This document shows positions 1 through 64,000 of a DNA stretch of 64,000 nucleotides, piece by piece; position 1 is the stretch's first letter; every line of letters starts with the position of its first letter. The stretch is taken from the sequence record MG592671.1; one strand, given 5' to 3'. The translations under genes were made by a program, and so were the position numbers. The notes beneath the pieces are model-generated. The model did no database searches. It was not told the origin of the DNA and saw nothing but the letters and a program-made list of their open reading frames with translations.

Positions 1-23
1 TCATTCGATACGCGAGTTGTCAT
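1..23 (-). CDS. 5' end of a minus-strand gene running off the window
   Basis: ATG at 23 (minus strand) with SD AAGGAG (CTCCTT at 31-36); divergent from the tailspike gene. Confidence 0.55.
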
Positions 24-85
24 ATCTCTTCTCCTTATGTAGAACTACATTACCAATCCTACAATTTTAAATAATATTATAATGA

Positions 86-132
86 TATTTATTCGCACTA
101 GTAAATAAAAGTACGAATAAATATTGTAAATA
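86..132. promoter_or_regulatory. Divergent late-type promoter region (RTAAATA)
   Basis: GTAAATA at 101 and 126 on +, ATAAATA at 86-92 on -; resembles T4 late TATAAATA. Confidence 0.45.
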
Positions 133-158
133 TTCCAATATATTATGGAGAATTGAAT

Positions 159-2300
159 ATGAAAACATTTCCTCTTCAGAGTGATATGCTAAATGCGTAT
201 CTTGCTGAAAATGTTTCTGCAGGCGTAGTAATTACTACACTTGGTGGAACTGCTATTAATGACGGAGAAGGTGCAACGTGGGTTACTACAGGAAATGTTA
301 TTCCTGGTAATGCAGGCACTATTGTAAATGACAAAGCATACGACCAACGTGGTAACGAACTTAGTGCATTTGTCACAGTTAATAATTCTGAAGCAATAAG
401 CCTTAAATCATTTGGGGTAGTTGGCGATGGTGTTACAGATGACACAGCTGGTATCACTGCGGCAATATTAGCCGCAGAAGGTAAGACTCTCTACATACCA
501 GAAGGGGATTATAATTACTATAACGACTATACTAGGGATGCAATCAACGTTAGTAATATAACTATTCATTGTGATGGTTTTATTATAACTCCTAGAGGGC
601 TGCGACTAGAAGGAGATAGTATAACAATTATCGGAGGCAAATACGGAAGAACTGATAAGTCAACAAACACAAACACAAACTATGAATGTGGTATAGCTGT
701 GGTCGGTAACTACAACAGCATTTCCAAAATTGAGTGCTTGAATGTTGATGGTCCAGGATTAATATTTACTGGGACTTTTGGCCACATTGATCAATGTCAC
801 TTGCACGACAATCAAATGGGCGCATTGATGGGAAGTGCTTGTTCTCATGTTACCGTCGAAAACTGTAACATTCATAATAACGATGTTACTAATAATTCAG
901 GCGCTGACGGCCTAAACATTCAACGAAATACTGATAACATCACTGTTAGAAATAACCGTATCTATGAAAATGGCGAACATGGAGTTTACTTCCAAGGGAT
1001 GCGATCGCAGTTTCTAGGAAATGAAGTCTATCGTAACCATAGCGCTGGTATTAAATTTGGATCTCACCCAACTGGTCAAGCACCAAAAGAGATTATGCTG
1101 CCAATATCAGGTGACCTAGGAGACGGCATTATTGAGCAACAAGGTGGTCATACTATACTCATAGAAGGAAATAGTTGTTATGATAACCCAGGCGACAACA
1201 TTTACATCCAGCCTTCATTTAAACATGTGGAGATTTGCAACAACCGTTGCTGGAACACAAATATTGAAACAGTTCCAGTACACGATGGCATTAAGTTGAC
1301 ATATTTTTCAGGGGAAGGGGAAACAGATGAGTTAGAGGAATTGCGTGATATTAAAGTATACGGTAATTCTCTTATTGATTGTAATATATTTTCTGAATGT
1401 AATGGTACTGAGATTTTCGATAATTATGTTGAAGGTTCTATAACTTTATCAGCTTCTGACGGTGGCAAAACCGGACAAGTCAATAATCTAACTTGGCATA
1501 GAGTATCAAGAAACGTGGTCAAATATCGATCTGATGGTGGTGGTGGTATTATTCTTTGGAATAGGAGTGATAATGGATGTATTGCTGAAGATAACGACAT
1601 AATGTCTTTTGTTACTGGTGGCGGGGAACGAGATAGTATAAACCTCAAAGGGAACTTAATAAGAGAACTTCAAGACTCGATTGACTTCACACGTTTCAAC
1701 ACATTTGATGGAAATGAAGTACATATTGTAGGTAATATTGCACTAAACAGAGGTGATATAAGTTTTGGTTTCTCTAACTCATTTAGCGGAAATAGAATTT
1801 TTGGCCCTGACAGAACAGATAATCATGTTATTTCAGCATCATTTAATTCAACAACTAGTGATTATGGAATTTTTTCTGATAACTACATTTATGCTCCTCA
1901 AGCTGATAGAACAATCTATATGTGGGGTGATAATGTTACCGTGACCGGTAACGTACTTGAAAACCCAGGCGCTTCTATAGCTATTGATTATTATGGTAAT
2001 GGTGGAACATTTAGTGGAAACAACGCGTTGAGTGGTTACTTGAACTTACGAGAAGACGGTAGCACATTTGCTAGCGGTAACAATTTCTGGACTAATAACC
2101 AAGATACAGCAGGCGCACGCTTTATGACTAATATGTCAGTTGGTAATAATAAGGATATACAACAAGATACATCAGCGCCAACATCAAGACCTGAGTTCAT
2201 TGGTCAAATGTTTATTGATACTACAGCAGGAAACGTGTACATTTCAGTGGACAATGACGCATCTGGTGTTCCAGGTGGTTGGAAACTAGTAACAAATTAA
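159..2300 (+). CDS. Tailspike / right-handed beta-helix (pectate-lyase-like) depolymerase
   Basis: FGVVGDGVTDDTAGI motif, many parallel beta-helix repeats (NNRIYENG, GNEVYRN), SD GGAG 8 nt before ATG159. Confidence 0.8.
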   Translation: MKTFPLQSDMLNAYLAENVSAGVVITTLGGTAINDGEGATWVTTGNVIPGNAGTIVNDKAYDQRGNELSAFVTVNNSEAISLKSFGVVGDGVTDDTAGITAAILAAEGKTLYIPEGDYNYYNDYTRDAINVSNITIHCDGFIITPRGLRLEGDSITIIGGKYGRTDKSTNTNTNYECGIAVVGNYNSISKIECLNVDGPGLIFTGTFGHIDQCHLHDNQMGALMGSACSHVTVENCNIHNNDVTNNSGADGLNIQRNTDNITVRNNRIYENGEHGVYFQGMRSQFLGNEVYRNHSAGIKFGSHPTGQAPKEIMLPISGDLGDGIIEQQGGHTILIEGNSCYDNPGDNIYIQPSFKHVEICNNRCWNTNIETVPVHDGIKLTYFSGEGETDELEELRDIKVYGNSLIDCNIFSECNGTEIFDNYVEGSITLSASDGGKTGQVNNLTWHRVSRNVVKYRSDGGGGIILWNRSDNGCIAEDNDIMSFVTGGGERDSINLKGNLIRELQDSIDFTRFNTFDGNEVHIVGNIALNRGDISFGFSNSFSGNRIFGPDRTDNHVISASFNSTTSDYGIFSDNYIYAPQADRTIYMWGDNVTVTGNVLENPGASIAIDYYGNGGTFSGNNALSGYLNLREDGSTFASGNNFWTNNQDTAGARFMTNMSVGNNKDIQQDTSAPTSRPEFIGQMFIDTTAGNVYISVDNDASGVPGGWKLVTN

Positions 2301-2303
2301 TAG

Positions 2304-2326
2304 AAAACCCGCTCAGCGGGTTTTTT
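2304..2326 (+). terminator. Rho-independent terminator
   Basis: AAAACCCGC-TCA-GCGGGTTTTTT. Confidence 0.9.
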
Positions 2327-2398
2327 ACTGACTAAATTCCAGCAACATAACCACAATATTGTGTTAATATAAGTTATAATTTTACAAGAGATTTTGCT

Positions 2399-2965
2399 AT
2401 GAAAACCGCTATACTTTTTTTCGGACGAACTCAACCGTGTGTTCACAAAGGTCACGAAATGATCTTCGACAAAATGCGTAACGAGTGGCTAAAAGATCCG
2501 CAGAACTCTTCGTATTTCATCTATCTTACTATGACTGTAAATAGAAATTCCCCGATTCCTTATAAAACTAAGTTAGATATCTCTAAGCAGTTAGTTCCGC
2601 TTCATGCTTCTCGATTTGTCGATGAGCATCCAGGCAACCTTATCTCTGTATTAAAGGACTTGCAAGAAAATTATACTGATATAAAAATTTATACAGGATC
2701 TGATCGTTCTCTTGGATTAAGCTATGTGTACGATTATAACGGGAAAGAGTATAATTTTAATTCTATAGAAGTTGTGAATGCAGGTGAACGTAATATATGG
2801 TCTACAGGTGTAGACGGCATAAGCGGTACTAAACTCCGCGAGTGTATACGAAATAAAGATTTAGATGGTTTTATTGATGGTATTCCTAGAACCCCTAAAG
2901 AGAAGGCATCTGAAGTATTCAATACTCTATCAAATGAAATGAATGTTGTGTCAAAGGCTAGTTAA
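2399..2965 (+). CDS. HxGH-class cytidylyltransferase-like nucleotidyltransferase
   Basis: FGRTQPCVHKGH, GSDR and ISGTKLR motifs typical of phage cytidylyltransferases. Confidence 0.75.
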   Translation: MKTAILFFGRTQPCVHKGHEMIFDKMRNEWLKDPQNSSYFIYLTMTVNRNSPIPYKTKLDISKQLVPLHASRFVDEHPGNLISVLKDLQENYTDIKIYTGSDRSLGLSYVYDYNGKEYNFNSIEVVNAGERNIWSTGVDGISGTKLRECIRNKDLDGFIDGIPRTPKEKASEVFNTLSNEMNVVSKAS

Positions 2966-4134
2966 TGATATCAGATAAAGATTTAGACATCAAAGTAAAA
3001 CGTAATTTTTGTAATTATAGTGGTCATTTAGAAGAAGAATATGAGTACTATGATAGTGTTGATGACCATGGCAAGCATGTTGAGGTTAAGCATGGATACT
3101 ACCACATGTACAGCTCAGATTGTCCCACATTTATACAGAATGACTATATCTACAGACATAACAAACTCCACGGCCACCAAAAAGAATATGAATGGGATTT
3201 CGAAAATCGCTTAGAAGCTGAAGGTGAATTTGACAATGGGGTTAAAGTAGGAGTTCATAAAAGCTACAATTACGTTCGACTTAATAATTTCAACGATGAC
3301 AAAGTCTTTGTTGAAATTAGAATGTGTGCATATGTTAATGGCAAGTTGCACGGAGTTTCTCAGGAGCAACTAGAAGATGGTACTGTTATTAGCGAAGCTA
3401 TCTACAATAACGGCGTTTTAGAGTCTATGTGGGAAAAGGACAGTTCCTCTGGTTATAAATTACTTGATAAAGCTTTTTGTAAACTTGGTAATAAAAAATT
3501 AGGAGCATCGTGGGATAGAGGCGAGCTTACTGCTAAGTGGGAAGCTACGATGGGATGCGACGATTTACATAACGAAGTGTACATTACCAAATATGAAGAT
3601 TACGAGACTGGGCCAGGTGGTAAGAATTTTTTAAGAACGTATGTTGAGTTTGATGAGAACAGCAACGCAACAACTGCCAAGACTTTTTACTCTTCTGGGG
3701 CAATCAACGAAGTATACACTGTGGTTAATAATCCATTTAGAAAGTTGCAAACTTCCCCTACAAATGCAATACACTACCATACTTCACCAGAAAACAGCCC
3801 AGGAGCGCCTTGGTTTGGTAACATCCCATATCTACCAGATGAATTTCGTCGTCAAGGCCTACAGCGAGTCGAGTATTACGAAAATGGAAATGTTAAGATG
3901 GCTAACATGATAGATGGTAGAAAGTTTCTAGGAGAATTTCGCTTTTACGATGCACTTGGTAATCTTGTTGAGCATGCATATTATCATCAAGGACAAGATG
4001 TTACTAATGATGTTCTTGAGATCGCAGAATGTGATACACTTGATGACATTAGTGAGGAAGCTGAGGTTTTTCTAACACTCCAATATGGTGCGTTACTCTT
4101 AACTCCTAAGGAGTTATTATGTCCTCTGAAGTAA
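2965..4134 (+). CDS. MORN-variant/YwqK-like repeat protein
   Basis: Repeats such as EGEFDNGVKVG, YVNGKLHG, YYENGNVK. Confidence 0.6.
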   Translation: MISDKDLDIKVKRNFCNYSGHLEEEYEYYDSVDDHGKHVEVKHGYYHMYSSDCPTFIQNDYIYRHNKLHGHQKEYEWDFENRLEAEGEFDNGVKVGVHKSYNYVRLNNFNDDKVFVEIRMCAYVNGKLHGVSQEQLEDGTVISEAIYNNGVLESMWEKDSSSGYKLLDKAFCKLGNKKLGASWDRGELTAKWEATMGCDDLHNEVYITKYEDYETGPGGKNFLRTYVEFDENSNATTAKTFYSSGAINEVYTVVNNPFRKLQTSPTNAIHYHTSPENSPGAPWFGNIPYLPDEFRRQGLQRVEYYENGNVKMANMIDGRKFLGEFRFYDALGNLVEHAYYHQGQDVTNDVLEIAECDTLDDISEEAEVFLTLQYGALLLTPKELLCPLK

Positions 4135-4463
4135 AAGTTAGATTCACAGTACATCCACTTTTCGAGATGTATGAAGAAGATTACAATATTAGACAAGTAT
4201 CGGTGAAGATTGACAGCGATCGTATTGCTGTCATTAATTGCCAAAAAACAAAAGATAAATGGGGCGAGCCTAAATTTGTTATACTAAAAGGACAACTTAC
4301 CTATAGAGAAATGACTGGCTTAGGGTTCGCAATGCAACGCGCCCAAAAGATTATGATGTCTATAGGTCAACTTGTAGTAAGTACAGCTGACTTAGAGCTT
4401 TTAATAGAGAAGGCTGACGGGGAGACTCACGGACCATGCCATGCCCTATCCAACGACGAATAA
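4119..4463 (+). CDS. hypothetical protein
   Basis: ORF coupled to its neighbours. Confidence 0.7.
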   Translation: MSSEVKVRFTVHPLFEMYEEDYNIRQVSVKIDSDRIAVINCQKTKDKWGEPKFVILKGQLTYREMTGLGFAMQRAQKIMMSIGQLVVSTADLELLIEKADGETHGPCHALSNDE

Positions 4464-4723
4464 TGAATATTCTTCAAACACAGCATGAAATATGTGTGGA
4501 AGTAAAACACATTACTAAACGATATACTATGAAACACTCATACCGTAGTGTTGACTCGTTGAATATTCCTAGTGAGTGGATAAAAGTTATATACTTGATC
4601 AGCAGTACTGAGTTGTCAGAATACACTGAAGAGCAAATCATAAACGCAGTAAATCTACTGTCAGAAAAATCAAATGTATCTTTACATGTAGACGGTAAGC
4701 GTCTACGTTATAAGAAGGACTAG
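4463..4723 (+). CDS. hypothetical protein
   Basis: TAATG overlap places the start at 4463. Confidence 0.65.
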   Translation: MNILQTQHEICVEVKHITKRYTMKHSYRSVDSLNIPSEWIKVIYLISSTELSEYTEEQIINAVNLLSEKSNVSLHVDGKRLRYKKD

Positions 4724-4727
4724 CTAT

Positions 4728-5048
4728 ATGTACAAAACATTACCGTATACGTCAGTTTATGACGTGATGATTGAATGGAAAGCAGCAGTTATTATCAAGC
4801 AGAACTTTGCTCTTAAAAACAACTCCAGAGATGATTGCGATCGTGATTTGATTATCCCTGAAGTTATAGAGACTCGCGTTGTTCCAGGTAAAAACAAAAC
4901 AAGAACCATCAGACGAAAGGCTGAAACTTTAGATGATTTATTTGTCGCGCATTCTCAAAAATTATCGCAACCGTATTCTACAACTGTAGACATTATTGAA
5001 AGAGATCTACGAGATGTAGTGCGAACAATGACACTAGGTTACGATTAA
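4728..5048 (+). CDS. hypothetical protein (C-terminal tag family)
   Basis: ORF; ends RDVVRTMTLGYD. Confidence 0.65.
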   Translation: MYKTLPYTSVYDVMIEWKAAVIIKQNFALKNNSRDDCDRDLIIPEVIETRVVPGKNKTRTIRRKAETLDDLFVAHSQKLSQPYSTTVDIIERDLRDVVRTMTLGYD

Positions 5049-5078
5049 TGTAATTGTATCTATAATATGTGTTATAAC
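5049..5078 (+). promoter_or_regulatory. Phage promoter (variant)
   Basis: TGTAATT-N14-TGTTATAAC. Confidence 0.55.
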
Positions 5079-5113
5079 AATGTACAACATAACAAAACGT
5101 AAGGAGCTTGCGT

Positions 5114-5377
5114 ATGTCCAAAATTATCAAGGCTGAAGAGGCCACTCGAGCTATATTGAAGTTCTCAGGTCAGTACGGCCTAAAATCTGTAACTCTAACA
5201 ACCACTCTAGCGCAACGTTGCCAAAGTGTAGGTACTCTTACTTTGTATGCTGAGTCAGATGACGCGTATCCTGTTGTTTTGGAAGATGTGCGTTACCCAA
5301 ATGTTGTTGTTCGAAGTGTAGCACAAATGCTCCGTATCAATTTTTATTTGCGATACGATCATACCGAAATGGCGTAG
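5114..5377 (+). CDS. hypothetical protein
   Basis: SD AAGGAG at 5101. Confidence 0.7.
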   Translation: MSKIIKAEEATRAILKFSGQYGLKSVTLTTTLAQRCQSVGTLTLYAESDDAYPVVLEDVRYPNVVVRSVAQMLRINFYLRYDHTEMA

Positions 5378-5441
5378 CACGCCATTCTATGGCCTAGAAC
5401 CACCGGGCCTCCATTAACTAAGGACAATAAGGATTACCAGG

Positions 5442-5996
5442 ATGGTTTATTTGTGTTATATTTCTAAAGGAATGTCGGTAAAAGAAGTTTCGGAAATGCT
5501 TGGATATGATAAGCATAACCCTATAAAGCAAGAAATATACCAGCAACTAATAGATGGTGCTAAGTTTAAAAAGTGGGATACAGAAGCTCGATCAAAAAAA
5601 GGCGCGAAAGGCAGTATGCGTTTTGTAAAACTCATTGATATCAATTCTGATGATGTTGAATCTTGGCTTTTCACTCTAGGACTTGAGGATTCTACATTCT
5701 TCCCTTTAGGAGTTATAGACGTTACTGGTGAAGAACTAGTTAATGAACGTGATGACGAACTAAGCAACATCCATTGGAGTATTCAACCTGAACTGAGTAA
5801 AATGGTTGTTGAGTATTATACAAAGTATCCTAAGACAGAAATTGTGTATCGTGGAGGCTGGAATCGTGATATTGACTACAGTCTTAGAAACAGGTTGTCC
5901 GCACATTACAATACTCGCTATAGAGAAGAAGAAACAAAAATCAAGAAAAAGTATGCCAACACAATCACCCAATATATGAAAAAATTTGACCTATGA
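5442..5996 (+). CDS. hypothetical protein
   Basis: 184-aa ORF coupled to the next gene. Confidence 0.7.
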   Translation: MVYLCYISKGMSVKEVSEMLGYDKHNPIKQEIYQQLIDGAKFKKWDTEARSKKGAKGSMRFVKLIDINSDDVESWLFTLGLEDSTFFPLGVIDVTGEELVNERDDELSNIHWSIQPELSKMVVEYYTKYPKTEIVYRGGWNRDIDYSLRNRLSAHYNTRYREEETKIKKKYANTITQYMKKFDL

Positions 5997-6442
5997 AAAA
6001 ATATCTACATTGGTGCATCAGCACATCCAGCAAAATGTATAAGAAATACGGAACTAAGTATATTCTAATACTCACTGGTTCAATCACTGGCCTAAACGTT
6101 ATTATCGGGGCTTTATTTTTGTATTTGTTTGAGCACAATGTAGACAATGCGCTAATCAACTCATATAGTTCAGCTTTATGGATGAACTGGATGGTAGCTA
6201 CAACTGTAGGTTTTGGGGATTACTATCCTATATCTACAGGAGGTAAAATAGTTACTGGTATCTCAAGTGCAATTGGCATAGGAATGTTTGGGTTATTCAC
6301 TTCTGTAGTATCAGGTATTCTAATGGAACATACTGATGATAGTATTAGAAACAGAGAACTAAAAGAACAAAATGCTAGAATTGAAATTGAACTTAACGAG
6401 GTCAAGAAGATCCTAGTAAGCTTTACCAAAGATAAAAAATAA
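5993..6442 (+). CDS. Two-TM potassium channel (KcsA/Ion_trans_2-like)
   Basis: TM1, pore helix ALWMNWMVA, filter TTVGFGDYYP, TM2 GIGMFGL, C-terminal coiled coil. Confidence 0.9.
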   Translation: MKKYLHWCISTSSKMYKKYGTKYILILTGSITGLNVIIGALFLYLFEHNVDNALINSYSSALWMNWMVATTVGFGDYYPISTGGKIVTGISSAIGIGMFGLFTSVVSGILMEHTDDSIRNRELKEQNARIEIELNEVKKILVSFTKDKK

Positions 6443-6457
6443 GGTTAATGCGTTAAA

Positions 6458-6793
6458 ATGAGCAATTTTGAAAAGTTTTATCCTGCATTATATAACTGGT
6501 GTTCTCGTCACCCCTCACATATGTTAAGTTCTAATTGTGCATTTAAAAATCTAATGACTAAGGATTTAGGCGATTTGCCTGGATTTGCAGATTGTGGGAT
6601 TAGAACTGTGTACGCTAGAGCAGCCCAAGATCCATTTGCAATCAAATATACCTATCATATAGGAGATGTCAACTCACGTAAGAGTATTAACGTGGTGATA
6701 TCTATGGGAATTGAGTTCCATAGACGTGATGGCAGCACAGCCGCAGCGATTGCAAATGATTTAACATACCAAAATCTTAGGAAGTATACTTAA
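6458..6793 (+). CDS. hypothetical protein
   Basis: ORF coupled to rnlA. Confidence 0.7.
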   Translation: MSNFEKFYPALYNWCSRHPSHMLSSNCAFKNLMTKDLGDLPGFADCGIRTVYARAAQDPFAIKYTYHIGDVNSRKSINVVISMGIEFHRRDGSTAAAIANDLTYQNLRKYT

Positions 6794-7959
6794 TGAAATA
6801 TCAAGAATTATCCACTCGTCAAGAGGAAATCTTTTCTAATCTAACAACTATTTGTAAGGATAGTGACGCATTCTACTTCCAAGATTTCCCAGCAAATGAA
6901 GACGAAGACACAGTGTACCGAATCTTCAATTACCGACAAGCATCATATACTGACTTTTGTATGCCAGATGCGCATGAATGTCGAGGAATTACCTTTGAAG
7001 TATCAATGTATGGTAACCCTATACGTTTAGTATCGATGCCAATGCAGAAATTCTACAATCATTCAGAAACCCCGTTTGCAATGGTACATGATATTTTTGA
7101 TACAGATCCACTACTTCATGTGTCTGAGACTGACGTGAAGGCCGACGGATCTCTGATCAGCTCAGCAATCCACGTAGATGGCATGCTAGTGTTGAAATCC
7201 AAAGGGTCATTTGCCTCAGTCCAAGCAACTGAATCCTTAAAATGGCTCGAGCATCGACCTGAGATATACAACGAGGTGATGCAACTAACCCAAAATGGAT
7301 ATACAGTAAATTTTGAATGGTGTTCACCAGATAATCGTATCATTTTACCATACGCTGAGCCCCATCTTAAAGTGTTAAACATTCGTAATAATTTTACTGG
7401 TGAGTACGAGTCTCGACGTGACATCGGGGTACATTCTCCAGTACTTAAATCTCACATGATTGAACTTGTGTCTCTTCCAGGTAATACTTGGGACGAAATG
7501 ATTGAAACAGTTCGAAAAGAAACTGGTATTGAAGGGTACATTGTCAAGTTTGATAATGGGTTATGGGTTAAAATTAAAACTGACACATACAAAACGTTGC
7601 ATCACTCGAAAGACTCTGTTAATATTCCGCGCCGTTTATTTGAAGCGTGTGTGATGGATGCCACTGATGACCTAAAGGATATGTTTGGGACTGACGAAGT
7701 GGCTATGAAGCTAATTACTGATATGGAAGATTTTGTTCGTCCTATTTATAATGGCATCTGTAATGATGTTGAAACTTTTTATAATGATAACAAAGAGCGC
7801 TCACAGAAAGAATACGCTATTGCTGCACAGGCAGTCTTAGGCAAAGAACTGAACAAGTTTGGCCTAGCTATGTCATTGTACAACGGCAAAGAGATTGACT
7901 ACAAAAGCAATTTGAAGAAGTACTGGAAATCTCTTGGTCTTAAAGATGAGAAAATCTAA
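6793..7959 (+). CDS. rnlA: RNA ligase 1 (T4 RnlA-like)
   Basis: ECRGITF, motif I KADGSLI, EGYIV, VKIK. Confidence 0.9.
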   Translation: MKYQELSTRQEEIFSNLTTICKDSDAFYFQDFPANEDEDTVYRIFNYRQASYTDFCMPDAHECRGITFEVSMYGNPIRLVSMPMQKFYNHSETPFAMVHDIFDTDPLLHVSETDVKADGSLISSAIHVDGMLVLKSKGSFASVQATESLKWLEHRPEIYNEVMQLTQNGYTVNFEWCSPDNRIILPYAEPHLKVLNIRNNFTGEYESRRDIGVHSPVLKSHMIELVSLPGNTWDEMIETVRKETGIEGYIVKFDNGLWVKIKTDTYKTLHHSKDSVNIPRRLFEACVMDATDDLKDMFGTDEVAMKLITDMEDFVRPIYNGICNDVETFYNDNKERSQKEYAIAAQAVLGKELNKFGLAMSLYNGKEIDYKSNLKKYWKSLGLKDEKI

Positions 7960-8231
7960 TGCTACAGAACTTTGCCTCTAATATTGAGAAGCCAACGTCG
8001 GCAATGCGAACAGCATATCTCTACGCTTTGAGTATTGGGGCGTTTGATTCTGATAAAGTTTCATATTATGATTTTGAAAGTAGTTCCTTAGATGATAGTC
8101 CCTCGACAGAAATACATAATTCTGTTTTCGAAGCGCTGCATGTTCTTTGGAAAGAAGGTTTTATTATCATAGATAGTGAGGGACCTTTTGAAATGGTACG
8201 CTGGAACAGCGAGGATTATCCTATTGCTTGA
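7959..8231 (+). CDS. hypothetical protein (paralogue of next gene)
   Basis: Shares IGAFD/MGAFD and W-SE/W-SD with 8224-8490. Confidence 0.7.
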   Translation: MLQNFASNIEKPTSAMRTAYLYALSIGAFDSDKVSYYDFESSSLDDSPSTEIHNSVFEALHVLWKEGFIIIDSEGPFEMVRWNSEDYPIA

Positions 8232-8490
8232 AGACTTTGCTAGATCTATCCAACGTTGGACTGATTGCGAAATTGCAGCATACCAACTAGGCATCCATAT
8301 GGGTGCCTTTGATCAAGAAGATGTGCCGTTAAATGACTTTTACGAAGGTGATTTTGATGATGAGTATCTTCATGATCTAAAAATATCACTACTTAGAGCT
8401 CTTAACGCATTAGAGCACGAACGCTATATCGTATATTACATTGGAGAAAGCATGTGGAAATGGCGAAGCGATTTATATCCGTTGGACTAA
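8224..8490 (+). CDS. hypothetical protein (paralogue of previous gene)
   Basis: TTG start chosen by alignment with the upstream paralogue. Confidence 0.6.
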   Translation: MLEDFARSIQRWTDCEIAAYQLGIHMGAFDQEDVPLNDFYEGDFDDEYLHDLKISLLRALNALEHERYIVYYIGESMWKWRSDLYPLD

Positions 8491-8708
8491 TAGCTCTAGC
8501 ATTGGTCGGGTGTGGTAAAACTGAAATAGCTGAAGAAAAGTTTACTAAAGTTGAACTTGAATCAAATGATATGGTATTCACTGAGTTCTCACGATCTATG
8601 TCAGTGCTGCAGATAACTGCAAATGGAATGCCGTGTATAGTTTATAACCACATGTCAAACAAGGCAGGCATCACTTGTGATTGGACGAAATATAACCCCG
8701 GCCCATAG
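8460..8708 (+). CDS. Lipoprotein
   Basis: Signal peptide with lipobox LVGC. Confidence 0.65.
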   Translation: MAKRFISVGLIALALVGCGKTEIAEEKFTKVELESNDMVFTEFSRSMSVLQITANGMPCIVYNHMSNKAGITCDWTKYNPGP

Positions 8709-8964
8709 AGGCGTATACATCTACGAAGAAGTAGATGATAAAACTGTGATTATCGAGCTTAAAAACCAATTTTACCGAGGTGATTTATTTGACTGGCTTA
8801 ACAGTATAGAATGTTTCGCGCAAACCATACGTGATTATGAACAGCCAATAATGCATGAGAAAGAAGATAGAGACAAACTTGGTATTTGGAAAAGGTTTAG
8901 AGTAACCGAACTCATTGAAATTAAGGGATATGACGTAGTTACTTTAGTTATGTTAGGACTGTAG
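8677..8964 (+). CDS. hypothetical protein (C-terminal tag family)
   Basis: Ends YDVVTLVMLGL; start uncertain. Confidence 0.6.
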   Translation: MIGRNITPAHRGVYIYEEVDDKTVIIELKNQFYRGDLFDWLNSIECFAQTIRDYEQPIMHEKEDRDKLGIWKRFRVTELIEIKGYDVVTLVMLGL

Positions 8965-9013
8965 CAGAGACCTAAAAAATACACAATAGCAACATATTTT
9001 ATTGGCGGATATC

Positions 9014-9406
9014 ATGAAGAAAAAAGCTTCTGTTTGTTTGATACAAAATAGCGAAGGCGCAGTGCTACTATTGAAGCGGTCGCCTAATGATCGATCATAT
9101 CCTAACACTTGGTGCTTACCTGGAGGTAAGCTTGACGAAGGGGAAGACTTTGAAGACGCGTGTATCAGAGAAACACACGAGGAAACTGGACTAATAGTCA
9201 ACCCATGGGAGCGGAGTATTTCATATGAAATACCAGGTTTCGAAGTACGAATTTTTGATGCATTAGAGGTTGACGGTGAAATAATTAACTTCCCTACTAA
9301 CGAACACTCAGAGTATAAGTGGGTTCCTAAATCGGAACTTTCTCAGTACGAGGTTCCTCAAATGACTACCACATACCTTAAATGGAGATTAGGTCCTTAT
9401 GACTAA
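9014..9406 (+). CDS. Nudix hydrolase (MutT-like)
   Basis: Nudix box GGKLDEGEDFEDACIRETHEETG. Confidence 0.9.
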   Translation: MKKKASVCLIQNSEGAVLLLKRSPNDRSYPNTWCLPGGKLDEGEDFEDACIRETHEETGLIVNPWERSISYEIPGFEVRIFDALEVDGEIINFPTNEHSEYKWVPKSELSQYEVPQMTTTYLKWRLGPYD

Positions 9407-9959
9407 AAACAAAGAACGTTTTGAATTATTGAAAGAACGCAACATCATCCTTACTGGCAACGTTGCAGAAGCAAACTGTGCAGAACTGGTGCAAAAAATC
9501 ATTGACATCAATCTTAAAGACGATGTAATGGAAGAAATGGAAGTCGGATACGTTCGCGAACCAATCAAACTAACAATTGATTCGTACGGTGGTTGCTGTT
9601 ATAGTGGTAATGGTCTTATTGGTACAATCCTTACATCAAAGACTCCAGTGTGGACTTACTGTCATTCTAAAGCCATGAGTATGGGACAATTGACTTTCAT
9701 CGCAGGAGAGCGACGTTTTATTGGACCACAAGCAACTATTATGTTTCATGGTGTTGCAACAGGTGCCACTGGATACCTCCCAGCAGTTGAAACTAAATTG
9801 GAAGAAGGTCGTCGTTTAGAAGAAAAAGGTACAAAACTAACAGTGGCTCGCACTAAGGTATCTCGTGATAAACTAGAGGGTGTTATCAAAGAGAAGACGG
9901 AATGGTTTTTTGATGCCGAACAAGCAATTGAGTACGGCTTTGCTACGGATCTCCTATAA
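9399..9959 (+). CDS. clpP: ClpP-like protease
   Basis: IDSYGG, AMSMG catalytic Ser, IMFH. Confidence 0.85.
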   Translation: MTKNKERFELLKERNIILTGNVAEANCAELVQKIIDINLKDDVMEEMEVGYVREPIKLTIDSYGGCCYSGNGLIGTILTSKTPVWTYCHSKAMSMGQLTFIAGERRFIGPQATIMFHGVATGATGYLPAVETKLEEGRRLEEKGTKLTVARTKVSRDKLEGVIKEKTEWFFDAEQAIEYGFATDLL

Positions 9960-10228
9960 TGTCAGAATTTACTATCCAGGAAACCCAAAAAGCAGTAGTT
10001 CGTTCGATGACGCCAGAACTAAAAACTCGGCCCAGCTCGATGATGGAAGGATACACTATCTTTGAGTTTAGAGCAGGATCTCATTGGACAGTCTCGCGTG
10101 TCCATGCAATCATTGAAGAATTTGAAATTGAGTTTCTTGAATTAGAGTGTAAACTAAACGTGTTTAGCTTCCAAACAAAACAAGGTGATGAGTTACTAGC
10201 CCACTTTACATTATTAGGATTGTTATGA
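9959..10228 (+). CDS. hypothetical protein (C-terminal tag family)
   Basis: Ends DELLAHFTLLGLL. Confidence 0.7.
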   Translation: MSEFTIQETQKAVVRSMTPELKTRPSSMMEGYTIFEFRAGSHWTVSRVHAIIEEFEIEFLELECKLNVFSFQTKQGDELLAHFTLLGLL

Positions 10229-10458
10229 ACAAATTAGATACTATTCGTGTGGCACCAAGTATTTTTCCTAATCACTCAGTGGTTATGGTACCTCCTTACA
10301 AGAAAGGTGAGTTCGAGGAATTTGTAGAAATGGCTGGTATAGACGCCACACTGCTTTCTGGTCCTAAACGTCAAGGTTCTATATACCAACAACATGTGTA
10401 TTGTTATCGAGTGCATGACGTTCACCACGTTACAATATCTTTAGAATACGGTATTTAA
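10225..10458 (+). CDS. hypothetical protein (C-terminal tag family)
   Basis: Ends HHVTISLEYGI. Confidence 0.7.
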   Translation: MNKLDTIRVAPSIFPNHSVVMVPPYKKGEFEEFVEMAGIDATLLSGPKRQGSIYQQHVYCYRVHDVHHVTISLEYGI

Positions 10459-10461
10459 TTC

Positions 10462-10508
10462 TGTTACAACTCCTGCGTTGTGTGTTATAATAATACAGCA
10501 GAGGAGTT
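10462..10508 (+). promoter_or_regulatory. Phage promoter with SD-occluding inverted repeat
   Basis: TGTTACA-N14-TGTTATAAT; AACTCCT (10468) pairs with AGGAGTT (10502). Confidence 0.75.
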
Positions 10509-10513
10509 TAGCT

Positions 10514-10963
10514 ATGAAGAAAATTTTAATCCCGTTTATATTAGCGTTTTCAGGTTCAGTATTTGCCCACCCAGTAAACGACATTGTGTCAGCTTCTAAT
10601 GATTTGGATAATAATATGCCAAAGATTGAGACGTGTTACGAAGTGATCAAAACTGAACCTTCTTTGGTTTCCACATCTACAGAATGTGACTACGTCGCAG
10701 AAAGCGGTGCGCGTATACTAGAAATCCTAGTTGCTTCTCTAGAAGAAGAAGGAATTGAAGTTACTAAAGAAAATAGACGTGAGCTATTAGGAATTGCTTG
10801 GGGTGAATTAAATCTATTCGAATTCATTGACGTATCAACTACTGCTCTTAAAGAAAGTGTTGAAGAGACAAGTAAGTACGTCGCTAAAAATCATCCTGAG
10901 ATGGTTATGAAGTATCTAACAAAGGATACCATACAAAAACTTGAGCAAGGAGGCATCATTTGA
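10514..10963 (+). CDS. Exported hypothetical protein
   Basis: Signal peptide MKKILIPFILAFSGSVFA; SD GAGGAG. Confidence 0.75.
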   Translation: MKKILIPFILAFSGSVFAHPVNDIVSASNDLDNNMPKIETCYEVIKTEPSLVSTSTECDYVAESGARILEILVASLEEEGIEVTKENRRELLGIAWGELNLFEFIDVSTTALKESVEETSKYVAKNHPEMVMKYLTKDTIQKLEQGGII

Positions 10964-11178
10964 TGTCTTTTAAGCATTAAAAACTCTAGCCTATAAAGAG
11001 TTACTAACTTCTACTTTTGTATTGTTGATAACAACGTGGTATTGAGTTCAGACGCTGATGAGATATGATTAACGTTCGTGATTTTATAAAGAATATCTCC
11101 TAACTAAACTACCTGATGGCATACCATTACAGTTAGACAAGCTACTTATATTACCTTATCATTGGAGTTGGCAGTTGA
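10963..11178 (+). pseudogene. Decayed ORF
   Basis: Broken frames; one fragment reads QATYITLSLEL, resembling the C-terminal tag. Confidence 0.3.
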
Positions 11179-11375
11179 TCACAAATGGAATGAAAACTTT
11201 CGTAGAAGGTGATGATACAATAGTATATGCTAGTTCAGAATACTTTATTGAAGAGCTTGAAATTTATGCATTGCGTCTTCAAATTAGCTATGATATACAA
11301 TATTGTAATTCAGGATGGACTATTAAAATGTCACATGAAGATTTTAAACAATTTAAACTACGGTTTGATTTATGA
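11175..11375 (+). CDS. hypothetical protein
   Basis: Ends EDFKQFKLRFDL. Confidence 0.6.
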   Translation: MITNGMKTFVEGDDTIVYASSEYFIEELEIYALRLQISYDIQYCNSGWTIKMSHEDFKQFKLRFDL

Positions 11376-11611
11376 ATGGTGTACCAGTAAGTATTTACAG
11401 ACACCAAGATCCAGATAAAATGGTTCTTGTTCTGGATGGCTTTTATTATATGCCAGAAATTCAAAAAGCACTTGCTGACTTTTGTCCAGGACACAAGCTT
11501 ATAGAAGCCAGTCTTTGGCACAAGTCAGTTGAAATAAACAAAGAGCATTTAGATGGGCTTCGAGTTCATCTAGCATTAGTGAATATCGCCTCAAAGGAGA
11601 TCACAGAGTGA
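11372..11611 (+). CDS. hypothetical protein
   Basis: ATGA coupling to its neighbours. Confidence 0.65.
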   Translation: MNGVPVSIYRHQDPDKMVLVLDGFYYMPEIQKALADFCPGHKLIEASLWHKSVEINKEHLDGLRVHLALVNIASKEITE

Positions 11612-12552
11612 AAACTTTATTTTTGCCAATCGGCATGCAGGCATCCGGAAAAACAACCTGGGCTAAAGAGCTTTGTAAGCACATGAACCGTAAAGGTTCG
11701 CAAAATCGTTTAGCATTGATCTCTCGTGATGAATATCGTGATATGCTTGCCGGTGGTATCGAGAACTACACGTTCGGTAATAAGTTCAGCACTGAAGTTG
11801 AATCAATGATTACTGATGCTGCGGTTCATCAAGCTGAATTAGCTGTTGCTAAAAACTTGAACATCGTTATTGCTGACATGAACTTAAACCCAGCAACTCA
11901 ACGTTCTTGGGAAAAGTTCGCTAAGAAGAACAACATGAAAGTTGAGAAGAAAGACTTTTATGCTGAGTGGCTAGCAACTGAAGGTTCTAAATTTGACCTA
12001 CTTGTTGCTGAAGATAAGTATCTTGAACTTATGATCGAGCGTGACTTGAAGCGTCCTAACTCACTTGGTCATGAAGTTCTTACTAATACCTTCAATAAGT
12101 ATCTTCGATCTGAGCTTATCCAACACGAGCATATCCCAGGTCTACCTTCAGCAGTTATCTTTGATGTAGATGGTACACTGGCAGAAATGAATGGTCGTAT
12201 GCCATACCAATGGAAACGTGTTGGTGAAGATACAGTTCGTGAAAATGTTGCTCGTGTACTTCGAATGCACCACGCAGCTGGTGATAAAATTATCATCCTT
12301 AGCGGTCGTGATGGATCATGCCAACCAGAAACTGAGAAGTGGTTGAAAGATAATAATCTACACTATGATCATATCTGGATGCGAGCTCCAAAAGATCAAC
12401 GCAAAGATTCAATTATCAAAAATGAACTTATCGATGATCATGTAAACGGAGTATTTAATGTTCATTGCGTTTACGACGATAGAGATCAGGTAGTTCTAGT
12501 ACATCGTCGTAAAGGATTAGACTGTTTTCAAGTAGCACCTGGCGCATTCTAA
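11608..12552 (+). CDS. pseT: Polynucleotide 5'-kinase/3'-phosphatase (T4 PseT-like)
   Basis: Walker A GMQASGKTT; HAD motifs FDVDGTL and YDDR. Confidence 0.92.
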   Translation: MKTLFLPIGMQASGKTTWAKELCKHMNRKGSQNRLALISRDEYRDMLAGGIENYTFGNKFSTEVESMITDAAVHQAELAVAKNLNIVIADMNLNPATQRSWEKFAKKNNMKVEKKDFYAEWLATEGSKFDLLVAEDKYLELMIERDLKRPNSLGHEVLTNTFNKYLRSELIQHEHIPGLPSAVIFDVDGTLAEMNGRMPYQWKRVGEDTVRENVARVLRMHHAAGDKIIILSGRDGSCQPETEKWLKDNNLHYDHIWMRAPKDQRKDSIIKNELIDDHVNGVFNVHCVYDDRDQVVLVHRRKGLDCFQVAPGAF

Positions 12553-12594
12553 TAAAATGATATAATATCTATGTTAATTTAATATAGAATTATT

Positions 12595-12781
12595 ATGCTA
12601 AAGAAAAATAAATGCTTGTAAATTGTGCGGCGGTACAATTTACAAGCATCAAACATATTGTACTATGGAATGTTTTAAAACATTTATTAACCTGCCTGAT
12701 GAAAATGGCGAATCTCAAGCTAAAATAAAAATAAAAAGAATAGGAAAAGCTACGAGAGAATATCTGTCAAAAACGGATTAA
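12595..12781 (+). pseudogene. Frameshifted remnant of a Zn-finger (HNH-type) endonuclease
   Basis: CKLCG...YCTMEC is out of frame with ATG12595. Confidence 0.45.
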
Positions 12782-12931
12782 CCATAGAACAAATCGAGTT
12801 AACAATTAGAGAGATGGTATAAGGTACAACAAAGATGATTATATCCATTAACTTGATTTGCTTCTTTATAGATTATAGACGCAGCAATAACTCCTAAAAT
12901 TTGTATTATAACATTTAACTAGGTATATGAT

Positions 12932-13216
12932 ATGCTCACGCCACATATGATTGAACATATGTTTGTTGAAACAAAAGGAAAATTTAGCTTCATCTGTTTC
13001 AAGAGAGCTGAAAATACAGTCGAAAAACGTACTGTTAGGCAGTTGTTGAGCTACCTTGGTATATCATTTCACTTTATTCCTGGTAGCTATGTACACGAAA
13101 ATCTTGTGCAGGGAGCAGATTCTGAAATAAGTTCTGATAATATCAAATGTGATTCTTGCTCTTGCTATCAGATAAAAACTGAAGACTTGGCACACCTTGC
13201 ACTAATGGGTTTATAA
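12932..13216 (+). CDS. hypothetical protein (C-terminal tag family)
   Basis: Ends EDLAHLALMGL. Confidence 0.7.
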   Translation: MLTPHMIEHMFVETKGKFSFICFKRAENTVEKRTVRQLLSYLGISFHFIPGSYVHENLVQGADSEISSDNIKCDSCSCYQIKTEDLAHLALMGL

Positions 13217-13443
13217 TGACAGAAAAAGAATTAGTGGTTCTTATTAAACATCTTATGGAAAGAGAACCACATTTCCCTTATTCCCATATCTCTGCTGGTG
13301 TTCCGTTAACACTTAATGCATGTCTGACATTTGCTATTGAGTATTGGCAAGACATTCCTACAAGGGGTGTCTTTGAAAAGCACACAATCTATGGAACATT
13401 TGCTATGTGGCTTAGAGATCGTGACTGGGGGAAAAACTTATGA
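13216..13443 (+). CDS. MTE-family small protein
   Basis: MTEKE start and central YWQDI. Confidence 0.7.
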   Translation: MTEKELVVLIKHLMEREPHFPYSHISAGVPLTLNACLTFAIEYWQDIPTRGVFEKHTIYGTFAMWLRDRDWGKNL

Positions 13444-13715
13444 GTTTAGATCTACAAGGATCTATTAGTTGGATTACTGGCAACGACCCTTACCATTATC
13501 ATGATGAAGATGAGTTCTGTTCTAGACTAAAACAACAAATCAGATACACTAGTCGTATTTCACAAGATGAATTCTACGGTAAAGATTATGTGATCAAAGA
13601 ATATAATAATCTATTCCACTTTGCAGAATACGGTTGTTATTTTTGGGAATCGTGGAACGGTTATAGTATGGATATCTTCTGGCGCCCAGTAAAGCTGGAT
13701 CCTCTGTTTAGCTAG
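13440..13715 (+). CDS. hypothetical protein
   Basis: ATGA coupling. Confidence 0.7.
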   Translation: MSLDLQGSISWITGNDPYHYHDEDEFCSRLKQQIRYTSRISQDEFYGKDYVIKEYNNLFHFAEYGCYFWESWNGYSMDIFWRPVKLDPLFS

Positions 13716-13720
13716 GCAGT

Positions 13721-13750
13721 AGCAATACTACCTTATTAACGTGTTATAAT
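13721..13750 (+). promoter_or_regulatory. Phage promoter driving the MTE array
   Basis: GCAATA-N14-TGTTATAAT (core at 13742). Confidence 0.7.
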
Positions 13751-13761
13751 AAAGTATAATT

Positions 13762-13977
13762 ATGTCAAATGAAGATCTTCTTTTAGAGAATTTAAATCTC
13801 TGTTTTGCGATTATTGAGACTAATATTGTAACTATTAGTGGTCCTATTATTGGAGTTGGTTCTCTTATAGATAAAGATTTGGCAGAGAAATCACTTTCTA
13901 TGGTGTATATAATACTTACTCGTATTCTCGATGGAGAATGCCACGGTATGAAATGGGAAGAGTTTGCTTATGACTGA
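13762..13977 (+). CDS. First small ORF of the tandem array
   Basis: Its stop lies inside ATGACTGA. Confidence 0.65.
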   Translation: MSNEDLLLENLNLCFAIIETNIVTISGPIIGVGSLIDKDLAEKSLSMVYIILTRILDGECHGMKWEEFAYD

Positions 13978-14245
13978 CGAAGAAACACTTGAATTATTAA
14001 AATTTTTTATATATAAACTTAAAACAGGCAACCTCACAACAAAAATCAACATCAATGAGCGCTTAACATTTATATTGGGAGGGGGAGAAATCCAAGTTCC
14101 TTCTACTGATACTGCCTTCGATCAAAGTATTATTGCTCGATGGTGTAGAGCTTACAATACAGAAATCCATCGTGTTGAATATAAACCTCATAGATGTGAA
14201 TTACATCCAGTAGTTAAGCAAAAACGTACGGACTGGCAGCAATGA
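13970..14245 (+). CDS. MTE-family small protein
   Basis: MTDEE. Confidence 0.7.
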   Translation: MTDEETLELLKFFIYKLKTGNLTTKININERLTFILGGGEIQVPSTDTAFDQSIIARWCRAYNTEIHRVEYKPHRCELHPVVKQKRTDWQQ

Positions 14246-14439
14246 CGGAAGATCAAATATATAATACTATTAAACATTTAGTAGAAGATCTAAGGATTAA
14301 CTCCAACAATAAAAGTATTGTATGGCAGATCAATTTATCGTTCATAGCAATAATGGAACAATCATCTAATATTGTCATTAATGAATGGTATTATGTTATT
14401 GATTATGCTCTGAAGCATAGGATGTCGTTGCATGACTGA
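14242..14439 (+). CDS. MTE-family small protein
   Basis: MTEDQ. Confidence 0.7.
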   Translation: MTEDQIYNTIKHLVEDLRINSNNKSIVWQINLSFIAIMEQSSNIVINEWYYVIDYALKHRMSLHD

Positions 14440-14641
14440 AGAACAACTTCAAACAATTGTTTCGTCCCTTTCTTGTGATTTAGAACAATGGCATAGCTAC
14501 ACAAGACTAGGGTATCAAATAGAACTCCAAACTGTTATGATTTATTGGAACGATATCCTTATTGACCGAGGATATTTGTGGCCTGATTTCCGTCAATGGA
14601 TGGCTAACAACAAACATAAATGGGTTAGATTTGATGACTGA
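14432..14641 (+). CDS. MTE-family small protein
   Basis: MTEEQ, IYWNDI. Confidence 0.7.
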   Translation: MTEEQLQTIVSSLSCDLEQWHSYTRLGYQIELQTVMIYWNDILIDRGYLWPDFRQWMANNKHKWVRFDD

Positions 14642-14867
14642 AAAACAACTATACATTTTAATAAAATATATAAGTTCCAGAGCTAGTTATAACTCCATAG
14701 TAACTACTAGTTTCTGGGGCCAGACATTGTTTATTCTTTCTCAACACTGGCAAGATATCAACTTAGGACTAGGTGATATAGGGGAAAAGTTAGAATCTCC
14801 TGATAATCTAATAGTCCTATATAAGGCATGGGCTGCTACTAAATGTCCCTCAGGATATTACCTATGA
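14634..14867 (+). CDS. MTE-family small protein
   Basis: MTEKQ, QHWQDI; start moved to ATG14634. Confidence 0.7.
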   Translation: MTEKQLYILIKYISSRASYNSIVTTSFWGQTLFILSQHWQDINLGLGDIGEKLESPDNLIVLYKAWAATKCPSGYYL

Positions 14868-15049
14868 CTGAAAAACAATTCTTAATAGCTTTCACTGGCT
14901 CATTTCACTTAGTTGAGATGGGCAATTGGAGTGCTTGGTTTATAACTCAACTGTGTGAAAATTGGCATGCAGATATGGATTTGGATCCATCCGAAACTTT
15001 GTACTCTACAATTGTAGATGCTTTTTGTTATAGTGGGTATATGTCATGA
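14864..15049 (+). CDS. MTE-family small protein
   Basis: MTEKQ, ENWHAD. Confidence 0.7.
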   Translation: MTEKQFLIAFTGSFHLVEMGNWSAWFITQLCENWHADMDLDPSETLYSTIVDAFCYSGYMS

Positions 15050-15246
15050 CTGAGGATTTGGTAGCAAGATTAGTTATCATGTTAAGTGATGAACTTAAAC
15101 CAAGCACTATTACAACTCATCGTGAAGATCTCAATCGTCAACTAATCGCAGTTTTAATATTTTGGCCTGAGATGAAATGCCTGACTATAAGTCAAGCATT
15201 AGGTGATATTCGTAAATGGGTAGATAAGGTGTTATGTCATGACTGA
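15046..15246 (+). CDS. MTE-family small protein
   Basis: MTEDL, IFWPEM. Confidence 0.7.
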   Translation: MTEDLVARLVIMLSDELKPSTITTHREDLNRQLIAVLIFWPEMKCLTISQALGDIRKWVDKVLCHD

Positions 15247-15436
15247 AGATATAGCTACTGAGATTTGTATGAGGCTAACTAGAGATCTCAGTAGATTTCG
15301 ACATCGTCCTAGATGGGTGAAAACTTGTGCTTGGTACTTACAGACTCTTATAGAGACGTGGCCTGAAAGTAAGGCAACTACCATTATTGAATTTCTTGAT
15401 GAGCATATAGAACCTGATGGTGAACGTGATGTCTGA
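15239..15436 (+). CDS. MTE-family small protein
   Basis: MTEDI, ETWPES. Confidence 0.7.
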   Translation: MTEDIATEICMRLTRDLSRFRHRPRWVKTCAWYLQTLIETWPESKATTIIEFLDEHIEPDGERDV

Positions 15437-15641
15437 AGAACAGTTTTATAACGTAGCTCACTTTTATATCGACCTGCATGATTATCTTCAAAATTACCCA
15501 GAACGTCCATACCCTGTGATGCTTGCAACATTATGCAAACACTGGAAAGATATCATTATTGTTGAAGACTGGATGGTCATTGAGGAATTCAAAGACTGGG
15601 TTGATGATAACGAAGATAAAATAGTGGTATTCCATGACTGA
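15429..15641 (+). CDS. MTE-family small protein
   Basis: MSEEQ, KHWKDI. Confidence 0.7.
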   Translation: MSEEQFYNVAHFYIDLHDYLQNYPERPYPVMLATLCKHWKDIIIVEDWMVIEEFKDWVDDNEDKIVVFHD

Positions 15642-15837
15642 AGATAATGCTAATGATATTTTAGTTGAGCTTGTTAAGACACTTGAAAAAGACATAACCA
15701 ATACGAATACTATTACAATAAATCGTTTGTTCTACTTCACTCAAAATTGGCCATCAATAAAGACGATCGATGTATTCCATTATTGTATGTATCATAGTGG
15801 TATATATTATAAAGAGGAGCAACTCATCAATGACTGA
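15634..15837 (+). CDS. MTE-family small protein
   Basis: MTEDN, QNWPSI. Confidence 0.7.
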   Translation: MTEDNANDILVELVKTLEKDITNTNTITINRLFYFTQNWPSIKTIDVFHYCMYHSGIYYKEEQLIND

Positions 15838-16042
15838 AGATCAATTTGTTGGTATTTTAGACCTTCTTTTGTGGTCGTATCAGTTTGGAGAAACTGCTGA
15901 TTCTAGAGATGATAAAGCTTATTCTCTTAATAGAATATATTATCTAGCTGAAAACTGGCATTCATTAGATAGAATGACCTGTGCTGAATACATGACTTGG
16001 TACAGCCAAAATAGTACCCACCTACATAAACTTATTAATTAG
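15830..16042 (+). CDS. MTE-family small protein
   Basis: MTEDQ, ENWHSL. Confidence 0.7.
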   Translation: MTEDQFVGILDLLLWSYQFGETADSRDDKAYSLNRIYYLAENWHSLDRMTCAEYMTWYSQNSTHLHKLIN

Positions 16043-16085
16043 GAACGTCCTGCTCCGCATTAACTACCAAATAAAGAAAATTAAT

Positions 16086-16361
16086 ATGGCAAAAGCTAGA
16101 CCTAATGTGGATGTCTGTCTTGAGCATATATGCACTTACAATAATGAATATCAAACGTGTGGTCGACCTAAATTATCTGATATTTTGTCAGGAAGTCCAA
16201 CAACAACGTCGATGATTACAGAAGATAAGATGGCTATTGTTGCTATGTATCGTTATTTTGGATGTAAAATTTATGGAACTCTGAAGCAAAAGATTAAGAT
16301 CCATTATAATGCTCATGAAGAACTTGATCAAGTAACACTTACACTTGGAGGCTCACTATAA
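16086..16361 (+). CDS. hypothetical protein (C-terminal tag family)
   Basis: Ends EELDQVTLTLGGSL. Confidence 0.7.
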   Translation: MAKARPNVDVCLEHICTYNNEYQTCGRPKLSDILSGSPTTTSMITEDKMAIVAMYRYFGCKIYGTLKQKIKIHYNAHEELDQVTLTLGGSL

Positions 16362-16678
16362 TGGACTTAGAAGAATTTGTTAAATTCGTTCAAATAGCTA
16401 AAGACTTCAATAATGAATATATTGAAGTAAAAGATTCATATAGACGCCAATGCTCTATAAAAGATCTTACTCACAAAATTGATAACTGGACTGCTTCTAG
16501 TATGTTCAAGATTTTAGCCCAGGAAAAGCTAGATAGACTTCTTAAGTATCAGTCTTGTCTAGAATATTTCAAATGCCATACACCAGAAGCGTGTATCCGT
16601 AATGCTGATTATATAATTGCTGATATGTCTGACGAAGACCTTGTTACCCTATCCCTATTAGGAATATTCAATGAGTGA
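16361..16678 (+). CDS. hypothetical protein (C-terminal tag family)
   Basis: Ends DEDLVTLSLLGIFNE. Confidence 0.7.
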   Translation: MDLEEFVKFVQIAKDFNNEYIEVKDSYRRQCSIKDLTHKIDNWTASSMFKILAQEKLDRLLKYQSCLEYFKCHTPEACIRNADYIIADMSDEDLVTLSLLGIFNE

Positions 16679-16865
16679 TTTCTTTCGTTGGGCATACGCC
16701 GTTCTAGCAGTTATTACATATGTTCCTTACGGTTTAATGTGGTACTGCGCTCCAAAAGTTTTTAAACTGCAAAACTTAGATCCATTAGAAGAGTTAGGAT
16801 TTATGATCAGCGCGATCGCAATCACTATTCATAGACTGCTAATAATCACGTATTTTATTATATAA
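16671..16865 (+). CDS. Small membrane protein
   Basis: Two hydrophobic segments. Confidence 0.6.
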   Translation: MSDFFRWAYAVLAVITYVPYGLMWYCAPKVFKLQNLDPLEELGFMISAIAITIHRLLIITYFII

Positions 16866-16871
16866 GGAAAC

Positions 16872-16914
16872 TCTCCAATAGTAATGTTATAATAAAGTAA
16901 TATTCTATTGGAGA
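16872..16914 (+). promoter_or_regulatory. Promoter inside a 10-bp SD-occluding hairpin
   Basis: TCTCCAATAG / CTATTGGAGA flank TGTTATAAT at 16885. Confidence 0.75.
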
Positions 16915-16919
16915 AAATT

Positions 16920-17885
16920 ATGGAAAAGCGACAATTTGTGCATGATTTATCTGAGGATGCGTTTGCGGAGTATCTATCTAGTTTTAAGCATCCTTACTCA
17001 AGAGGCATACAAGGACAGCTAAATTTTGAGAAGCACGTGAATAAATTAGGATGGAGTTTTCCTGAGGATTATTTTTATGATGCAGGGTATAAGAAATTAT
17101 CGTTAATATGCCCTAAAAATCACGTGAGAGAAATGAAACCACAAGACTTTATAAAAACTAAAGATTGCTCACTCTGCTCAGGTATGCAAAAAGAAGGAGC
17201 AGAAGAAAATATAATCAAACTTTTTGAATCAGAAGGTTATAAAAAAGATACCTCGTTCGAATATATTAATAATCACACTAAACTTGATTTAGTATGTCCT
17301 GTAGGACACAGTACGAGAATACTACCACATAGATTTAGGACAGGCACACGCTGTGATATCTGTACAGGGTTCAATAGAGATCTAACAAGACAAAAATTTT
17401 ATGATATATTAGATAATATCGGGTACATAATTGAAGGAGAGTTTGAATATAATAATGGTAAATCTAGAGTTAAGTTGATATGCAATGAAGGGCATAAATT
17501 TGAATCTTGTCCTGAAGATATTAAAAGAGATGTTAGGTGTTCTGTATGCTATATGCCTAAAGGTGAGCGCGAAGTATTAGCATATCTTGAAAAGAACAAT
17601 ATCGAATATAGAACTCAGCAAACTTTTGACGATTGTGTATATCGCAGTAAATTACGCTTTGATTTTAGTATTATTATTAATGGGGAAATGAGGCTTATTG
17701 AATATAACGGAGAGCAACATTATCACTGTAGAGGTTTATTTGATAATGAAGAAGCATTTAAAATCCAACAAATAAAAGATAATATAAAACGTGACTATTG
17801 TAAGAAACATAATATCCCACTTCTTGAAATAAAATACACAGAATTTAGAAACATTAACTTAATCTTAGAAGGTTTTATAAAATGA
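16920..17885 (+). mobile_element. Free-standing homing endonuclease (Zn-ribbon repeats plus PD-(D/E)XK/DUF559-like domain)
   Basis: CP-GH...C-xC repeats; LRFDF, IEYNGEQHY. Confidence 0.75.
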
Positions 17886-18424
17886 GATTTTATGCATTCT
17901 GTAATATGTACATGTCAGGCATCCACGCTGGCATCCAAACAAGTCACTCTTTACATGAGATGTTTGTAAAGTACCAACACGCAGGTTCGCCAAAAACAAA
18001 AGCAGCTCAAGATACTTTGTTTGATTGGGCACGCAACCACAAAACTACTATCGTATTAAACGGTGGTATGCAAGAGAACTTGGAAGATCTGTTTTACTTT
18101 CTAGGCATGGATGCAAACCCTTACCCATTTGCCAAGTTCCACGAAGCTGACTTTAGTCTAAATGGCGCGCTAACAAACGTAGGTATCGTTCTACCAGAAG
18201 CAATATACAAAACAGCGGCAGAGCTACGTCAATTTAAATCTCATGGAAACACACATCGTATCAAAGAACACGATGATGGATCGCTGCACGTATTTCGAGA
18301 CTCGAAAAGAAACATTTTATTAGTTACTGATGACGTGACTGGGGAGAATGCGCATCACGAAGTGTACAGTCCTTGGCAGCATGAGTTGATGCGACGTATG
18401 AATCGTTGCAATCTGATGAGTTAA
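17882..18424 (+). CDS. Possible peptidyl-tRNA hydrolase 2-like protein
   Basis: GIQTSHS, HKTTIVLNGG, F-E...LT-VG pattern recalls the PTH2 fold; tentative. Confidence 0.45.
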   Translation: MRFYAFCNMYMSGIHAGIQTSHSLHEMFVKYQHAGSPKTKAAQDTLFDWARNHKTTIVLNGGMQENLEDLFYFLGMDANPYPFAKFHEADFSLNGALTNVGIVLPEAIYKTAAELRQFKSHGNTHRIKEHDDGSLHVFRDSKRNILLVTDDVTGENAHHEVYSPWQHELMRRMNRCNLMS

Positions 18425-18434
18425 CGGGAGATAT

Positions 18435-18818
18435 ATGAAGGTAACATATAACGACAGGTATACGTTTGATCACCCATTTGACGAAACAACTGAGTTTGAA
18501 CTTAATATACTAGGGACGTTCGAAATAGTTATAGATTTTGACGGAGCCATGTTCTCTAACTCACTATCATGGGAATGCACTGGCGACGACCAGCAATCAT
18601 CGCGTGATGATGAAGAAAGAAGAGACACTGAATCGCGCAATTTTTTATGTACGCACTATATTGATGATTTGGCACTAATGTACCAGATAGTTGATGAATA
18701 TTTGTTCCACGACCTAGAAGGAAAGGAAGCATTACGTTATTTGGAAAATATTCCAAATGATGCTAAGGTTGTTATATTGAATAACTTGTCAGAAAAAGGA
18801 CCAACAAATGAACGATAA
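18435..18818 (+). CDS. hypothetical protein
   Basis: SD GGGAG. Confidence 0.7.
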   Translation: MKVTYNDRYTFDHPFDETTEFELNILGTFEIVIDFDGAMFSNSLSWECTGDDQQSSRDDEERRDTESRNFLCTHYIDDLALMYQIVDEYLFHDLEGKEALRYLENIPNDAKVVILNNLSEKGPTNER

Positions 18819-19254
18819 AGAACGAATAGATTTGCTAAATTCTGCATTCATGTCCGAGTGGCTTGATAGCTATTGCTTTGGTGTAGAAGGTGAAGAAGAT
18901 CAGTTTGAGCTCGTTGTTATTGAAGGTTTAAATCAACGCTTTGTTGCTGTGGTGAACTCTGGCACTTTTATTGATCGTCTTTGGGTAGACTCGGATGGTA
19001 CGGTATGGGCAGCAGGAGGTCAAGATGATCCGTTTTTGCCACAACCAGACTGGGATGTTGATAAGGTGAATGGTAAATGGTACTGTGGTGATGAAATTGA
19101 GCAGGTAGGCGAAAATTTCCAATTCAACTACGGGTGTCATTGGTACTCATCTATGTGTATTCCTAAAGTTAAGTCTTACAGCATCACACCAGAAAGTTAT
19201 GCATACTTGACTACTAAATGGTTTTTAGAGTATCCGGATAAACGAGATGAATGA
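18808..19254 (+). CDS. hypothetical protein
   Basis: SD AAGGA, coupled. Confidence 0.7.
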   Translation: MNDKERIDLLNSAFMSEWLDSYCFGVEGEEDQFELVVIEGLNQRFVAVVNSGTFIDRLWVDSDGTVWAAGGQDDPFLPQPDWDVDKVNGKWYCGDEIEQVGENFQFNYGCHWYSSMCIPKVKSYSITPESYAYLTTKWFLEYPDKRDE

Positions 19255-19544
19255 TGATTGTAACAGTTGACGACCACATACATGCTGACTTCTGTTGTAA
19301 AATGTCTGACTTAGATATCAACTTGGAATACCTAGGGAAGTTTAGGAAAAGTAGGTCATGGTCTAATGAGCTAGGATATTCTGTTCCTAAGCACAGAAGT
19401 GAAACTTATGATGTATACATAACTGCTTATTTTGATGAAAATTATGTGGAATACAGATACAGGACTACTAGCTCGGTAGATGTTGCAACTATTATAATGG
19501 ACAATACATATTCATTTTTATTTGATTGTGGGATTTTAGTATAA
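19251..19544 (+). CDS. hypothetical protein
   Basis: ATGA coupling. Confidence 0.65.
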   Translation: MMIVTVDDHIHADFCCKMSDLDINLEYLGKFRKSRSWSNELGYSVPKHRSETYDVYITAYFDENYVEYRYRTTSSVDVATIIMDNTYSFLFDCGILV

Positions 19545-19554
19545 TAAAAAGGAA

Positions 19555-19596
19555 CTCTACTATAATGTTATACTGTGTTATGGCAAAATAGTAGAG
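19555..19596 (+). promoter_or_regulatory. Promoter variant inside a 9-bp inverted repeat
   Basis: CTCTACTAT / ATAGTAGAG flank TGTTATACT. Confidence 0.55.
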
Positions 19597-19658
19597 ATTT
19601 TGTCTGTACAAAACGTTGATTCGTTAAAATATCAACACTCCCACTCTAAGGGAAGAAC

Positions 19659-20310
19659 ATGAAAATAAAACAGGTAAACGATATGAGTAATAAAGGAGTT
19701 GATCCGACACGAAGGGGTCCTATGGATTTCTTTATGTCGGATCCGTGAATAATGTCCACATTTTTGGCACAAGAATGTAATTACATATTGCAATCGTCCT
19801 TTTTCAGATGTGGATAGTATGAACACTGCATTATCTCACCAATGGAATCAAACAGTTGGGGAAAATGATACTGTTTATATTCTCGGTGATTGGTGTTTTT
19901 ACGGCCCTAATAATGTGCAAAAAGTTGCAGACCATATGAACTCTCTTAATGGAATGAAGAAGTTTGTATTTGGTAACCATGACCACAAAGGCATGATTCG
20001 TAAGCTAGTCAAGGATGGACTAGTCCCTAAATTGGAGATTTTAGGCGATCGAGCAGAGATAAAAAGCTTCGATTCTAAGGGCAACAAATACGATATTACC
20101 CTTTGTCATTACGCACACAGAACTTGGAATAAGAGTCATTATGGCTCGATGATGTTGTATGGCCACTCGCACGGAACTCTTCCAGGATTAGGGAGATCTA
20201 TGGATGTTGGTGTTGATGTAAAGCATAGACTTTACGGTGATTGGGCTCCTTTTAGTATAGACCAAATTATCGATCAAATTGGCAATATTCCAATACATAA
20301 TCCAGTGTAA
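19659..20310 (+). CDS. Calcineurin-like metallophosphoesterase split by a 13-nt coding gap
   Basis: 5' frame ends ...FFMSDP-stop (19748); the +1 frame resumes (P)HFWHKN... then ILGD, GNHD, CHY, YGHSH. Confidence 0.7.
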
Positions 20311-20448
20311 ATCTATAGAACACAATTTTAGAAATTACAATGGCACTACTAAATTTATTATACTGGGTGATATTACTAATATCACCCTTTCTTGTATCAG
20401 GGATGTTAATCATGCTTTGTTTGATCTGAGCATGATATAGGAGGAAAG

Positions 20449-21591
20449 ATGGCAACAGGTAATTACATACCAGAAAAATTTTATGTTGGTAGGCAATCGC
20501 GTGGACAAAATTCAATTGTAGGATTCATGACACCTATAACGAAAGACTCAGCGTTTAGCGGGCGTAAGGCAACAGTTAACAAGTGGTCTGACGATAATCT
20601 ACCTAAACTTGAAATCGAAAACAAATCTCAGAAAGGGTTCCGTGTCGTAGATAATGTTTCTCGACATAGTACATCAAATGTATTATGGAGAGTACTACAC
20701 CCACGTGGCTTTGAGATTGAAATTTCAAGTGGAAACTTCATGCACCTAATTCAAGAATGTAAAATTGATGAAGGTGAATTTGAAAACTCATTATTGTTTG
20801 TACGTTGCGGAAAAGAAAACTACTTAACATTTGAGGGATCGTCAGTTCACGCAGAAGCTCATGCAGTTGCAGATATTGATAATAAAGTACCAATAAAAAA
20901 CGTTCAAATTGGTGATTCTATTTTACTCAAAGATGGCACTGACGCTATCTATTACGGGAGCGCTCATTTTGTAACGGTTAGTCCGTATCGAACTAATGAA
21001 CTTGGCAACTCTGCAAGACGTCACGTATATAAAGTGACTCGTTCTGATGGTAGCATTTCTTATGTAGCTCGTAGTTCCCTTCATATCTCTAAGGTACAGA
21101 ACAAAGTTCAAACTCCTATTGATAAGCAAGTTGCGTTTGATCACTTGGAAGATATTTTCAAGAATCCTGTAAAGAATGTATCGTTTGATATGTACGATTA
21201 CAATGACATTGTTGGTATATTCCAAAAGCCACTCAAAGAATTGGATATGGTATACAAAACTCGTACTATCACCAAAGCAGAATATAAGTCTGCTATTGCT
21301 CGTAGAAGTGGTGAATGGCGTTATGTTATGATGGTAGGATCAGATCGCTATAGAAAGTATAGTGGTCGTCGTTATCACTATAGCCAATCAAAGCGCCCAG
21401 TTAGCACAGCAACGTCTATTGAGTGCGTAAAGATTCTTGGTGACGGCAACACAACTCCTTGGCGTATCGAAGAAGAGACAGTAACCAATTCTGGTACTTG
21501 GCACACTCATACATACAATGAAGAAGTTGAGTATCAAATTGAGCCTACTGATGTAACATCGTATGAAGTTATTGAAATAGAGCGCAAGTAA
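20449..21591 (+). CDS. hypothetical protein
   Basis: 380-aa ORF; SD AGGAGG. Confidence 0.8.
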   Translation: MATGNYIPEKFYVGRQSRGQNSIVGFMTPITKDSAFSGRKATVNKWSDDNLPKLEIENKSQKGFRVVDNVSRHSTSNVLWRVLHPRGFEIEISSGNFMHLIQECKIDEGEFENSLLFVRCGKENYLTFEGSSVHAEAHAVADIDNKVPIKNVQIGDSILLKDGTDAIYYGSAHFVTVSPYRTNELGNSARRHVYKVTRSDGSISYVARSSLHISKVQNKVQTPIDKQVAFDHLEDIFKNPVKNVSFDMYDYNDIVGIFQKPLKELDMVYKTRTITKAEYKSAIARRSGEWRYVMMVGSDRYRKYSGRRYHYSQSKRPVSTATSIECVKILGDGNTTPWRIEEETVTNSGTWHTHTYNEEVEYQIEPTDVTSYEVIEIERK

Positions 21592-21625
21592 CACCGTCGC
21601 TTATAATGTTACAATATTATAAGCG
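21588..21625 (+). promoter_or_regulatory. Promoter variant inside a 10-bp inverted repeat
   Basis: CGCTTATAAT / ATTATAAGCG around TGTTACAAT; GTAACA upstream. Confidence 0.55.
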
Positions 21626-21651
21626 CATTAATTAATCTCAAGGAGGAGCTA

Positions 21652-22464
21652 ATGAATTTACAAGAATATTGCAAAAAGAACAAACTCTTTATGCCAGGCG
21701 ACCAAATACGTGCTAAAACATTTGGAGATATTCGTGCAAATTTAAGTGTAGCTGGTTATGAGCTTGACATAGAGTATGATTATACTGGTAACAGAGTTGA
21801 ATCTTGTCTAGCAACTCATAGTAAATTTAAAGATATTAATATCACAATAAACGATAGTCGAAAATTACGCGATTGGTCAACCATTTCAAACACAACTGGT
21901 GAACTTAGTGAAATGCGTTTTTTTACACGAATTGGTAGCTATAAACGAACAATTCGACTCCCTATTTCATGCTATGATATACAGTTTCACGAAAAGTACA
22001 CGCCAGAACAGCGCTTAAAAAAATATAACATCTGTGTTACGGAGTTAACGCAAGAATTACAAAACACAACTAAACCTCAAGAAAAAACACAGCAAAAGGA
22101 ATCTGCTATGAATTTGAATTTTAATGCCCAAGATATCTTAGACCAAAATAAAGAAGCTGCCATGACTGCCGCAAAGATTGAAGTTGGAGAAGCTGCGGTC
22201 GCGCAACTTGTAAAGTTAGTAAAACCTAAACTGCCAATGATGGCTCGCGGATATGCAGATCTTCCAATGTTTGATATTTTAGTTGCAAACCTTGTAGTTA
22301 TGGCTATTCGACAGTACGCTCCACAAAATGAAAAGGCCTTGGTAGTTGCAGATGCAATGCTGTTGTCTGCAATGCAAAAACAAATGAAAGAATTTAATAT
22401 CCCTGGTATGATCGACGAGTTTGTATCTAAAGTTGATGTATCAGCAATTACGAAAGGTGACTAA
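21652..22464 (+). CDS. hypothetical protein with likely internal start at 22108
   Basis: SD AAGGAGG; second SD AAGGA before in-frame ATG22108. Confidence 0.75.
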   Translation: MNLQEYCKKNKLFMPGDQIRAKTFGDIRANLSVAGYELDIEYDYTGNRVESCLATHSKFKDINITINDSRKLRDWSTISNTTGELSEMRFFTRIGSYKRTIRLPISCYDIQFHEKYTPEQRLKKYNICVTELTQELQNTTKPQEKTQQKESAMNLNFNAQDILDQNKEAAMTAAKIEVGEAAVAQLVKLVKPKLPMMARGYADLPMFDILVANLVVMAIRQYAPQNEKALVVADAMLLSAMQKQMKEFNIPGMIDEFVSKVDVSAITKGD

Positions 22465-22559
22465 TGTCAGGATTAATATGTTTCGTATTAGGAATCTTTA
22501 TTGGGTGGGTTTGTGGTTGGGCACTACGAGCTACCCCTATAGACGACTTAGAAAAATAA
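22464..22559 (+). CDS. 31-aa membrane microprotein
   Basis: MSGLICFVLGIFIGWVCGWALRATPIDDLEK; TAATG coupling. Confidence 0.55.
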   Translation: MSGLICFVLGIFIGWVCGWALRATPIDDLEK

Positions 22560-22575
22560 ACTATAAGGGAATTTT

Positions 22576-23370
22576 ATGAAATTTAGAATTTTAAGTGATC
22601 TACATACGGAATTTAGTAGGTACGAAGTTCCCACACGGCAAGGTGATTTAGAAACAGTATTGATACTTGCTGGAGATATTGGCATGTTTAAAAGAAAATC
22701 AGCATATGCTGATTTTCTAGAGGATTGTTCTGTTAAATTTAAGCATGTGGTAGTTGTTCCTGGAAATCACGAATATTATAAAACTAATATTGGTCGTGGA
22801 TCCTTTCATGTTCGGGAATTAATTGAAGGCATTACAAATATCAGTATCTTAGAAAAAGAAACTGTTATTGTAGATGATGTTGCTATTATTGGTGCTACCC
22901 TATGGACTGATTTTGGTAGAGACGAATTAGTCCGTTTTAAAGCCCAAGAAGTAATGAACGACTACAGACAAATCCGTTATGGTCCAGAAGCTGTTCCTTG
23001 GCAGAAGAAATTACATACTAATGACACTTTAGCTATGCACTTCGAGCACAAGAAGTTTATCTTTAGTGAGGTCCAGAAGCATAAAAACGATGGTTTAAAA
23101 ACTGTCGTTATCTCTCATCACGGGCCATCCACAAAATCAATTGATACTGATTATATTGGTGACGAGCTGAACTACGCATATATCTCAGATCAGTCTGAAG
23201 ATATATTTGATTATGCTCCTAACTTATGGATTCATGGACATGTTCATCAAAATTTCGATTACGAAATAGGTGATACAAGAGTAGTTTGTAATCCGCGCGG
23301 ATACCCTAATCGCATCGGTGGTGGTTTTGAGAATCCTAATTTTGATGACTTCTTTAGTGTGGAAATCTAA
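22576..23370 (+). CDS. Metallophosphoesterase
   Basis: SDLH, AGD, PGNHE, SHH, HGHVH. Confidence 0.9.
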   Translation: MKFRILSDLHTEFSRYEVPTRQGDLETVLILAGDIGMFKRKSAYADFLEDCSVKFKHVVVVPGNHEYYKTNIGRGSFHVRELIEGITNISILEKETVIVDDVAIIGATLWTDFGRDELVRFKAQEVMNDYRQIRYGPEAVPWQKKLHTNDTLAMHFEHKKFIFSEVQKHKNDGLKTVVISHHGPSTKSIDTDYIGDELNYAYISDQSEDIFDYAPNLWIHGHVHQNFDYEIGDTRVVCNPRGYPNRIGGGFENPNFDDFFSVEI

Positions 23371-23735
23371 TGGTACTTTATATCTGGAATGATTTTAAAA
23401 ATGATGGTAAACTTACATATACATTCAAGCCAAGTAGTAAGCTGAAATATAAACAACTTATGATGGCTGACCGTTCAATGCTGTTCAAATCTAATGTCAT
23501 TATTTCTAGTGATGATACAGGATTTCGTATTCTAAAATCCAGATATCAAGACGATAAAGGAACAGTGTCTAGTAGAGGAATTATTGTCCCGTTTCCTGAT
23601 CAAGAATTAGTATCATACAGCAAGCCTTTGACTCCTAAAATGTTAGAGGCTTTGTTTTGGATTGGTGAAGAAGGCGCGTACGATTTTATGCGTCATATAA
23701 GTAAGAACTACAACGATATTGTTACAGCTCTGTAA
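23370..23735 (+). CDS. hypothetical protein
   Basis: TAATG coupling. Confidence 0.7.
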   Translation: MVLYIWNDFKNDGKLTYTFKPSSKLKYKQLMMADRSMLFKSNVIISSDDTGFRILKSRYQDDKGTVSSRGIIVPFPDQELVSYSKPLTPKMLEALFWIGEEGAYDFMRHISKNYNDIVTAL

Positions 23736-23749
23736 AATTGTGTTATAAT
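23720..23749 (+). promoter_or_regulatory. Phage promoter
   Basis: TGTTACA-N14-TGTTATAAT. Confidence 0.75.
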
Positions 23750-23784
23750 AACAAGTAAGTAAAATAATTTAGGAACATAAAAAT

Positions 23785-24486
23785 ATGTCTAGCTTTTTTC
23801 CGATGGTAGTAGAGTCAACAAATTCCGGTGAACGTGTAATGAGCATTGATTCGTGTCTTTTGAAAGAACGAATTATTGTTATTGATGGTGGTGTTGATCC
23901 TCAGCTTTCAAAGCTTGTCAATTCACAGTTGCTTTATTTAGATAGTATTAGCAACGAGGATATCAAAATCCATCTCAAGTCTCCAGGTGGATGCGTCCAC
24001 TCCGGTATGTCTATCCAAGATACTATGGATATGTGTCGATCTGATATTGTTATTATTGGCTCTGGTGAGCTATGCTCAATGGGTTGCTACCTATTATCAA
24101 TGGGCACGCCAGGAAAGCGTTTTGTTACTAAACGAGCTCAGATCATGGCCCACCAAGTATCTAGTGGAACTAGTGGCCACATTGAGGATCAGAGAGCTTC
24201 ATTCAATCATACAGACAAGCTTAATGATCTCTTAGGTAAAGAAATTGCAAACGCCGCTGGGATGTCACATAGTCAATATCTCAAGTATGTAGATCGTGAT
24301 TTCTGGGCATCTGCTGAAGAAGCAGTATTGTTCGGCAAGACTGGGTTTGCTGATGGAGTGATTACTGGTGAGCGTTCAGATGACGGTGAACTACTTATCA
24401 AACGTCGTAGTGACCTAGAAGCTCCAGTTAAAAAGAAACCTAGAGCTAAAAAAGTACCAGCTAAAAAGAAAGATACAACGGAGTAA
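23785..24486 (+). CDS. clpP: ClpP protease proteolytic subunit
   Basis: LLKERII, LKSPGG, LCSMG, IMAHQ, DRDF. Confidence 0.92.
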   Translation: MSSFFPMVVESTNSGERVMSIDSCLLKERIIVIDGGVDPQLSKLVNSQLLYLDSISNEDIKIHLKSPGGCVHSGMSIQDTMDMCRSDIVIIGSGELCSMGCYLLSMGTPGKRFVTKRAQIMAHQVSSGTSGHIEDQRASFNHTDKLNDLLGKEIANAAGMSHSQYLKYVDRDFWASAEEAVLFGKTGFADGVITGERSDDGELLIKRRSDLEAPVKKKPRAKKVPAKKKDTTE

Positions 24487-24489
24487 ACA

Positions 24490-24813
24490 ATGGCAAAGAA
24501 AGGACTCAAGTATAAATTAGTTAGGGATAATATTCCTAACATTATTATGGAAGATGGTAAAACTCCTATCACTAAGGAGCTTCAAACAGATAAGCAGAAA
24601 CGAGACGCTTTATTTAAGAAGCTCCAAGAAGAGTCTATAGAGTTGAAAAATGCTCCTCCTAAGGAACGCGCGGAAGAAATGGCAGATATCCTCGAAGTCC
24701 TCGGAGCAATAATGTTGCACGATAATATTGATTCTGATGAAGTTTTTGATATCCGTGAGAATAAAGCCAAAGAAAAAGGCGCTTTTGTTAAATTCATATC
24801 TCTTGGTAAATAA
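24490..24813 (+). CDS. MazG/PRA-PH-like nucleotide pyrophosphohydrolase
   Basis: KLVRDNIP, KLQEE..E, EEMADILE. Confidence 0.8.
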   Translation: MAKKGLKYKLVRDNIPNIIMEDGKTPITKELQTDKQKRDALFKKLQEESIELKNAPPKERAEEMADILEVLGAIMLHDNIDSDEVFDIRENKAKEKGAFVKFISLGK

Positions 24814-24814
24814 A

Positions 24815-25549
24815 ATGAATATCATTATAGATGAAGTAACTCATAAAGAATTACAAAAATATGTTATTGAGACTATAGAGTTTGGTTCTACTATGAAAGG
24901 GACCAGCACAGTCAACTCAGATCATGATTATTTACATATTATATATCCGTCTAGCACTTGGCAAAAATCCCCAGTAAACACTAATCATCTGCTACAATAC
25001 AAGGATGATGGGGCTGACCACATTTATTGTGATCCTGTGAATTTCGTAAAGTGCTTATTAGATGGGGATAGTACAATTTTTCACGAGATGCTTCGCTATA
25101 ATGTACTTAATGATACTTGTATTAGTTTCTTGAACAAGTATAAATTTGAGCATTACAAAACTCTCAGAGCATATTTAGGAATTGCACGCCGAGACCTCAA
25201 AGAGGTATCTAAATTATTCAATAATAACGAAGTAAAGTCTCGTAAAAAGCTAAATTTTGCGATCGAATCTCATAACTACGTTTGTGAGGTTCTAAATGCA
25301 ACTCAACGTCAATACACACTGCCAATGATCAACACAATACATGACTTGCGAGTAGTATTATCAAGTGTTCAAAAAAGCTTAGATATATTACGTAATGATA
25401 TCAATCTTAAATTGCAATCTGGCACTATTTCCAGAACTATATCAAAAGAAGAACTGCATGATATCCAGTCAGAGTTAAATGCATTCAACGTAGCTTTTTA
25501 TAGTTCTGGATTAAGTTTCTTTTACGATAGTCATATATTAGGAAACTAG
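24815..25549 (+). CDS. Pol-beta-type (RlaP-like) nucleotidyltransferase
   Basis: FGSTMKG...SDHDY. Confidence 0.65.
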   Translation: MNIIIDEVTHKELQKYVIETIEFGSTMKGTSTVNSDHDYLHIIYPSSTWQKSPVNTNHLLQYKDDGADHIYCDPVNFVKCLLDGDSTIFHEMLRYNVLNDTCISFLNKYKFEHYKTLRAYLGIARRDLKEVSKLFNNNEVKSRKKLNFAIESHNYVCEVLNATQRQYTLPMINTIHDLRVVLSSVQKSLDILRNDINLKLQSGTISRTISKEELHDIQSELNAFNVAFYSSGLSFFYDSHILGN

Positions 25550-25581
25550 TGTAGTGGTTAATATAAAGTATCATGACATTG

Positions 25582-25590
25582 TGTTATAAT
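25582..25590 (+). promoter_or_regulatory. Phage promoter core
   Basis: TGTTATAAT. Confidence 0.65.
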
Positions 25591-25619
25591 AAGTAAGTAA
25601 ATTATTACGAGGTGCTATA

Positions 25620-26057
25620 ATGGCAACAGACATGTATTCCCAGGGTTACTCGCAATTTAATAAAGAGCCAGTACCTGATTCAACTGTAAAGAGTAATCCA
25701 CCTCAATGGAGAGCTGGATATCGAGCCGCTGAGAAAGCGAGTGAAGCTAGAAACAAAATTGCAATCAAGCCAACAAAGGTAGATCGTGTAAATTATGGCT
25801 CGCTGACCATCACTTGGTCTCTTATCACGTTTATTACATCAACACCTAGATTCCATATTTTCGATAGACAGCCTAAGCTGTATCCTATTTTAGCTGAGAT
25901 CCGAAAATCTATCTATGATGATAGAGATAAGATTAATGGCATAAAAGAATTAGTTAAATGCGCTGATAAAAAATTCGATTCTATTCTCCAATGGGGCTAT
26001 GATGAAGGCATTCTGACTATTTCTGATTGTGAGCTTAGAGGCTACACGCCAAAATAG
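25620..26057 (+). CDS. hypothetical protein
   Basis: SD GAGGT. Confidence 0.7.
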   Translation: MATDMYSQGYSQFNKEPVPDSTVKSNPPQWRAGYRAAEKASEARNKIAIKPTKVDRVNYGSLTITWSLITFITSTPRFHIFDRQPKLYPILAEIRKSIYDDRDKINGIKELVKCADKKFDSILQWGYDEGILTISDCELRGYTPK

Positions 26058-26060
26058 ATA

Positions 26061-26084
26061 GGAAAAGGGGCTTTGCCCCTTTCC
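26061..26084 (+). terminator. Terminator-like hairpin
   Basis: GGAAAAGGGGC-TTT-GCCCCTTTCC. Confidence 0.65.
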
Positions 26085-26124
26085 ATTTATATTAAATAAT
26101 TATATCAAAAAAGGAGATATAATT

Positions 26125-26289
26125 ATGAGAATGCTAACAAACGAACAACTCAACGATCCAGATTTTTTCAATAATGATGAATACAATGCTGAGAAAGAGG
26201 CTTCTTATCAACGGGCATTAGATTTCTACAATAGTTTACGAGCTAATGCTAAAATTCAAAGGATGAAAAATGCACGAAAAGGAAATTAA
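26125..26289 (+). CDS. 54-aa hypothetical protein absent from the ORF track
   Basis: SD AAGGAG; MRMLTNEQLND... Confidence 0.65.
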   Translation: MRMLTNEQLNDPDFFNNDEYNAEKEASYQRALDFYNSLRANAKIQRMKNARKGN

Positions 26290-26716
26290 AGTTTTCATGA
26301 GTGTTTGTGAAGAGTTCGCAACATTATCTCATTGTATTTCTAAGAAAGTGGCAGTTGTTGCAGTAAAAGATAGACGAATAATTGCAACAGGAATTAACGG
26401 AACAATACCTGGGCAAAAGAATTGCGATTGTTGCTACAACGATGGCGACTTCACTAGGGAAGAACATCATGAGTGGTCACTTAAAAATGAAGTGCATGCT
26501 GAAGTAAACATGATTGCATATTGCGCAAAACACGGCATTTCCTTAGAAGGGGCCACTGTGTTTTCAACGTTACAGCCATGTGCAGACTGTTCTAAAGCCT
26601 TAGCAGTTAGCGGAATTTCTAAGGTAATATATAAAGATGAATATGCTTTTACTCCTCCTGAGGCATCAGTAGTATTAAAAAGTGCAAATATTATCGTATC
26701 AAAATTTAAAGAGTGA
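26270..26716 (+). CDS. dCMP deaminase
   Basis: HAEVN, PCADC, ATGING. Confidence 0.92.
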   Translation: MHEKEIKVFMSVCEEFATLSHCISKKVAVVAVKDRRIIATGINGTIPGQKNCDCCYNDGDFTREEHHEWSLKNEVHAEVNMIAYCAKHGISLEGATVFSTLQPCADCSKALAVSGISKVIYKDEYAFTPPEASVVLKSANIIVSKFKE

Positions 26717-26719
26717 TAT

Positions 26720-27109
26720 ATGAAAGAGTTATTATTTGAAGTTTACGGACATTTAATGTCAGACGCATTTAATTTCCTGTGGTGGGAGATTTATGCATAC
26801 TGGGGAACTGTAGTGATGATCTTTGTTGTTGATAACACGCTTCGACATCGATATAATAAGAAACTCAAAATAGAACACGATGCACAAAAGACCGATATGG
26901 ATCATCGCCTAGATGCTGCTAGAGTAGAAATTAATAAGCTTAAACACGAAGTTCAGTGGTATATAATGCGTGATGGTGGAGTTGGATCTGTTATGGATAT
27001 CAAGGATTACCATGTTAAAGTTGCAACTATGTCTTATTCCAAAGGTGATCCGTTGGAACTTAATTACTCATACAAGTTAACAACTAATTTCCCTATTTTA
27101 AAAGGTTAA
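26720..27109 (+). CDS. Membrane-anchored hypothetical protein
   Basis: N-terminal TM plus coiled coil. Confidence 0.65.
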   Translation: MKELLFEVYGHLMSDAFNFLWWEIYAYWGTVVMIFVVDNTLRHRYNKKLKIEHDAQKTDMDHRLDAARVEINKLKHEVQWYIMRDGGVGSVMDIKDYHVKVATMSYSKGDPLELNYSYKLTTNFPILKG

Positions 27110-27113
27110 AATA

Positions 27114-27374
27114 ATGACACTTATATATCTAGTTGCATTTATCCTGTCATTTTTGATATGTATTTTTTCTATATTGACTGTAATTGTTAAACGAGCACAA
27201 TTCACATCATTTTCCATTGAATGGGATTTTCCCAAAAAGAAATATGTTGTATATCGACAGTCATGTGGTGGATTACTGCGTAAAGTGATAGTTGATGATA
27301 ATAGCGTTATGTTCTTCGATACAAAAGAAGAAGCACTAAAATTCATTGAGACAATTAAACCTGTACGAATTTAA
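27114..27374 (+). CDS. Membrane-anchored hypothetical protein
   Basis: N-terminal TM. Confidence 0.65.
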   Translation: MTLIYLVAFILSFLICIFSILTVIVKRAQFTSFSIEWDFPKKKYVVYRQSCGGLLRKVIVDDNSVMFFDTKEEALKFIETIKPVRI

Positions 27375-27376
27375 AT

Positions 27377-27402
27377 AAAAGCCACTCTAGAGTGGCTTTT
27401 TT
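27377..27402 (+). terminator. Rho-independent terminator
   Basis: AAAAGCCACT-CTAG-AGTGGCTTTTTT. Confidence 0.9.
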
Positions 27403-27464
27403 AATGACTACACATTACTAATGGATAAATAATTGCAATTATACTTATTTTTAAGGAGATTATA

Positions 27465-28322
27465 ATGGCTAAATCTGTAGCTGGGGTTAACAAATACCCC
27501 TTCGGAACAACCGGAATACGTATAGCCGCAGCATCAATGACGTCTGACTCTGGAACAGTCGTGTCAATAACTGGCGAGAAATGTATACTTAAACAAGCAT
27601 CATCATCGCAGTATAAAATTATTGCTGATAGCGCTGGAACATATACTATAGATACAGTTACGTTCACAGCAACCACAACAGCCCCTGATGCGGGTGGCGG
27701 AACTATTGCATTTAACATAGACAATATTTCGTTTACAGTGGCATATGATGAAGACACTACTAGTGATGAACTTGCGACAGAGGCTGCAAGAGTTGCCAAT
27801 CTAGCTGGAATAGCAGCAGTAGCATCTAATGACGTCTGTACGTTCACTCATACTGTAATTGGCCCTCAGCCACAAATTACATACACCATTAACGACAATG
27901 ATGATCTTGCTCCGCCAGTTCTCGATGTCACATCAGTTCCTGGCCTTGCTGAAGTGTTCACAGAAGTTGTGCGCCCTAAAAGTATAGGCAAGCAAGAATT
28001 ACTTTTTGATATTATGTCTTATGGTATAGCTCCTGCAGACACAGACAGTGAAGTCGCAACAAAACTATTTGAAACTCCAGGATCTTTTGCTATACGAGTG
28101 TGGAAGCGTGATATTAACGGTGATCCTGTCCAAGCTGGATACATATATGAATTAGGCCAAAAAATAGTATCTATTGCTGTTCCTAGCACTGGTATTGAAA
28201 CAGATCTAACAGATACATATGTTACTGGCTCGTATGAGTTAGTTAGTATGTCTGCTGGTGTTCCAGTAATCCCTGCGGGATCTAAATCTAAGTATTTCAT
28301 AGAAAGTCGTTTAGCCAGCTAA
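27465..28322 (+). CDS. Probable virion structural protein
   Basis: Thr/Ala/Val-rich beta composition; ATAAATA at 27425; SD AAGGAG. Confidence 0.55.
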   Translation: MAKSVAGVNKYPFGTTGIRIAAASMTSDSGTVVSITGEKCILKQASSSQYKIIADSAGTYTIDTVTFTATTTAPDAGGGTIAFNIDNISFTVAYDEDTTSDELATEAARVANLAGIAAVASNDVCTFTHTVIGPQPQITYTINDNDDLAPPVLDVTSVPGLAEVFTEVVRPKSIGKQELLFDIMSYGIAPADTDSEVATKLFETPGSFAIRVWKRDINGDPVQAGYIYELGQKIVSIAVPSTGIETDLTDTYVTGSYELVSMSAGVPVIPAGSKSKYFIESRLAS

Positions 28323-28341
28323 ATATTTGTAATTCCACCTC

Positions 28342-28376
28342 AAAAAAAGAGCTACTTTAAAGTAGCTCTTTTTTTT
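28342..28376. terminator. Bidirectional terminator between convergent genes
   Basis: A7-GAGCTACTTT/AAAGTAGCTC-T8. Confidence 0.9.
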
Positions 28377-28377
28377 G

Positions 28378-29136
28378 TTATCTAATAACAAAATCCGCAT
28401 ATTGGACAACTAGTCCTTCAGTGTTATCCCCTGATACCCTAACATCAATAACATCGCCAGTGCTTAATGACGTTACTGCAAACAATGATTCTGAATTAAC
28501 ATTATTCACTCCACGAGTTGAGAAAATAGTAGGAATCGTGATAGGCGATCCATTCTTAAACACATTAATTCGGTATTCATCAGTGCCACCAGCGCCAGAA
28601 GTACAAACTATTTTTGCATCGATGTATACTGGCGTGCCACTAGCATCAGGACCGGTGTATGTGAGAGATCCGTCAACGCTATTTTGATCAAAATTTCTTA
28701 TAAATGTTGTTGAGAACCCAGTACTAGCACCAGTAACTATTTTTGTATATTCGCTAACATCGCCTGTTGTTGGTGTTAGTGTTGTGTTTTGATCTTCAAC
28801 CCATGCATGTGCGTAGCATACTCGGTGCTCTATGTATGCCCATGCTCCTTGAGATCCGTCAGTAGTATACATGTGGAGCTCATCCGTATCAGTATTAAAT
28901 ACAACTAGACCATCAGATGCTTCAGTTAGGGCATCGCGTTCTAACGTAGTTACGTTAGGGATCACAACACCTCCTGATATGTCTCCTGATTCCCCTAAAA
29001 TAGTTTGCACGCCATCAACAACATTAACCACGCTACCGTTTGGAAAAATATAAAGACCATTCTCTAAATTACTATCATCCAGTCTTTTATTTTTTTCTGC
29101 CACTAATTTTTTGTATAATGATCGATTATTACTCAT
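28378..29136 (-). CDS. Probable fibre/structural protein with a C-terminal beta-sandwich
   Basis: SD AAAGGAG before ATG29136; IPNVTTLERDAL...GLVVFNTD motif; C-terminal LSTGDVIDVRV. Confidence 0.55.
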   Translation of the reverse strand: MSNNRSLYKKLVAEKNKRLDDSNLENGLYIFPNGSVVNVVDGVQTILGESGDISGGVVIPNVTTLERDALTEASDGLVVFNTDTDELHMYTTDGSQGAWAYIEHRVCYAHAWVEDQNTTLTPTTGDVSEYTKIVTGASTGFSTTFIRNFDQNSVDGSLTYTGPDASGTPVYIDAKIVCTSGAGGTDEYRINVFKNGSPITIPTIFSTRGVNNVNSESLFAVTSLSTGDVIDVRVSGDNTEGLVVQYADFVIR

Positions 29137-29191
29137 ATTATCTCCTTTGTGTGCGTATTGCACCAAAGCAAGTACGACTTATAATATCAAC

Positions 29192-29203
29192 TATTTATAA
29201 ATA
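29192..29203. promoter_or_regulatory. Palindromic bidirectional late promoter
   Basis: TATTTATAAATA is its own reverse complement and gives TATAAATA on both strands. Confidence 0.7.
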
Positions 29204-29235
29204 CGATTAATAGAGTTTTATTTAGGGTTTAAACC

Positions 29236-29619
29236 ATGGAAAATGAAAGAGAATCAAAGTTTAGTGAGTGGGCTAAACTGCTAGTGCCGGTTCTACTTCC
29301 AATGCTTATCATGGGATGTATATATCTGTCTAATGTTGTGATGTCACAAGGTACGCAAATTACCAAGTTAAAAACACATATGGATACACGCGCTATTTTG
29401 ATTACAAAATATGAAGCGACGTTTGATCAAATAGGAACAGATTTACAGCGCATTGATTTAAACATTTCGAAGCTAGAGTCTCGAATCACTGTAACTGAGC
29501 AATCACAAGGGAAGATCGTTAGTATTTTAGATGATCTTAACAAAACACTGGAACGTATAAATGTTACAGTTGGTAAGTTAGAAACACGCTTGGATTACAC
29601 AGAAAAATCTGGAGGGTAA
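29236..29619 (+). CDS. Holin-like TM plus coiled-coil protein
   Basis: Single N-terminal TM, long coiled coil, late promoter. Confidence 0.45.
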   Translation: MENERESKFSEWAKLLVPVLLPMLIMGCIYLSNVVMSQGTQITKLKTHMDTRAILITKYEATFDQIGTDLQRIDLNISKLESRITVTEQSQGKIVSILDDLNKTLERINVTVGKLETRLDYTEKSGG

Positions 29620-29620
29620 T

Positions 29621-29878
29621 ATGAAACCAATTACTCTTTTGATTATTACTTTCTTGCTGGCAACGTTGCCAGCAAGAAGTATAGCCCAAGACTTGCAATC
29701 ACACAAAAATGATGTTAGTGATAGGGTCGAGACTATCGAAGAAAAAATAGCTAAGTTGGAAAAAACACATATAGAACTTAAAGAAACTATATCTAGACTA
29801 GAAAAAAAAGTTGATGATACTAATCGTAGATTGACTATTTTAACTGGCACTTATTACGGAGCATCAGGGGGAAACTAA
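29621..29878 (+). CDS. Exported coiled-coil protein
   Basis: Signal peptide then heptad repeats. Confidence 0.55.
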   Translation: MKPITLLIITFLLATLPARSIAQDLQSHKNDVSDRVETIEEKIAKLEKTHIELKETISRLEKKVDDTNRRLTILTGTYYGASGGN

Positions 29879-30834
29879 TGAGGTACATTTTAAGTTTACT
29901 CGCTGGTGTGACTTTTTTATCGCATTCTGCAGAGGTATATCGCACTGAAAATTCTGTTGTGAATGCGAACGCGTATATTGAATATTCAGTTATGACCGGA
30001 CACGATCCAACAGAAAGCCCTTACATATCTGATAGTAAAGACCGAGATATATTAGGAGTGTCTGGGGTATATGTTTATGATATTAATACTGCATTCCTAG
30101 GCTCAGTGATGCGAGATACCACTAAAGATAAATGGGAACATCACTTTGCTGGCGTTAACATATCAGATACAAATACGAGCTGGACTGTTCTATACGGAAA
30201 ACAACCGTCAATATACGATGTTCAGGCAGGAAAAGGTGATTATAGCTACAAATTAGGTGGTGTGACTGTAGGTGGTGAACTAGGTGGCGGTATAACAGAC
30301 AACACCATACGCTCAACACTAGTCGAAAATCGTCTTGCTTTTGGGGTTTCGCATAGTTTTGGATACAAATCTATTGATAACATCACAGCTTTTGCGGCAA
30401 GATACGCGTTTGATGATGTTACAGTGAGTATTGGGTATCTATCAGGGCTAAGCTTTACTAAAAAAGGCTATGATAACATAGACATTGACAGAAAATATAA
30501 ATTATCATCTACTGCATACCAAACCGGGATAGCTTATACTAAAGACAAGTTGTCATTAGGTGCGTCAATTGAAAAGGCTAATATTGGGAGATGGAATGTT
30601 CTATCTTACGAGGTTGGTGTGCGATATTTTGTATCAGATAAAATGTCGTTTGCTTCCACATATGGAAACAGAGATGCCACATTCAAGAAAACACAGTCTG
30701 ATATTTCCACAAATCAAATAACATTTGGCACTGGATATAAAGTACACCCTAATGCTGAACTGTATGCTGAAGTTAGACAAGATTTTTATGGAAGATACAG
30801 TGCTAGTGCTATAGGAACTAAAATATATTTTTAA
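29878..30834 (+). CDS. Outer-membrane porin (OmpU/OmpC-like)
   Basis: Signal peptide, mature N-terminus AEVY, YGKQ, amphipathic strands, terminal KIYF. Confidence 0.8.
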   Translation: MRYILSLLAGVTFLSHSAEVYRTENSVVNANAYIEYSVMTGHDPTESPYISDSKDRDILGVSGVYVYDINTAFLGSVMRDTTKDKWEHHFAGVNISDTNTSWTVLYGKQPSIYDVQAGKGDYSYKLGGVTVGGELGGGITDNTIRSTLVENRLAFGVSHSFGYKSIDNITAFAARYAFDDVTVSIGYLSGLSFTKKGYDNIDIDRKYKLSSTAYQTGIAYTKDKLSLGASIEKANIGRWNVLSYEVGVRYFVSDKMSFASTYGNRDATFKKTQSDISTNQITFGTGYKVHPNAELYAEVRQDFYGRYSASAIGTKIYF

Positions 30835-30839
30835 CGTTC

Positions 30840-30863
30840 AAAACCCGTTACACGGGTTTTTTT
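30840..30863 (+). terminator. Rho-independent terminator
   Basis: AAAACCCGT-TAC-ACGGGTTTTTTT. Confidence 0.9.
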
Positions 30864-30944
30864 GTGACTATACGAATAGGTTATTGTTTTTTGCGTCAAT
30901 AAAAAATGTTATAACAAAATATATTATTTTACTTAGACTATAAA

Positions 30945-31601
30945 ATGAACATATTAAAAAATATCATTGTTAAGATGTTAATAGTAACAGGTTTATGCAC
31001 TGTGGGCCTAATGTCTATAGTAGGGTATGCAGTTTTTAAGGATTATATTGACACCACTCAATATGACATATCTGAGGCTATGGGAGCATCAAACGTTTAC
31101 GTTGATGGGAATGTCATAGTGATTGATGGCATTCTAGATGAATTTACCCTACCGCAAGTAAAGAATGTATTTTACGATAATATTAAGACTAATAATATCA
31201 ATACATTGTCTATAAAAAGTAATGGCGGCTCTGTTAACGCTGGATTAGAAATCGCAGATTTCGTTCATCAACACCAACTCAACACATTTGCTCCAAAAGA
31301 TTGCCACTCTGCATGTACGTTGGTGTTCACCGCTGGGATAAAAAAGACTATAACATTTGATACTGTTATGGGATTTCATGCACCAGGATGGCAGTTTAAA
31401 GAGAAATCATATTCAAAAGATACAGTAGGTGAGTTTGTCGCTACTGTTAACGATTATGCTGGTAAAATGATGAAACATTATATTGATAGTGGCATGTCGA
31501 CATCATTTGTTGCATCAATGTTCTCAACACCTTTTGAGGAAATTGAGTATTATAATGCAACTGAATTACTGAAAAACAAGGTTGCAAATTCTATACAGTG
31601 A
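30945..31601 (+). CDS. Membrane-anchored ClpP/crotonase-fold peptidase-like protein
   Basis: N-terminal TM, SNGGSV, CHSAC, GFHAP. Confidence 0.7.
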   Translation: MNILKNIIVKMLIVTGLCTVGLMSIVGYAVFKDYIDTTQYDISEAMGASNVYVDGNVIVIDGILDEFTLPQVKNVFYDNIKTNNINTLSIKSNGGSVNAGLEIADFVHQHQLNTFAPKDCHSACTLVFTAGIKKTITFDTVMGFHAPGWQFKEKSYSKDTVGEFVATVNDYAGKMMKHYIDSGMSTSFVASMFSTPFEEIEYYNATELLKNKVANSIQ

Positions 31602-31608
31602 GAGATAC

Positions 31609-31770
31609 ATGGATGATTTAGAGATATATGTCAATGCCACATGTCATGGACAATTTTTAGACGAAATAGGCATTGATATTCAAATATCCTATGCTGAAGA
31701 TGATGATGCTTGGATAGAACATGCATTAGAATATGGGGTTAACCCTGAATTAGAACTAAGGGAGTCTTAG
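31609..31770 (+). CDS. hypothetical protein
   Basis: Short ORF upstream of NadM-Nudix. Confidence 0.5.
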   Translation: MDDLEIYVNATCHGQFLDEIGIDIQISYAEDDDAWIEHALEYGVNPELELRES

Positions 31771-31771
31771 T

Positions 31772-32848
31772 ATGAAACAAGAAAAAGTTTACGCTTATAT
31801 TGGGCGTTTCCAAGGAGCTCATAACGGGCACTACGACACAACAATCCAATCGCTAGCGAAGTGCGATCACTTAGTTATTGTTGTTGGGTCTTATGAGAAA
31901 GCCAGAGATCCAAAAAACCCATTCCAATTTAAAGAAATTAAAGCAGTTCTAGAAGAGATGCTAGAGCCAACAATTTCTTCATACCGTTCAATGGGAATTA
32001 GTAAAAAACTATCAATCGTGCCAGTCCACGATTACGTTTACAACAATACCAAGTGGCTATCAGAAGTACAATCACAAGTATCATCTGTTACTAATTCATC
32101 AGATATTACACTTACTGGGTATAACAAAGATGAAAGCTCTTTTTACTTAAAGTTTTTCCCGCAATGGAAACAAGACTTTTTGAAGGAAAGTGTTCAAGGT
32201 ATCGACGCAACAACAATCCGCAATTCTTTCTTTGGCGAAGGTAAAATCGAATACGATATGCTACCTGATGCTACTGCGAAATTCCTTGCTAATTTCAAAT
32301 TGAACCACCAATATGTTTACGATATTATACGTGCTGAACATAAGTGTGTTCTTGATTACAAAGAAGATCATAAAGATATGCCATGGCAAGCTCCGTTCTT
32401 GACTGGTGATGCTGTTGTAACGTGCGCAGGTCATATTCTACTAATCGAGCGCGGGGAGTTCCCAGGCAAAGGTCTATGGGCATTACCAGGTGGTTTCTTT
32501 AAGAACCAAGTAGATGCAACTATACCAGGCGATAAAGTGGATTACGATCAAATTGATTCAGCAATCCGTGAACTACGTGAAGAAACAAAACTAAAAGTGC
32601 CATATCCAGTTCTGCGCGGTTGTATCCGTGAGAGTGTTGATTTTACGCACCCAAATCGTTCTTTGCGCTGGCGTATCATGACTAAGGCATCGTACATCGT
32701 TTTGAACGATACTACGTTACCGCGTGTACGTGGATCCGATGATGCTAAGAAAGCTATGTGGATTCCGATCAACGACGTGAAAACGAATCGTAGTAAGTTC
32801 TTCGAAGATCATGTACATATCATTGATACGTTTTTAGGCGTACTGTAA
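31772..32848 (+). CDS. nadM: Bifunctional NMN adenylyltransferase / ADP-ribose Nudix hydrolase (NadM-Nudix, NatV-like)
   Basis: IGRFQGAHNGH; ALPGGF...AIRELREET; FEDH. Confidence 0.92.
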   Translation: MKQEKVYAYIGRFQGAHNGHYDTTIQSLAKCDHLVIVVGSYEKARDPKNPFQFKEIKAVLEEMLEPTISSYRSMGISKKLSIVPVHDYVYNNTKWLSEVQSQVSSVTNSSDITLTGYNKDESSFYLKFFPQWKQDFLKESVQGIDATTIRNSFFGEGKIEYDMLPDATAKFLANFKLNHQYVYDIIRAEHKCVLDYKEDHKDMPWQAPFLTGDAVVTCAGHILLIERGEFPGKGLWALPGGFFKNQVDATIPGDKVDYDQIDSAIRELREETKLKVPYPVLRGCIRESVDFTHPNRSLRWRIMTKASYIVLNDTTLPRVRGSDDAKKAMWIPINDVKTNRSKFFEDHVHIIDTFLGVL

Positions 32849-32855
32849 AACTTGT

Positions 32856-32877
32856 TAGGGGCTTCGGCCCCTACTTT
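32856..32877 (+). terminator. Terminator with cUUCGg loop
   Basis: TAGGGGC-TTCG-GCCCCTA-CTTT. Confidence 0.8.
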
Positions 32878-32891
32878 AAAGAGATAGTTTT

Positions 32892-33053
32892 ATGATTAAA
32901 AACAAAGAAAGTGCTATGGGCAGATTTGATGAAATCTGCTTTGAGATTAGAGAATCTCAGGAACTTCTTCCTTGGTCAAAACAGATGGATGATGACATTT
33001 ATCTGTTAGCAAATCAAAAATTAATTGAAGAAATATTTTCAGAAGCGCTATAG
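32892..33053 (+). CDS. 53-aa hypothetical protein absent from the ORF track
   Basis: MIKNKESAMGRFDEIC... Confidence 0.55.
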   Translation: MIKNKESAMGRFDEICFEIRESQELLPWSKQMDDDIYLLANQKLIEEIFSEAL

Positions 33054-33081
33054 CTTCTTACTTTACTTTAAAGAGATTAAA

Positions 33082-33444
33082 ATGAATCTAAAAGAAAAAG
33101 CTCTAGAATATCTAGCTGAGTTCCAACGCAGTGATCTGTACGCAAGTATATACAAAGCTGACCCATATGAACTGTTCTTCGGTATTATCTTCTCTGTGTT
33201 TATGGCACTATTTTTGGCGCTAGCTGGCATAGTATTATATTCAGGATCACATATGCCAATTTCAGCCACAATCATATTAATGCCATTTATGTGCATGATG
33301 GCGGTAGGTATCATACATGGACTGGATGCACAATCAATCTCAGCCCGAAAAGTGTTTTGGGGTGGTATTTTATTGTATGTGGTTTCTCATGCTTTAGGAA
33401 CAATTGGCTTTGGTACAATCATTTTATGTAAGGCACTATTCTAA
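33082..33444 (+). CDS. Membrane protein
   Basis: Three hydrophobic segments. Confidence 0.65.
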   Translation: MNLKEKALEYLAEFQRSDLYASIYKADPYELFFGIIFSVFMALFLALAGIVLYSGSHMPISATIILMPFMCMMAVGIIHGLDAQSISARKVFWGGILLYVVSHALGTIGFGTIILCKALF

Positions 33445-33767
33445 TGTGGGTATTTGATCAAATCGTTAACGAAATATTCCTGTCAATATTTGTAATTGTA
33501 TTTTTCGTAGTTACTATATGGATGCTATGTTTATCAACAACGTATGTGACTACTGGCCCAGATAAGCCAGGAGAATCATATTACGAAGAGCGCAGAGCTA
33601 AGAACTCAGGAAAACTCCAAGAGCTGGATCCGTTAGAGATTCAAGGAATTGGTGGCAACGCACAAGTAGAACATTTACCAGAATCTCAAGAGTATCCTCC
33701 TATCCCACCAGTAAAAGATCCAAAAACTGCAGATACTAAGGTTGAACTCACTATAAACTTTAGATAA
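33444..33767 (+). CDS. Membrane-anchored protein
   Basis: N-terminal TM, Pro-rich tail. Confidence 0.65.
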   Translation: MWVFDQIVNEIFLSIFVIVFFVVTIWMLCLSTTYVTTGPDKPGESYYEERRAKNSGKLQELDPLEIQGIGGNAQVEHLPESQEYPPIPPVKDPKTADTKVELTINFR

Positions 33768-33811
33768 TGTTATAAAACCTGCTTTATGTGTTATAATACA
33801 GTATAAGCAGG
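33768..33811 (+). promoter_or_regulatory. Phage promoter inside an inverted repeat
   Basis: TGTTATA-N14-TGTTATAAT; CCTGCTT/AAGCAGG. Confidence 0.7.
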
Positions 33812-33831
33812 CATTAATAAAAGGACACGCA

Positions 33832-34020
33832 ATGGACATTGCATCAATTTATGCTGGTGGTATAATACCGTGTATTATATTATTCTCAATAATTATAGTA
33901 AAGCTAAAATCTAAGAATATGGATAATTACTTAGACTATGTGTATGGATGCGGTGCTATATTAACGTGGCCAATATCGGCTGTTATCATTAGTTACTTAA
34001 TAATCACTAAGGTGAAATAA
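33832..34020 (+). CDS. Small membrane protein
   Basis: Two TM segments. Confidence 0.6.
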   Translation: MDIASIYAGGIIPCIILFSIIIVKLKSKNMDNYLDYVYGCGAILTWPISAVIISYLIITKVK

Positions 34021-34021
34021 T

Positions 34022-34392
34022 ATGTTTGGTTTATCTGTAAGTTCAATGCTTATGCTTTATCTTGTTAACGTTGTTGTTGTCTACGTTGTACTTGCTGGCT
34101 TTATGCCAACTTGGTTAGGAGCTAAAATCAATTACAGAGGCAAAAGTCTCCGCTTAATGCTTATGGCACTTGGGTGGCTGCCACTAGCTATTGGCTCTAT
34201 GGTCTACATGTCAATTCGCAAAAATCGTGATATTGATAGTATGCATGAAGAGTTAGAGGCAACTCGCGAAGAGGCAGAAAAGAAAGACCTAAAAAAGCAG
34301 TAAAGTTTGACGAAGAGGCAGAATTCGTACAAACTGAAGAAAATCTAACTAAGAAAGAAGAAAAGCTTTCTTGGTGGCAAAAACTGCCATAG
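34022..34392 (+). CDS. Two-TM protein with a probable -1 frameshift extension (zero-frame stop at 34303)
   Basis: A_AAA_AAG at 34291-34297 plus a downstream hairpin; the -1 frame is open to 34392. Confidence 0.55.
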
Positions 34393-34463
34393 CAACATAA
34401 CAAAAATAGGGTACTAATGTACTCTATATTAACTTCATTCTCAAACAACTAGGGGAGTCCATT

Positions 34464-35204
34464 ATGTTTGAAGCGCTACAGGGCTTATATCAAGCCTCGC
34501 TAGAACCAGTAATCACTTTAGGGTGGCCACTTAGCACGTTAGATTTTATCATCCTAGCGTTCAACCTCACTTGTGTTTATCTTGTTGGTAAAAACAATAT
34601 TTTAAATTACCCGATCGGGATGGTCGCAATTGTTGCTTACACTTTCATGTGTTTCAGCTTTGGTTTTTATAGTGAATTCTTCCTGCAAATTTATTTCTTC
34701 ATTGCCAGCATTATTGGTTGGTATATGTGGCGTGACCGCGGCTTATTCGAAACACTGCAACCACGTTATATTGGAATTCCTAGTTTAGTTGGTGTTATTG
34801 TAATGTGGGCTGGATGTGCTGCTATTTTAGGCACAAACATTGACGCATTATTTGCAGGATTTGTTGAACTAATTGCTCCAGTCCTAACAGTGCTGAACAG
34901 TGGTGTGCCTATTGAATACGTGCATTCTCCTGCTGCTTATCCTTACATTGACGCATTCACAACTGTTGGTCAAGTTATTGCCATGATCATGATGATGCGT
35001 AAATTTGTTGAAAGTTGGTACATTTGGTTGACTATCAATGCAGTAAGCGCACCAATGTTTTACCTCAAAGGTGGTTACGGAATTACAATCATGTTCACGT
35101 TGTTCTTCTTAAACGCCATGCTAGGTCTTTATCGTTGGCGCAAGCTAGAAAAAGAACACCGTAAAACTGAAATGCTATCGCCAATTTCCCACTTACACTC
35201 GTAA
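34464..35204 (+). CDS. pnuC: Nicotinamide riboside transporter
   Basis: NYPIG, SEFFLQIYF, IGWYMW, YPYIDAFTT, ESWYIW. Confidence 0.92.
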   Translation: MFEALQGLYQASLEPVITLGWPLSTLDFIILAFNLTCVYLVGKNNILNYPIGMVAIVAYTFMCFSFGFYSEFFLQIYFFIASIIGWYMWRDRGLFETLQPRYIGIPSLVGVIVMWAGCAAILGTNIDALFAGFVELIAPVLTVLNSGVPIEYVHSPAAYPYIDAFTTVGQVIAMIMMMRKFVESWYIWLTINAVSAPMFYLKGGYGITIMFTLFFLNAMLGLYRWRKLEKEHRKTEMLSPISHLHS

Positions 35205-35210
35205 TACAAA

Positions 35211-35230
35211 GCCTAGAATTTGTTCTAGGC
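35211..35230 (+). other. Intergenic hairpin
   Basis: GCCTAGAA/TTCTAGGC, no U tract. Confidence 0.5.
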
Positions 35231-35253
35231 CATTAACTTAACAGGGATTAATT

Positions 35254-36267
35254 ATGAAAAAAGGGTTAGCTTTTGGTAAGTATTGGCCAATGACTGTTGG
35301 TCATGAATACTATTTGAAAGAATCTGCAACCAAGGTAGATGAACTTACTATTATTGTTTGCGGTAATGAAACTCAGAGATTTATGGATATCACGCCACGT
35401 GATAGACATATTGCGATGATCAGATTCGTTGAGGATTACATACCTAATGGTAAGGTTATCTTCTTCGATGATATTGATATGCCACAAGGAGCTGCAACTC
35501 CAGAAGAAAGTTTGGAAACTTCTAGTGTGTGGGCTGAAAAGTTTAAAGAATTGGCTCCTGGAACTACTCACGTTTGTACTTCTGAACGATATGGTGATGA
35601 AGTAGCAGAGTTTATGGGCATTGAACATATTTGTATTGACGAACAGCGATCAACAGTTAACATCTCAGCAACGATGATACGTAATGACGTTTTTCAGTAT
35701 TGGCACATGATGAATGAATACATGCAGAAGTGCTGCACTTTTAAAGTTTGTGTTTATGGCCCAGAAAGCTGTGGTAAAACCACAGTAGCTAAAAAACTAG
35801 CCAAATTATTCGACGCACAGTTTATTCCAGAACATGCACGAATGATTCTCCCTGATATGAATCTTACTAAAGAGGTTTTTGAGGATATTGCTATTGGGCA
35901 GTACGCTAGGGTGTTCGAGGCTCCTCCAGAAAAGTTAATACAAATTTGCGATACAGACTTAAACATTACAACAGCATATGCTGAGTGGTATCTGAATAAC
36001 GTTCCGAATATAGTGAGCAAATTACAGTCTAAAGAGAAGTATGATTTATATGTGATGTTGGCGCCTACCGTTGAATGGGTAAACGATGGACTTCGTGACA
36101 TACATCATGATAATCATCGACAATACATGTTTCAACGACTGCTCTCTTCAATGAAAGCTACTGGAACTCCATATGTTATTATTGACGATAAGAACTACTC
36201 AGACCGCCTCAGTAAAGCAGTAGAGCGTGTTGGAGTGGAATTATTCAAACGAGGGCTACAAAATTGA
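35254..36267 (+). CDS. nadR: NadR-like NMN adenylyltransferase / ribosylnicotinamide kinase
   Basis: FGKYWPMTVGH, SATMIR, Walker A GPESCGKTT, CDTD; no HTH domain. Confidence 0.9.
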   Translation: MKKGLAFGKYWPMTVGHEYYLKESATKVDELTIIVCGNETQRFMDITPRDRHIAMIRFVEDYIPNGKVIFFDDIDMPQGAATPEESLETSSVWAEKFKELAPGTTHVCTSERYGDEVAEFMGIEHICIDEQRSTVNISATMIRNDVFQYWHMMNEYMQKCCTFKVCVYGPESCGKTTVAKKLAKLFDAQFIPEHARMILPDMNLTKEVFEDIAIGQYARVFEAPPEKLIQICDTDLNITTAYAEWYLNNVPNIVSKLQSKEKYDLYVMLAPTVEWVNDGLRDIHHDNHRQYMFQRLLSSMKATGTPYVIIDDKNYSDRLSKAVERVGVELFKRGLQN

Positions 36268-36749
36268 AAACAACAGATATTTGCATTGAGCAGCTCACGA
36301 CAGACATTCGTGAAATTATTCTTCCTATCGTCCATAAACATGAATGGTCTCCAACTGAAATGCTTGCTCTTGCAATCACACTAGATAATAGCATCGATGA
36401 TTTCGTAAAGACAATCAAAATTGCAAAAGAAAAATGTACTGATGTCGTTGTGTTGTTTGGTTCTCCGCGATTTGTTGGCAACGAAGCAACAAAGCCTGAT
36501 ATGATCGACACTTATGATATCGGCTCAACTCGCTCATCCTTTATGGGAGAAGAACACTTCAAAAACAATTCAGCAAACTTCACTCAAGAAGTGACGTACG
36601 AAGATATTGTTGCACAATCAGCAGATCATATCCTAGATCATTTTTCTATGGGACGTTGTTCTCGAGAAATGATAATTTGTGTTGAGTACTTTGTGAAAGA
36701 AATCCGAGATTCGATTACTAAAGTAAATTATCGTATCCCAAAAGAATAA
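36264..36749 (+). CDS. hypothetical protein
   Basis: TTG start overlapping nadR. Confidence 0.6.
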   Translation: MKTTDICIEQLTTDIREIILPIVHKHEWSPTEMLALAITLDNSIDDFVKTIKIAKEKCTDVVVLFGSPRFVGNEATKPDMIDTYDIGSTRSSFMGEEHFKNNSANFTQEVTYEDIVAQSADHILDHFSMGRCSREMIICVEYFVKEIRDSITKVNYRIPKE

Positions 36750-36756
36750 ATGGTAG

Positions 36757-36783
36757 CTCCTAGTAAATAACATAAACTAGGAG
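36757..36783 (+). promoter_or_regulatory. Late-type promoter within an SD-occluding hairpin
   Basis: CTCCTAGT/ACTAGGAG around GTAAATA (36763). Confidence 0.65.
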
Positions 36784-36789
36784 AAAACT

Positions 36790-37008
36790 ATGAATAAAGA
36801 AATGAAACTTTTGATAGACGAGTATGCTGAATCTGTTATAACTGAGCTTGAAGAGTCTCTTGCAGACACAACTCAGAAAATAGGAGACCAAACAGCAGCA
36901 AACGAACTTCAAAAAAAGTTAAAAAAAGCTAAACCGCAATCTGCCAAAAAGCCAAGAGAGCAAAAAATTGGTGCATTTTCACCATTCTCAGCTGATACTC
37001 GCGGATAA
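36790..37008 (+). CDS. Small, probably late protein
   Basis: SD GGAG; late-type promoter. Confidence 0.7.
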   Translation: MNKEMKLLIDEYAESVITELEESLADTTQKIGDQTAANELQKKLKKAKPQSAKKPREQKIGAFSPFSADTRG

Positions 37009-37067
37009 GAAAACTTGCTTGAAGAATGTTCTTCAAGCTTTTTATAAACACTAAGGGAGTCTTAGTT

Positions 37068-38555
37068 ATGAAAAATGAAAATCCTATTGTTCGTTCTGTA
37101 AATCCAACTGTTGAGTACAATACAATACTTGACATCGATTCGTATAAAGAGTTGCACGGAGCTATGCTTCCTGGAGGTGTTGTTAATCTCTCAGCAAGTA
37201 TTATCCCTCGTAAACCTAATGCTCACGCAACGCATGTAGTTGCAATGGGTCATCAGTATTATATTCGCCGCTATCTGCAAAGAGCCATCACTCAGGAGAT
37301 GATTGATGAGGCTGCAATTGAGATTGATGAGCAAGGTTACGAGTTTAACCGCGCGCGTTGGAATTATATTTTAAATCGCTACAAAGGTAAACTTCCTCTG
37401 GAGGTACGAGCAGTCCCTGAAGGGACAGTGCTTCCAGTTGGAGTTCCATCAGTAGTTATCGAGACTACTGATAAAAAGTGTGCGTGGCTTGTTGGTCGTA
37501 TTGAAACAGCAATACAACGCAACGAGTGGAAGTTCAGTACAGTGGCGAGTATTTCTCGTGCTGTTAAAACTTATCTTCAAGATGTTATGGAAGATATGGA
37601 AGGTTACCGAGACGTGCCATTCCACCTCCACAACTTTGGAGATCGTGGGGCTGACGCGTACGAAGCTGCAATAATAGCTGGCATGGCACATCTTACGCAA
37701 TTTAGCGGTACAGATTGTCTATCAGCGAACAAGCACATCAAATGGCTATATAATACTAATAAGCCGTACGGCTCATCTGTTATCGCAACAGAGCATAGCG
37801 TAATGTGTGCCTGGTCTGACCCAGAAGCACGTGATGACTATAAAGCTGCGGTGATGGCTGTTGATCTGCTAGAAAAGGCGGTAGAACGTTTCGAGAATAC
37901 TGGAAAAGGCGTGCCTATAGTGTCTGTTGTTATCGACACATACGATGCATATCGATTCACTCGTGATTACATTGGTGGGTATCTAAAAGATCGCATTGTA
38001 GCGCTTGGTGCTCGCGGCGGGCGTTTGGTATGTCGTCCTGATTCAGGCGATGCAACTACTATGCCAATTGAGATCATTGAAATCTTAATGGATAAGTTTG
38101 GTTACGAAACTAATGAGAAAGGTTTCCGCAATCTTCCTAGCTACATTGGAGTAATCCAAGGTGATGGTATCAACCAAACTAGCTTACGCACAATTGTTGA
38201 TAATCTGTATAAGAGCAAAATGTCTCTACAAAATCTTGTATTTGGAATGGGTTCAGGCCTAGTCCATGATGCAGGGCGTGATGAGTTCAGTTTTGCTATG
38301 AAGGCAACTGCTCGTCAAATGGAAGATGGGACTTGGGTTGACATGTTTAAAGATCCGATTACTGACCATAAAAAGAAATCGCTGAAAGGCCGTTGTACTA
38401 CTTTCAAATGTAATGCAACAGGTAAGATCTTTGCTGATCGTATTGGCAGTCAAAGCGATAACAGCAGCGTGGTTGATATGATGGAAATTGTATACCGTGA
38501 TGGTAACATCCTGGTTGAATATGATTTTGACCAAGTTCGCGAAGCTTCAAAATAA
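37068..38555 (+). CDS. nadV: Nicotinamide phosphoribosyltransferase
   Basis: DIDSYK, LHNFGDRG, ATEHS, RPDSG, QGDG, KSLKGR. Confidence 0.93.
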   Translation: MKNENPIVRSVNPTVEYNTILDIDSYKELHGAMLPGGVVNLSASIIPRKPNAHATHVVAMGHQYYIRRYLQRAITQEMIDEAAIEIDEQGYEFNRARWNYILNRYKGKLPLEVRAVPEGTVLPVGVPSVVIETTDKKCAWLVGRIETAIQRNEWKFSTVASISRAVKTYLQDVMEDMEGYRDVPFHLHNFGDRGADAYEAAIIAGMAHLTQFSGTDCLSANKHIKWLYNTNKPYGSSVIATEHSVMCAWSDPEARDDYKAAVMAVDLLEKAVERFENTGKGVPIVSVVIDTYDAYRFTRDYIGGYLKDRIVALGARGGRLVCRPDSGDATTMPIEIIEILMDKFGYETNEKGFRNLPSYIGVIQGDGINQTSLRTIVDNLYKSKMSLQNLVFGMGSGLVHDAGRDEFSFAMKATARQMEDGTWVDMFKDPITDHKKKSLKGRCTTFKCNATGKIFADRIGSQSDNSSVVDMMEIVYRDGNILVEYDFDQVREASK

Positions 38556-38585
38556 CTTGCACGGAAATTTTACTTATGTGCACCT

Positions 38586-38610
38586 ATAAGCCCACAGTGT
38601 GGGCTTATTA
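38586..38610 (+). terminator. Terminator-like hairpin
   Basis: ATAAGCCCAC/GTGGGCTTAT. Confidence 0.7.
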
Positions 38611-38627
38611 TTAATTAGAGAGATGAT

Positions 38628-38918
38628 ATGCCACCACTTACTGATACTGAATTAGAATATTGGCGAATTGCTGCTAATAACACCCTCTTCAAGTGCAATC
38701 TTTCTACCCAGGCAACAACACATAAAGTAGTGCCGATTGATTCAACGTTCGTAACTGATAAAACAAACGAAACTATTTCGTTTAGTCTTATGATGGATTT
38801 AGTTGAGTACTTTAATATGCGCCCTCACACACGAGACGGTATAATTGCAGGGTATGGTTTACAACAAACTCATCTTAGCAAAATGATCAAAAAAAACTAC
38901 TTGAAAGCGACCAAGTAA
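38628..38918 (+). CDS. hypothetical protein
   Basis: ORF. Confidence 0.65.
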   Translation: MPPLTDTELEYWRIAANNTLFKCNLSTQATTHKVVPIDSTFVTDKTNETISFSLMMDLVEYFNMRPHTRDGIIAGYGLQQTHLSKMIKKNYLKATK

Positions 38919-38943
38919 CTGTTACATTAATGATAGGTTAATT

Positions 38944-39255
38944 ATGCAATATATCTTAACATCTGAAGAGTACCAAGATCTTAAAAATCGAGCCGAACAG
39001 TCTGTACCTAACAACAAGTTACTTACTGAGTGTGTTAAAATTGCAACTACGACTCCTATCCTATATTGGAATAATACAGAACCAAGAATTTGGGGATGCC
39101 CGCATGCGGATTTAGCTCTTCCTGTTGATAAGAGAAAGAAATGGGATGAATTAGGTTGGCACTGGGATGAGGCTCAAGACATCGAATGGTGCGATTATTG
39201 TGACGAATGTATTGTCCAGCATATATGCCCTGCTACTAAATCATGGAGTAAGTGA
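38944..39255 (+). CDS. Cys-rich hypothetical protein
   Basis: WCDYCDECIVQHIC. Confidence 0.7.
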   Translation: MQYILTSEEYQDLKNRAEQSVPNNKLLTECVKIATTTPILYWNNTEPRIWGCPHADLALPVDKRKKWDELGWHWDEAQDIEWCDYCDECIVQHICPATKSWSK

Positions 39256-39863
39256 TGAAACACGTTGTACTGGTACACGGGCTGTTTATGCACGGAACTG
39301 TAATGAAAGTTATGGAATCTCGTTTTTCTAAGTTGGGGTATATAGTCCACAATTTTAGCTATAATTCGTTTAATCCAGATGCAGCAGTTGATAAGCTACG
39401 CCAATATTGTGATTTAATAGATCTACACGGAAATGTATATTTTGTAGGGCACTCATTAGGTGGGATAGTAATTGACAAATTTATGGAAACGTCGTATGAC
39501 AGATATATGTTTAACGACTGTTGTGTTGTAACTTTAGGAACGCCACATAAAGGATCATCTATTGCGAATAGAGTAGACTCGATACCCATACTACGTTGTG
39601 TCTTAGGGAAGTCAGCCCCTGTCTTGACTGCAGGAACATCTAGCAAAAACTACGATTTAGGGTGTATTGCTGGAACATGCGAGGTTGGAATAGCTGTATT
39701 CTCTAAAGAACCAAATGATGGCACTGTGACTGTCGCAGAAGCGATTACTCCGTTTTCTATTGACAGCCTTGAAATTAATTTAAGCCACACTGCGCTTGTA
39801 TATTCTAATAAAGTAGTGGAACAGGTCCACTACTTTATTAATAATCGTAAATTTAAAAAGTAG
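39252..39863 (+). CDS. Alpha/beta hydrolase (esterase/lipase)
   Basis: VHGL, GHSLGG, LGTPH-GS, NDGTV, SH. Confidence 0.88.
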   Translation: MMKHVVLVHGLFMHGTVMKVMESRFSKLGYIVHNFSYNSFNPDAAVDKLRQYCDLIDLHGNVYFVGHSLGGIVIDKFMETSYDRYMFNDCCVVTLGTPHKGSSIANRVDSIPILRCVLGKSAPVLTAGTSSKNYDLGCIAGTCEVGIAVFSKEPNDGTVTVAEAITPFSIDSLEINLSHTALVYSNKVVEQVHYFINNRKFKK

Positions 39864-39871
39864 GAGAAAAA

Positions 39872-39964
39872 ATGAAAAAAATTTCTGTTTTGACTTATGA
39901 CGATTCTGACGAGGCTTGTGGGATGTGCGGGAATTGGGGATGGGGAAATTGTCCTAATTGCTAG
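39872..39964 (+). CDS. 30-aa CxxC...CxxC microprotein
   Basis: SD AGGAG; MKKISVLTYDDSDEACGMCGNWGWGNCPNC. Confidence 0.6.
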   Translation: MKKISVLTYDDSDEACGMCGNWGWGNCPNC

Positions 39965-40215
39965 AACAATTCATCCATAGTTTCCTGCTCATGATAAGAA
40001 CTTACACGTTCTTGCACATCAGATAACTCTTTTCTCAAAAAACGAATTTCGTCGTATTGGCGATCTAATTCGTCCTCTAAGTACTGGATTTGTTCAGAAA
40101 CATTAGGTTTCTGAACGCTTCCATCATTAAAAAAGTACACTCTGTACAAAACACCTAAACCTATAAAAACTACCATTAATGATAAAAATATATCGGATAT
40201 TTTATTAAAGTTCAT
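39961..40215 (-). CDS. TM plus coiled-coil protein (spanin-like?)
   Basis: N-terminal TM; downstream of the holin-like gene. Confidence 0.45.
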   Translation of the reverse strand: MNFNKISDIFLSLMVVFIGLGVLYRVYFFNDGSVQKPNVSEQIQYLEDELDRQYDEIRFLRKELSDVQERVSSYHEQETMDELF

Positions 40216-40217
40216 GT

Positions 40218-40667
40218 TTACGCTCTCTTAGCAATACTTGCGCCAAAATAAGTGCCGGTAATTATTTGAAAAGAGTCAACAACCACAGGATGCATGACAA
40301 AACCTTTAAGCTCAGTCCATACTACTTTAGTTGTTGTGGTGTCAATTAATCCAAATAGATACTTACCACCTTCTGTTACGGTTTCTGGTGAAAAGATAGG
40401 CAATGTGGGATCAATGATAGGTGCAAAGACTACAAATGCTACTAAGGAAGTCATTACCAACGCAATAACTCTGCGCGTAATCCCGAACCACATGTTCTCT
40501 TTAGCCATATCGTTAGACTTGTCTATGTTTTCTTGGCGTTTTGCAGATAATCCTATGATCATCTCTTGTTGCACTCTCTTATTCTCCATACTAATAGAAA
40601 ACAATTTAGTTACTGCTCCGAAGATTCCGCCACAAATCAATGGGAGTAGATCCATTAATATACTCAT
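40218..40667 (-). CDS. Holin-like membrane protein
   Basis: Multi-TM, C-terminal TGTYFG-S-AK; GTAAATA on the minus strand at 40694-40700. Confidence 0.55.
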   Translation of the reverse strand: MSILMDLLPLICGGIFGAVTKLFSISMENKRVQQEMIIGLSAKRQENIDKSNDMAKENMWFGITRRVIALVMTSLVAFVVFAPIIDPTLPIFSPETVTEGGKYLFGLIDTTTTKVVWTELKGFVMHPVVVDSFQIITGTYFGASIAKRA

Positions 40668-40700
40668 ATCAAACTCCTTATATGGATACTAGGTATTTAC

Positions 40701-40973
40701 ATGAAACTTGAAACTGATGCAGATTTCGAATACTATAATTATTGCCAAGCAGTATCAACGCTAATAGTCCACCACAAAGATTCTTTAGATTTTGCATCTA
40801 AAAACAGACCAGATACTTCTCTTGAATTAGAATTAGCTCTATCATTAGAACCACACAAGTACACTAAAGAAGAATGGTGGGATGTGCTTAACAATAATAT
40901 TGTTATGTTCGCTTTACTCGATGAGCGCATTAGTAAAATTATCCCAAATTATATCAAATGGGCTAGAGAGTAA
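40701..40973 (+). CDS. hypothetical protein
   Basis: Contains LELELALSLEP. Confidence 0.65.
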   Translation: MKLETDADFEYYNYCQAVSTLIVHHKDSLDFASKNRPDTSLELELALSLEPHKYTKEEWWDVLNNNIVMFALLDERISKIIPNYIKWARE

Positions 40974-41242
40974 TGTCTTCACCACTACACAAACTCCTAA
41001 TAGCTAGAATGTTATTATTTCGACCAAAGTCTATTGGTCGAAATATACAAAGAGCTCACTTAGTTGACTTAGAGCCTTGTGTTGATTTTGTAATGTCGCT
41101 ATTTGATAATGATTACACTACAGAAGATAGAATACAAGAAATAGAAGAAGCTGAGATAACTCTTGCTTTGTTGAATCCACAATTCAGTACAATAATGAAT
41201 GGCGCAATAAAAGATTACAAAGCTGATGGGATTGAGCGATAA
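40973..41242 (+). CDS. hypothetical protein
   Basis: Contains EAEITLALLNP. Confidence 0.65.
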   Translation: MSSPLHKLLIARMLLFRPKSIGRNIQRAHLVDLEPCVDFVMSLFDNDYTTEDRIQEIEEAEITLALLNPQFSTIMNGAIKDYKADGIER

Positions 41243-41266
41243 CATGGAGTAAATATTCATGTAAAA

Positions 41267-41275
41267 TGTTATAAT
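41267..41275 (+). promoter_or_regulatory. Phage promoter core
   Basis: TGTTATAAT. Confidence 0.65.
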
Positions 41276-41312
41276 AAAATAACAAAACGCAACAATAAAA
41301 GAAGGAACTTTT

Positions 41313-42698
41313 ATGAGTACTAAACACTTTGTTTTGGATACGAATATCCTACTGCACGATCCAGGCGCAGTGACATCTTTTGATGAGCACACTGTTGTAA
41401 TACCTATGGTAGTGTTGCAGGAGTTGGATAATATCAAACAGCAAAAGACTCGTGATGTATGTCGCGAAGCTCGAGTAGCTATCCGACAAATTGAAGATAT
41501 TGTTGGCGATGCAAGTCACCAAGAAATCTTAGCTGGTGTTCCAATTGGTGCAACAATCCCAGGTATACCTGATACTGCTAAGTTGACGATCTTCCCTGAT
41601 CACTCAACTGATTTTTCGATGGAACCTTTCATCCAAGATCCAATCAACGATGACATTATCATCAACGTTGCTCTAAAGATGCAACAAGATGGCATTGATG
41701 TTGTTCTAGTTTCAAATGATATCAATATGCGTTTGAAAGCTAAAGGTTGTGGCATGGAACGAGTTGAATCTTATTCTTCAGACAAAACTGTTGATGATGT
41801 AGATCTACTTCCTCGTGGTCATCGTGAACTAGAATTTAACTTCTGGGATGCAGTTGGCGCAGCACCTAAATCATACGTTGACGAGTATCGCATTTACTAC
41901 CACGTTGATGCAAGTCTTTTCCCTGAAGATACTATTCTAAATGAATATTTCTATAGTGAAGACCAAGGTGTTATGTTCCGTGTTAAAGGACATGATGAAG
42001 ATGGTTTGCTAATTGTAGAAGATATTACTTATCAGAAAGCACTTGATAAGAAGATTTGGGGCATTCATCCTAAAGATGAAGGACAAGCTATAGCAGTCCA
42101 TTCCTTGCTAGATCAAGAACAAGCACTAACAACTTTGCTTGGCCCAGCTGGTACAGGTAAAACTCTTGTTACTATCGCCACAGCACTTGAAATGGTATTC
42201 GAGAAGAAACGTTATGATAAGATCATCTTTACTCGTTCTATGCAATCTCAGTTCGAAGACATTGGCTTTTTACCAGGCAGTGAGGCAGAGAAGACCATGC
42301 CATGGTGTGGTGGAGCATTTGATAGCTTGGAGTTCCTACATAAGAACGACAACGATCCACAAAGCTCAGTAGAGTTCTTGCTAGAACAAGGTAAGCTACA
42401 GTTCCGTGCGTTGAACTTCATTCGTGGACGTTCATTCCAGGACACAATTTTGATCATTGATGAAGCGCAGAACTTATCTGCTACACAGATCAAAACAATT
42501 CTATCTCGTGCAGGTAAGAACTGTAAGGTTGTATTACTTGGCAACTTAGCTCAGATTGATAATCAGTACGTATCTCCACTATCAAGTGGTCTTACTTACG
42601 CAGTTGAAAAGACTAAAATGTACCACGGTGCATCAGTTATTCAACTAGAAGGTGTTATCCGTTCAGAGTTAGCTGACTTCGTTGAGAAAAACTTTTAA
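41313..42698 (+). CDS. phoH: PhoH-family ATPase with an N-terminal PIN domain
   Basis: VLDTNILL, GPAGTGKT, RGRS, IIDEAQN, LLGN--QID. Confidence 0.93.
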   Translation: MSTKHFVLDTNILLHDPGAVTSFDEHTVVIPMVVLQELDNIKQQKTRDVCREARVAIRQIEDIVGDASHQEILAGVPIGATIPGIPDTAKLTIFPDHSTDFSMEPFIQDPINDDIIINVALKMQQDGIDVVLVSNDINMRLKAKGCGMERVESYSSDKTVDDVDLLPRGHRELEFNFWDAVGAAPKSYVDEYRIYYHVDASLFPEDTILNEYFYSEDQGVMFRVKGHDEDGLLIVEDITYQKALDKKIWGIHPKDEGQAIAVHSLLDQEQALTTLLGPAGTGKTLVTIATALEMVFEKKRYDKIIFTRSMQSQFEDIGFLPGSEAEKTMPWCGGAFDSLEFLHKNDNDPQSSVEFLLEQGKLQFRALNFIRGRSFQDTILIIDEAQNLSATQIKTILSRAGKNCKVVLLGNLAQIDNQYVSPLSSGLTYAVEKTKMYHGASVIQLEGVIRSELADFVEKNF

Positions 42699-42702
42699 GA
42701 TA

Positions 42703-42722
42703 AAAAGCCGCTAGCGGCTTTT
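42703..42722 (+). terminator. Terminator
   Basis: AAAAGCCGC-TA-GCGGCTTTT. Confidence 0.75.
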
Positions 42723-42739
42723 ATTTTGGGGTTAGATAA

Positions 42740-42769
42740 TGTTACAGCCCTAAAATTAAATGTTATAAT
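42740..42769 (+). promoter_or_regulatory. Phage promoter
   Basis: TGTTACA-N14-TGTTATAAT. Confidence 0.75.
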
Positions 42770-42825
42770 AAAAAGTAAGCAAAACAAACTAACAAGTTTT
42801 TAAAATAAACAAAAGGAAAGCGCAA

Positions 42826-43107
42826 ATGGCAAAAGATAATTCTCGTCAGGCTGCAATGAATAACTCAGAACGTGTTGCATCGCTTAAATCCCTGCGAAAA
42901 GCTGGTGTTATCGATCGAGCTACTTTTCGAATGATTGCAAAGCAGAAAGGCCTAAGTTGTGCTCGCACGCCAATCACTAACACTGGCGGTAAAGATGGTG
43001 GTCATCGTGTTCCAGAAATGCCTAAGTTTTTAGATGTGGACGGCAAAGAAGACAACACCCGTTGGGTGAGTGTTGGCTCTCAGCCAGCAGTGCGTTTCAC
43101 TAAGTAA
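42826..43107 (+). CDS. Small basic protein
   Basis: SD AAGGA; co-transcribed with the downstream structured RNA. Confidence 0.7.
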   Translation: MAKDNSRQAAMNNSERVASLKSLRKAGVIDRATFRMIAKQKGLSCARTPITNTGGKDGGHRVPEMPKFLDVDGKEDNTRWVSVGSQPAVRFTK

Positions 43108-43719
43108 TACTGATAGTGCTTGGAGTTAAATCCCAGGCATTACTAGAACTGGTTCTAATCACCAGTAGAGGCTCGAGACTCTAAAACGTTAGCAGCTCCT
43201 CCTACTGTGAGGCTTAAGGTGAAACTGAAAAGTCTCTCAGTAAGATACAGGACGTAGTAAAAGTACGAAGTGTAACAGAATGCGCAGTCTGATCAATAAG
43301 AGAGGTTGCTATAGCTGCGGACTGGTATAACTGGTATATTCTAGTAATAGATATATTAGATCAGTTTAGTGGCAACGTGGGTTCGACTCCCATGTGAGAT
43401 CACACTAAGTATTAGAGGAGATACGTCGCTCCTAGTGTTGACGGCATAACTTACTTGCCAGAGCTGAATAAATGTCATGTAGTACCGCTGTCCGAAAGGA
43501 CAGCACATTAACAGAATTTTATAAATATCATTGTACTTAATTAAAAGAATTTAAAACAAGGAAATTGTCGATGCACGTATCAGTTACTAAATCTAGTTCG
43601 TTTAGTAAGGGAACTAAATGGTTCTCCTGGATACTAGTGCCTGAAAATTGTCGACTGATAGCATAACCTCCTTTTTGTTTTGCGCTATTAAGCCGATGAT
43701 TGTTTCATCGGCTTATTTT
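43108..43719 (+). ncRNA. Large (~610 nt) structured non-coding region with a T-arm, ending in a terminator
   Basis: No ORF in the track; more than 12 helices including 10-bp long-range pairs, a GAAA tetraloop and GGGTTCGACTCCC. Confidence 0.7.
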
Positions 43720-43733
43720 ATGACTTGAATAAA

Positions 43734-43772
43734 TGCAATGCACCCTACATAATATGTTATAATAATATGTAG
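43734..43772 (+). promoter_or_regulatory. Phage promoter inside an inverted repeat
   Basis: TGCAATG-N14-TGTTATAAT; CTACATA/TATGTAG. Confidence 0.65.
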
Positions 43773-43796
43773 ACGTTAACTAAGTAGGTATTAGCA

Positions 43797-44507
43797 ATGA
43801 GCACAGAGATTAGTGAATTCCCTTACGTTAGACCAGAGCAGCGCGTGTCAGCACATTTTGCTAAGAACTGGACATTTAATTTTCCCTATCGTTCAGCTGG
43901 GATGTTCAACTATGGATCTAAAGTTTATGGCAACAAGAAGCCAAGCGATATTGACGTAATTGCTGTATTTGTTGGTAATGTTGATTATTGCGAACAACAT
44001 AAAGTTGAAGATATAAACAACATCGGCACTTTCATCGACGTCACGTTGTATAGTGAAAAAACCTTCCTAGAGAAAGTTAACGAACACGAGATTTCAATAT
44101 TAGAATGTGTGTTTGCCAAAAAGAAAAATATATTAGTTCCGATAAGTTTGTACTTAGAACGACAACTGAAGCATTTTGTAATTGACAAGTCTACTCTACG
44201 TAGAGCAATTTCCAAGAAAGCAAGTAACTCTTATGTAAAAGCTAAGAAAAAACTTTTAGTTGAAGCGGACTACGATTTGGAATGTTCGCTGAAAAGCTTA
44301 TGGCATTCGATTCGTATTTTAGACTTTGGTTCACAGCTTGCTGAATCAAGCACTATCGACGAATTTGATTCAGTTAATTGGATATTTAAAGATATACTAG
44401 ATACATATATCAGCACAGAGTGTAACTGGGAAGAGATTCATAAAAAGTATAAGCCAATTTATAATGAGTTTGCAAGTACATTTCGTGAAACTTGTCCAAA
44501 GGAATAA
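43797..44507 (+). CDS. Pol-beta-type nucleotidyltransferase
   Basis: YGSKVYG...SDIDVIAV. Confidence 0.75.
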   Translation: MSTEISEFPYVRPEQRVSAHFAKNWTFNFPYRSAGMFNYGSKVYGNKKPSDIDVIAVFVGNVDYCEQHKVEDINNIGTFIDVTLYSEKTFLEKVNEHEISILECVFAKKKNILVPISLYLERQLKHFVIDKSTLRRAISKKASNSYVKAKKKLLVEADYDLECSLKSLWHSIRILDFGSQLAESSTIDEFDSVNWIFKDILDTYISTECNWEEIHKKYKPIYNEFASTFRETCPKE

Positions 44508-44509
44508 TT

Positions 44510-44791
44510 ATGTGTGGAGCAGCCGCAGCAATACATCTTCTACATCAGCGAGCTCGTGAAGAAGAAAATCAAAGACAGACACGTTCAATGTTTCCGTCAG
44601 ATGAAAAAATATCAGGTGTTGTCCATAAAATATTTCAACCTAAAGTTGATGAAGCTAAAAAACTTCTTGGTGAGATTGACAAGCTAACACAACAGGCTGA
44701 ATTAGCTGAATTAGAAGCTAAACTCGCACAGAACGAGAAGTATACATTTCCTACTTTTTCTGTACAAGATATTCAGAACTTACGAAAATGA
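44510..44791 (+). CDS. hypothetical protein
   Basis: ORF. Confidence 0.65.
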   Translation: MCGAAAAIHLLHQRAREEENQRQTRSMFPSDEKISGVVHKIFQPKVDEAKKLLGEIDKLTQQAELAELEAKLAQNEKYTFPTFSVQDIQNLRK

Positions 44792-44961
44792 CATTACATA
44801 GCACGTTCCCTTATGGTAGTAAAATCCTTATTATCTTTAAAGATGGATCACAGCTTGTAACGAAGTTTCGTGATTCAAAGTCAGGTAAAATTATTACTGA
44901 TGATGGCACATTTTTGAAAACAGATATTAGAAGCACTGGCTTTTATAAGGCTAAGAAATGA
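44788..44961 (+). CDS. 57-aa hypothetical protein absent from the ORF track
   Basis: ATGA coupling on both sides. Confidence 0.6.
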   Translation: MTLHSTFPYGSKILIIFKDGSQLVTKFRDSKSGKIITDDGTFLKTDIRSTGFYKAKK

Positions 44962-45038
44962 ATATTTTGTATTTACATCTAGTAATCTATGCGCCGATAA
45001 TTTATTATGTGCTTGTATGCATTGAAGATGTGGAGTAA
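44958..45038 (+). CDS. 26-aa hydrophobic microprotein
   Basis: ATGA coupling. Confidence 0.45.
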   Translation: MNILYLHLVIYAPIIYYVLVCIEDVE

Positions 45039-45044
45039 TTTTAC

Positions 45045-45236
45045 ATGATTGATATTATTGTTGATCACTTAACATCTCAACTTCCACTTATGCTCATAAT
45101 GATACCATTTGCGTTATTGCTTGGTTGGGTCATGAAAGAATTTGATGATGTTGAGGGAGAACATTACGAATCACTTGAACGTGATTACGAAATGTTAGCG
45201 TATTTGGATAAAAATAAGCCAAAAGATGGCAAGTAA
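45045..45236 (+). CDS. Small membrane protein
   Basis: One TM; SD GGAG. Confidence 0.6.
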   Translation: MIDIIVDHLTSQLPLMLIMIPFALLLGWVMKEFDDVEGEHYESLERDYEMLAYLDKNKPKDGK

Positions 45237-45441
45237 TTTTATCAAAGTCTGGTGTGAATATAATATCAGCGGATCGTTTGGTGGAAACAACAACGAAGAA
45301 GTGTTAGAGTACAACGGTGATTCAGAAGTTGACGATATTGATCAACTAGTTCTTGATTTTATGAAGCGCAAAACAAACCTAACAGAAGAAGAGCTAGAAG
45401 ATCTTCATGGTTGGGAATGGCTTGTAATGGAAGAACTATAA
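45226..45441 (+). CDS. hypothetical protein
   Basis: ORF. Confidence 0.65.
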   Translation: MASNFIKVWCEYNISGSFGGNNNEEVLEYNGDSEVDDIDQLVLDFMKRKTNLTEEELEDLHGWEWLVMEEL

Positions 45442-45450
45442 TAAAAAATT

Positions 45451-45542
45451 GGCGGGTTGGTAGAGTTTGGCTTATTGCACCTGACTTGAAATCAGGCGAA
45501 CCTTAAACGGTTCCGAGGGTTCGAATCCCTCACCCGCTTCCA
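45451..45542 (+). tRNA. tRNA-Ser(UGA)
   Basis: Class II cloverleaf, loop CTTGAAA, CCA; discriminator U. Confidence 0.9.
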
Positions 45543-45544
45543 AT

Positions 45545-45620
45545 GCAGGGATAGCTCAGTAGGTAGAGCACGTGATTGAAAATCACGGTCGCGCCAGTTC
45601 AATTCTGGCTCCTTGCACCA
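45545..45620 (+). tRNA. tRNA-Phe(GAA)
   Basis: 76 nt, loop TTGAAAA, CCA. Confidence 0.92.
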
Positions 45621-45723
45621 ACAGTGCGTACTCCTCTAATACACCTCGGTAATATTACGTTTACGCCTTCTTAATTTGTTAGTCTGTGATGGAAAAGAAA
45701 AATAATCTCAAGGAGATAAAACA

Positions 45724-45930
45724 ATGGCTAAATCCTATGTACAGATCAAGTACCTTACAGTAAGCGAACTTGATAAACTAAATGACAAGCGTTTAGTGGA
45801 AGTGCTAAAAGTTGCTCGTAAACACTTCAAGATTCTTGAAGCTGGTGAATTTACTGTTGACGAAGTTGCGTCAGCTGAAACATACCACAACCAAGTCAAA
45901 GCTATTAGCGAGACTCGTAGTAACGTATAG
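45724..45930 (+). CDS. hypothetical protein
   Basis: SD AAGGAG. Confidence 0.7.
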   Translation: MAKSYVQIKYLTVSELDKLNDKRLVEVLKVARKHFKILEAGEFTVDEVASAETYHNQVKAISETRSNV

Positions 45931-45942
45931 TAATCTACGTAC

Positions 45943-46031
45943 AGGGAATGTTCTTGTCAGCGGTCTCCAAAACCGTCGAGAATAAACAGACTTGTGGTGC
46001 TCTAGGGGTTCGATTCCTCCATTCCCTGCCA
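45943..46031 (+). tRNA. Atypical tRNA-Trp(CCA) lacking a normal D-arm
   Basis: Acceptor AGGGAAT/ATTCCCT-G-CCA, loop CTCCAAA, T-loop TTCGATT; only ~10 nt where the D-arm should be. Confidence 0.65.
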
Positions 46032-46047
46032 AATTTTATAAGATATT

Positions 46048-46269
46048 ATGAAAAGTTATAAAAGTAATTGCTTATTTGAAGCAATAAAACTACGATTTAA
46101 AATACCTAACAGTTCATTTAAAATGAAGTGGACAGAACAAAGTTGGATATTCCCTCATTGTTATGTTGAGACCGAAACGCATAAGATTGCTTTTGTTGGA
46201 TTATATTCCGATGAACCACCTTTAGCCCATTTTTGGTACATAGGTAGAATAAAAAGTAGATTGAAATAA
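46048..46269 (+). CDS. hypothetical protein
   Basis: ORF between tRNAs. Confidence 0.6.
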   Translation: MKSYKSNCLFEAIKLRFKIPNSSFKMKWTEQSWIFPHCYVETETHKIAFVGLYSDEPPLAHFWYIGRIKSRLK

Positions 46270-46272
46270 TTC

Positions 46273-46362
46273 GGAGGCATGGCAGAGCGGCTTATCGCGC
46301 ACCCCTGCTAAGGGTGTAGACCTTAATAGGTCTCGTTGGTTCAAATCCAACTGCCTCCGCCA
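46273..46362 (+). tRNA. tRNA-Ser(GCU)
   Basis: Class II, loop CTGCTAA, G73-CCA. Confidence 0.93.
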
Positions 46363-46364
46363 AT

Positions 46365-46453
46365 AGAGAGATGACTGAGTGGCTTAAGGTACTCGCTTGG
46401 AAAGCGAGAGGAGGCATAGCTTCCCGCAGGTTCGAATCCTGTTCTCTCTGCCA
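46365..46453 (+). tRNA. tRNA-Ser(GGA)
   Basis: Class II, loop TTGGAAA, G73-CCA. Confidence 0.93.
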
Positions 46454-46478
46454 ATATATTTTTAAACAAGGACTTAAT

Positions 46479-46724
46479 ATGTTCGTAGTAATTTTTGGTC
46501 AACCAGGTTGCCCATTCTGCACAAAAGCAGTAGATCTAGCTGAAAAATATAAAACAGAGCGCGATGATTTCAACTATCGTTATGTTGATATCAAAGCAGA
46601 AGGCATTAGCAAAGCTGATCTTTCAAAAACAGTAGGTGAAGAAGTGACCACAGTGCCACAAATCTTCATTGATCAAACACCAATTGGTGGTTACACGCAA
46701 TTTGAAGCATACAATTTAGACTAG
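46479..46724 (+). CDS. grxA: Glutaredoxin 1
   Basis: GQPGCPFC, TVPQIF, IGGY; start corrected to ATG46479. Confidence 0.93.
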   Translation: MFVVIFGQPGCPFCTKAVDLAEKYKTERDDFNYRYVDIKAEGISKADLSKTVGEEVTTVPQIFIDQTPIGGYTQFEAYNLD

Positions 46725-46738
46725 GAGTAAAACAGCAA

Positions 46739-47194
46739 GTGGAACACGTCATTACGTTCCTTCAGGATTACCTGTCCTGGATCATGAACGGTGTATCGAT
46801 GGTGGCAGCATATTGTCTTTCTAATCAGAGAGCAGTCGTTGGTCGATACTTAGGTGCAACAGGTGCATCTCTTTTTATATTATACGGCGTGGTGACAAAT
46901 CAGCCTGCTTTTGTGGTAGCTGATATCATCTTCCTGTACATTTACATTAGTGCAGTTTTGAAGTTCAATAAGAAACGAGATTCTTATCGTGAAAAAGCAG
47001 CGGATGATGAAGAAACTATTGCTCAAATGCGAAAGATCATCAAACGTGCTAATACAATTGAATTAGAAATTCTTGAAACACGTATTGGTAAGCAAACGAA
47101 AAAGAAACTTGAACTCCGTAAATCATTACAGAAGCAACTTTATATTCTGTTGAAGATTGGCGAAAAGATTGAAAATGACATCGAGGACGAGTAA
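46739..47194 (+). CDS. Membrane protein with a C-terminal coiled coil
   Basis: Three short TM segments; SD AGGAG. Confidence 0.65.
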   Translation: MEHVITFLQDYLSWIMNGVSMVAAYCLSNQRAVVGRYLGATGASLFILYGVVTNQPAFVVADIIFLYIYISAVLKFNKKRDSYREKAADDEETIAQMRKIIKRANTIELEILETRIGKQTKKKLELRKSLQKQLYILLKIGEKIENDIEDE

Positions 47195-47208
47195 AATCGT
47201 CCTTTTTT
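47184..47208 (+). terminator. Terminator
   Basis: AGGACGA-GTAAAA-TCGTCCTTTTTT. Confidence 0.75.
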
Positions 47209-47223
47209 GTGACTAAAATTTAT

Positions 47224-47342
47224 GGGCTCATGGCGAAGCGGGATCGCGATTTAGTTTAGTACCTAGATCTAGGAGTACGCATCCGCAACACTCTTAACCG
47301 GCATGATCGGTGACGTTGGTTCGAATCCAACTGAGTCCACTA
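47224..47342 (+). ncRNA. tRNA-like RNA with G3.U70/A73 and a replaced anticodon arm
   Basis: GGGCTCA/TGAGTCC-A-CTA, D-arm and T-arm present. Confidence 0.65.
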
Positions 47343-47349
47343 TTAACTT

Positions 47350-47568
47350 GTCGAGCTGGAAAACAAAGCCTCTGAAACTGTAAAGCCTCCACAAGGTTAA
47401 CAGATTGTAGAAGATTCGTTATACTAAGAGAATCAGGGGAGATAATGTTTGGTCAGAGTAACAAATAGATATGGAATATTAGAGGAAAAGCTAGTAGACA
47501 GTGGAACTACTTGCAGAACTCTTTTAAGACGTTGAAACTACGGGGTTCGATTCCTCGTCTCGGCACAA
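47350..47568 (+). ncRNA. 219-nt RNA with tRNA-like termini
   Basis: GTCGAG/CTCGGC-A-CAA; T-arm CGGGG-TTCGATT-CCTCG. Confidence 0.55.
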
Positions 47569-47572
47569 AAAA

Positions 47573-47664
47573 GGAATACAATCGAAAAAGGGCTTGTAGT
47601 AGGCACTGAGACCCAGAAGCCCTGAAATACCCATTCAGATCGTCTGTAAGCAGTGCTGTATTCC
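47573..47664 (+). ncRNA. 92-nt pseudoknotted RNA element
   Basis: GGAATACA/TGTATTCC, AGGGCTT/AAGCCCT, GCACTG/CAGTGC. Confidence 0.55.
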
Positions 47665-47674
47665 TATTAACTAT

Positions 47675-47969
47675 GCCCCTGATGTTCAATACTTGAATAA
47701 GGGAATCCCTGTAAGGCTGGAGTCACCCGGAGAGACAGATTACGATACTATATCACTCACTAATACACTGGATCCAGATCGCGTGTTCGTGACTGTGACG
47801 GTAGTATAGTACGTGTCGTAAAGAGATGATTCCTGTGATACGGTATAAGCTGGTGTAGAACTCGCTCGTGAAGGTAGACTGAAAGCGGACCAAGTGTGAC
47901 TACTTGGCAAAATCCAGGAGTATGTTGAGACTATGAGTTGGGTGGTTCGATTCCACGCCAGGGGCAACA
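47675..47969 (+). ncRNA. ~295-nt RNA with tRNA-like termini
   Basis: GCCCCTG/CAGGGGC-A, T-arm GTGG-TTCGATT-CCAC, internal helices. Confidence 0.65.
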
Positions 47970-48032
47970 ATTCAGGATAACGCAAACGCATTATCCTCAT
48001 TAATATGTGTTAATATAATACAACAACATTAT

Positions 48033-48103
48033 CCCCGTTCCCTAACGTGACACTACAGAAATAATAGAGTTGCTGGACGTTCGAATCGTCAAGCGGGGTC
48101 TAA
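48033..48103 (+). pseudogene. Degenerate tRNA-like element
   Basis: CCCCGTT/AGCGGGG and GACG-TTCGAAT-CGTC only. Confidence 0.45.
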
Positions 48104-48131
48104 TCATCCTTAATATCAAAGGTACTTCATA

Positions 48132-48869
48132 ATGGATAATATCCTTCTGTTCGCTGGACACAACACGTCAAAACGTGGCGGCATGGCCGATTTCGTTGCT
48201 GCATTTAGTTCTGTTTATGCAGCACAAAAGTTTATTGAAAACGAGAACACCCAACACACCCTGCTTGACACACTCCCAAGTTTACAGTGGGCACATTTGT
48301 ATAACACAAATGAAGGTCGTATTGTGCAGAAAGGCAAGATCGAGATCTGGGGTCGTGAAGATATTGGAAATGAAGATGATGAAGAGACTAAGTTCACATG
48401 GTCACCGTGTGATGATGAAAAGGATCTTCAACCTCTAATGGTTCAAGCAGCTAACGACAATAGTGCTCGTGAAAAGGCCGAAGAAGAACGTATTGCTAAA
48501 GAAGAAGCAAAACTTGCTGCTGAACAGGCTATTGAAGATTCGGTTGCTAATACTATCATTCGCGTAGTTCCCTTTGATCTAGGCGTTATTGACTCTGTAG
48601 TTGATGAAATTGAAGTTCAATTAGAGTTTGCATTTAATCTTGAAGCAATGAAGCAAGAAGGTGAAATCACCAATCGACACGTAAAAGTATTGACTATTTC
48701 ATTTTCAGATGAAGATAAAGCTCTACTTGAGAGTATGGGTGGTCCTAGTGCGCCAGGTCATTGGGTAAGTAAAGCTCAGCAGCATTTTGATGACGAAATG
48801 ATCATGGCATTTTTTGAAAACGAAGTTCTAACCGAGGACGAAGTTAGCTCAGTAGCAGAGGTAGCTTAA
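48132..48869 (+). CDS. Acidic hypothetical protein
   Basis: 245-aa ORF. Confidence 0.8.
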   Translation: MDNILLFAGHNTSKRGGMADFVAAFSSVYAAQKFIENENTQHTLLDTLPSLQWAHLYNTNEGRIVQKGKIEIWGREDIGNEDDEETKFTWSPCDDEKDLQPLMVQAANDNSAREKAEEERIAKEEAKLAAEQAIEDSVANTIIRVVPFDLGVIDSVVDEIEVQLEFAFNLEAMKQEGEITNRHVKVLTISFSDEDKALLESMGGPSAPGHWVSKAQQHFDDEMIMAFFENEVLTEDEVSSVAEVA

Positions 48870-49237
48870 TGGCTGACTTTACTTATGAAGATGCTATAGC
48901 ATCACCTGAGGGCACTACCTTTTGGGTATGTGCTCACTCTCGTAGGGATGTCACTAAGAAAGCACAGCGTTATCAAGAACCACAGCAAGCAGTTGTGGTA
49001 AGTGACGGTGCAGTAATTCGTGGATCGAATTTTCTTGTCCTTCTTAATAACAAGGGCAATATGACCAAGAAGAAAGTCATTCGCACATCTACTTATATCT
49101 ATGATGATAAGGATGAGTGTGCAGCTAGATTCAATGCGTTAAGTATTGAGATTCGAGATCGCTATATGGATTACTCTCGATACGTGGCAGAACAAGCTAC
49201 AGCGCTGAGCAAGCTAATTGACAAATACAGCAAATAA
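48869..49237 (+). CDS. hypothetical protein
   Basis: TAATG coupling. Confidence 0.75.
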   Translation: MADFTYEDAIASPEGTTFWVCAHSRRDVTKKAQRYQEPQQAVVVSDGAVIRGSNFLVLLNNKGNMTKKKVIRTSTYIYDDKDECAARFNALSIEIRDRYMDYSRYVAEQATALSKLIDKYSK

Positions 49238-49460
49238 CGGGATATACTGAAAAGGGCATCTCCGAAGCTATCATCCTAGGAAATGTGGCGATCATTGTTG
49301 TCGGTTATTAGGTATATTCAAGTCTACTCCGAAAGCACGGGCTGACGCGGGAGCGTTGGGCGAAGTAGAGGTTCAATTCCTCTAGCACACTTGATAACAA
49401 ATCGGGAGAGTGTGTTCTGGGTGAAATATTAGGGTGCGAGTCCCTTAAGTAGACGCCCGT
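49237..49460 (+). ncRNA. 224-nt structured RNA with a permuted tRNA-like domain
   Basis: T-arm followed by GCACACT/AGTGTGT hairpin; closed by GTCTACT/AGTAGAC and ACGGG/CCCGT. Confidence 0.6.
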
Positions 49461-49485
49461 AATTAACTACATGGAAGGATCAAAT

Positions 49486-49929
49486 ATGGCAAAGGTAATT
49501 GTCTCTACAGAACGAGAAACTATTTCGGAATACTCTTCTTCAGAGAAATATGGCGATTGGAGCTCAGACCACACTTATCGAGTTACTGGAGTGCGCTTGT
49601 GCTCATCGATAGATGATGCATGGGAAGAAACTTTCGAACTAGGTGATGTTAAAGCTGGCGACGAAGTTCATGTCTTATCTATTGTATACGGAACTGGCGA
49701 CAGTTTTGGCAAATCATCTGGTAATGGCGAAGTGGTAATGGTTTACAAGAGCCGTGCCTTAGCTGAGCAGGCATACAGTATGTATGATGAAAAGTCTGGC
49801 GATTACTCGATCAAACTCCCGTTTGAAACTCCTAAAGGCACTGAATTCCGCGCTATTAGCAACCCAGCAGCTGGATATTTTGAGTGCTTGGAAAGTCTAG
49901 ATCTAGAAACATTCATTGTCGGAAACTAA
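49486..49929 (+). CDS. hypothetical protein
   Basis: SD GGAAGGA. Confidence 0.75.
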   Translation: MAKVIVSTERETISEYSSSEKYGDWSSDHTYRVTGVRLCSSIDDAWEETFELGDVKAGDEVHVLSIVYGTGDSFGKSSGNGEVVMVYKSRALAEQAYSMYDEKSGDYSIKLPFETPKGTEFRAISNPAAGYFECLESLDLETFIVGN

Positions 49930-49938
49930 CAATTTACT

Positions 49939-50853
49939 CTAATGTTTTATCCCTAGTTTTTCAAGTAACACCTGTTTGACATTATCATCGTATCTAATAC
50001 GTAATATATTTCCGAGTTCTTCAGCTTTGGCAGTTTTCACTGTATCTCGATGTTGAGCTCTATTAAATCCATCTGTATCTTTATGAAAGATTGGGACAAA
50101 TTCATAGTGCTGTTTGCCATCATACTCAACAAATAGATTATAATCAGGCAGATAGAAATCATAGTAATACTTACAATCAACATCGTTAACTCTGTATTGC
50201 TGAATATAAGTAATATTATTATCATCTAAGATCTTTTTAGTTTCAAGCTCACCTTTAGAAGTTCTACAATTAGGACAGCCTGATTTCATACTTATATGGG
50301 CACTGCCTTGTTGATAAAAAATTCCATGTTTAGAGCAAATAATAGGATGTCTATCATCATATGCGCTATAATCAATCAGTGAATAATCATACAAATCACC
50401 ATGAACATCTTTAGCTTTTTGAATAAATTCTTCTTGTGTTAGAGTATTTGATTTATTTCTTGATAGTTGCCCACAGACTTGACAACTGTGTTTGCCGTTG
50501 ATGAGATTATCAGGAGTCATTTCGAATTCTCCATGTTCAGAGCAGATTATCACAACTTTTGTGTGGGCTCCTTTATATACAACCTTACTAAGATCATATT
50601 TTTCACCATGAATCTTTTTGAAGTTCTCTATAAATTGTTCTTGCGTGATACTATTATTAGGTATAAAACAATCAGGACAGGAACCAGTTCTAGCACCTAA
50701 ATGATTTCTAGCCATACAAGAAAATTCTCCATGATCTGGGCATATTATAGTTACGGCACTTTGTCTGTTTTTGAAATTTTCTATTAACGAGTAATCAAAT
50801 CTATCGCCAAATTTACTTTTGGCTTTATTGATGAACTTTTCTAAATTAGTCAT
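49939..50853 (-). mobile_element. Free-standing homing endonuclease (CPxHGEF repeats plus DUF559-like domain)
   Basis: Three ICxxHGxF...CxxC repeats; YDFYL, VEYDGKQHY; antisense insertion. Confidence 0.8.
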
Positions 50854-50899
50854 GGTATAATCCTTATGTTATATCATATTTATAAAAAGGAGTGAGCCC

Positions 50900-51736
50900 G
50901 TGGGCAGCTGGTATGAAACTGACTTTCTTACAAATCTACCTATTCAAGACGATGATGAAGTGATGGTGTTCTTCTTAGAGCAACAACATGGATTAGTTCC
51001 TACAAGTTCTATAACTTATTCACATGATATATATCGACCTATAGGTATTCCTATTCAAGGGTGGTATGACGATTACGGTCGTTATAAACTTAATGAGGGT
51101 GATATAGTATATGATCATATGCTAGAACATCTACGTTCAAAAGTTATGCCTATGGAAGAAGGTTCTAATAGATATCACGAAAAAGCAGTAATCCCAGAAA
51201 CTATGACATGGGAAAACGTTTTCGAGAATATCCATGAAGAACGGCTAAAGACTCACTCGCACTACAACGGTTCTAAGAATCACATTGTTGAAGTAGCAAT
51301 TCATAGAAGCATTTATGATATGATGTCAGAAGAATGCACTACTTGGAAAGGCACTCAAACTTGGAACGATGAATACCAAGATCTAAAGGCCAAAATAGCT
51401 AAAGCTCGTGAAGATATTGATAACGGAACTCCTGAGAGAATTGCTAGTGCTATTATGCGAATGGAAATAGGAGAAATCCTAGGCAGGTTCGCACCATTTG
51501 ATAGTGTTTCTTTCAAAGACATGTATTATGCAGCAGTTGATGATGGGCAAGAAGATCATTATCTAAGAGCACTTGCTAAAATGAAAGTATTCAATACAAA
51601 CTTATCCATGTTGCGTAAATCTTGGATGCCACAAGCTGGCACAGGATCACAGGATGCTGAATTTGAATTACACATAAAACTAAATGGTGTAGTAACAATG
51701 TTTGCTCATAATAAGAAGAGGAGTTACGATGAATAA
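50900..51736 (+). CDS. hypothetical protein
   Basis: GTG start; SD AAGGAG. Confidence 0.75.
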   Translation: MGSWYETDFLTNLPIQDDDEVMVFFLEQQHGLVPTSSITYSHDIYRPIGIPIQGWYDDYGRYKLNEGDIVYDHMLEHLRSKVMPMEEGSNRYHEKAVIPETMTWENVFENIHEERLKTHSHYNGSKNHIVEVAIHRSIYDMMSEECTTWKGTQTWNDEYQDLKAKIAKAREDIDNGTPERIASAIMRMEIGEILGRFAPFDSVSFKDMYYAAVDDGQEDHYLRALAKMKVFNTNLSMLRKSWMPQAGTGSQDAEFELHIKLNGVVTMFAHNKKRSYDE

Positions 51737-51983
51737 TCCCGGCTATCATGTTACCCTTATAGATAAAGGTTCACTAGGTGAGCTTTCAAAGATCTTAGAG
51801 GAAATCAACGAAGCTATTGATGCGGAAAAACAGGGTTGTAAAATTATGACCCTTATTGAACTATCTGATATGATAGGAGCAACAAAGCGCTACCTTGAAA
51901 AACATCATCCTGATATAACACTTGACGATTTGCTAACAATGGCAGATATTACACGTCGCGCATTTGAGAACGGACACAGATAA
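51729..51983 (+). CDS. MazG-like all-alpha pyrophosphatase-like protein
   Basis: SKILEE..E..DA and IELSDMIGA acidic pattern. Confidence 0.5.
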   Translation: MNNPGYHVTLIDKGSLGELSKILEEINEAIDAEKQGCKIMTLIELSDMIGATKRYLEKHHPDITLDDLLTMADITRRAFENGHR

Positions 51984-52540
51984 TGAATATAGACACATCG
52001 CTTATTTTTCAGGCCATAAAACACTACGAAGAGTATGGCTATAATATGGTCACTGTTCCTATGTTAGTAGATGAAGAAGCATCTAGGCTAACAAAGCCTA
52101 AGGGATGCAAAGATCTATATCATAAAGATAAAGTCTACGTAGCATCTGCTGAACAGAGTTTTATCCAGTTGTATAACGAAGGTGAGCTAATGACAGGAAA
52201 ATATATGGCATTAACTCCTTGTTATAGAGATGAACCTGAATTAGATGATACACACTTCAATATCTTTTTGAAGCTAGAACTAATCAAAGTTTATCGAGAA
52301 GGCTATAAACCAGGTGCCTCTGTTGTGTTAGATGATGCATATGATTTCTTTAAGCCATTAGCAAAATACAACACAAAACTTGTTAGTTTTGGAAATAATA
52401 ATCACGATATAGAAATAAATGGACTGGAAGTAGGCTCGTATGGATATCGTCAGTTCTCTGATGGTACATGGTACGTTTACGGAACAGGAATAGCTGAGCC
52501 AAGACTTAGTTACGCATTAGGGAAATCCAATGACGAATGA
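51983..52540 (+). CDS. Stand-alone class II aminoacyl-tRNA synthetase-like catalytic core
   Basis: VASAEQ, motif 2 PCYRDE..H..F-KLE, IEINGLEVGS, motif 3 GTGIAEPRL; no anticodon-binding domain. Confidence 0.7.
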   Translation: MNIDTSLIFQAIKHYEEYGYNMVTVPMLVDEEASRLTKPKGCKDLYHKDKVYVASAEQSFIQLYNEGELMTGKYMALTPCYRDEPELDDTHFNIFLKLELIKVYREGYKPGASVVLDDAYDFFKPLAKYNTKLVSFGNNNHDIEINGLEVGSYGYRQFSDGTWYVYGTGIAEPRLSYALGKSNDE

Positions 52541-52763
52541 TGAATACTTTGAATACCTGCATGATCTACAAAAGCAGGGATATATGATATACGATAATTC
52601 TCGTATGGTTCAGGACTTTATCTCAATTGAAAAAATTGATGGAGTATGGAGGTATTTTTATCACGAAGACACTGAAGGTGAAATAGACTGTGATATGGAT
52701 GGATGCTTTACTGTATACAAGGATGTCACTGCTGAAGTAAAGCAATCAACTACAATGTTATAA
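52530..52763 (+). CDS. hypothetical protein
   Basis: ORF. Confidence 0.6.
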   Translation: MTNDEYFEYLHDLQKQGYMIYDNSRMVQDFISIEKIDGVWRYFYHEDTEGEIDCDMDGCFTVYKDVTAEVKQSTTML

Positions 52764-52797
52764 TATAGTAATAATAAAATATTAGTAGAGAAATATT

Positions 52798-53817
52798 ATG
52801 AAACATTATACTTATTGGATTATAGATACTGTAAATGCTATGTATTACCACGGTGTTCATAGCGATAATGATCCAGAAAATATCCATCACTACTCTGGGT
52901 CTTCTAAGTCACTGACATCAGCTATTCAACAATACGGAATATCAAATTTTATAAAGAGAGTTGAGCGTTATTTTGATACTAGGGAAGCAGCTAATAAGTG
53001 GGAAGCAACAGTACATAAGCGATTAGATGTAAAAAACCATAATAAATTTTATAACAATAATAATGCATCAGAAGATTTTACTGCCTACAATAAAGTTACA
53101 GTTAGAGATACAAGCGGTAATATATTTTCGGTAGATAAAAATGACAAAAGATATATTAGTGGTGAACTTGTTCATAATAATTTAGGTAAGCACATTGTAA
53201 TTGATTCAAATGGTGATGCGTTTAAAATATTAGCTAGTGATGAAAGATTTGTAAGTGGGGAGCTAAAAGACAGATTATCAGGAAAAGTTATCGTCAAAGA
53301 CGAAAACGATAATAATATTTTAGTAGAAACTACAGATACAAAATATTTAAGAGGTGAATACACCCACATTAATGCTGGTGTGGTAACAGTTAAGGATACA
53401 AACGGAAATACTATGCGGGTTTCAACAGACGATCCTAGATATATTTCAGGAGAGCTTGTTCATCTAACCACAGGGCGTGTGACTGTAAAAGATAAAGCAG
53501 GAAATCACATACAAGTAGACATTGATGATCCAAGAATTGATAATGGCGAGTTTACATATCTACAAGTTGGTAAAGTTCCAGTCAAAGATGAGAATGGTAC
53601 TATATTCCAAGTTGATGCCACTGACCCTAGATATATTTCAGGGGAATTAACACATCATCTTAAGGGGATTTCCAATAGTCACAAAGATAGAATTTGGATA
53701 ACTAATCCTATATTAAAGAAGAACAAGCGCGTTCTTAAAGATGATTTGGATTCTTGGTTACTGAAATCTGATTGGACTAAAGGTCGTAAAACTTACGCAA
53801 AAATAAAGGAATTATAA
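52798..53817 (+). mobile_element. GIY-YIG (Seg-like) homing endonuclease with six ~32-aa repeats
   Basis: HYTYWI...YYHGVH...YSGS; repeats VKD--G----V---DPRY-SGEL; own promoter at 52756. Confidence 0.8.
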
Positions 53818-55067
53818 TGTCTAAAGAAATAAAGAATGTAATAGTACAGCATTATGCTGGTAGCATATCTTATGGCACATCACTTCCTACGAGTGATACT
53901 GATATCCGCGGTATCTTCTGTGCTGGTGAAGAAAATATACGTACGCCGTTCTTTCCTATCCGTGAACAAACACTAGAAGATGAAGAAGATGGTAAGCTAT
54001 ATGAGCTTAGTAATTTCCTTAAGTTATACACTGATGGTAACCCGAATATCCTAGAATCTCTATGGGTAGATGATAGACACATCATTGAAGGTTCAGAAGC
54101 ATACGATATTCTTACTGAACACAGGCAAACTCTGCTGTCTAAAAAGGTTGCATTCACTTATAGCGGCTACGCTATTTCGCAACTACATCGTATCAAAGGC
54201 CACAACAAGTACATCAATAACCCAGCTAAAGAGACGCCACCACGTCAAATTGACTTTGTGAAGCTAGTTCATAACTTTACAGACAAAAAGATCTTTAAGA
54301 TCAATATGGAAGATATCCAAAACGGATACAGGTTAATACCATACGGTGGTGATTTATTTGGTGTTTATGAATCCCCGGGTTCCCAAACATTCGATCACTT
54401 GTTCACATTGAACACTAATTGTGATGCAGATCTAAGTGGCTTCTACACAAAGACTCGAACATTCACAGATAAGATAGCTGGATTCATTACAGGTAATCCT
54501 GATTTTGGAACACGCAAACTCCCACTGTTCATTGTATCGTTTAACCGTGAAGGTTACAAGAAATCAAAAGAGCATTGGAAATCTTACTGGAGCTGGAAGC
54601 GTAATCGTAACGAAGCACGACGTTTGCTTGAAGAAGAAAACGGATACGATACAAAACACGCTCAACATTTGGTAAGACTGCTGAATATGGCTGAAGAAAT
54701 CCTAACTGATGGTATAGTAAAAGTGTTCCGCCCTGATCGAGAATTATTATTAGATATTCGACATGGTAAGTTCTCTTTTGATGAGCTTATGGAAATGGTT
54801 GAAGGTAAGGATGAATACATCCGTGGAGAGTTGTACAAGAAATCTCCGCTACCAAAAGCACCTGATATCAAACTAGCTTCTAAAGTTCTCATAGATGCTC
54901 AAGATTGTTTCTGGAAAGAGCCAACAAAAGAAAAGCGTATTCAGAAAGCCAAAGATCGCATGTTTGATCGTCATCAAAAAGAAGAAGATCGCCGTGAAGC
55001 ACGTTTCTGTGAAAACATGGAACGACTACAAGAAAATCTGAAAGGTGATGATAATGAATCAGAATAG
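53817..55067 (+). CDS. RlaP-like (Nuc-transf) Pol-beta nucleotidyltransferase
   Basis: AGSISYGTSLPTSDTDIRGIF, GNPNILE, YDTKHAQHLVRL. Confidence 0.85.
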   Translation: MSKEIKNVIVQHYAGSISYGTSLPTSDTDIRGIFCAGEENIRTPFFPIREQTLEDEEDGKLYELSNFLKLYTDGNPNILESLWVDDRHIIEGSEAYDILTEHRQTLLSKKVAFTYSGYAISQLHRIKGHNKYINNPAKETPPRQIDFVKLVHNFTDKKIFKINMEDIQNGYRLIPYGGDLFGVYESPGSQTFDHLFTLNTNCDADLSGFYTKTRTFTDKIAGFITGNPDFGTRKLPLFIVSFNREGYKKSKEHWKSYWSWKRNRNEARRLLEEENGYDTKHAQHLVRLLNMAEEILTDGIVKVFRPDRELLLDIRHGKFSFDELMEMVEGKDEYIRGELYKKSPLPKAPDIKLASKVLIDAQDCFWKEPTKEKRIQKAKDRMFDRHQKEEDRREARFCENMERLQENLKGDDNESE

Positions 55068-55431
55068 TAGAGATTCACTTAGGAGTACTCTTAATGAGTA
55101 CTTCAGACTCTGTAATTCCTGTGAACAAGCAGGTATTGACATTGATGATGTCCATAATGACATTACAAAAACAGTCACTCAAGAAGGTGGTCCACAGAAG
55201 CTAGAAGATTTTCTAGTGAATACTGTTTGCTGTCCTAGCTGTGAAGGCGAGGCTGGCGAGAGTGTTGCTGATGGACACGACTGTTGGGGAAAAACAGAGT
55301 TCAGTTTTATCCCTTGTTTCAAATGTGACGGTAAAGGCTTTTTACCAGCTGATTATAAAGAACAAGAGAAGAACGAACGACGTAAAATGTACATACAGCT
55401 TCGTGAAGAATTTGGACACGAAGATATTTAA
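55054..55431 (+). CDS. Protein with a DnaJ-type CxxCxG zinc finger
   Basis: CPSCEG, CFKCDGKG. Confidence 0.7.
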   Translation: MNQNSRDSLRSTLNEYFRLCNSCEQAGIDIDDVHNDITKTVTQEGGPQKLEDFLVNTVCCPSCEGEAGESVADGHDCWGKTEFSFIPCFKCDGKGFLPADYKEQEKNERRKMYIQLREEFGHEDI

Positions 55432-55464
55432 TGTAATAAAGTCATAAAAATATGTTATAACATA
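55432..55464 (+). promoter_or_regulatory. Phage promoter variant, palindromic
   Basis: TGTAATA-N14-TGTTATAAC; TATGTTATAACATA palindrome. Confidence 0.6.
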
Positions 55465-55519
55465 TAGTAAGCAGACAGGCTGCTAACTAAAACTTATAAC
55501 ATATTCAAAAGAGGCTACT

Positions 55520-56077
55520 ATGTCAAAAGCTAAAAAGGCTGCAGAGGCTACTAGTAAAGCAACAAAAGGCGCTGTGAAAGGTGTCGGTAAAGGTTTATTA
55601 GGTGGACTCCAGTCAATCTGGAAATTCGGCGGTAAGTGGTTGTTACTAGCGAACGCATTCTCGTTCTTATGCGTTGCGGGAATTTATAACTGGATTGCAC
55701 CAGAGTATACAGTTGTTGGATACTTCCAAAATGCAATACAAAGTGGCGATCCACTATCGAATATGGTAGGTATGTCAATTGTAACGTTGCTCTTATTTGG
55801 CGCAATTGGCTATATGGCTAATAACACTAAGCGATCTTTAGGTTGGATCGGGTTAATCTTTATGTCAACACTCATCGGTCTTGTTGGTTTTTGGATGTTC
55901 ACACTTGGCACTTTTGATGGCGCGAGTACTGCATTCCTAGCAACTATTGCACAGATAGGTGTTTCTTTTGTGTTAGCTTTCGGCCTAGTGTACGCTAAAA
56001 TCGATAAGATTATAACCGGTCGTGTCAATACTGACTCCTACGATGTGGGCGGTGATGACGATGACGATGATCGATAA
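55520..56077 (+). CDS. Four-TM membrane protein
   Basis: Hydrophobic helices; acidic tail. Confidence 0.75.
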   Translation: MSKAKKAAEATSKATKGAVKGVGKGLLGGLQSIWKFGGKWLLLANAFSFLCVAGIYNWIAPEYTVVGYFQNAIQSGDPLSNMVGMSIVTLLLFGAIGYMANNTKRSLGWIGLIFMSTLIGLVGFWMFTLGTFDGASTAFLATIAQIGVSFVLAFGLVYAKIDKIITGRVNTDSYDVGGDDDDDDR

Positions 56078-56088
56078 TTGATCACTAA

Positions 56089-56111
56089 AGGGGAGGACTT
56101 GTCCTCCCCCT
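56089..56111 (+). terminator. GC-rich hairpin
   Basis: GGGGAGGAC/GTCCTCCCC. Confidence 0.6.
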
Positions 56112-56137
56112 ATTAACTTAATGTACGAGATTTAAAA

Positions 56138-56563
56138 ATGTCAAAATTAATTACTAACCTAAATAGTGATAACTTCGATTTTGAGGATATCCTGTACTTA
56201 AAAACCCGTTTAAAATTCAAGTTCAAAAATGAACCTGAAGTAAATGTAGACCTTAGTTTCTACCCTCATGATCGAGATTATGGATTCACAAAACGTTTCA
56301 AAAATTCATCCAAATGGGAAGAATATATGAGTATTCTTCGTAAAGCTAAAAACATTCTCAAAGAAGGACTAGTTGAAAATCTAGAACTTGAAACATACTC
56401 AACTGGTTATTACGCTGTTGATTCTGAGCATCGAACAATCTCACGTAAAGGAATGAGCGCAGTGATTAATAGCGAATGGAACGAACGTTATCGTATTGAT
56501 ACGCCAATTGAATCTGCGGAAGAAGTAATTTTGTGGACTAAAATGGTTCTTTTAGGCAAATAA
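56138..56563 (+). CDS. hypothetical protein
   Basis: ORF. Confidence 0.7.
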   Translation: MSKLITNLNSDNFDFEDILYLKTRLKFKFKNEPEVNVDLSFYPHDRDYGFTKRFKNSSKWEEYMSILRKAKNILKEGLVENLELETYSTGYYAVDSEHRTISRKGMSAVINSEWNERYRIDTPIESAEEVILWTKMVLLGK

Positions 56564-56571
56564 AGATTTAA

Positions 56572-56665
56572 ACACATGACAACAGAGTTATTTGGTTCAA
56601 ATCCAGGCTTGGCGGGTAAGACTGCATTGAAGCTTATTATTGGTATAAAGCACTACGTTATGTGT
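56572..56665 (+). ncRNA. 94-nt circularly permuted tRNA mimic (YrlA-like topology)
   Basis: Terminal stem ACACATGAC/GTTATGTGT; the T-arm precedes the D-arm. Confidence 0.55.
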
Positions 56666-56694
56666 CATTAACTTATAATATAACGAGCGTTTAA

Positions 56695-57117
56695 ATGTTT
56701 TGGAATGAAAATAAAAAGTGCGATACGTCTACAGATAATAATGTACTGCCAAAATATCGTAATCCAGATAATGAATTATACGGAACGTACGTTGTTGTTA
56801 GACCAAATATGTCAATAGACGATCTCGTTGCAATCCAAGATTGGGTTAAAGAGCATCCTAATTTGACACTAGTAACAATGCCAGTTGCTGACATCCTTGC
56901 TAATGCAAAAAGAAATGGCCAAGCACACGTATGTATTGATACTATTGGTAATGTTTCATCTGACATGAATCCCCATAAAGAGTTTCGCGAACTAACGTTA
57001 CATTTAAAGCCTACTGTATATTGGTATAATGTTGAGCCTGCTGTTATTGAGGTTCTAGGCAAGAAGTATGATAAGACTCAATTAGAAGAAGCTCTTAGAA
57101 ATATCGATTCAAAGTAA
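56695..57117 (+). CDS. hypothetical protein
   Basis: ORF. Confidence 0.7.
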   Translation: MFWNENKKCDTSTDNNVLPKYRNPDNELYGTYVVVRPNMSIDDLVAIQDWVKEHPNLTLVTMPVADILANAKRNGQAHVCIDTIGNVSSDMNPHKEFRELTLHLKPTVYWYNVEPAVIEVLGKKYDKTQLEEALRNIDSK

Positions 57118-57132
57118 CGCCGGAGGCAATGA

Positions 57133-57606
57133 ATGCAAGAGATCGAGCGTAAGTTTTTACCAGCACCTGGTGCAGTAATCCCGTTTACTTCAGATAATGA
57201 AGAAATCATCCAAATGTACATCCATGAAGAAGGCGAAGATACTGTATGTCGTTTACGTCTTATTGATGGCCACAAAGCGTTAATCACTCAGAAAGACAAA
57301 AGTCTAGATGGCGGGTTCTCATGTAATGAGCTTGAATCTCGTATCCCATATCATATAGGGTTAGTGATGTATGATGCGTGTGGTAATCCGCCTATCATCA
57401 AAGAACGTTATCGTATCCCACACGGCGAGTTAACTTTCGAAGTAGATGTATTTTCTGATCACAATAAAGGCTTAGTCCTTATTGAAATCGAAATGCCTTC
57501 TAAAGATACAGTTATCACGTTACCTGACTGGGTAGGCGAAGAAGTAACTTTAGATCCACGTTATAAAAACGTTAATCTAATAAAAAATCCATATGAACTA
57601 TGGTAA
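57133..57606 (+). CDS. CYTH (triphosphate tunnel metalloenzyme) protein
   Basis: QEIERKFL, RLR, K-RY, EVD-F, IEIE, EEVT-DPRYKN. Confidence 0.9.
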   Translation: MQEIERKFLPAPGAVIPFTSDNEEIIQMYIHEEGEDTVCRLRLIDGHKALITQKDKSLDGGFSCNELESRIPYHIGLVMYDACGNPPIIKERYRIPHGELTFEVDVFSDHNKGLVLIEIEMPSKDTVITLPDWVGEEVTLDPRYKNVNLIKNPYELW

Positions 57607-57612
57607 ACTAAT

Positions 57613-57785
57613 TTAAGCAGCAACTCGTGGTAGGGGAATGTAGACCCGCCTTGGGGAATCTAGGAGAGCTCAGAGGATACTTGCGGCACAGTTGAAGAGT
57701 GTTCCCTAATTCACGGGACGTGTAGCCTTAATGGCGAAGTGTAGACTGTTACTGGTTCAAGTCCAGTCCATCGAACGCTGCTTAA
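57613..57785 (+). ncRNA. tRNA-Leu-like RNA, copy 1 (expanded anticodon domain, extended acceptor)
   Basis: TTAAGCAGC/GCTGCTTAA; T-arm ACTGG-TTCAAGT-CCAGT. Confidence 0.6.
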
Positions 57786-57789
57786 TAAA

Positions 57790-57950
57790 ATGAAATACAG
57801 CAACTCGTTGTGGTGAAACTGGTAGACGCGCCTGGTTGGTACCTGCGTTGACTACCCCTGTAAAAAAAGGGGTCATAGACAATGGGACGCCCGGGATCCT
57901 TGTGAAAGGGGAGTGCAGGTTCGAGTCCTGTCTTCGAACGCTGTGTTCAT
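57790..57950 (+). ncRNA. tRNA-Leu-like RNA, copy 2
   Basis: D-arm GTGGTGAAACTGGTAGACGCG, V-arm, T-arm GCAGG-TTCGAGT-CCTGT; shares terminal motifs with copy 1. Confidence 0.65.
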
Positions 57951-57953
57951 ACT

Positions 57954-58063
57954 TGAGAAGATCATAAACAAAATTTGGTACGCGCTTCAGTTGTGAGGTT
58001 CAATTCCTCGAGGTTCTAGGTGACCAACGTCGACGTAGAGGTTCGAATCCTCCTTTTCAACCA
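57954..58063 (+). ncRNA. 110-nt CCA-ending tRNA-like RNA with two T-loops
   Basis: TGAGAAG/CTTTTCA-A-CCA. Confidence 0.6.
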
Positions 58064-58077
58064 AAAAATAATAGGAT

Positions 58078-58500
58078 ATGAGTATGAATCTTAATGAAAT
58101 CGAATTAGTCCCTAAAACTAAAACATTTTATGTTCGTTATACATCCAATCAGACTGGCGTGTATAAAATTGTTGGTACTTCTGAAGAAACATTTAAAAAT
58201 ATTCTTGTTGAACAGCACACAAAAATGCATAGAGCTAAACGATACGTTGATGAGTATCAAACAGAAGTTAACACTGCTCAACGCAAAATGAATAAACTTC
58301 GTGATGATTGTGATTTCACACATTACTACAATCAAGCACAGGATGATCGTAGTAACTATGAATACTACCTGGATCAACAAATGCCAAAATTCAAAAAGGC
58401 AGAAAAAGAATTCAATTTCTATTTTGATCAGATTAATCCAGATGCTGGCGAGTATATTACGCTGATGATGTGTTATGACGCAGAGTGGGTTTTTGAATGA
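58078..58500 (+). CDS. Coiled-coil hypothetical protein
   Basis: SD AGGA. Confidence 0.7.
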   Translation: MSMNLNEIELVPKTKTFYVRYTSNQTGVYKIVGTSEETFKNILVEQHTKMHRAKRYVDEYQTEVNTAQRKMNKLRDDCDFTHYYNQAQDDRSNYEYYLDQQMPKFKKAEKEFNFYFDQINPDAGEYITLMMCYDAEWVFE

Positions 58501-58577
58501 AAAAAGATTTTGCTGAATTGTTTATAGGGTTTGTTTTAGTTATGTTCGCTATAGCTATATTGCTTGAAGTTACGTAA
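58497..58577 (+). CDS. 26-aa membrane microprotein
   Basis: ATGA coupling; single TM. Confidence 0.5.
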   Translation: MKKDFAELFIGFVLVMFAIAILLEVT

Positions 58578-58647
58578 TGTTACGCAATCGTAATAAAATG
58601 TTATAATAATACATAAGCAGTTAGCAACAAGAGCTGCTTAGTAAATT
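58578..58647 (+). promoter_or_regulatory. Promoter plus 5' leader hairpin (duplicated at 59775-59828)
   Basis: TGTTACG-N14-TGTTATAAT; ATAAGCAGTTAGCAAC. Confidence 0.7.
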
Positions 58648-58723
58648 GGGCCTTTAGCTCAGTGGTTAGAGCAGTCGACTCATAATCGATTGGTCCGGGG
58701 TTCAAGTCCCTGAAGGCCCACCA
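58648..58723 (+). tRNA. tRNA-Ile2(CAU)
   Basis: 76 nt, loop CTCATAA; body resembles enterobacterial ileX rather than Met tRNAs. Confidence 0.85.
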
Positions 58724-58843
58724 AACCTAGATAGATTTCTAGCTTTGCGACCTTGCGAGTTGCGAAGTGCTACTGAAAAGTAGGGGTAAGCTAAACTCGT
58801 ATCAAGTGTTGCCTACTCGGAGCACTTAAATGGAAAAGCGTCA

Positions 58844-59302
58844 ATGTACTTTCCAGCCTGCATGCGAGGATTAACTAGAGAGGTTCTTATGTCTGTCCAA
58901 GCATCTTGGGAAAAAGATTTTGAAGAAAAATATGGCTTTGAGCATATTTTTGAAGAGAACATGATCCAAGCTATAAAGGTTTATTTCCAGTTCGGATTAG
59001 AACCAGGATCTTGTACTACTTGTATTCTTCGTGGTGAACTAGAAGAAGCTCGTGCAAGAGCACATCCTCACTTATTACGATGTGAATTTAATTCAGCTGT
59101 AACTAACATTGAGCGTTTGTATCATACAATTCGTGAGTTGCTTGGTGAAATGGTTCTTGAATATAGCTTAGATCCGAATCACGGATATAAGTTTCCAGGG
59201 ATAAATAATATTCCAGAACATGAACAAGCGATGATATTTTTAGAATCGCCGTTGTTACAGTATTGGATGAAAGAAGCTGCTGACGCGGAGTTTATTAGAT
59301 AG
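58844..59302 (+). CDS. hypothetical protein
   Basis: ORF; start uncertain. Confidence 0.7.
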   Translation: MYFPACMRGLTREVLMSVQASWEKDFEEKYGFEHIFEENMIQAIKVYFQFGLEPGSCTTCILRGELEEARARAHPHLLRCEFNSAVTNIERLYHTIRELLGEMVLEYSLDPNHGYKFPGINNIPEHEQAMIFLESPLLQYWMKEAADAEFIR

Positions 59303-59309
59303 GTTCTAT

Positions 59310-59534
59310 ATGGGCAAGACATATAAGGATACCGGTAAGTATTATCTCGGTAAAAATAAAGATATTCCAAAATATCTAAAAGATAAACTTCCTGAAGGTC
59401 GCTTCGGACATGCTGCTGGGCTTCGTTGGGGAAATTCTCGTAAAAACAGAGCGAAAGATAGTCAAATATTAAATCAGATTGAACGTTCTCAATTAAATCG
59501 AAAAATTGGTAAAGATGATGACTCAAGCTCATAA
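59310..59534 (+). CDS. Small basic protein
   Basis: MGKTYKD; K/R-rich. Confidence 0.65.
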   Translation: MGKTYKDTGKYYLGKNKDIPKYLKDKLPEGRFGHAAGLRWGNSRKNRAKDSQILNQIERSQLNRKIGKDDDSSS

Positions 59535-59787
59535 AACTATTGGTGCTTTAGTTGAACTACACGATGATGTATTTGACTTAGAGGGCTATAAAGATTATTA
59601 TACACACCTTGTTCATTTGCGTGGTGTGGTATTTGAAGTTCAAAATTGTGATGGCGCGCATACGCACGTTATTGATAGAAATAGTGGCGTAGAATTTGGC
59701 CTACATTCAGAGAATTTCAAAACTATTTCAAAAGAAAAGAAAAAAGCTTACGATAAAGCACAACGCTTCGTAAATAAAATGTTATAA
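59515..59787 (+). CDS. hypothetical protein
   Basis: ORF. Confidence 0.65.
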   Translation: MMTQAHKTIGALVELHDDVFDLEGYKDYYTHLVHLRGVVFEVQNCDGAHTHVIDRNSGVEFGLHSENFKTISKEKKKAYDKAQRFVNKML

Positions 59788-59828
59788 TTAATTATAAGCA
59801 GTTAGCAACGTAGACTGCTTGATAAATT

Positions 59829-59916
59829 GGAGGTATTGGGGAGTAGACAAACCCAAGGGACTGTAAATCCCTCGCTTACGAGAGTAGCTACGGTGGTGCA
59901 AATCCATCTACCTCCA
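59829..59916 (+). tRNA. tRNA-Tyr(GUA)
   Basis: Loop CTGTAAA, long V-arm; T-loop TGCAAAT; 3' CAA rather than CCA. Confidence 0.85.
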
Positions 59917-59972
59917 CAAACTGTTGTCATATAAAATGTTATAATAACTATATACTAATATAGGGATTTATA

Positions 59973-60848
59973 ATGTATTATATGACAAGAGATGAAAGTT
60001 GGAAACAACCTAACGGCAAATATAAGTGTCCAGAATGTGATAAAGAATATAGTGCAAAAGGTATAATGAGTCATTATATTTCACAGCATACTGACCAAGA
60101 AGGTTTTGCTAAAAAAGCAGAGCAAGATAAAGCTAATAATAATTCTAGATTATCTGCGTATAAGAAAGATCCAACTAAATGTAATCAATGTTTAGCTGTT
60201 TTATCATATGACAAACGCAAAAATAAATATTGTTCACATAGTTGTGCTGCTAAATCTTCAAACGCCTCAAGAAGCAAAGTTGATACATCAGGAACTAAAG
60301 ATTGTAACTGTATATCTTGTGGTAATACTATTAAGATAGCAAAAAATGCATCAGCAACGCGATCTAAATGTGTGAAATGCAAGAAGCCAAAAACTGCAAA
60401 AAAACCTAAAAATAACCCAGTTAAAGATAAAAACCCAGGCGAGCACACTAAGGTTAAGCCGTGCATTATATGCGGTAAGTATCATACTAAAATATCAGGA
60501 AAATATTGCAATATATGCCAACCTAATGTTAGGCTTTATAGGGCAAGAGCTGAATTTACATTTAATGTATATGACTATCCAGATAGATTCAATATTGCTC
60601 TTATTGACCAATATGGATGGTATTCCCCTGGCGGTAAAAAGAAAACTAAAAATATTAACGGTATCTCAAGAGATCATAAATATTCAGTATCAGAAGGATT
60701 TGCTAACAAAGTAGACCCTAAATTATTATCTCATCCAGCAAATTGTGAGATAATGTTACAGCTGGATAATGTTAAAAAGAGACATCGTAGTTCTATTACT
60801 TTAGATGAGTTAAAACAGCTAATCGAAGAATGGGATAAAAAACATTAA
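59973..60848 (+). mobile_element. HNH-type homing endonuclease with zinc fingers, inserted in the tRNA cluster
   Basis: CPEC, CNQC..YCSHSC, SRDH...HPANC...N; own promoter at 59937. Confidence 0.7.
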
Positions 60849-60858
60849 AATAAATTGT

Positions 60859-60934
60859 TGGGGTATAGCTCAATTGGTAGAGCACCTGGTTTTGATCCAG
60901 GTTGTTGGAGATTCGAGTTCTTCTACCCCAGCCA
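60859..60934 (+). tRNA. tRNA-Gln(UUG)
   Basis: 76 nt, loop TTTTGAT, G73-CCA. Confidence 0.9.
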
Positions 60935-60936
60935 TT

Positions 60937-61011
60937 GGATGAGTAGCTCAGAGGCAGAGCGGGGAGCTGTTAACTCCTAGGTCGGGATTTCGAAATTCCC
61001 CTCGTCCGCCA
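60937..61011 (+). tRNA. tRNA-Asn(GUU)
   Basis: Loop CTGTTAA, G73-CCA. Confidence 0.88.
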
Positions 61012-61022
61012 ATTAACAAAAT

Positions 61023-61099
61023 CGGAACTTAGCTCAGTTTGGTAGAGTACACCGTTTGGGACGGTGTTGTCAGAAGTTCGAATCTTCTAGTTCCGACCA
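61023..61099 (+). tRNA. tRNA-Pro(UGG)
   Basis: Loop TTTGGGA, C1-G72, A73-CCA. Confidence 0.92.
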
Positions 61100-61101
61100 A
61101 T

Positions 61102-61186
61102 GGAAGTATCACTTAGTGATGGCAATCAACTTTACAAGTTAGTGAAGCATTGTTGATAAGCCCACGGAGGTATGTGTCTTCCGCCA
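61102..61186 (+). pseudogene. Degenerate tRNA-like element (Val UAC-like loop)
   Basis: GGAAG/CTTCC-G-CCA, loop TTTACAA, no T-arm. Confidence 0.4.
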
Positions 61187-61236
61187 ATCCTGGTGTCACT
61201 TAACCGGACACCTTGACCTCTTCGGAGGTCAAAATC

Positions 61237-61319
61237 GCTGGTATCGCATAGTGGCAATTGCAATACACTTGTAATGTATCGGGAAACCTTCGTCAGTTCG
61301 AGTCTGACTACCAGCACCA
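61237..61319 (+). tRNA. tRNA-Thr(UGU) with an enlarged variable arm
   Basis: Loop CTTGTAA; 12-nt V region CGGGAAACCTTC; CCA. Confidence 0.88.
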
Positions 61320-61322
61320 CTT

Positions 61323-61399
61323 CTTCCGTTCGTCTAGTTGGCCTAGGACACTGCCCTTTCACAGCGGCAACAGGGGTTCGAATCCCCTACGGAAGACCA
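61323..61399 (+). tRNA. tRNA-Glu(UUC)
   Basis: Loop CTTTCAC, CCA. Confidence 0.88.
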
Positions 61400-61468
61400 A
61401 TTTCTAGTAACAATGCGCTCGAAGATTGCCTTAAGGCGCGAATTGAGACATTACGCTAGAATTATTTT

Positions 61469-61501
61469 AAACCTTAAGAATTTGATTCTTAGGGTTTTTT
61501 T
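61469..61501 (+). terminator. Terminator closing the tRNA cluster
   Basis: CCTTAAGAAT-TTG-ATTCTTAGGG-T7. Confidence 0.85.
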
Positions 61502-61526
61502 ATGACTAAAATAATAGGATTAGATA

Positions 61527-63533
61527 ATGGATTTTCATGATTTGAAAGTTGCGGTATCCAAGCAGTTCGATTTTATGGCTTCAAAAAGCACTAATTTATT
61601 TGCATCCAAAGCATCTCGTGACGAGCTTTGGAATACATATCTAGGTTCTTTCCCTGAAGGTACCAATCCAATCTATAAAGAGCGTCCAACATATGACTGT
61701 AATTGCTGTAAGCAGTTCATTCGTGCAGCAGGAAATGCACTAGCTATCATTGATGGTGAAGTTGTTTCTATCTGGGACGTGCAAATTGGTGGTTACTACC
61801 AAGTAGTTGTTGATGCAATGGCGGCACTAGTTCGAGAAAAAGGCATTGGTTCTGTATTTCTACATGCTGAGAGTGCTGTAGGTACTGACTTCAACATGCA
61901 ACAAATTGAAGGTGAGCCAGTAAAACGTTGGGATCACTTCCATCAAGTTCTTCCTCGCTATTCTGTAGTAACTGATGGTTCAATTGGTAAGAAGAAAGGT
62001 GATTCTTCAAGTAACCGCGCAGTATTAGAGCGTTCACTAGTTGAACTAACTGATGAAGCAGTTGATGTTGTTCTAGAACTTATTGATCAGAAATCACTTT
62101 ACCGTGGTGAAGAACACAAGCGCACTGTTACGACTCTTCAAACATTGAAGCGAGAATACCTACAGGCTGAAAACAAAGACTTGTATCTTTGGACTAAATC
62201 AGTTGAACTAGGTCGTGTATCAGCTTTCCGTAACACTGTAATCGGGTCTCTTATTCAAGATCTATCAGAAGGCATTGACCTTGAAGTTGCAGTGAAAAAG
62301 TTCGAAGTAAAGGTTGCGCCACAGAACTACAAGCGTCCAACAGCTCTTGTAACGCAGTCTATGGTAAACAACGCTCAAGCTAAAGTTGAAGAACTTGGTG
62401 CCGCTCGCTCACTACCACGTCGTCGTGCCGTAACAACTGATATCACTATCAACAACGTACTGTTCGCTGATCGCTCTGCTAAAGAGTCAATGGGTGAGCT
62501 AATGGACATCCTAGGAACTTCGGTTAAACGAAATACTCCTAAGATGGATAAAGTAGATGAAGTATCTATCCAGGACTTCATTGATAATATCCTGCCTAAA
62601 GCAGACTCATTAGAAGTAATGGTAGACAACAAGCACACTAACAACTTTGTTAGCCTTATTGCTCCAGAAAACGCTGATGCGCCAAATATCCTTAAGTGGG
62701 ATAACAACTTCTCTTGGTCATACAACGGTGAAGTTGCTGACTCAATGAAGGAGCGTGTGAAAGCTGCTGGTGGTCAAGTAACTGGCGACTTACGCTTCTC
62801 CATCCAGTGGAACGATGATGTGCAAAACCGTAATGATCTTGATGCTCACTGTAAAGAGCCAGGTGGTAACGAGATTTACTTCAATAACAAAGGCCGTCGA
62901 CACGCTTCATCAGGCATGCTTGATGTTGACATTATGTCTCCAGGCGATAAAGTAGCTGTTGAGAACATCATTTATTCTGATCGCAATAAAATGCCAGAAG
63001 GGGATTACAACTTCTTTGTAAACAATTACTCCGGCTCAAGCGGTGAGAACTTTACTGCTGAGATTGAATTCGATGGCACAATACATACACTTAATTTTGT
63101 AGGTCGTTGTTCAGGTCGTATGCAAGTTGCAACCGTAAACTATTCACGCACTGAAGGCTTCACAATCAAAGAGCACCTACCAAGTGCAACTGCTTCTAAA
63201 GAAGTATGGGGCGTAACAACCAATGCTTGGACTAAAGTGCAAATGGTTATGAACTCGCCTAACCACTGGGATGGCGAAGAAACTGGCAACAAGCACTTCT
63301 TCTTCATGTTAGAAGGTTGTAAGGATCCTGATACGTCACGTGGCTTCTACAATGAATTCTTATCCGCTGAACTAAATGAACACCGTAAGGTATTCGAGTT
63401 ATTAGGTGGCAAGATGCGTGTTCAGCCTACAAACGAGCAGTTGAGCGGTGTTGGCTTCTCAAGCACATCACGCAACGAGGTACTTGTAAAAGTATCTGGC
63501 GCATTCAACCGCGTTGTGAAAGTAAAATTCTAA
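61527..63533 (+). CDS. Large hypothetical protein with a YfaP/DUF2135-like C-terminal domain
   Basis: DLRFSIQW, DLDAH, LDVD, AVENI; N-terminal CNCCK. Confidence 0.65.
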   Translation: MDFHDLKVAVSKQFDFMASKSTNLFASKASRDELWNTYLGSFPEGTNPIYKERPTYDCNCCKQFIRAAGNALAIIDGEVVSIWDVQIGGYYQVVVDAMAALVREKGIGSVFLHAESAVGTDFNMQQIEGEPVKRWDHFHQVLPRYSVVTDGSIGKKKGDSSSNRAVLERSLVELTDEAVDVVLELIDQKSLYRGEEHKRTVTTLQTLKREYLQAENKDLYLWTKSVELGRVSAFRNTVIGSLIQDLSEGIDLEVAVKKFEVKVAPQNYKRPTALVTQSMVNNAQAKVEELGAARSLPRRRAVTTDITINNVLFADRSAKESMGELMDILGTSVKRNTPKMDKVDEVSIQDFIDNILPKADSLEVMVDNKHTNNFVSLIAPENADAPNILKWDNNFSWSYNGEVADSMKERVKAAGGQVTGDLRFSIQWNDDVQNRNDLDAHCKEPGGNEIYFNNKGRRHASSGMLDVDIMSPGDKVAVENIIYSDRNKMPEGDYNFFVNNYSGSSGENFTAEIEFDGTIHTLNFVGRCSGRMQVATVNYSRTEGFTIKEHLPSATASKEVWGVTTNAWTKVQMVMNSPNHWDGEETGNKHFFFMLEGCKDPDTSRGFYNEFLSAELNEHRKVFELLGGKMRVQPTNEQLSGVGFSSTSRNEVLVKVSGAFNRVVKVKF

Positions 63534-63541
63534 TTCCAATG

Positions 63542-63562
63542 TGAGGTGTTCCGAGCACCTCA
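63542..63562 (+). other. Intergenic hairpin
   Basis: TGAGGTGTT/AGCACCTCA. Confidence 0.5.
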
Positions 63563-63593
63563 TTCACTTAAAATAAAATAAAAGGGTTCTATT

Positions 63594-63983
63594 ATGACTA
63601 ATATTTTCGCTCTGGCTACTCGCCAAAAACTTCGTTTCCCTACACATAAAGGCAACGCAACAGTTGAAGACTTGTGGGATCTACCACTTGACTCAGCTCG
63701 AGGCACATCAATCAACAGCTTGTATGTTGAGATTGATGCAGCTCTAAAAGAAACACAGGTATCTGGTCTAGTTGCTAAGCCAACTAAAGGTTCTGAAGTT
63801 CTAACTCTAAAACGAGATATCTTGAAAGAGATTTTTGAAGTTCGTGATGCTGAACAAGAAGCTGCTAAAGCTGCTCAAGATGACAAGGCTCATAACCAAC
63901 GCATCCTGGCTCTTATTGCAGAGAAGGAACTTGCTGCTGAAGGCGAACTTTCGATTGACGAATTGAAAGCTAAGTTGAAGTAA
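63594..63983 (+). CDS. Helical hypothetical protein
   Basis: KLRF...VEDLWDLPL; SD AAGGG. Confidence 0.75.
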   Translation: MTNIFALATRQKLRFPTHKGNATVEDLWDLPLDSARGTSINSLYVEIDAALKETQVSGLVAKPTKGSEVLTLKRDILKEIFEVRDAEQEAAKAAQDDKAHNQRILALIAEKELAAEGELSIDELKAKLK

Positions 63984-64000
63984 GTTATAATTAGGGAAGA

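Follow-up and report, generated by a model that had tools for sequence, protein, structure and literature searches.

Vibrio phage 2.275.O._10N.286.54.E11 (MG592671.1; hereafter 2.275.O), a marine giant or jumbo phage of 349 kb, encodes a genuine, transcribed and phage-specific protein, gp271, that according to its structural model has the 16-strand fold of general porins and would be located in the outer membrane. Its gene is preceded by the genes of two coiled-coil proteins, gp269 and gp270. Because these other two genes of the operon adjoin lysis genes in related phages, the porin probably contributes to breaching or bridging the envelope as infection comes to an end. More specifically, we tentatively regard gp271 as an accessory, located in the outer membrane, of a lysis or envelope-bridging module that is non-canonical and does without a lipoprotein, a reading to which we give somewhat less than an even chance.

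The Porin Fold of gp271

According to inspection by eye and a hydropathy scan, which were used to judge all signal peptides and topologies reported here, gp271 has a hydrophobic, signal-like N-terminus with a cleavage region (...SHS/A) and a mature start, AEVY, which we take to resemble the start of OmpC and OmpF. The protein ends in ...KIYF and possesses the aromatic β-signal. An earlier note on this DNA, which had described a full-length porin with a signal peptide and a terminal Phe, was correct on these points. The AlphaFold2 model (pLDDT 75, pTM 0.73) comprises 16 strands, the fifth and sixth of which are joined by a loop of 28 residues (111–138) that includes two short helices. This L3-like loop is the best-conserved part of the barrel: 12 of the 31 invariant columns of the family fall within residues 107–142. 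The best structure matches of the model in the PDB are exclusively porins. Foldseek matched it to V. cholerae OmpT and OmpU, OmpF, and OmpK36 with E-values of 1e-13 to 1e-14, and VIA-align superimposed 266–288 residues on OmpT, OmpU, OmpC, OmpF, and PhoE with an rmsd of 3.4–4.0 Å and Z-scores of 21.6–23.1 (approximately 23 for V. cholerae OmpT/OmpU and 22 for OmpC/OmpF). The model in the ESM Atlas concurs, with TM scores of 0.83–0.85 to porin clusters. The earlier note had named a predicted structure other than a β-barrel as the outcome that would contradict its porin assignment; since the model is a 16-strand barrel matching porins, the assignment is borne out by AlphaFold2, Foldseek, VIA-align, and the Atlas, as one of fold and not of membership in a Pfam porin family.

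By sequence, the protein is far less conspicuous. Pfam yielded only OMP_b-brl, with 17.6 bits against a cut-off of 28.7 bits, and all porin families remained below their cut-offs; NCBIfam and PHROG gave no matches. A HMMER search of the PDB sequences, which include OmpC, OmpF, OmpU, and OmpT, retrieved neither a porin nor any other match with the single gp271 sequence or with the family profile. Among 1.84 billion representative proteins there are just three relatives, to which a divergent one in contig L029 can be added, and no cellular homolog. All relatives reside on phage-like contigs. Their C-termini vary, with ...YEF in P0004 and hydrophobic, non-aromatic ends in P0002 and P0003, and the L3-like loop of the L029 barrel is shorter. 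No further barrel relatives were obtained by word searches, whether the single sequence or the profile was used, none were found in scans of IMG/VR and JGI metagenomes, and the only match of a tblastn search of 50,697 phage records was 2.275.O itself. A literature search found no paper on this phage porin gene. Judged from these sequence comparisons, gp271 has not been copied recently from a host porin; the family appears to be a phage-restricted group of porin-fold proteins that sequence annotation has missed. Counts of viral outer-membrane proteins may therefore be too low. BFVD contains other phage proteins that are labeled as porins.

The fold would suit a plain diffusion porin, that is, a general or solute-selective channel for uptake or for the replacement of host porins during host shut-off, which merely shares its transcript with two unrelated envelope proteins. 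General diffusion porins have this very fold, the putative constriction loop is the best-conserved region, other porin annotations exist among phages in BFVD, and genes of auxiliary metabolism are plentiful nearby. We nevertheless consider this explanation unlikely, as gp271 has no sequence kinship with host porins, and promoter type and gene order (see below) also count against it. Alternatively, the barrel might be directed toward the surface, where it could exclude superinfecting phages, protect progeny as a decoy or mask present on debris and vesicles, or act as an outer-membrane sensor. Such a sensor would signal secondary adsorption to the lysis clock via gp270 and gp269, comparable to lysis inhibition in T4. 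Porins are common receptors of vibriophages, which favors such a function. However, gp271 does not resemble host porins in sequence, no known exclusion protein turned up as a homolog in the Pfam, PHROG, and NCBIfam profiles, and the surface loops of the model are very short: extracellular loops are minimal except for L1, L3, and L5, which would leave little surface for receptor mimicry. A surface-directed role, including the sensor version, therefore seems improbable to us. L2, where classical porins place the trimer latching loop, has only about four residues in the model, which hints at a weaker gp271 trimer or none.

Several roles proposed in the earlier note fare accordingly. Nothing was found in support of uptake of substrates for PnuC or of phosphate. 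The same applies to a receptor decoy, given the missing host-porin likeness and the very short modeled loops, and to poisoning of host porins by hetero-trimers, given the same lack of likeness and the short L2. Disruption of the outer membrane is the sole suggested role that gained support, namely from the lysis-gene neighbors in related phages.

Operon Structure and Predicted Late Transcription

The window analyzed is a stretch of 64,000 nucleotides whose first base corresponds to base 124001 of the record, and all positions given here refer to it. Three plus-strand ORFs occupy 29236–30834 (Table 1); by their arrangement they are translationally coupled, and they form a putatively late operon with gp271 as the last gene. 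Auxiliary metabolism genes abound around the operon (NMN adenylyltransferase, nicotinate phosphoribosyltransferase, PhoH). The phage was obtained via plaque assay.

Table 1. Features of the gp268–gp271 region (positions in the window).
Feature	Position	Strand	Remarks
gp268	28378–29166	−	262 aa; divergent from gp269–gp271, same late-motif palindrome
Late motif TATAAATA	29199–29192	−	Putatively serves divergent gp268
Palindrome TATTTATAAATA	29192–29203	both	T4-type late-promoter motif each way
Late motif TATAAATA	29196–29203	+	Putatively serves gp269–gp271
gp269	29236–29619	+	127 aa
gp270	29621–29878	+	85 aa; start 1 nt past gp269 stop
gp271	29878–30834	+	318 aa; TAATG stop/start overlap with gp270
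Intrinsic-terminator-like hairpin	30840–30863	+	AAAACCCGT / tac / ACGGGTTTT followed by a T run; found by sequence inspection

A T4-type late motif, TATAAATAC, is located 39 nt upstream of the gp269 start. Within the window alone, TATAAATA is not enriched (5 copies versus 8 expected), which left late expression unsupported, but an orientation-aware count over the whole phage reversed this result: of the 65 ATAAATA cores, 41 are located in correctly oriented upstream intergenic DNA, which makes up 3.5% of the sequence space and should contain only 2.3. The genes thus preceded mostly belong to tail and baseplate and comprise head-completion, tail-sheath, tail-spike, and baseplate-region genes. 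The divergent pair of late motifs recurs in the related contig L028, and the gp269 homolog in L032 likewise has a late motif upstream.

The putative terminator hairpin begins 6 nt beyond the gp271 stop; it is absent from the list produced by a terminator consensus scan. Beyond it lies an early-type promoter, TGTTATAAC, for gp272. The metabolic neighbor genes also bear the early TGTTATAAT-type promoter, unlike the operon with its late type. In RNA-seq run X1, one contig (29252–30847) has almost exactly the extent of the operon, and 3′ ends of RNA contigs were found at 30847 (X1) and 30813 (X4); these contig edges fit the predicted promoter and terminator. Transcription is predicted to start near 29210 and to end near 30860. 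Depth in run X4, which is merely indicative, was 442 on the contig covering gp268–gp271 and 16–33 on the few contigs of gp272–gp274. From the motif enrichment together with the RNA contig edges we infer that the operon is expressed late, in agreement with the earlier note. For a diffusion porin, a late-type promoter common to virion genes instead of the early type found on the metabolic neighbors would be unexpected; for a surface-directed barrel, predicted late expression suits the protection of progeny.

The Coiled-Coil Partners gp269 and gp270

gp269 consists of a short cytoplasmic N-terminus, one TM helix at approximately residues 13–37 (13–31 in the hydropathy scan), and a periplasmic part of about 90 residues, which forms one extended helix or coiled coil and terminates with the conserved motif GKLETRLDY. 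The Atlas model is one long helix (pLDDT 0.87). The earlier note had called this protein holin-like, and the topology (N-in tail, one TM, C-out) indeed fits a class III holin; it fits an i-spanin equally well, however, and no match to holin families was found for gp269. Weak matches to Rz-like spanin PHROGs were obtained for gp269 (E 2.7e-3) and for its homolog in L009 (E 8.7e-5 and 3.1e-4), but these could result from coiled-coil composition. A profile search retrieved 15 relatives of gp269, and searches among isolated phages found the family in 2.275.O only. A lipoprotein signal in gp269 (IMGC, residues 24–27) was considered and dismissed, as the helix does not stop at the cysteine, which moreover is not conserved.

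gp270 has a cleavable-looking signal peptide (...ARSIA/QD), continues as a coiled coil over about 45 residues, and is the exported coiled-coil protein that the earlier note described. Its profile matches are exclusively of the coiled-coil type and all below threshold. Since it contains no cysteine, gp270 is not a lipoprotein. A complex prediction with the periplasmic part of gp269, mature gp270, and mature gp271 scored 0.00 against a mark of 0.32, a result that is neutral with regard to binding.

These properties would also allow gp269 to be a class III-like holin and gp270 an antiholin-like regulator, comparable to T and RI of T4, with the barrel as a passenger before the terminator. No other recognizable holin exists in 2.275.O, which is in line with this assignment. 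The periplasmic part of gp269, however, is a long coiled-coil helix as in i-spanins and not globular, and the T-holin family match is absent. Considering also the gene order described below, a holin and antiholin pair with a passenger barrel appears rather improbable.

Lysis Genes in 2.275.O

A lipobox scan of the whole phage identified gp035 and gp221 only, neither of which adjoins a type II membrane protein, and no small embedded ORF of the o-spanin type was seen among the operon ORFs. GTA_holin_3TM, Phage_holin_T (PF11031), and Phage_lysis/Rz had no match anywhere in the phage, and Phage_lysozyme matched solely the baseplate-hub-like gp427. A candidate endolysin is gp128, which is putatively secreted, SleB-like, and also provided with a late motif, but it is encoded 72 kb from the operon; that no endolysin adjoins the operon in 2.275.O speaks against a lysis function of gp269–gp271. 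By the profile and lipobox searches, 2.275.O is a phage without recognizable spanin or holin. Among phages of Gram-negative hosts, 91, including several Vibrio phages, have no identifiable spanin (Kongari et al., 2018; PMC6139136). For the question of how spanin-less phages breach the outer membrane, gp269–gp271 offer a concrete three-gene candidate to which standard lysis genetics can be applied.

Gene Order and Lysis Neighbors in Related Phages

Every barrel locus (L004/L028, L006–L008, L009, and L029) shows the same order of a TM coiled-coil gene, a secreted coiled-coil gene, and the barrel gene, and the barrel is the third gene behind the coiled-coil pair in two distant phage lineages. The close syntenic relative L032 has the pair without the barrel, and so does L031, a contig with PRA-PH synteny to L004/L028. 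The pair is the constant core among the relatives, and the barrel is an optional third gene. Two members of the comparison, the 125-aa TM coiled-coil protein of D69 and the 139-aa secreted protein of L031, were taken as positional analogs, as their hhalign probabilities to the gp269 and gp270 families are 14 and 3%, respectively.

Lysis genes are found next to the pair. In L031, it is followed by the gene of a 207-aa Phage_lysozyme protein with an N-terminal TM (E 4e-12) and by that of a lipoprotein with a C-terminal TM segment, a homolog of which is located after the barrel in L004/L028. In the D69-like contigs L009, L029, and L035, a phrog_2524 membrane-protein gene lies directly upstream of the TM coiled-coil gene with an overlap of a few bases. 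Pseudomonas phage O4 has a member of phrog_2524 at a distance of two genes from its annotated endolysin, and Vibrio phage 1.179.O has one in the vicinity of a peptidase M15A. Classification of phrog_2524 as a GTA-type holin was rejected: there is no Pfam holin match, and its holin-likeness consists in topology and in the endolysin and peptidase neighbors in these two phages. One homolog resembles T7 gp14, non-significantly (E 0.049), and phrog_2524 may have a role as an ejection protein.

This distribution bears on all explanations. Gain and loss of the barrel independently of its partners is what would be expected of a moron-like accessory gene and favors a diffusion porin, but its invariable third position behind the same pair in two distant lineages does not. 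This recurrence would also be left unexplained if gp269 and gp270 were holin and antiholin, and the D69-like contigs already have a gene for a multi-TM membrane protein directly upstream. On the other hand, the presence of the pair without the barrel in L032 and L031 fits these functions, and L031 would then contain a full canonical cassette of holin, regulator, membrane-tethered lysozyme, and u-spanin-like lipoprotein. A surface-directed barrel would be compatible with its coupling to two proteins that face the periplasm and occur together with lysis genes, and also with the distribution of the presumably late protein gp268. A homolog of the latter (34% identity over 200 aa) is encoded divergently beside the cassette in L028; in two relatives, gp268 and the barrel are found together, and L032 has neither. 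A fold model of gp268 from a two-sequence alignment reached pLDDT 48, inadequate for structure search.

Proposed Mechanism and Comparison with Known Systems

In the lysis or envelope-bridging module that we favor, gp269, gp270, and gp271 would build up in the envelope during late infection. gp269, as a type II inner-membrane protein with a helix of about 13 nm, and the secreted coiled coil gp270 (about 6–7 nm) would belong to the lysis apparatus and extend from the inner membrane across the periplasm, and the barrel would be an optional outer-membrane add-on to this pair. It might form the outer-membrane end of the assembly and replace the canonical spanin lipoprotein, or perforate the outer membrane, which would fail after degradation of the wall. 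The pair does without the barrel in L032 and L031, which weakens this interpretation, and the conservation of the L3-like loop suits a working channel more than a mere anchor. In L004/L028, outer-membrane disruption could be redundant, since these encode a lipoprotein with u-spanin-like topology besides the barrel. Behind the same lysis-associated pair, a β-barrel recurs in some natural relatives and is missing in others. In a stricter version, which is possible but doubtful, all three proteins would form one lipoprotein-free, envelope-spanning lysis device, with gp270 as a soluble periplasmic adaptor that joins gp269 to the integral barrel and with the barrel as o-spanin substitute, "outer-membrane holin," or lysis-clock sensor. 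If true, this device would be a third route of outer-membrane disruption, beside the spanins and the cationic-peptide route of phage phiKT reported in a preprint (bioRxiv 10.1101/515445).

With the two-component spanins, for instance lambda Rz/Rz1 and T4 PseT.3/PseT.2, the operon shares the i-spanin architecture of gp269 (an N-terminal TM followed by a periplasmic coiled coil), the tight coupling of putatively late genes, and, in relatives, an endolysin adjoining the pair. When the spanin criteria of Kongari et al. (2018; PMC6139136) are applied, it differs in lacking the outer-membrane lipoprotein, as gp270 and gp271 contain neither cysteine nor lipobox. Nor do the operon proteins possess cysteines in the periplasm that could be linked by disulfides. 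Moreover, the operon encodes a third protein in addition to the usual two, with an integral β-barrel as the putative outer-membrane member. The T/RI system of T4 similarly combines a single-TM protein that has a periplasmic domain with a small secreted periplasmic partner, and 2.275.O resembles T4 in the type of its late promoters and in its baseplate and tail genes. Unlike T, however, gp269 has no Phage_holin_T match and a long coiled coil in place of a globular periplasmic part, and T4 has no outer-membrane barrel partner.

Phage-borne genes for outer-membrane porins are also represented by Lc of phage PA-2 and NmpC of DLP12. These are close homologs of the OmpC/OmpF family on temperate lambdoid phages and function as lysogenic-conversion or exclusion genes. 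In contrast, gp271 belongs to a jumbo phage, has no detectable kinship with host porins, is preceded by a late-type promoter, and is coupled to two coiled-coil proteins. Like OmpF, OmpC, PhoE, OmpU, and OmpT, it has a signal peptide, 16 antiparallel strands in the model, and, joining strands 5 and 6, a long loop that contains short helices; as in general porins, the last strand is completed by the N-terminal one, and the chain ends in an aromatic residue. It differs from them in its phage origin and its place in a putative late operon, and identity in the structural alignments is only 12–18%. Compared to OmpF, gp271 is about 40 residues shorter, with very short surface loops including the latching loop L2. 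A minimal porin that comprises approximately 300 residues and hardly any surface loops may be of interest for studies of outer-membrane biogenesis and for protein engineering.

Gene Order and Predicted Structure

The three consecutive genes gp269, gp270 and gp271 (see table) belong to Vibrio phage 2.275.O._10N.286.54.E11 (MG592671.1; 348,911 bp; record base 124001 is window base 1), which was isolated on Vibrio cyclitrophicus, and are annotated in the record as 'coil containing protein' (two ORFs) and 'hypothetical protein' (one). Their spacing indicates that they are translationally coupled, because only 1 base separates the gp269 stop from the gp270 ATG and the gp270/gp271 junction is a TAATG overlap. 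In gp269, a hydropathy scan placed a single hydrophobic helix at residues 13–31, behind a short N-terminal tail; from there on the ESM Atlas model forms one long helix. The signal-peptide-like N-terminus of gp270, a protein devoid of cysteine, is followed by a coiled coil, in keeping with the exported coiled-coil protein proposed in an earlier note on this DNA. gp271 has a signal-like N-terminus; the mature protein begins with AEVY and ends in ...KIYF.

Positions of the operon, its surroundings and features of related phages
Feature	Sequence	Position	Strand	Length or type
gp221	window	8460-8708		82 aa, lipoprotein
gp267	window	27465-28322	+	late motif
gp267/gp268 common bidirectional terminator	window	28342-28375
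gp268	window	28378-29166	-	late motif
Motif example	window	29196-29203		late type
gp269	window	29236-29619	+	127 aa
gp270	window	29621-29878	+	85 aa
gp271	window	29878-30834	+	318 aa
Contig of RNA-seq run X1	window	29252-30847		1,597 nt
Motif example	window	30914-30922		TGTTATAAT type
gp272	window	30945-31601		serine-protease fold
gp128 (outside window)	L012	31112-31705 (record 81112-81705)		SleB-like hydrolase
Secreted coiled-coil protein	L031	928-1347
Conserved lipoprotein	L004	1598-1981		127-142 aa
Conserved lipoprotein	L031	2002-2430		127-142 aa
ThiF-like E1 and Prok-JAB genes	L006	2899-4995		convergent with cassette
ThiF-like E1 and Prok-JAB genes	L029	9477-12101		convergent with cassette
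ThiF-like E1 and Prok-JAB genes	L023 (Vibrio phage D69)			convergent with cassette

By sequence, gp271 is nearly invisible as a porin: its sole Pfam match, OMP_b-brl, was under the cut-off of that family, PHROGs and NCBIfam gave no match, and PDB sequences were matched neither by the single sequence nor by the family profile. The AlphaFold2 model, built on a 4-sequence alignment (pLDDT 75, pTM 0.73), has 16 strands, the last of which is completed by the N-terminal strand. Strands 5 and 6 are joined by a loop of 28 residues that includes two short helices. Its best PDB matches in Foldseek were V. cholerae OmpT and OmpU, Burkholderia Omp38, OmpF and OmpK36 (E 1e-13 to 1e-14); VIA-align gave Z scores of 23.1 for OmpT, 22.8 for OmpU, 22.6 for OmpC and about 22 for OmpF and PhoE, with 266–288 residues aligned at an rmsd of 3.4–4.0 Å and 12–18% identity. 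A separate ESM Atlas model reached TM 0.83–0.85 to porin clusters. Judged from these models, gp271 is structurally an unambiguous porin. The model is a beta-barrel, as the full-length porin with signal peptide claimed in the earlier note had demanded, and the porin-only best matches and both termini agree with that claim. The surface loops are short save L1, L3 and L5; about four residues make up L2, which latches the trimer in classical porins. Conservation in the family is highest in the L3-like segment, residues 107–142 holding 12 of the 31 invariant columns. We regard a role at the cell surface (in exclusion, in masking of debris or as a sensor for lysis inhibition, for example) as improbable.

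When 1.84 billion representative proteins were scanned in full with HMMER, three relatives of gp271 emerged (E 7e-28 to 7e-9), and a fourth, more divergent barrel was found via its neighbour gene on contig L029 (hhalign probability 98.5%). Word searches, IMG/VR, JGI metagenomes and 50,697 phage genomes yielded no further relative, and the sequence searches, including the 1.84 billion representative proteins, no cellular homologue. Because the relatives are few and none is cellular, gp271 is not a host porin of the Lc/NmpC kind taken up in recent time; it is unrelated to those two prophage porins. Although a general porin in fold, it is by sequence a member of none of the curated porin families. 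We rate it as a phage-restricted porin-fold family within a lysis-linked late operon.

Promoters and Transcription

Within the window alone, the count of TATAAATA was not significant. The whole phage was pieced together from L011–L022 and the window, and motifs scored in oriented upstream intergenic DNA fell into two classes. The first class, an extended -10 sigma-70 type (TGTTATAAT), occurs throughout the genome, with 74 of 203 TGNTATAA sites in such DNA against 7 expected. The second, xATAAATA(C), lies 14–95 nt (mostly 30–45) 5' of start codons; with both strands counted, 41 of 65 ATAAATA sites fall in such DNA, against 2.3 expected from its 3.5% share of sequence space. These sites are concentrated ahead of structural genes (head-completion adaptor, tail sheath, pectin-lyase-fold tail-spike-like proteins) and also precede gp429, which lies in the baseplate region, and the gene for a protein of 3,771 residues. 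The motif is in effect a late promoter of the T4 type, and the tail genes of the phage are T4-like as well. With the two clean promoter classes, early and late genes can be mapped in this 349-kb phage, which is poorly annotated.

TATAAATAC stands 39 nt 5' of the gp269 ATG, and the palindrome TATTTATAAATA gives the divergent gp268 a late motif too. A hairpin with a T-run follows 6 nt 3' of the gp271 stop, and just past this terminator gp272 has an early TGTTATAAC-type promoter of its own. The region is present in public RNA-seq libraries of two studies, whose assembled contigs give presence and boundaries, as distinct from strand, exact ends or timing. In run X1, one contig equals the three-gene unit, and coverage is interrupted both at the divergent promoter and at the terminator. 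The gp268–gp271 contig of run X4 has a depth of 442 versus 16–33 for the few contigs over gp272–274, and one contig spans the divergent promoter region. Motif, gene coupling, terminator and contig edges thus agree with the late operon noted earlier, its lateness being read from the motif.

Together with gp267 and gp268, the operon forms a small late 'island' amid a long run of early-type accessory genes. The gp268 homologue of L028, a sequence from a relative of this phage, has the same divergent position. gp272 encodes a predicted membrane-anchored protein of ClpP/SppA-like serine-protease fold (phrog_26024, E 2e-12; Clp-related matches under the cut-off).

Lysis Genes

No member of the Rz, T-holin or GTA-holin families was found in phage 2.275.O, and its sole Phage_lysozyme domain lies in the baseplate-hub-like gp427. 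The best endolysin candidate, in a phage otherwise without a stand-alone lysozyme, holin or spanin family, is gp128, a SleB-like hydrolase of the cell wall. The protein is secreted, with a signal peptide at its N-terminus, and a late-type motif precedes its gene by 46 nt. The only lipoproteins are gp035 and gp221, neither beside a type II membrane protein, and when the criteria set out by Kongari et al. (2018; PMC6139136) are applied, no spanin is identifiable in the phage. For gp221 (lipobox LVGC), whose gene overlaps two cytoplasmic-looking small-protein genes, two roles are conceivable, that of an exclusion-type lipoprotein and that of an orphan o-spanin.

We tentatively favor, at somewhat less than an even chance, that the barrel acts with gp269 and gp270 at the outer-membrane step of lysis. 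The periplasmic helix of gp269 (about 90 residues, about 13 nm) and the coiled coil of gp270 (about 45 residues, about 7 nm) could by this length estimate together cross a periplasm of about 20 nm, and the barrel would supply outer-membrane anchorage or breach in place of the canonical spanin lipoprotein. However, no contact among the proteins was detected, complex prediction giving no verdict either way, and the strongly conserved putative pore loop suits a working channel. A plain diffusion porin, made late, is unlikely in our estimation. The inner-membrane half of the module resembles that of two-component spanins, but the defining lipoprotein is missing, and the module should therefore not be classed with the spanins. 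It may, though this is doubtful, represent a new way of disrupting the outer membrane.

Relatives With and Without the Barrel

Every barrel gene found is the third gene, after gp269 and gp270 homologues, and each barrel cassette has its own upstream gap and terminator. L004/L028 derives from a relative of 2.275.O with a common DnaB-to-PRA-PH block. The position of its cassette indicates that the cassette is mobile, because it adjoins a gp031 homologue and is not at 153 kb. The other barrel-bearing contigs (L006–L008, L009, L029) come from Vibrio phages that resemble D69 and are about 187 kb in size; on these contigs the cassette lies beside a ThiF/JAB gene pair.

Relatives without the barrel, which also speak against a part for the barrel in lysis, occur as well. 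The gp269-family profile recovered 15 members, and we regard their gene contexts as the central finding. The close relative L032 (gp265, gp266, inverted gp267, gp269, gp270-like, gp272, gp274) keeps gp272 beside the coiled-coil pair and retains the late motif, terminator and early promoter, and lacks both barrel and gp268. L031, which has PRA-PH synteny in common with L004/L028, encodes a TM coiled-coil protein, a secreted coiled-coil protein, a Phage_lysozyme of 207 aa whose N-terminus carries a membrane helix, and then a lipoprotein with C-terminal hydrophobic segments, homologous (E 4e-18) to that encoded after the barrel in L004/L028. Coexistence of the L004/L028 barrel with a lipoprotein of u-spanin-like topology is a further point against the lysis-step reading. 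The constant unit is the pair, which behaves like a component of a lysis cassette; the barrel is its optional third member, in the outer membrane. That the pair is a holin and an antiholin, with the barrel as a passenger, would also accommodate a dispensable barrel, and we consider it improbable.

The lipoprotein common to L004 and L031 (N-terminal lipobox LLGC in L004, VSGC in L031) is arranged in the membrane like unimolecular spanins of the T1 gp11 type, but has only a weak spanin PHROG match (E 1.5e-4); phage 2.275.O has no homologue of it. The secreted coiled-coil protein of L031 carries a long (DG)n repeat and then a histidine-rich (HSHNHSH...) tail, suggestive of a metal-binding or low-complexity spacer; its gene holds the slot where the barrel gene comes next in other lineages.

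In L009, L029 and L035, a phrog_2524 multi-TM gene lies just 5' of the TM coiled-coil gene with a few-base overlap; in D69 this pair occupies the corresponding slot, and no barrel accompanies it. phrog_2524 matched no Pfam holin family. Pseudomonas phage O4 has such a gene two genes from its annotated endolysin, and in Vibrio phage 1.179.O one occurs near a peptidase M15A. The ThiF-like E1 and Prok-JAB deubiquitinase-like genes of the D69-like phages look like a phage ubiquitin-like conjugation module; a homologue in Salmonella phage Arash is annotated as a structural protein.

Follow-up and report, generated by a model that had tools for sequence, protein, structure and literature searches.

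The window analysed here comprises 64,000 nt of the record MG592671.1, the genome of Vibrio phage 2.275.O._10N.286.54.E11, which is a jumbo phage (348,911 bp, ~349 kb). All positions are given in the window and equal the record position minus 124,000. According to PhoH similarity, the nearest cultured relatives of this phage belong to the 121Q, GAP32 and CBB group of jumbo phages (~45% identity). The studied interval, 43108–43719, is located between a 93-aa ORF and a gene encoding a 236-aa nucleotidyltransferase (NTase), and GenBank has no gene annotated within these 612 nt. A preliminary description had presented the interval as an ORF-free, ~610-nt ornate and pseudoknotted non-coding RNA with an embedded tRNA elbow, bounded by a promoter-driven small gene and a terminator and reminiscent of the GOLLD and ROOL RNAs. 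The features of the locus are listed in Table 1.

Table 1. Features of the PhoH-to-NTase interval and T-arms outside called tRNAs (window positions).
Feature	Position	Strand	Details
Promoter, extended −10	42741–42769	+	GTTACA, 17-nt spacer, TG-TATAAT; includes the recurrent ATGTTATAAT motif
93-aa protein gene	42826–43107	+	stop codon abuts the non-coding segment; 91-aa homologue in contig L005
Non-coding, GC-enriched, sense-structured segment	43108–43505	+	~400 nt; core of the finding; specific to phage 2.275.O
5' hairpin	43116–43140	+	GUGCUUGG / CCAGGCAU; MFE helix; competes with the first helix of the preliminary description
Long irregular hairpin	43314–43373	+	nested fold; 5' arm holds the tandem duplication
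tRNA-type T-arm	43375–43395	+	GTGGG-TTCGACT-CCCAT; 5–7 bp stem, loop UUCGACU
7-bp hairpin	43487–43504	+	GCTGTCC-GAAA-GGACAGC, GAAA tetraloop; pair probability 1.0
Conserved leader	43506–43570	+	ATTAACA..TATAAATAT.ATTGTA..CTTAATTAAAA; alignment with L004
RBS	43558–43564	+	AAGGAAA; kept in L004
31-codon ORF	43571–43666	+	MHVSVTKSSSFSKGTKWFSWILVPENCRLIA; gap-free alignment with the 27-codon ORF of L004/L143
Intrinsic terminator	43689–43715	+	11-bp stem, then T-run; kept in L004; closes the transcription unit
236-aa Pol-beta-type NTase gene	43797–44507	+	own ATGTTATAAT promoter at 43754–43763; context, not part of the RNA
Ten orphan T-arms	43380, 46007, 47544, 47944, 49370, 56594, 57754, 57918, 57997, 58040	+	GGTTCRANTCC
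Eleventh orphan T-arm	48075		loop TTCGAAT, stem GGACG/CGTCA

Both boundaries of the interval were described correctly. The small gene upstream has an extended −10 promoter, and its product is 49% identical to the 91-aa homologue, with the GxIDRATFRMI block being invariant; it also matches phrog_24119 (E = 2e-7). The downstream end carries the terminator with its stem and T-run. The promoter motif ATGTTATAAT occurs exactly in nine copies on the + strand of the window, or ten if both strands are counted. Four copies are situated 40–56 nt upstream of genes (PhoH, 93-aa, NTase, tRNA-Met, tRNA-Tyr); besides that of the 93-aa gene, the exact sites are those upstream of PhoH (41266), NTase (43754), tRNA-Met (58598) and tRNA-Tyr (59779). 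As the motif recurs exactly upstream of several genes, it represents a true type of promoter in phage 2.275.O. The studied interval contains no copy of it, and neither an internal promoter nor a terminator was found in the non-coding segment. Having no promoter of its own, the segment would thus be transcribed from the promoter of the 93-aa gene. The order of elements read from the sequence is promoter, 93-aa gene, 400-nt non-coding segment, micro-ORF and terminator, and a single transcript of ~950 nt is predicted to run from this promoter to the terminator.

The interval turned out not to be ORF-free. Its 3' part, 43506–43719 (GC content 32%), has all the elements of an ordinary small-gene cassette, namely a leader, an RBS, a 31-codon ORF and a terminator. 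A Tara Oceans contig (L004; L143 is identical to it) aligns to this region with conservation of the leader, AAGGAAA, ATG, ORF, terminator and the NTase promoter. The two ORFs share seven identical residues (M, K, G, F, S, V, P), and the exchanges V/I, K/R, F/Y, W/Y, I/L and L/I are protein-like. Given an ORF with an RBS that is conserved in position and length class and changes by conservative substitutions, the simplest reading is a putative micro-protein gene. A hairpin over the K-G...F-S codons (GGAAC/GUUCU vs GGAAAUA/UAUUUCU in the only two sequences available) may contribute to the conservation. The three-way junction placed earlier at ~43565–43657 falls within this ORF. With ~210 nt at the 3' end assigned to the cassette, some 400 nt are left of the ~610-nt RNA.

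Composition and fold of the non-coding segment

The + strand of 43108–43505 contains no ORF longer than 30 aa. We also considered a decayed protein gene and rejected it: each of the three + frames has 6–9 stops, and the longest open stretch on either strand is shorter than 50 aa. The GC content of the segment is 43%, compared to 37.5% in the whole window. For the 411-nt core, the Z-score of folding energy calculated with 100 dinucleotide shuffles is −3.37 on the sense strand (21–22 kcal/mol more stable than the shuffles) and −0.66 on the antisense strand. This difference argues for structure in the transcript, and the claim of a non-coding, sense-strand-structured stretch downstream of the small gene stands for this part of the interval. 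The windows of the phage genome are themselves shifted (mean Z-score −1.2, standard deviation 1.6), so that among 142 windows of the same size the core is only at about the 10th percentile by Z-score; by energy gain it is at the 2nd. Windows of 300 nt over the segment are unremarkable (Z-scores from −1.3 to −2.4). The full 612 nt yield a Z-score of −5.6, calculated with 20 shuffles only. Overall, the fold stability of the segment is moderate.

All complementary segments quoted in the preliminary description are indeed found where it placed them, but the long-range helices have pair probabilities of about zero in the nested ensemble. The energy cost of forcing them is +6.4 kcal/mol for ATTACTAGAA/TTCTAGTAAT, +9.4 for CTGATCAATA/TATTAGATCAG, +2.6 for GTTGCTA/TGGCAAC and +10.6 for GAGACT/AGTCTC. 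A perfect stem of at least 10 bp is present in 15% of shuffles of the 612-nt sequence. Since the long-range helices cross one another, they could coexist only as pseudoknots. The ornate pseudoknotted architecture was thus not substantiated, its helices being energetically unfavourable, in conflict with one another and no more frequent than expected by chance.

The ACTGGT repeats that had been likened to a D-loop are an exact 9-nt tandem duplication (ACTGGTATA repeated twice at 43321–43338), and the nested fold places this region in the long irregular hairpin. The presence of such a duplication in the main hairpin suggests relaxed constraint. The hairpin with the GAAA tetraloop, reported earlier, is formed with certainty in the ensemble; it is not a terminator, because no T-run follows it.

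The T-arm and known RNA families

The T-arm is predicted with pair probabilities of 0.97–0.98 and has the 5-bp stem, the G53-C61 pair and the TTCRANN loop of tRNA (RF00005). The T-arm is therefore authentic, but the proposed tRNA elbow was not substantiated, as no D-loop partner was found. The T-arm is followed by GTGAGAT-C-ACA, and CCA is not encoded. The tRNA model RF00005 (threshold 29 bits) has no match with E ≤ 10 in the region 42950–43850, and ARAGORN with default settings predicts neither a tRNA nor a tmRNA in the interval. Only when the ARAGORN threshold is lowered to 70% is a tRNA-like fold drawn for 43287–43401; its acceptor has two wobbles and a G.G mismatch, its D-stem has 3 bp, and its anticodon loop contains a 37-nt "intron". 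The acceptor-like pairing of GUCUGAU (43287–43293) with GUGAGAU (43394–43400) is weak: it has one G.G mismatch and two G.U pairs, its pair probability is zero, and forcing it costs +6.9 kcal/mol. An intron-containing tRNA was likewise rejected, as the sole default ARAGORN solution with introns takes its 5' half from inside the PhoH gene and has a 1191-nt "intron", and hence is spurious.

The segment is not a decodable tRNA. It resembles the canonical tRNAs of phage 2.275.O in strand, in the site just after an ORF stop and in the T-arm consensus GGTTCRANTCC. It differs from them in having no tRNA-model score, no convincing acceptor or D-arm, and a 37–58-nt hairpin in place of the anticodon arm; moreover, all eight canonical tRNAs inspected in this phage encode N-CCA, whereas the segment does not.

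No model of Rfam 15 matches the interval at gathering scores when the whole window is searched. When all 4227 models were applied to 42950–43850 at E ≤ 10, GOLLD, ROOL, OLE, HEARO, raiA, RNase P, group I and II introns and riboswitches were absent from the output; rli61, snoR9, mir-1271 and RAGATH-9 gave weak sub-threshold matches, which probably are due to chance. The only relevant match is that of 18 nt of the tmRNA model to the T-arm (12 bits, gathering score 47). As a positive control, the same tool detected in roseophage DSS3_MAL1 a GOLLD RNA with an embedded tRNA-Arg (160.5 bits, gathering score 150) as well as a permuted tmRNA. The detection of this GOLLD makes the negative result for the segment meaningful; kinship with GOLLD or ROOL was not corroborated, and the search for a match to a known Rfam family returned none at either cutoff. 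Like GOLLD (RF02032), the segment is phage-borne and situated beside tRNA genes, and the DSS3_MAL1 island with its tmRNA and RlaP gene is of the same type. Unlike GOLLD, it has no conserved GOLLD core, is about half the size and is not conserved.

We thus consider it improbable that the locus encodes a new large ornate pseudoknotted RNA of the GOLLD/ROOL kind, some 400–610 nt long, with an embedded tRNA-like elbow. Such an RNA would agree with the phage tRNA-cluster context, with the tRNA-containing GOLLD of DSS3_MAL1, whose RNA-plus-NTase island is similar, with the 10-bp long-range complementarity and crossing helices, and with the Z-score of the 612 nt. However, the signal of these families is absent, a conserved ORF cassette occupies the 3' third, the helices at chance level cost from +2.6 to +10.6 kcal/mol, and relatives of the phage lack the segment, while deep conservation is the defining property of the ornate RNAs known so far.

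Similarity to tmRNA was assessed by comparison with ssrA of E. coli and three Vibrio ssrA genes. The stretch CATGTAGTACC(G) (CAUGUAGUACC(G) in RNA) at 43476–43487 is identical to a conserved 3' segment of the E. coli and Vibrio tmRNAs, and there are further short matches, namely TAGCAGCT at the tag end, GATCAATAAGAGA and AGATC.ACTAAG, which are out of order. The summed local scores equal 108 vs 96.5 ± 6.5 in shuffles (p ~ 0.05), and the Vibrio genes do not match better than ssrA of E. coli. ARAGORN finds no tmRNA at default or 90% thresholds, and at 50–70% thresholds it yields only implausible "tags". There is no stop after the TAGCAGCT match and no tag reading frame. The best acceptor pairing, GUCUGAU/GUGAGAU, has C3-G70 instead of G3:U70 and is followed by C and ACA rather than CCA.

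A degenerate or rearranged element derived from ssrA would explain why the only Rfam signal is a local tmRNA-model match on the T-arm, as well as the identity at 43476–43487 and the short matches. The layout of acceptor, linker, helix and T-arm without a D-stem also resembles the tRNA-like domain of tmRNAs (RF00023, RF01849, RF04321), in which the T-arm is directly preceded by a helix, and the 11–12-nt motif is common to both. In the segment, however, this motif is located after the T-arm and not before it. With non-collinear similarity of borderline significance at best, a negative ARAGORN result and neither the Ala identity pair, nor a tag frame, nor CCA, the segment was rejected as a tmRNA; its tmRNA ancestry is unproven, and we regard such an origin as the least probable of the explanations considered.

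Among known systems, the segment is also close to the small stable RNAs and pseudo-tRNAs in the tRNA clusters of large lytic phages, for example the T4 species 1 and 2 RNAs (rnaC, rnaD) encoded in the T4 tRNA region. It is similar to RNAs of this type as a non-coding RNA without an assigned function that lies among phage tRNA genes and would be co-transcribed with its neighbours, and whose partial tRNA-like features would admit the tRNA-processing machinery. A relationship in sequence is not expected, and the segment differs in being longer (~400 nt), in having the T-arm as the sole clear tRNA feature, and in not being conserved even among close relatives.

Conservation of the PhoH-to-NTase interval

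BLAST of the segment against 50,697 phage records at E ≤ 10 yielded only the match to itself, and the plasmid and E. coli sequences searched contained no homologue. When IMG/VR and JGI metagenomes were scanned with DNA patterns, only chance matches appeared (a tRNA-Trp beside a coding region, a coding region, and an antisense match in a bacterial ORF). The flanking proteins also have few relatives among 5.8 billion proteins, and no relatives of the NTase, the 93-aa protein or PhoH were found in IMG/VR.

For the syntenic comparison we used five related contigs, L004, L005, L143, L144 and L145, which represent four lineages (L004 being the same as L143); contigs L010–L013 are the same phage with 100% identity. 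The closest lineage is L004/L143, with 65% identity of the NTase and 70% of PhoH. Its layout is PhoH, the micro-ORF cassette and NTase, with the promoter of the cassette ~100 nt upstream and without the 400-nt segment. In L005 the 91-aa gene is followed by a terminator and NTase, in L144 an unrelated 104-aa gene lies between PhoH and NTase, and in L145 PhoH is followed by another gene. Thus, conservation was not observed: the segment is absent from the syntenic interval in all four related lineages. The differing content of the interval indicates a slot where cassettes come and go. In phage 2.275.O, the segment stands in place of the terminator-plus-promoter junction between two cassettes.

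This comparison bears on the possibility that the segment is a long structured cis-regulatory leader of the 31-codon ORF that affects its translation or stability. The two do belong to the same transcription unit, in which the segment directly precedes the conserved leader with its RBS. Nevertheless, the Tara Oceans relative has the same cassette with its own nearby promoter and no such segment, and there is no match to an Rfam riboswitch or leader, which makes a role of this kind unlikely.

Orphan T-arms and the origin of the segment

The core of the T-arm, GGTTCRANTCC, occurs in 16 copies in the window, all on the + strand, whereas 0.08 copies are expected (200-fold enrichment); hence the T-arm reported in the preliminary description is well supported. 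Six copies belong to called tRNAs, and the remaining ten, including that of the segment, are orphans (Table 1). Every orphan T-arm lies in an intergenic gap, and these gaps include a 790-nt ORF-free one (47340–48131) and a 477-nt one (57608–58084). Outside the T-arm, the orphan loci score below the tRNA-model threshold or have no score, and most of them do not encode CCA. Apart from the T-arm, the segment has nothing in common with the remaining gaps that carry T-arms, nor with the tRNA-like sequence at 47224–47339.

The tRNA-rich context described earlier was confirmed. The locus lies in a tRNA and RNA-repair island, where genes for PIN-PhoH, the 236-aa Pol-beta NTase, a genuine RlaP NTase (53817–55064; PF10127, 43 bits) and a CYTH protein are also located. 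Enzymes of the RlaP type extend the 3' ends of RNAs by one or two nucleotides and repair damaged tRNA (PMC12776372). In DSS3_MAL1 the RlaP gene follows a cluster of GOLLD, the permuted tmRNA and a T-arm-bearing RNA outside assigned families, and in an IMG/VR relative it likewise follows a tmRNA and an unassigned RNA. The segment itself has no similarity to the DSS3_MAL1 RNA island or its GOLLD.

Canonical tRNA genes of phage 2.275.O begin 4–30 nt after ORF stops (45441 to 45451, 46269 to 46273, 60848 to 60859), and the non-coding segment likewise adjoins the stop codon that ends the 93-aa gene. Judging by this arrangement, it is inserted in the position that tRNA genes take after small ORFs elsewhere in the phage. 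Our preferred explanation, which we put forward tentatively, is that 43108–43505 is a lineage-specific tRNA-like or tRNA-derived RNA module that shares a transcript with the 93-aa gene and probably undergoes processing of the tRNA type. On this reading, the island has at least ten non-canonical T-arm RNAs that are tRNA-like or tRNA-derived, and the segment is one of them. It may be viewed as a variant, restricted to one lineage, of the tRNA-like RNAs that are loosely known from the tRNA clusters of phages.

Several observations are in line with this explanation. The T-arm is not due to chance, given its enrichment and the intergenic location of all ten orphans. The orphan T-arms are intact while the rest of each locus is sub-threshold, a pattern that uniform neutral decay would not give. 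The structure is confined to the sense strand, the GC content is raised, and the segment starts right after an ORF stop with no internal promoter or terminator. The island context (PIN-PhoH, NTases, RlaP, CYTH) and the RlaP parallel in DSS3_MAL1 agree with it as well. Against it stand the lack of a homologue in the collections searched, the four relatives without the segment, the ~10th-percentile fold, the weak acceptor-like pairing, the absence of an encoded CCA and the 9-nt tandem duplication.

In the proposed mechanism, the T-arm, together with the weak acceptor-like pairing GUCUGAU/GUGAGAU or stacked on GUUGCUA/UGGCAAC, would serve as a handle for the tRNA-processing machinery. The polycistronic RNA would then be cut by RNase P-type 5' cleavage and 3' trimming, possibly with 3' nucleotide addition. 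Such cuts would free the two ORFs from each other and liberate a stable fragment resembling a tRNA.

It is nearly as likely, and quite possible, that the segment is a relic, that is, one or more decaying tRNA or tRNA-like remnants or junk from cassette shuffling, lying passively in a hypervariable inter-cassette slot with leftover hairpins. The content between PhoH and NTase differs in each of the four related lineages that lack the segment, no homologue is found in the collections searched, and the Z-score does not stand out from those of the genome at large; the exact tandem duplication and the missing CCA also fit decay. On the other hand, a perfect T-arm (7-bp stem, consensus loop) in a sequence where nothing else is tRNA-like is odd for uniform decay, and the same pattern is seen at nine other loci. 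The excess of structure on the sense strand only and the raised GC content do not favour a passive remnant either. We rank the tRNA-like module slightly above the relic, because an intact T-arm amid non-tRNA sequence at ten loci is hard to obtain by uniform decay.

A farther-reaching proposal, which we regard as doubtful, is that the orphan T-arm loci (the segment and its nine sisters) constitute an undescribed class of phage RNAs in which a tRNA T-arm or minihelix is fused to idiosyncratic structured domains. During infection, RNAs of this class could serve tRNA-directed enzymes as substrates or primers, or act on them as decoys, the candidate enzymes being host tRNA-targeting defence nucleases or the phage RlaP-type and Pol-beta nucleotidyltransferases. 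The fast replacement of such RNAs from one lineage to the next would in that case be a mark of an arms race and not of functionlessness.

Taken as a single locus, the segment matters little, as it is an unconserved spacer with a tRNA T-arm as the only firm feature, and the picture of the interval is corrected: there is no 610-nt ornate RNA and no support for a pseudoknot, and a conserved micro-ORF was hidden in it. Of broader interest is the genome-wide set of orphan T-arms, along with the tRNA-like genes with inserts. Phage 2.275.O has served as a model in work on the reasons for which viruses carry tRNAs (Yang et al. 2021, cited in PMC12482277), a study that reportedly includes RNA-seq and tRNA-seq over the course of infection. 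Non-canonical T-arm RNAs are about as numerous in this phage as canonical tRNAs and are situated amid RNA-repair-type enzymes. Should the orphan elements be expressed and undergo processing, the tRNA inventories now given for such phages would be incomplete, and a class of tRNA-mimicking RNAs would be experimentally tractable in a cultured phage–host pair, the host being V. cyclitrophicus.

The 236-aa NTase downstream of the interval belongs to a family that partly matches PF10127. Its predicted structure (pLDDT 89), which says nothing specific on the substrate, is that of a generic Pol-beta NTase with a helical domain, and the structures nearest to it are ANT(4') and Hailong HalB (TM ~0.45–0.5).

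Promoters and the hypervariable slot

We compared the interval that separates PhoH from the 236-aa nucleotidyltransferase (window 42699-43796) with its counterparts in the related contigs L004/L143, L005, L144 and L145. The set of promoter-gene-terminator cassettes in this interval differs in each of five related lineages, and by this comparison of sequences the interval is a hypervariable slot. It contains an unannotated 31-codon ORF (43571-43666) with its own RBS, which is retained as a 27-codon ORF in the Tara Oceans relative and is probably a micro-protein gene missed in the annotation.

The extended −10 element ATGTTATAAT occurs in exact form 40-56 nt upstream of genes, tRNA-Met and tRNA-Tyr among them (see the table). 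When one mismatch was allowed, 32 matches were found, compared to 15.8 expected. These elements probably constitute a class of phage promoters dependent on the host sigma70.

Several public runs from the range SRR8667466-SRR8667480 yielded, in Logan assemblies, short contigs (L010-L013) that are 100% identical to the phage. Two of them cover the finding in full. One contig starts at window position 43534, just past the TATAAATA box, and another at 43714, the terminator end. Were the runs RNA-seq libraries made from infected cells, they would demonstrate transcription of the 43108-43505 segment.

T-arms and tRNA-like genes

The pattern GGTTCRANTCC is found in 16 copies in the window, given 0.08 expected, and 10 of the 16 are located outside the called tRNAs. 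In total, intergenic gaps on the + strand contain 11 tRNA-type T-arms lacking both an ARAGORN call and a tRNA hit at the Rfam gathering score; an encoded CCA is missing from most of these loci. No ORF lies in 47340-48131, a gap of 790 nt, or in 57608-58084, a gap of 477 nt that holds four T-arms; the GC content of these two is 42-47%.

Coordinates of recurrent elements (window positions unless a contig is named)
Element	Position	Strand	Location
Exact ATGTTATAAT	16884, 41266, 42760, 43754, 52755, 58598, 59779, 59936	+	
Orphan T-arm	43377-43393	+	segment under study
Orphan T-arm	46004-46020	+	intergenic
Orphan T-arm	47541-47557	+	intergenic
Orphan T-arm	47941-47957	+	intergenic
Orphan T-arm	48075-48091	+	intergenic
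Orphan T-arm	49367-49383	+	intergenic
Orphan T-arm	56591-56607	+	intergenic
Orphan T-arm	57751-57767	+	intergenic
Orphan T-arm	57915-57931	+	intergenic
Orphan T-arm	57994-58010	+	intergenic
Orphan T-arm	58037-58053	+	intergenic
72-nt module	47583-47654		window
72-nt module	1501-1571		L015 (MN602268.1), roseophage DSS3_MAL1
72-nt module	about 1000-1070		L139, IMG/VR relative

With introns allowed, ARAGORN identified two tRNA-like genes with inserts at the canonical 37/38 position, 47224-47340 (31 nt) and 57804-57939 (48 nt); short tRNA inserts of this type are uncommon in a bacteriophage. The former, annotated in GenBank as 'tRNA-OTHER', reaches 37.8 bits with the Rfam tRNA model. It shows a G3:U70 pair and A73, the alanine-identity pattern, but its variable arm is long and class-II-like, and CCA is absent. 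Another tRNA-like gene, 45942-46033, combines a perfect 7-bp acceptor stem (AGGGAAT/ATTCCCT), G73 and an encoded CCA with a long 6+4-bp anticodon-type arm (loop CUCCAAA) and no D-arm. Its score on the tRNA-Sec model, 37 bits, is below the gathering score of 47.

A module shared with a roseophage, and nucleotidyltransferases

The 72-nt module CGAAAAAGGGCYTGTAGTAG...ARGCCCTG.GATACCCATT..GATCG is 79% identical between the Vibrio phage and roseophage DSS3_MAL1 or the IMG/VR relative. One compensatory change is present in the stem of its hairpin, GGGCUU/AAGCCC vs GGGCCU/AGGCCC. In the roseophages, the module lies inside an unannotated, Rfam-negative RNA of ~700 nt, flanked by a permuted tmRNA on one side and an RlaP nucleotidyltransferase gene on the other. 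We consider the module a candidate new conserved phage RNA.

The island of the Vibrio phage encodes two Pol-beta nucleotidyltransferases, at 53817-55064 and 43797-44507. The former is clearly an RlaP (PF10127, 43 bits). The latter, the 236-aa protein, belongs to a family that matches RlaP just in part and occurs in many jumbo phages rich in tRNAs, with phage G, Lak phages, SCTP-2 and XacN1 among them. The structure model of this protein resembles ANT(4')/HalB-type enzymes.

DSS3_MAL1 also carries a GOLLD RNA (L015, MN602268.1 7251-10316, positions 170-633; 160.5 bits) absent from its GenBank annotation. The variable region of this RNA holds an annotated tRNA-Arg, and the permuted tmRNA (L015 691-1107) follows directly.

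Follow-up and report, generated by a model that had tools for sequence, protein, structure and literature searches.

To our knowledge, tRNAs outside mitochondria have been treated as always adopting the cloverleaf and the L shape. All known bacterial tRNAs are canonical according to a 2024 paper, and the reviews of non-canonical tRNAs that were consulted are silent on pseudoknotted forms and on those of phages. In phages, (8/4) tRNAs are documented for tRNA-Ser and tRNA-His, where the normal D hairpin is kept (Mukai et al., 2017, PMC5389517); no Trp, Tyr, or Arg forms of the (8/4) type, and none that are pseudoknotted or devoid of a D hairpin, are described in that paper. The 12-bp branch formed by the acceptor and T stems is the length measured by EF-Tu and RNase P (PMC5389517). 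D-armless tRNAs are found in mitochondria (mt tRNA-Ser(AGY) and the nematode forms), where they are reduced in size, carry a short loop in place of the D arm, often have degenerate T loops, and possess no rebuilt D helix. Here we describe a locus that resembles each of these systems in part and that appears to belong to a tRNA shape conserved in phages, with half of the D-arm placed after the anticodon arm. No description of this topology was found in a literature search that left most subscription journals outside its reach, and the shape is apparently undescribed.

The locus lies in Vibrio phage 2.275.O._10N.286.54.E11 (MG592671.1), a giant, or jumbo, myovirus of 348,911 bp with Vibrio cyclitrophicus as host. 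The stretch of DNA analyzed, hereafter the window, comprises 64,000 nt, corresponding to record positions 124001–188000 of MG592671.1. The candidate gene occupies 89 nt of the window (45943–46031, + strand), positions at which GenBank has no feature, and fits within the 117 nt that separate two small + strand ORFs (45724–45930 and 46048–46269). Around it runs a + strand tRNA cluster, with Ser-TGA and Phe upstream and Ser-GCT, Ser-GGA, and a 116-nt ‘tRNA-OTHER’ downstream. No promoter-like or terminator-like sites were found flanking the candidate, which would therefore be co-transcribed with its neighbors. Four RNA libraries yielded long assembler contigs that are 100% identical to the locus, so an assembly artifact is unlikely.

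A first-pass annotation, made from the letters alone, had proposed that this is a tRNA-Trp whose D-arm has moved to the 3′ side of the anticodon arm. The elements of the candidate follow one another as AGGGAATG-TT-CTTGTC-A-GCGGT-CTCCAAA-ACCGT-C-GAGA-ATAAACA-GACTTG-TGGT-GCTC-TA-GGGG-TTCGATT-CCTC-CATTCCCT-G-CCA, and its parts, with the evidence from the relatives discussed below, are as follows (window coordinates; nt numbers count from the first letter of the candidate; R3 is a covariance model built on relatives with the candidate left out):

45943..45950, + strand: 5′ strand of the acceptor stem (nt 1–8, AGGGAATG), pairing with 46020–46027; first pair of the A1-U72 type
45951..45952, + strand: two-nucleotide linker, U9 U10; position 9 is T in more than 90% of relatives
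45953..45958, + strand: 5′ strand of the D-like stem (nt 11–16, CTTGTC), whose partner at 45989–45994 lies across the anticodon arm, a predicted pseudoknot
45959..45977, + strand: anticodon arm, recognized from the sequence and from stem covariation in relatives
45960–64 and 45972–76, + strand: the two strands of the anticodon stem, GCGGT/ACCGT, with A17.C35 at the closing position
45965–71, + strand: anticodon loop CTCCAAA, with the anticodon CCA at 45967–45969
45978..45981, + strand: 5′ strand of the variable-arm-like (V) stem (nt 36–39, GAGA); the family pairs at 36–38 covary
45982..45988, + strand: A-rich loop segment (nt 40–46, ATAAACA), which links the 5′ strand of the V stem to the 3′ strand of the D-like stem
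45989..45994, + strand: 3′ strand of the D-like stem (nt 47–52, GACTTG), aligned there by R3
45995..45998, + strand: UGGU motif (nt 53–56); TGG is near-invariant among 32 relatives
45999..46002, + strand: 3′ strand of the V stem (nt 57–60, GCTC), from covariation in relatives
46003..46004, + strand: linker UA before the T stem; linkers of 1–3 nt occur here in relatives
46005..46019, + strand: T arm, with a 4-bp stem GGGG/CCTC and the loop TTCGATT
46020..46031, + strand: 3′ strand of the acceptor stem (CATTCCCT), discriminator G at 46028, and encoded CCA at 46029–46031, from the sequence

Much of the first-pass description holds on closer inspection. The Trp anticodon arm and acceptor end that it reported are intact (GCGGT-CTCCAAA-ACCGT with anticodon CCA; G followed by encoded CCA), and the combination of a CCA anticodon, G73, and A1-U72 is indeed of the Trp type. 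The acceptor strands pair at 8/8 positions by Watson–Crick rules. The proposed 8/4 drawing of acceptor and T stems is the only one available to the candidate, where G8-C78 pairs and a 7/5 drawing needs an A.C pair; the eighth acceptor pair also covaries in relatives (8-81: GC 25, UG 6, UA 5, CG 2, AU 1). Between the acceptor and the anticodon stem there are just 9 nt, an interval that lacks a D hairpin, as had been stated. The G-rich TTGTGGT element is likewise present before the T arm. Canonical features of the candidate include a 7-nt anticodon loop (U33, purine 37), a TTCRA T loop, and the acceptor with discriminator and CCA.

The candidate shares with canonical tRNA-Trp (RF00005) the loop CUCCAAA, G73, A1-U72, the encoded CCA, the T loop TTCGATT, the 12-bp acceptor/T branch, and location in a phage tRNA cluster. 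It departs from canonical tRNA-Trp in having no D hairpin, but instead a 6-bp D-like stem whose 3′ strand, with the GG, comes after the anticodon arm; it is also 8/4 rather than 7/5, with an added variable-arm-like stem. Neither an intron nor a permuted gene accounts for the layout, since the elements cannot be put back in canonical order by excising any segment or by circularly permuting the sequence. The (8/4) tRNAs and allo-tRNAs have in common with the candidate an 8-bp acceptor, a short T stem, a long extra arm, and occurrence in phages, whereas they form a nested cloverleaf with the D arm 5′ of the anticodon arm, which the candidate lacks. The long acceptor, 6-bp D-type stem, anticodon stem of ~6 bp, and extra arm of tRNA-Sec (RF01852) also recur in the candidate and its relatives; the topology differs, however, the candidate anticodon is CCA and not UCA, and its score lies under the gathering threshold.

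Standard tools respond poorly to such a molecule. ARAGORN called no tRNA at the candidate locus, and RF00005, the Rfam tRNA model, gave no match in 45850–46120 either at its gathering score (29 bits) or at E ≤ 10. The one weak Rfam response was to tRNA-Sec (37.4 bits; gathering score 47), in an alignment that skips the D-arm block. The single-sequence minimum free energy fold was uninformative (z = −0.8), with the T arm broken. Detection of the family described below is no better, with 0/40 members found by ARAGORN.

Phage 2.275.O has no close relatives among GenBank phages or in IMG/VR. Megablast with the locus matched solely MG592671.1 itself, an exact 21-mer of the locus was absent from IMG/VR, and close loci for the neighboring small ORFs and a 236-aa nucleotidyltransferase-like ORF were not found in IMG/VR; the best tblastn relative was Salicola phage SCTP-2, at 44% identity. 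Synteny comparison was therefore impossible, and relatives were sought by pattern instead. Distant blastn searches with the locus returned only T-arm matches to ordinary tRNAs, including the canonical tRNA-Trp of Aeromonas phage Aswh_1. The first pattern, consisting of a Trp anticodon arm, an over-long spacer, and a T loop, was run on IMG/VR, metagenomes, and bacterial genomes. Among the matches listed, it found L083, within a 524-kb IMG/VR contig, and a pattern of the same kind found L150 (identical to L172) and L153 in metagenomes; no member was found with the Trp-type pattern among 185,579 bacterial genomes. All three sequences have the same odd layout as the candidate and lie in phage-type tRNA clusters.

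A covariance model (R1) built from these three and the candidate, four sequences in all, recovered the same layout with other anticodons: GUA (Tyr) with A73 at L083:1027–1114, and UCU (Arg) at L070:1820–1904. An anticodon-independent pattern run on IMG/VR (GTGGT, 8–9 nt, then a T loop) brought in at least ~35 more distinct members, almost all of them Tyr, and a blast search with one member led to Pseudomonas phages SCYZ1 and Lyrsu03, both of them cultivated and carrying copies. The census thus stands at no fewer than ~40 distinct sequences from phage and metagenome contigs, with 33 GUA, 5 CCA, and 2 UCU among the matches listed; its composition is shaped by the patterns, in which the T loop GGTTCGATTCC was fixed together with either GTGGT or the Trp anticodon loop. 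Members are 85–92 nt long, and every one lies in or beside phage tRNA genes. Those in GenBank phages (2.275.O, SCYZ1, and Lyrsu03) are unannotated in their records. L233 and the tRNA-Tyr of Klebsiella phage FBKp27 were rejected as members, both being canonical tRNAs, and the descriptor matches L159, L111, L166, and L095 were judged to be false positives.

An alignment of homologues, named in the first-pass annotation as a check on its proposal, finds the layout of the candidate conserved in ~40 relatives. In the 5′ half, the 8-bp acceptor is followed by a UU/UC linker, the 6-nt D-like 5′ strand, the anticodon arm, and the V 5′ strand; in the middle come an A/U-rich loop, the 6-nt D-like 3′ strand, UGG(U), and the V 3′ strand; and at the 3′ end stand a 1–3-nt linker, the T arm (4 bp), the acceptor 3′ strand, and the discriminator with CCA. 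A/T-rich segments of 3–12 nt occupy the position of the A-rich loop in relatives, and in all of them the D-like 3′ strand is directly 5′ of the UGG motif. The idea that the D-arm has moved 3′ is thereby essentially right, with one qualification: only the D-like 3′ strand has shifted, together with the GG motif, and the 5′ strand keeps its place at nt 11–16.

The helices of this fold are supported by covariation at several levels of sampling. Alignment of the four sequences gave an 8-bp acceptor, a 5-bp anticodon stem, a 4-bp post-anticodon stem, and a 4-bp T stem, nested helices that are 97.6% paired, with double changes in 13/21 pairs. Additionally, nt 11–16 pair with the 6-mer just 5′ of UGG, within the loop of the post-anticodon stem; because its partners cross that stem, this helix is a pseudoknot. 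In a structure-blind MAFFT alignment of 32 relatives, from which the candidate was left out, the pseudoknot helix (11–16/50–55) is 99.0% paired, with double changes at five of its six pairs. One of these pairs occurs in that alignment as CG 11, UA 8, GU 7, GC 5, and AU 1, and the adjoining one as AU 13, CG 8, UA 6, GC 4, and UG 1. The whole family structure is 96.1% paired in the same 32 relatives, against 32–57% with slid partners. A partner-permutation test on six members gave 33/36 paired cells against a mean of 23.2, a value reached by 2/720 permutations. Pairing of the connector with other V-loop registers was entertained and then dropped, once more sequences favored the register directly 5′ of UGG.

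In a model-fitted alignment of 38–39 sequences, the pseudoknot helix is 98.3% paired and the acceptor 99.4% paired; compensatory changes occur in relatives at all eight acceptor pairs. The post-anticodon stem has three solid covarying pairs in this alignment, and the V-stem pair 37-63 takes the forms CG 25, UA 6, AU 4, and GC 3 across the family. Position 17-35 covaries as well (AU, GU, UA, CG), which makes the anticodon stem effectively 6 bp. In the T stem, the two inner G-C pairs are invariant among relatives, and the outer pair 66-80 covaries (GC vs. AU).

The same fold places the family relative to two further groups of known tRNAs. Like the D-armless mitochondrial tRNAs, its members have no D hairpin between acceptor and anticodon stem, and their anticodon branch would be kept long by extra stacking on the anticodon stem; unlike them, they are 85–92 nt in length, viral or bacterial, and equipped with a canonical T loop, a GG motif, and a D-like helix formed through a pseudoknot. 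Most members also resemble bacterial type-II tRNA-Tyr in their GUA anticodon, A73, G1-C72, ‘acceptor-UU-CCC...’ start, and D-like stem of the form CCC.../...GGG, and an extra stem between the anticodon and T arms is a further likeness. What distinguishes the family from type-II tRNA-Tyr is the order of D 5′ strand, anticodon arm, and D 3′ strand, the 8/4 split, and an extra stem whose own loop supplies the D 3′ strand.

How well the candidate itself conforms can be judged with R3, which was built on 32 relatives with the candidate excluded. Searched against 138 kb of phage 2.275.O, the model matched exactly 45943–46031, with 70.4 bits and an E-value of ~3e-18 (E-values of such models are rough); its runner-up, at 26.4 bits, was the ordinary tRNA-Tyr of the same phage. 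Signatures of the family recur in the candidate at family spacing, namely the 9-nt connector with U9, the C11-G pair, the A-rich loop, the UGGU, and the T loop, and both the 8/4 branch and the enclosing 3–4-bp stem are present. In the R3 alignment, the D-like helix is 4/6 paired (C11-G52, G14-C49, U15-A48, and C16-G47, with U12.U51 and U13.U50 mismatched), the weakest among members, almost all others having 6/6; the candidate is the most deviant of the family. The tandem U.U mismatch weakens its pseudoknot helix. Its V stem has three pairs (G36-C60, A37-U59, and G38-C58), and A39.G57 is unpaired. Relative to L150, a change of CU to UC at 15–16 is matched by AG to GA, and a V-stem C-G pair has become G-C. 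These compensating changes argue that the family fold was under selection in the lineage of the candidate, which, on the sequence evidence, is a member of the predicted pseudoknotted phage tRNA family.

We consider it probable, on the basis of these alignments and models, that the locus is a tRNA-Trp on a non-canonical scaffold conserved among phages. Its chief competitor agrees that the tRNA-Trp is functional and disputes only the fold. As the first-pass annotation drew it, TTCTTG (nt 9–14) pairs with CGAGAA (nt 35–40), lengthening the anticodon helix across a 3-nt bulge, and a separate hairpin (46–49/57–61) presents the UGG loop; such a structure would derive from that of the family but be nested and free of pseudoknots. 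The complementarity is real, at 6/6 pairs including one G.U, and U10, G38/A39, and A40, all unique to the candidate, add to it. The family helices are moreover weakened in the candidate, and ViennaRNA assigns the nested fold −22.4 kcal/mol, better than the −19.0 kcal/mol of the nested part of the family fold. Nearest-neighbor energies, however, leave out pseudoknots, tertiary contacts, and modifications, and the D-like and V stems of the family are maintained in the candidate by compensatory changes. The proposed extension of the anticodon helix is also not conserved: in 39 relatives, the columns of nt 9–14/35–40 are paired in 32% of cells, which is the shuffled value, and the pairings conserved in their place are nt 11–16 with the 6-mer 5′ of UGG and nt 36–38/39 with 57/58–60. 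As the structure in which the candidate functions, this fold is unlikely. It is possible that it represents an alternative conformer of the candidate, reached by a swap of partners among the same four segments.

For the preferred reading, a tRNA-Trp on the pseudoknotted scaffold, identity elements across the family point toward use in translation. The discriminator follows the anticodon, in agreement with the identity rules of aminoacyl-tRNA synthetases, with A73 in 33/33 GUA members and G73 in 5/5 CCA members; the first pair is A1-U72 in most Trp members and G1-C72 in Tyr members. Anticodon loops are canonical for Trp, Tyr, and Arg, CCA is encoded, and the family's 8 + 4 bp keep the usual 12-bp acceptor branch. 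Only 1/40 loci also contains a canonical tRNA bearing the anticodon of the odd one, in clusters that hold up to 44 tRNAs. There is a single contig with both a canonical and an odd tRNA-Tyr. The candidate, judged by such features, is most likely a functional tRNA-Trp.

The genome of phage 2.275.O has 509 features, comprising 489 CDS, 19 tRNAs, and one CRISPR-like feature (PMC6029569). All 19 annotated tRNAs were inspected, 12 in the window and seven at 189.8–194.1 kb, and none is a tRNA-Trp; ARAGORN and the family models found no further tRNA-Trp in the 138 kb of the phage that were scanned. Because the annotated genome has no other tRNA-Trp, the candidate would be the supply for Trp decoding. 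In the model of Yang et al. (2021) for 2.275.O, as summarized in PMC12482277, phage tRNAs provide a supply when host tRNAs are lost.

A plausible course from gene to decoding can be sketched. RNase P and 3′ trimming would free the RNA from a polycistronic transcript. In the fold supported by covariation in relatives, nt 11–16 lead directly into the anticodon stem, and their pairing encloses the anticodon arm in an H-type pseudoknot; the 6-bp D-like helix, stacked on an anticodon stem of 5–6 bp, would give a branch of ~12 layers and thus of roughly normal length. We infer that the UGGU motif is the counterpart of G18-G19 of the D loop, and that the elbow forms where its UGG packs against the canonical T loop. 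Host TrpRS would presumably charge the RNA by way of G73, A1-U72, and the CCA anticodon; EF-Tu would carry it through the 12-bp branch, and the UGG codon would be read. The candidate could in this way supply Trp decoding late in infection, or it could resist tRNA-targeting nucleases.

The weakened helices raise a different prospect, that of a decaying member: an odd-fold tRNA-Trp that was once functional, whose core helices have eroded and which is no longer used. The candidate does supply two of the few unpaired D-like-helix cells across 39 sequences, and its fourth V-stem pair is lost. The phage is also without His, Asp, Lys, and Ala tRNAs, which suggests that completeness of its tRNA set is not under selection. 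Against erosion stand the acceptor, intact at all eight of its Watson–Crick pairs, the anticodon and T arms, G73-CCA, C11-G52, the UGG, and the A-rich loop. Helices can accommodate tandem U.U mismatches, and the locus lies within a transcribed tRNA/ORF cluster. Decay is, on this balance, decidedly unlikely.

It could also be supposed that the RNA is a tRNA mimic acting outside translation, either as a decoy for, or inhibitor of, a host defense system or a nuclease that targets tRNAs, or as a regulator, with an unusual core made for being bound rather than decoded. In favor of this, some small phages, such as Lyrsu03, carry the fold beside only one or two other tRNAs, and canonical and odd tRNA-Tyr co-occur on one contig. 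Phage tRNAs are reported to counter tRNA-cleaving defenses (PMC11555353, PMC11464382). However, the concordance of anticodon and discriminator, the encoded CCA, the canonical loops, and the 12-bp branch all speak for an RNA that is charged and bound by EF-Tu, and the odd tRNA replaces a canonical tRNA of the same anticodon in 39/40 loci; a mimic is accordingly a very unlikely explanation. The last reading treats the locus as tRNA-like by chance, or as what is left of a fragmented or rearranged tRNA, for example an att-site scar. It draws on the silence of standard tRNA finders and is refuted by the 70.4 bits from the independent R3, by extensive covariation in all family helices, and by tRNA ends that are full-length and precisely bounded.

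In its fullest form, the proposal is that the candidate is the sole tRNA-Trp of a cultivated jumbo phage and belongs to a class of phage tRNAs (Tyr, Trp, and Arg) that is widespread and unannotated, whose members have a pseudoknotted core and act as genuine adaptors on bacterial ribosomes; the case for and against this full statement seems to us evenly balanced. If it is true, these genes represent a natural non-cloverleaf tRNA fold outside mitochondria, and the counts of phage tRNAs given by tRNAscan-SE and ARAGORN are systematically too low. A conserved pseudoknotted core combined with normal acceptor, anticodon, and T-loop modules would gauge how much variation in the tRNA core is tolerated by the bacterial translation machinery—RNase P, aminoacyl-tRNA synthetases, EF-Tu, and the ribosome—and would give designers of orthogonal tRNAs a new natural scaffold. 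As a further hypothesis, the reason for the fold may be escape from tRNA-targeting nucleases. Phage tRNA inventories, and the codon-usage analyses that accompany them, would prove to be short of a gene class, and this would include the inventory of phage 2.275.O, itself an experimental model of phage tRNA function.

The fold in which the D hairpin is missing and a D-like stem is pseudoknotted around the anticodon arm also occurs as tRNA-Tyr in other phages, in one case together with a canonical tRNA-Tyr:

L083:763-846, canonical long-arm tRNA-Tyr, 524-kb phage contig
L083:1027-1114, odd-fold tRNA-Tyr, same contig
L294:133-221, unannotated odd-fold tRNA-Tyr, Pseudomonas phage SCYZ1 (MH518298.3)
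L295:134-221, unannotated odd-fold tRNA-Tyr, Pseudomonas phage Lyrsu03 (PP179314.1)

The two forms on the 524-kb contig are separated by 180 nt, and this is the only contig on which both occur together (one of 40 odd-fold members). In the two cultivated 47-kb Pseudomonas phages, the odd-fold tRNA-Tyr lies close to one genome end; in Lyrsu03, it adjoins an annotated tRNA-Pro.

Among the matches listed, many CCA-anticodon tRNAs of phage and metagenome loci carry a long variable arm; examples are:

L018:3764-3841 (-)
L003:8656-8732 (+)
L016:6884-6958 (-)

Parsed by eye, the first two have a D arm like that of Ser/Leu/Tyr tRNAs and G73 as discriminator. From their sequences, these long-arm tRNAs look like type-II tRNA-Trp, in itself an unusual form.

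A further tRNA-like sequence (L119:3236-3326, +) is also aberrant: it has a 7/5 acceptor/T branch, and its anticodon-like hairpin appears to be enclosed by the stem ACGAC/GTCGT. On small IMG/VR contigs (L124, L128, L132, L141, L142 and related loci), a ribosome-binding site and ATG precede an element resembling a tRNA 3' half (GGGGTTCGATTCCTCTTGCCAGTC); in this recurrent arrangement, the element follows the ATG within ~45 nt.

Within the Vibrio phage 2.275.O cluster itself, a further tRNA-like gene lies downstream of the odd-fold tRNA-Trp:

window 47224-47339 (+), tRNA-like gene, 116 nt, labeled 'tRNA-OTHER, anticodon TTA' in GenBank

It scores 37.8 bits against the Rfam tRNA model, in whose alignment 62 nt take up the place of the 17-nt anticodon arm; ARAGORN makes no call for it. 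The gene may contain an intron or be an aberrant tRNA of some other kind, and it possibly reads ochre codons. One contig from a single RNA library of the infection (run X5) starts at window 47334, directly behind the Illumina small-RNA 5' adapter and ACCCC, which points to a ligated RNA whose 5' terminus lies close to the 3' end of this gene.

The tRNA set counted for this phage depends on the tool; ARAGORN and GenBank differ in two calls beyond the window, tRNA-Val(AAC) being found only by the former and tRNA-Ser 'ACT' only by the latter:

record 189306-189378 (L184:1306-1378)
record 194037-194113 (L184:6037-6113)

They also delimit one tRNA differently:

window 61237-61319 (+), tRNA-Thr(TGT), ARAGORN

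This tRNA, 83 nt by ARAGORN versus 80 nt in GenBank, exceeds the standard class-I length.

Two further genes lie outside the window:

record 202374-203501, tRNA nucleotidyltransferase (CCA-adding enzyme)
record 215901-216338, peptidyl-tRNA hydrolase domain protein

Since it encodes both, phage 2.275.O is equipped with tRNA-maintenance functions besides the tRNAs themselves.
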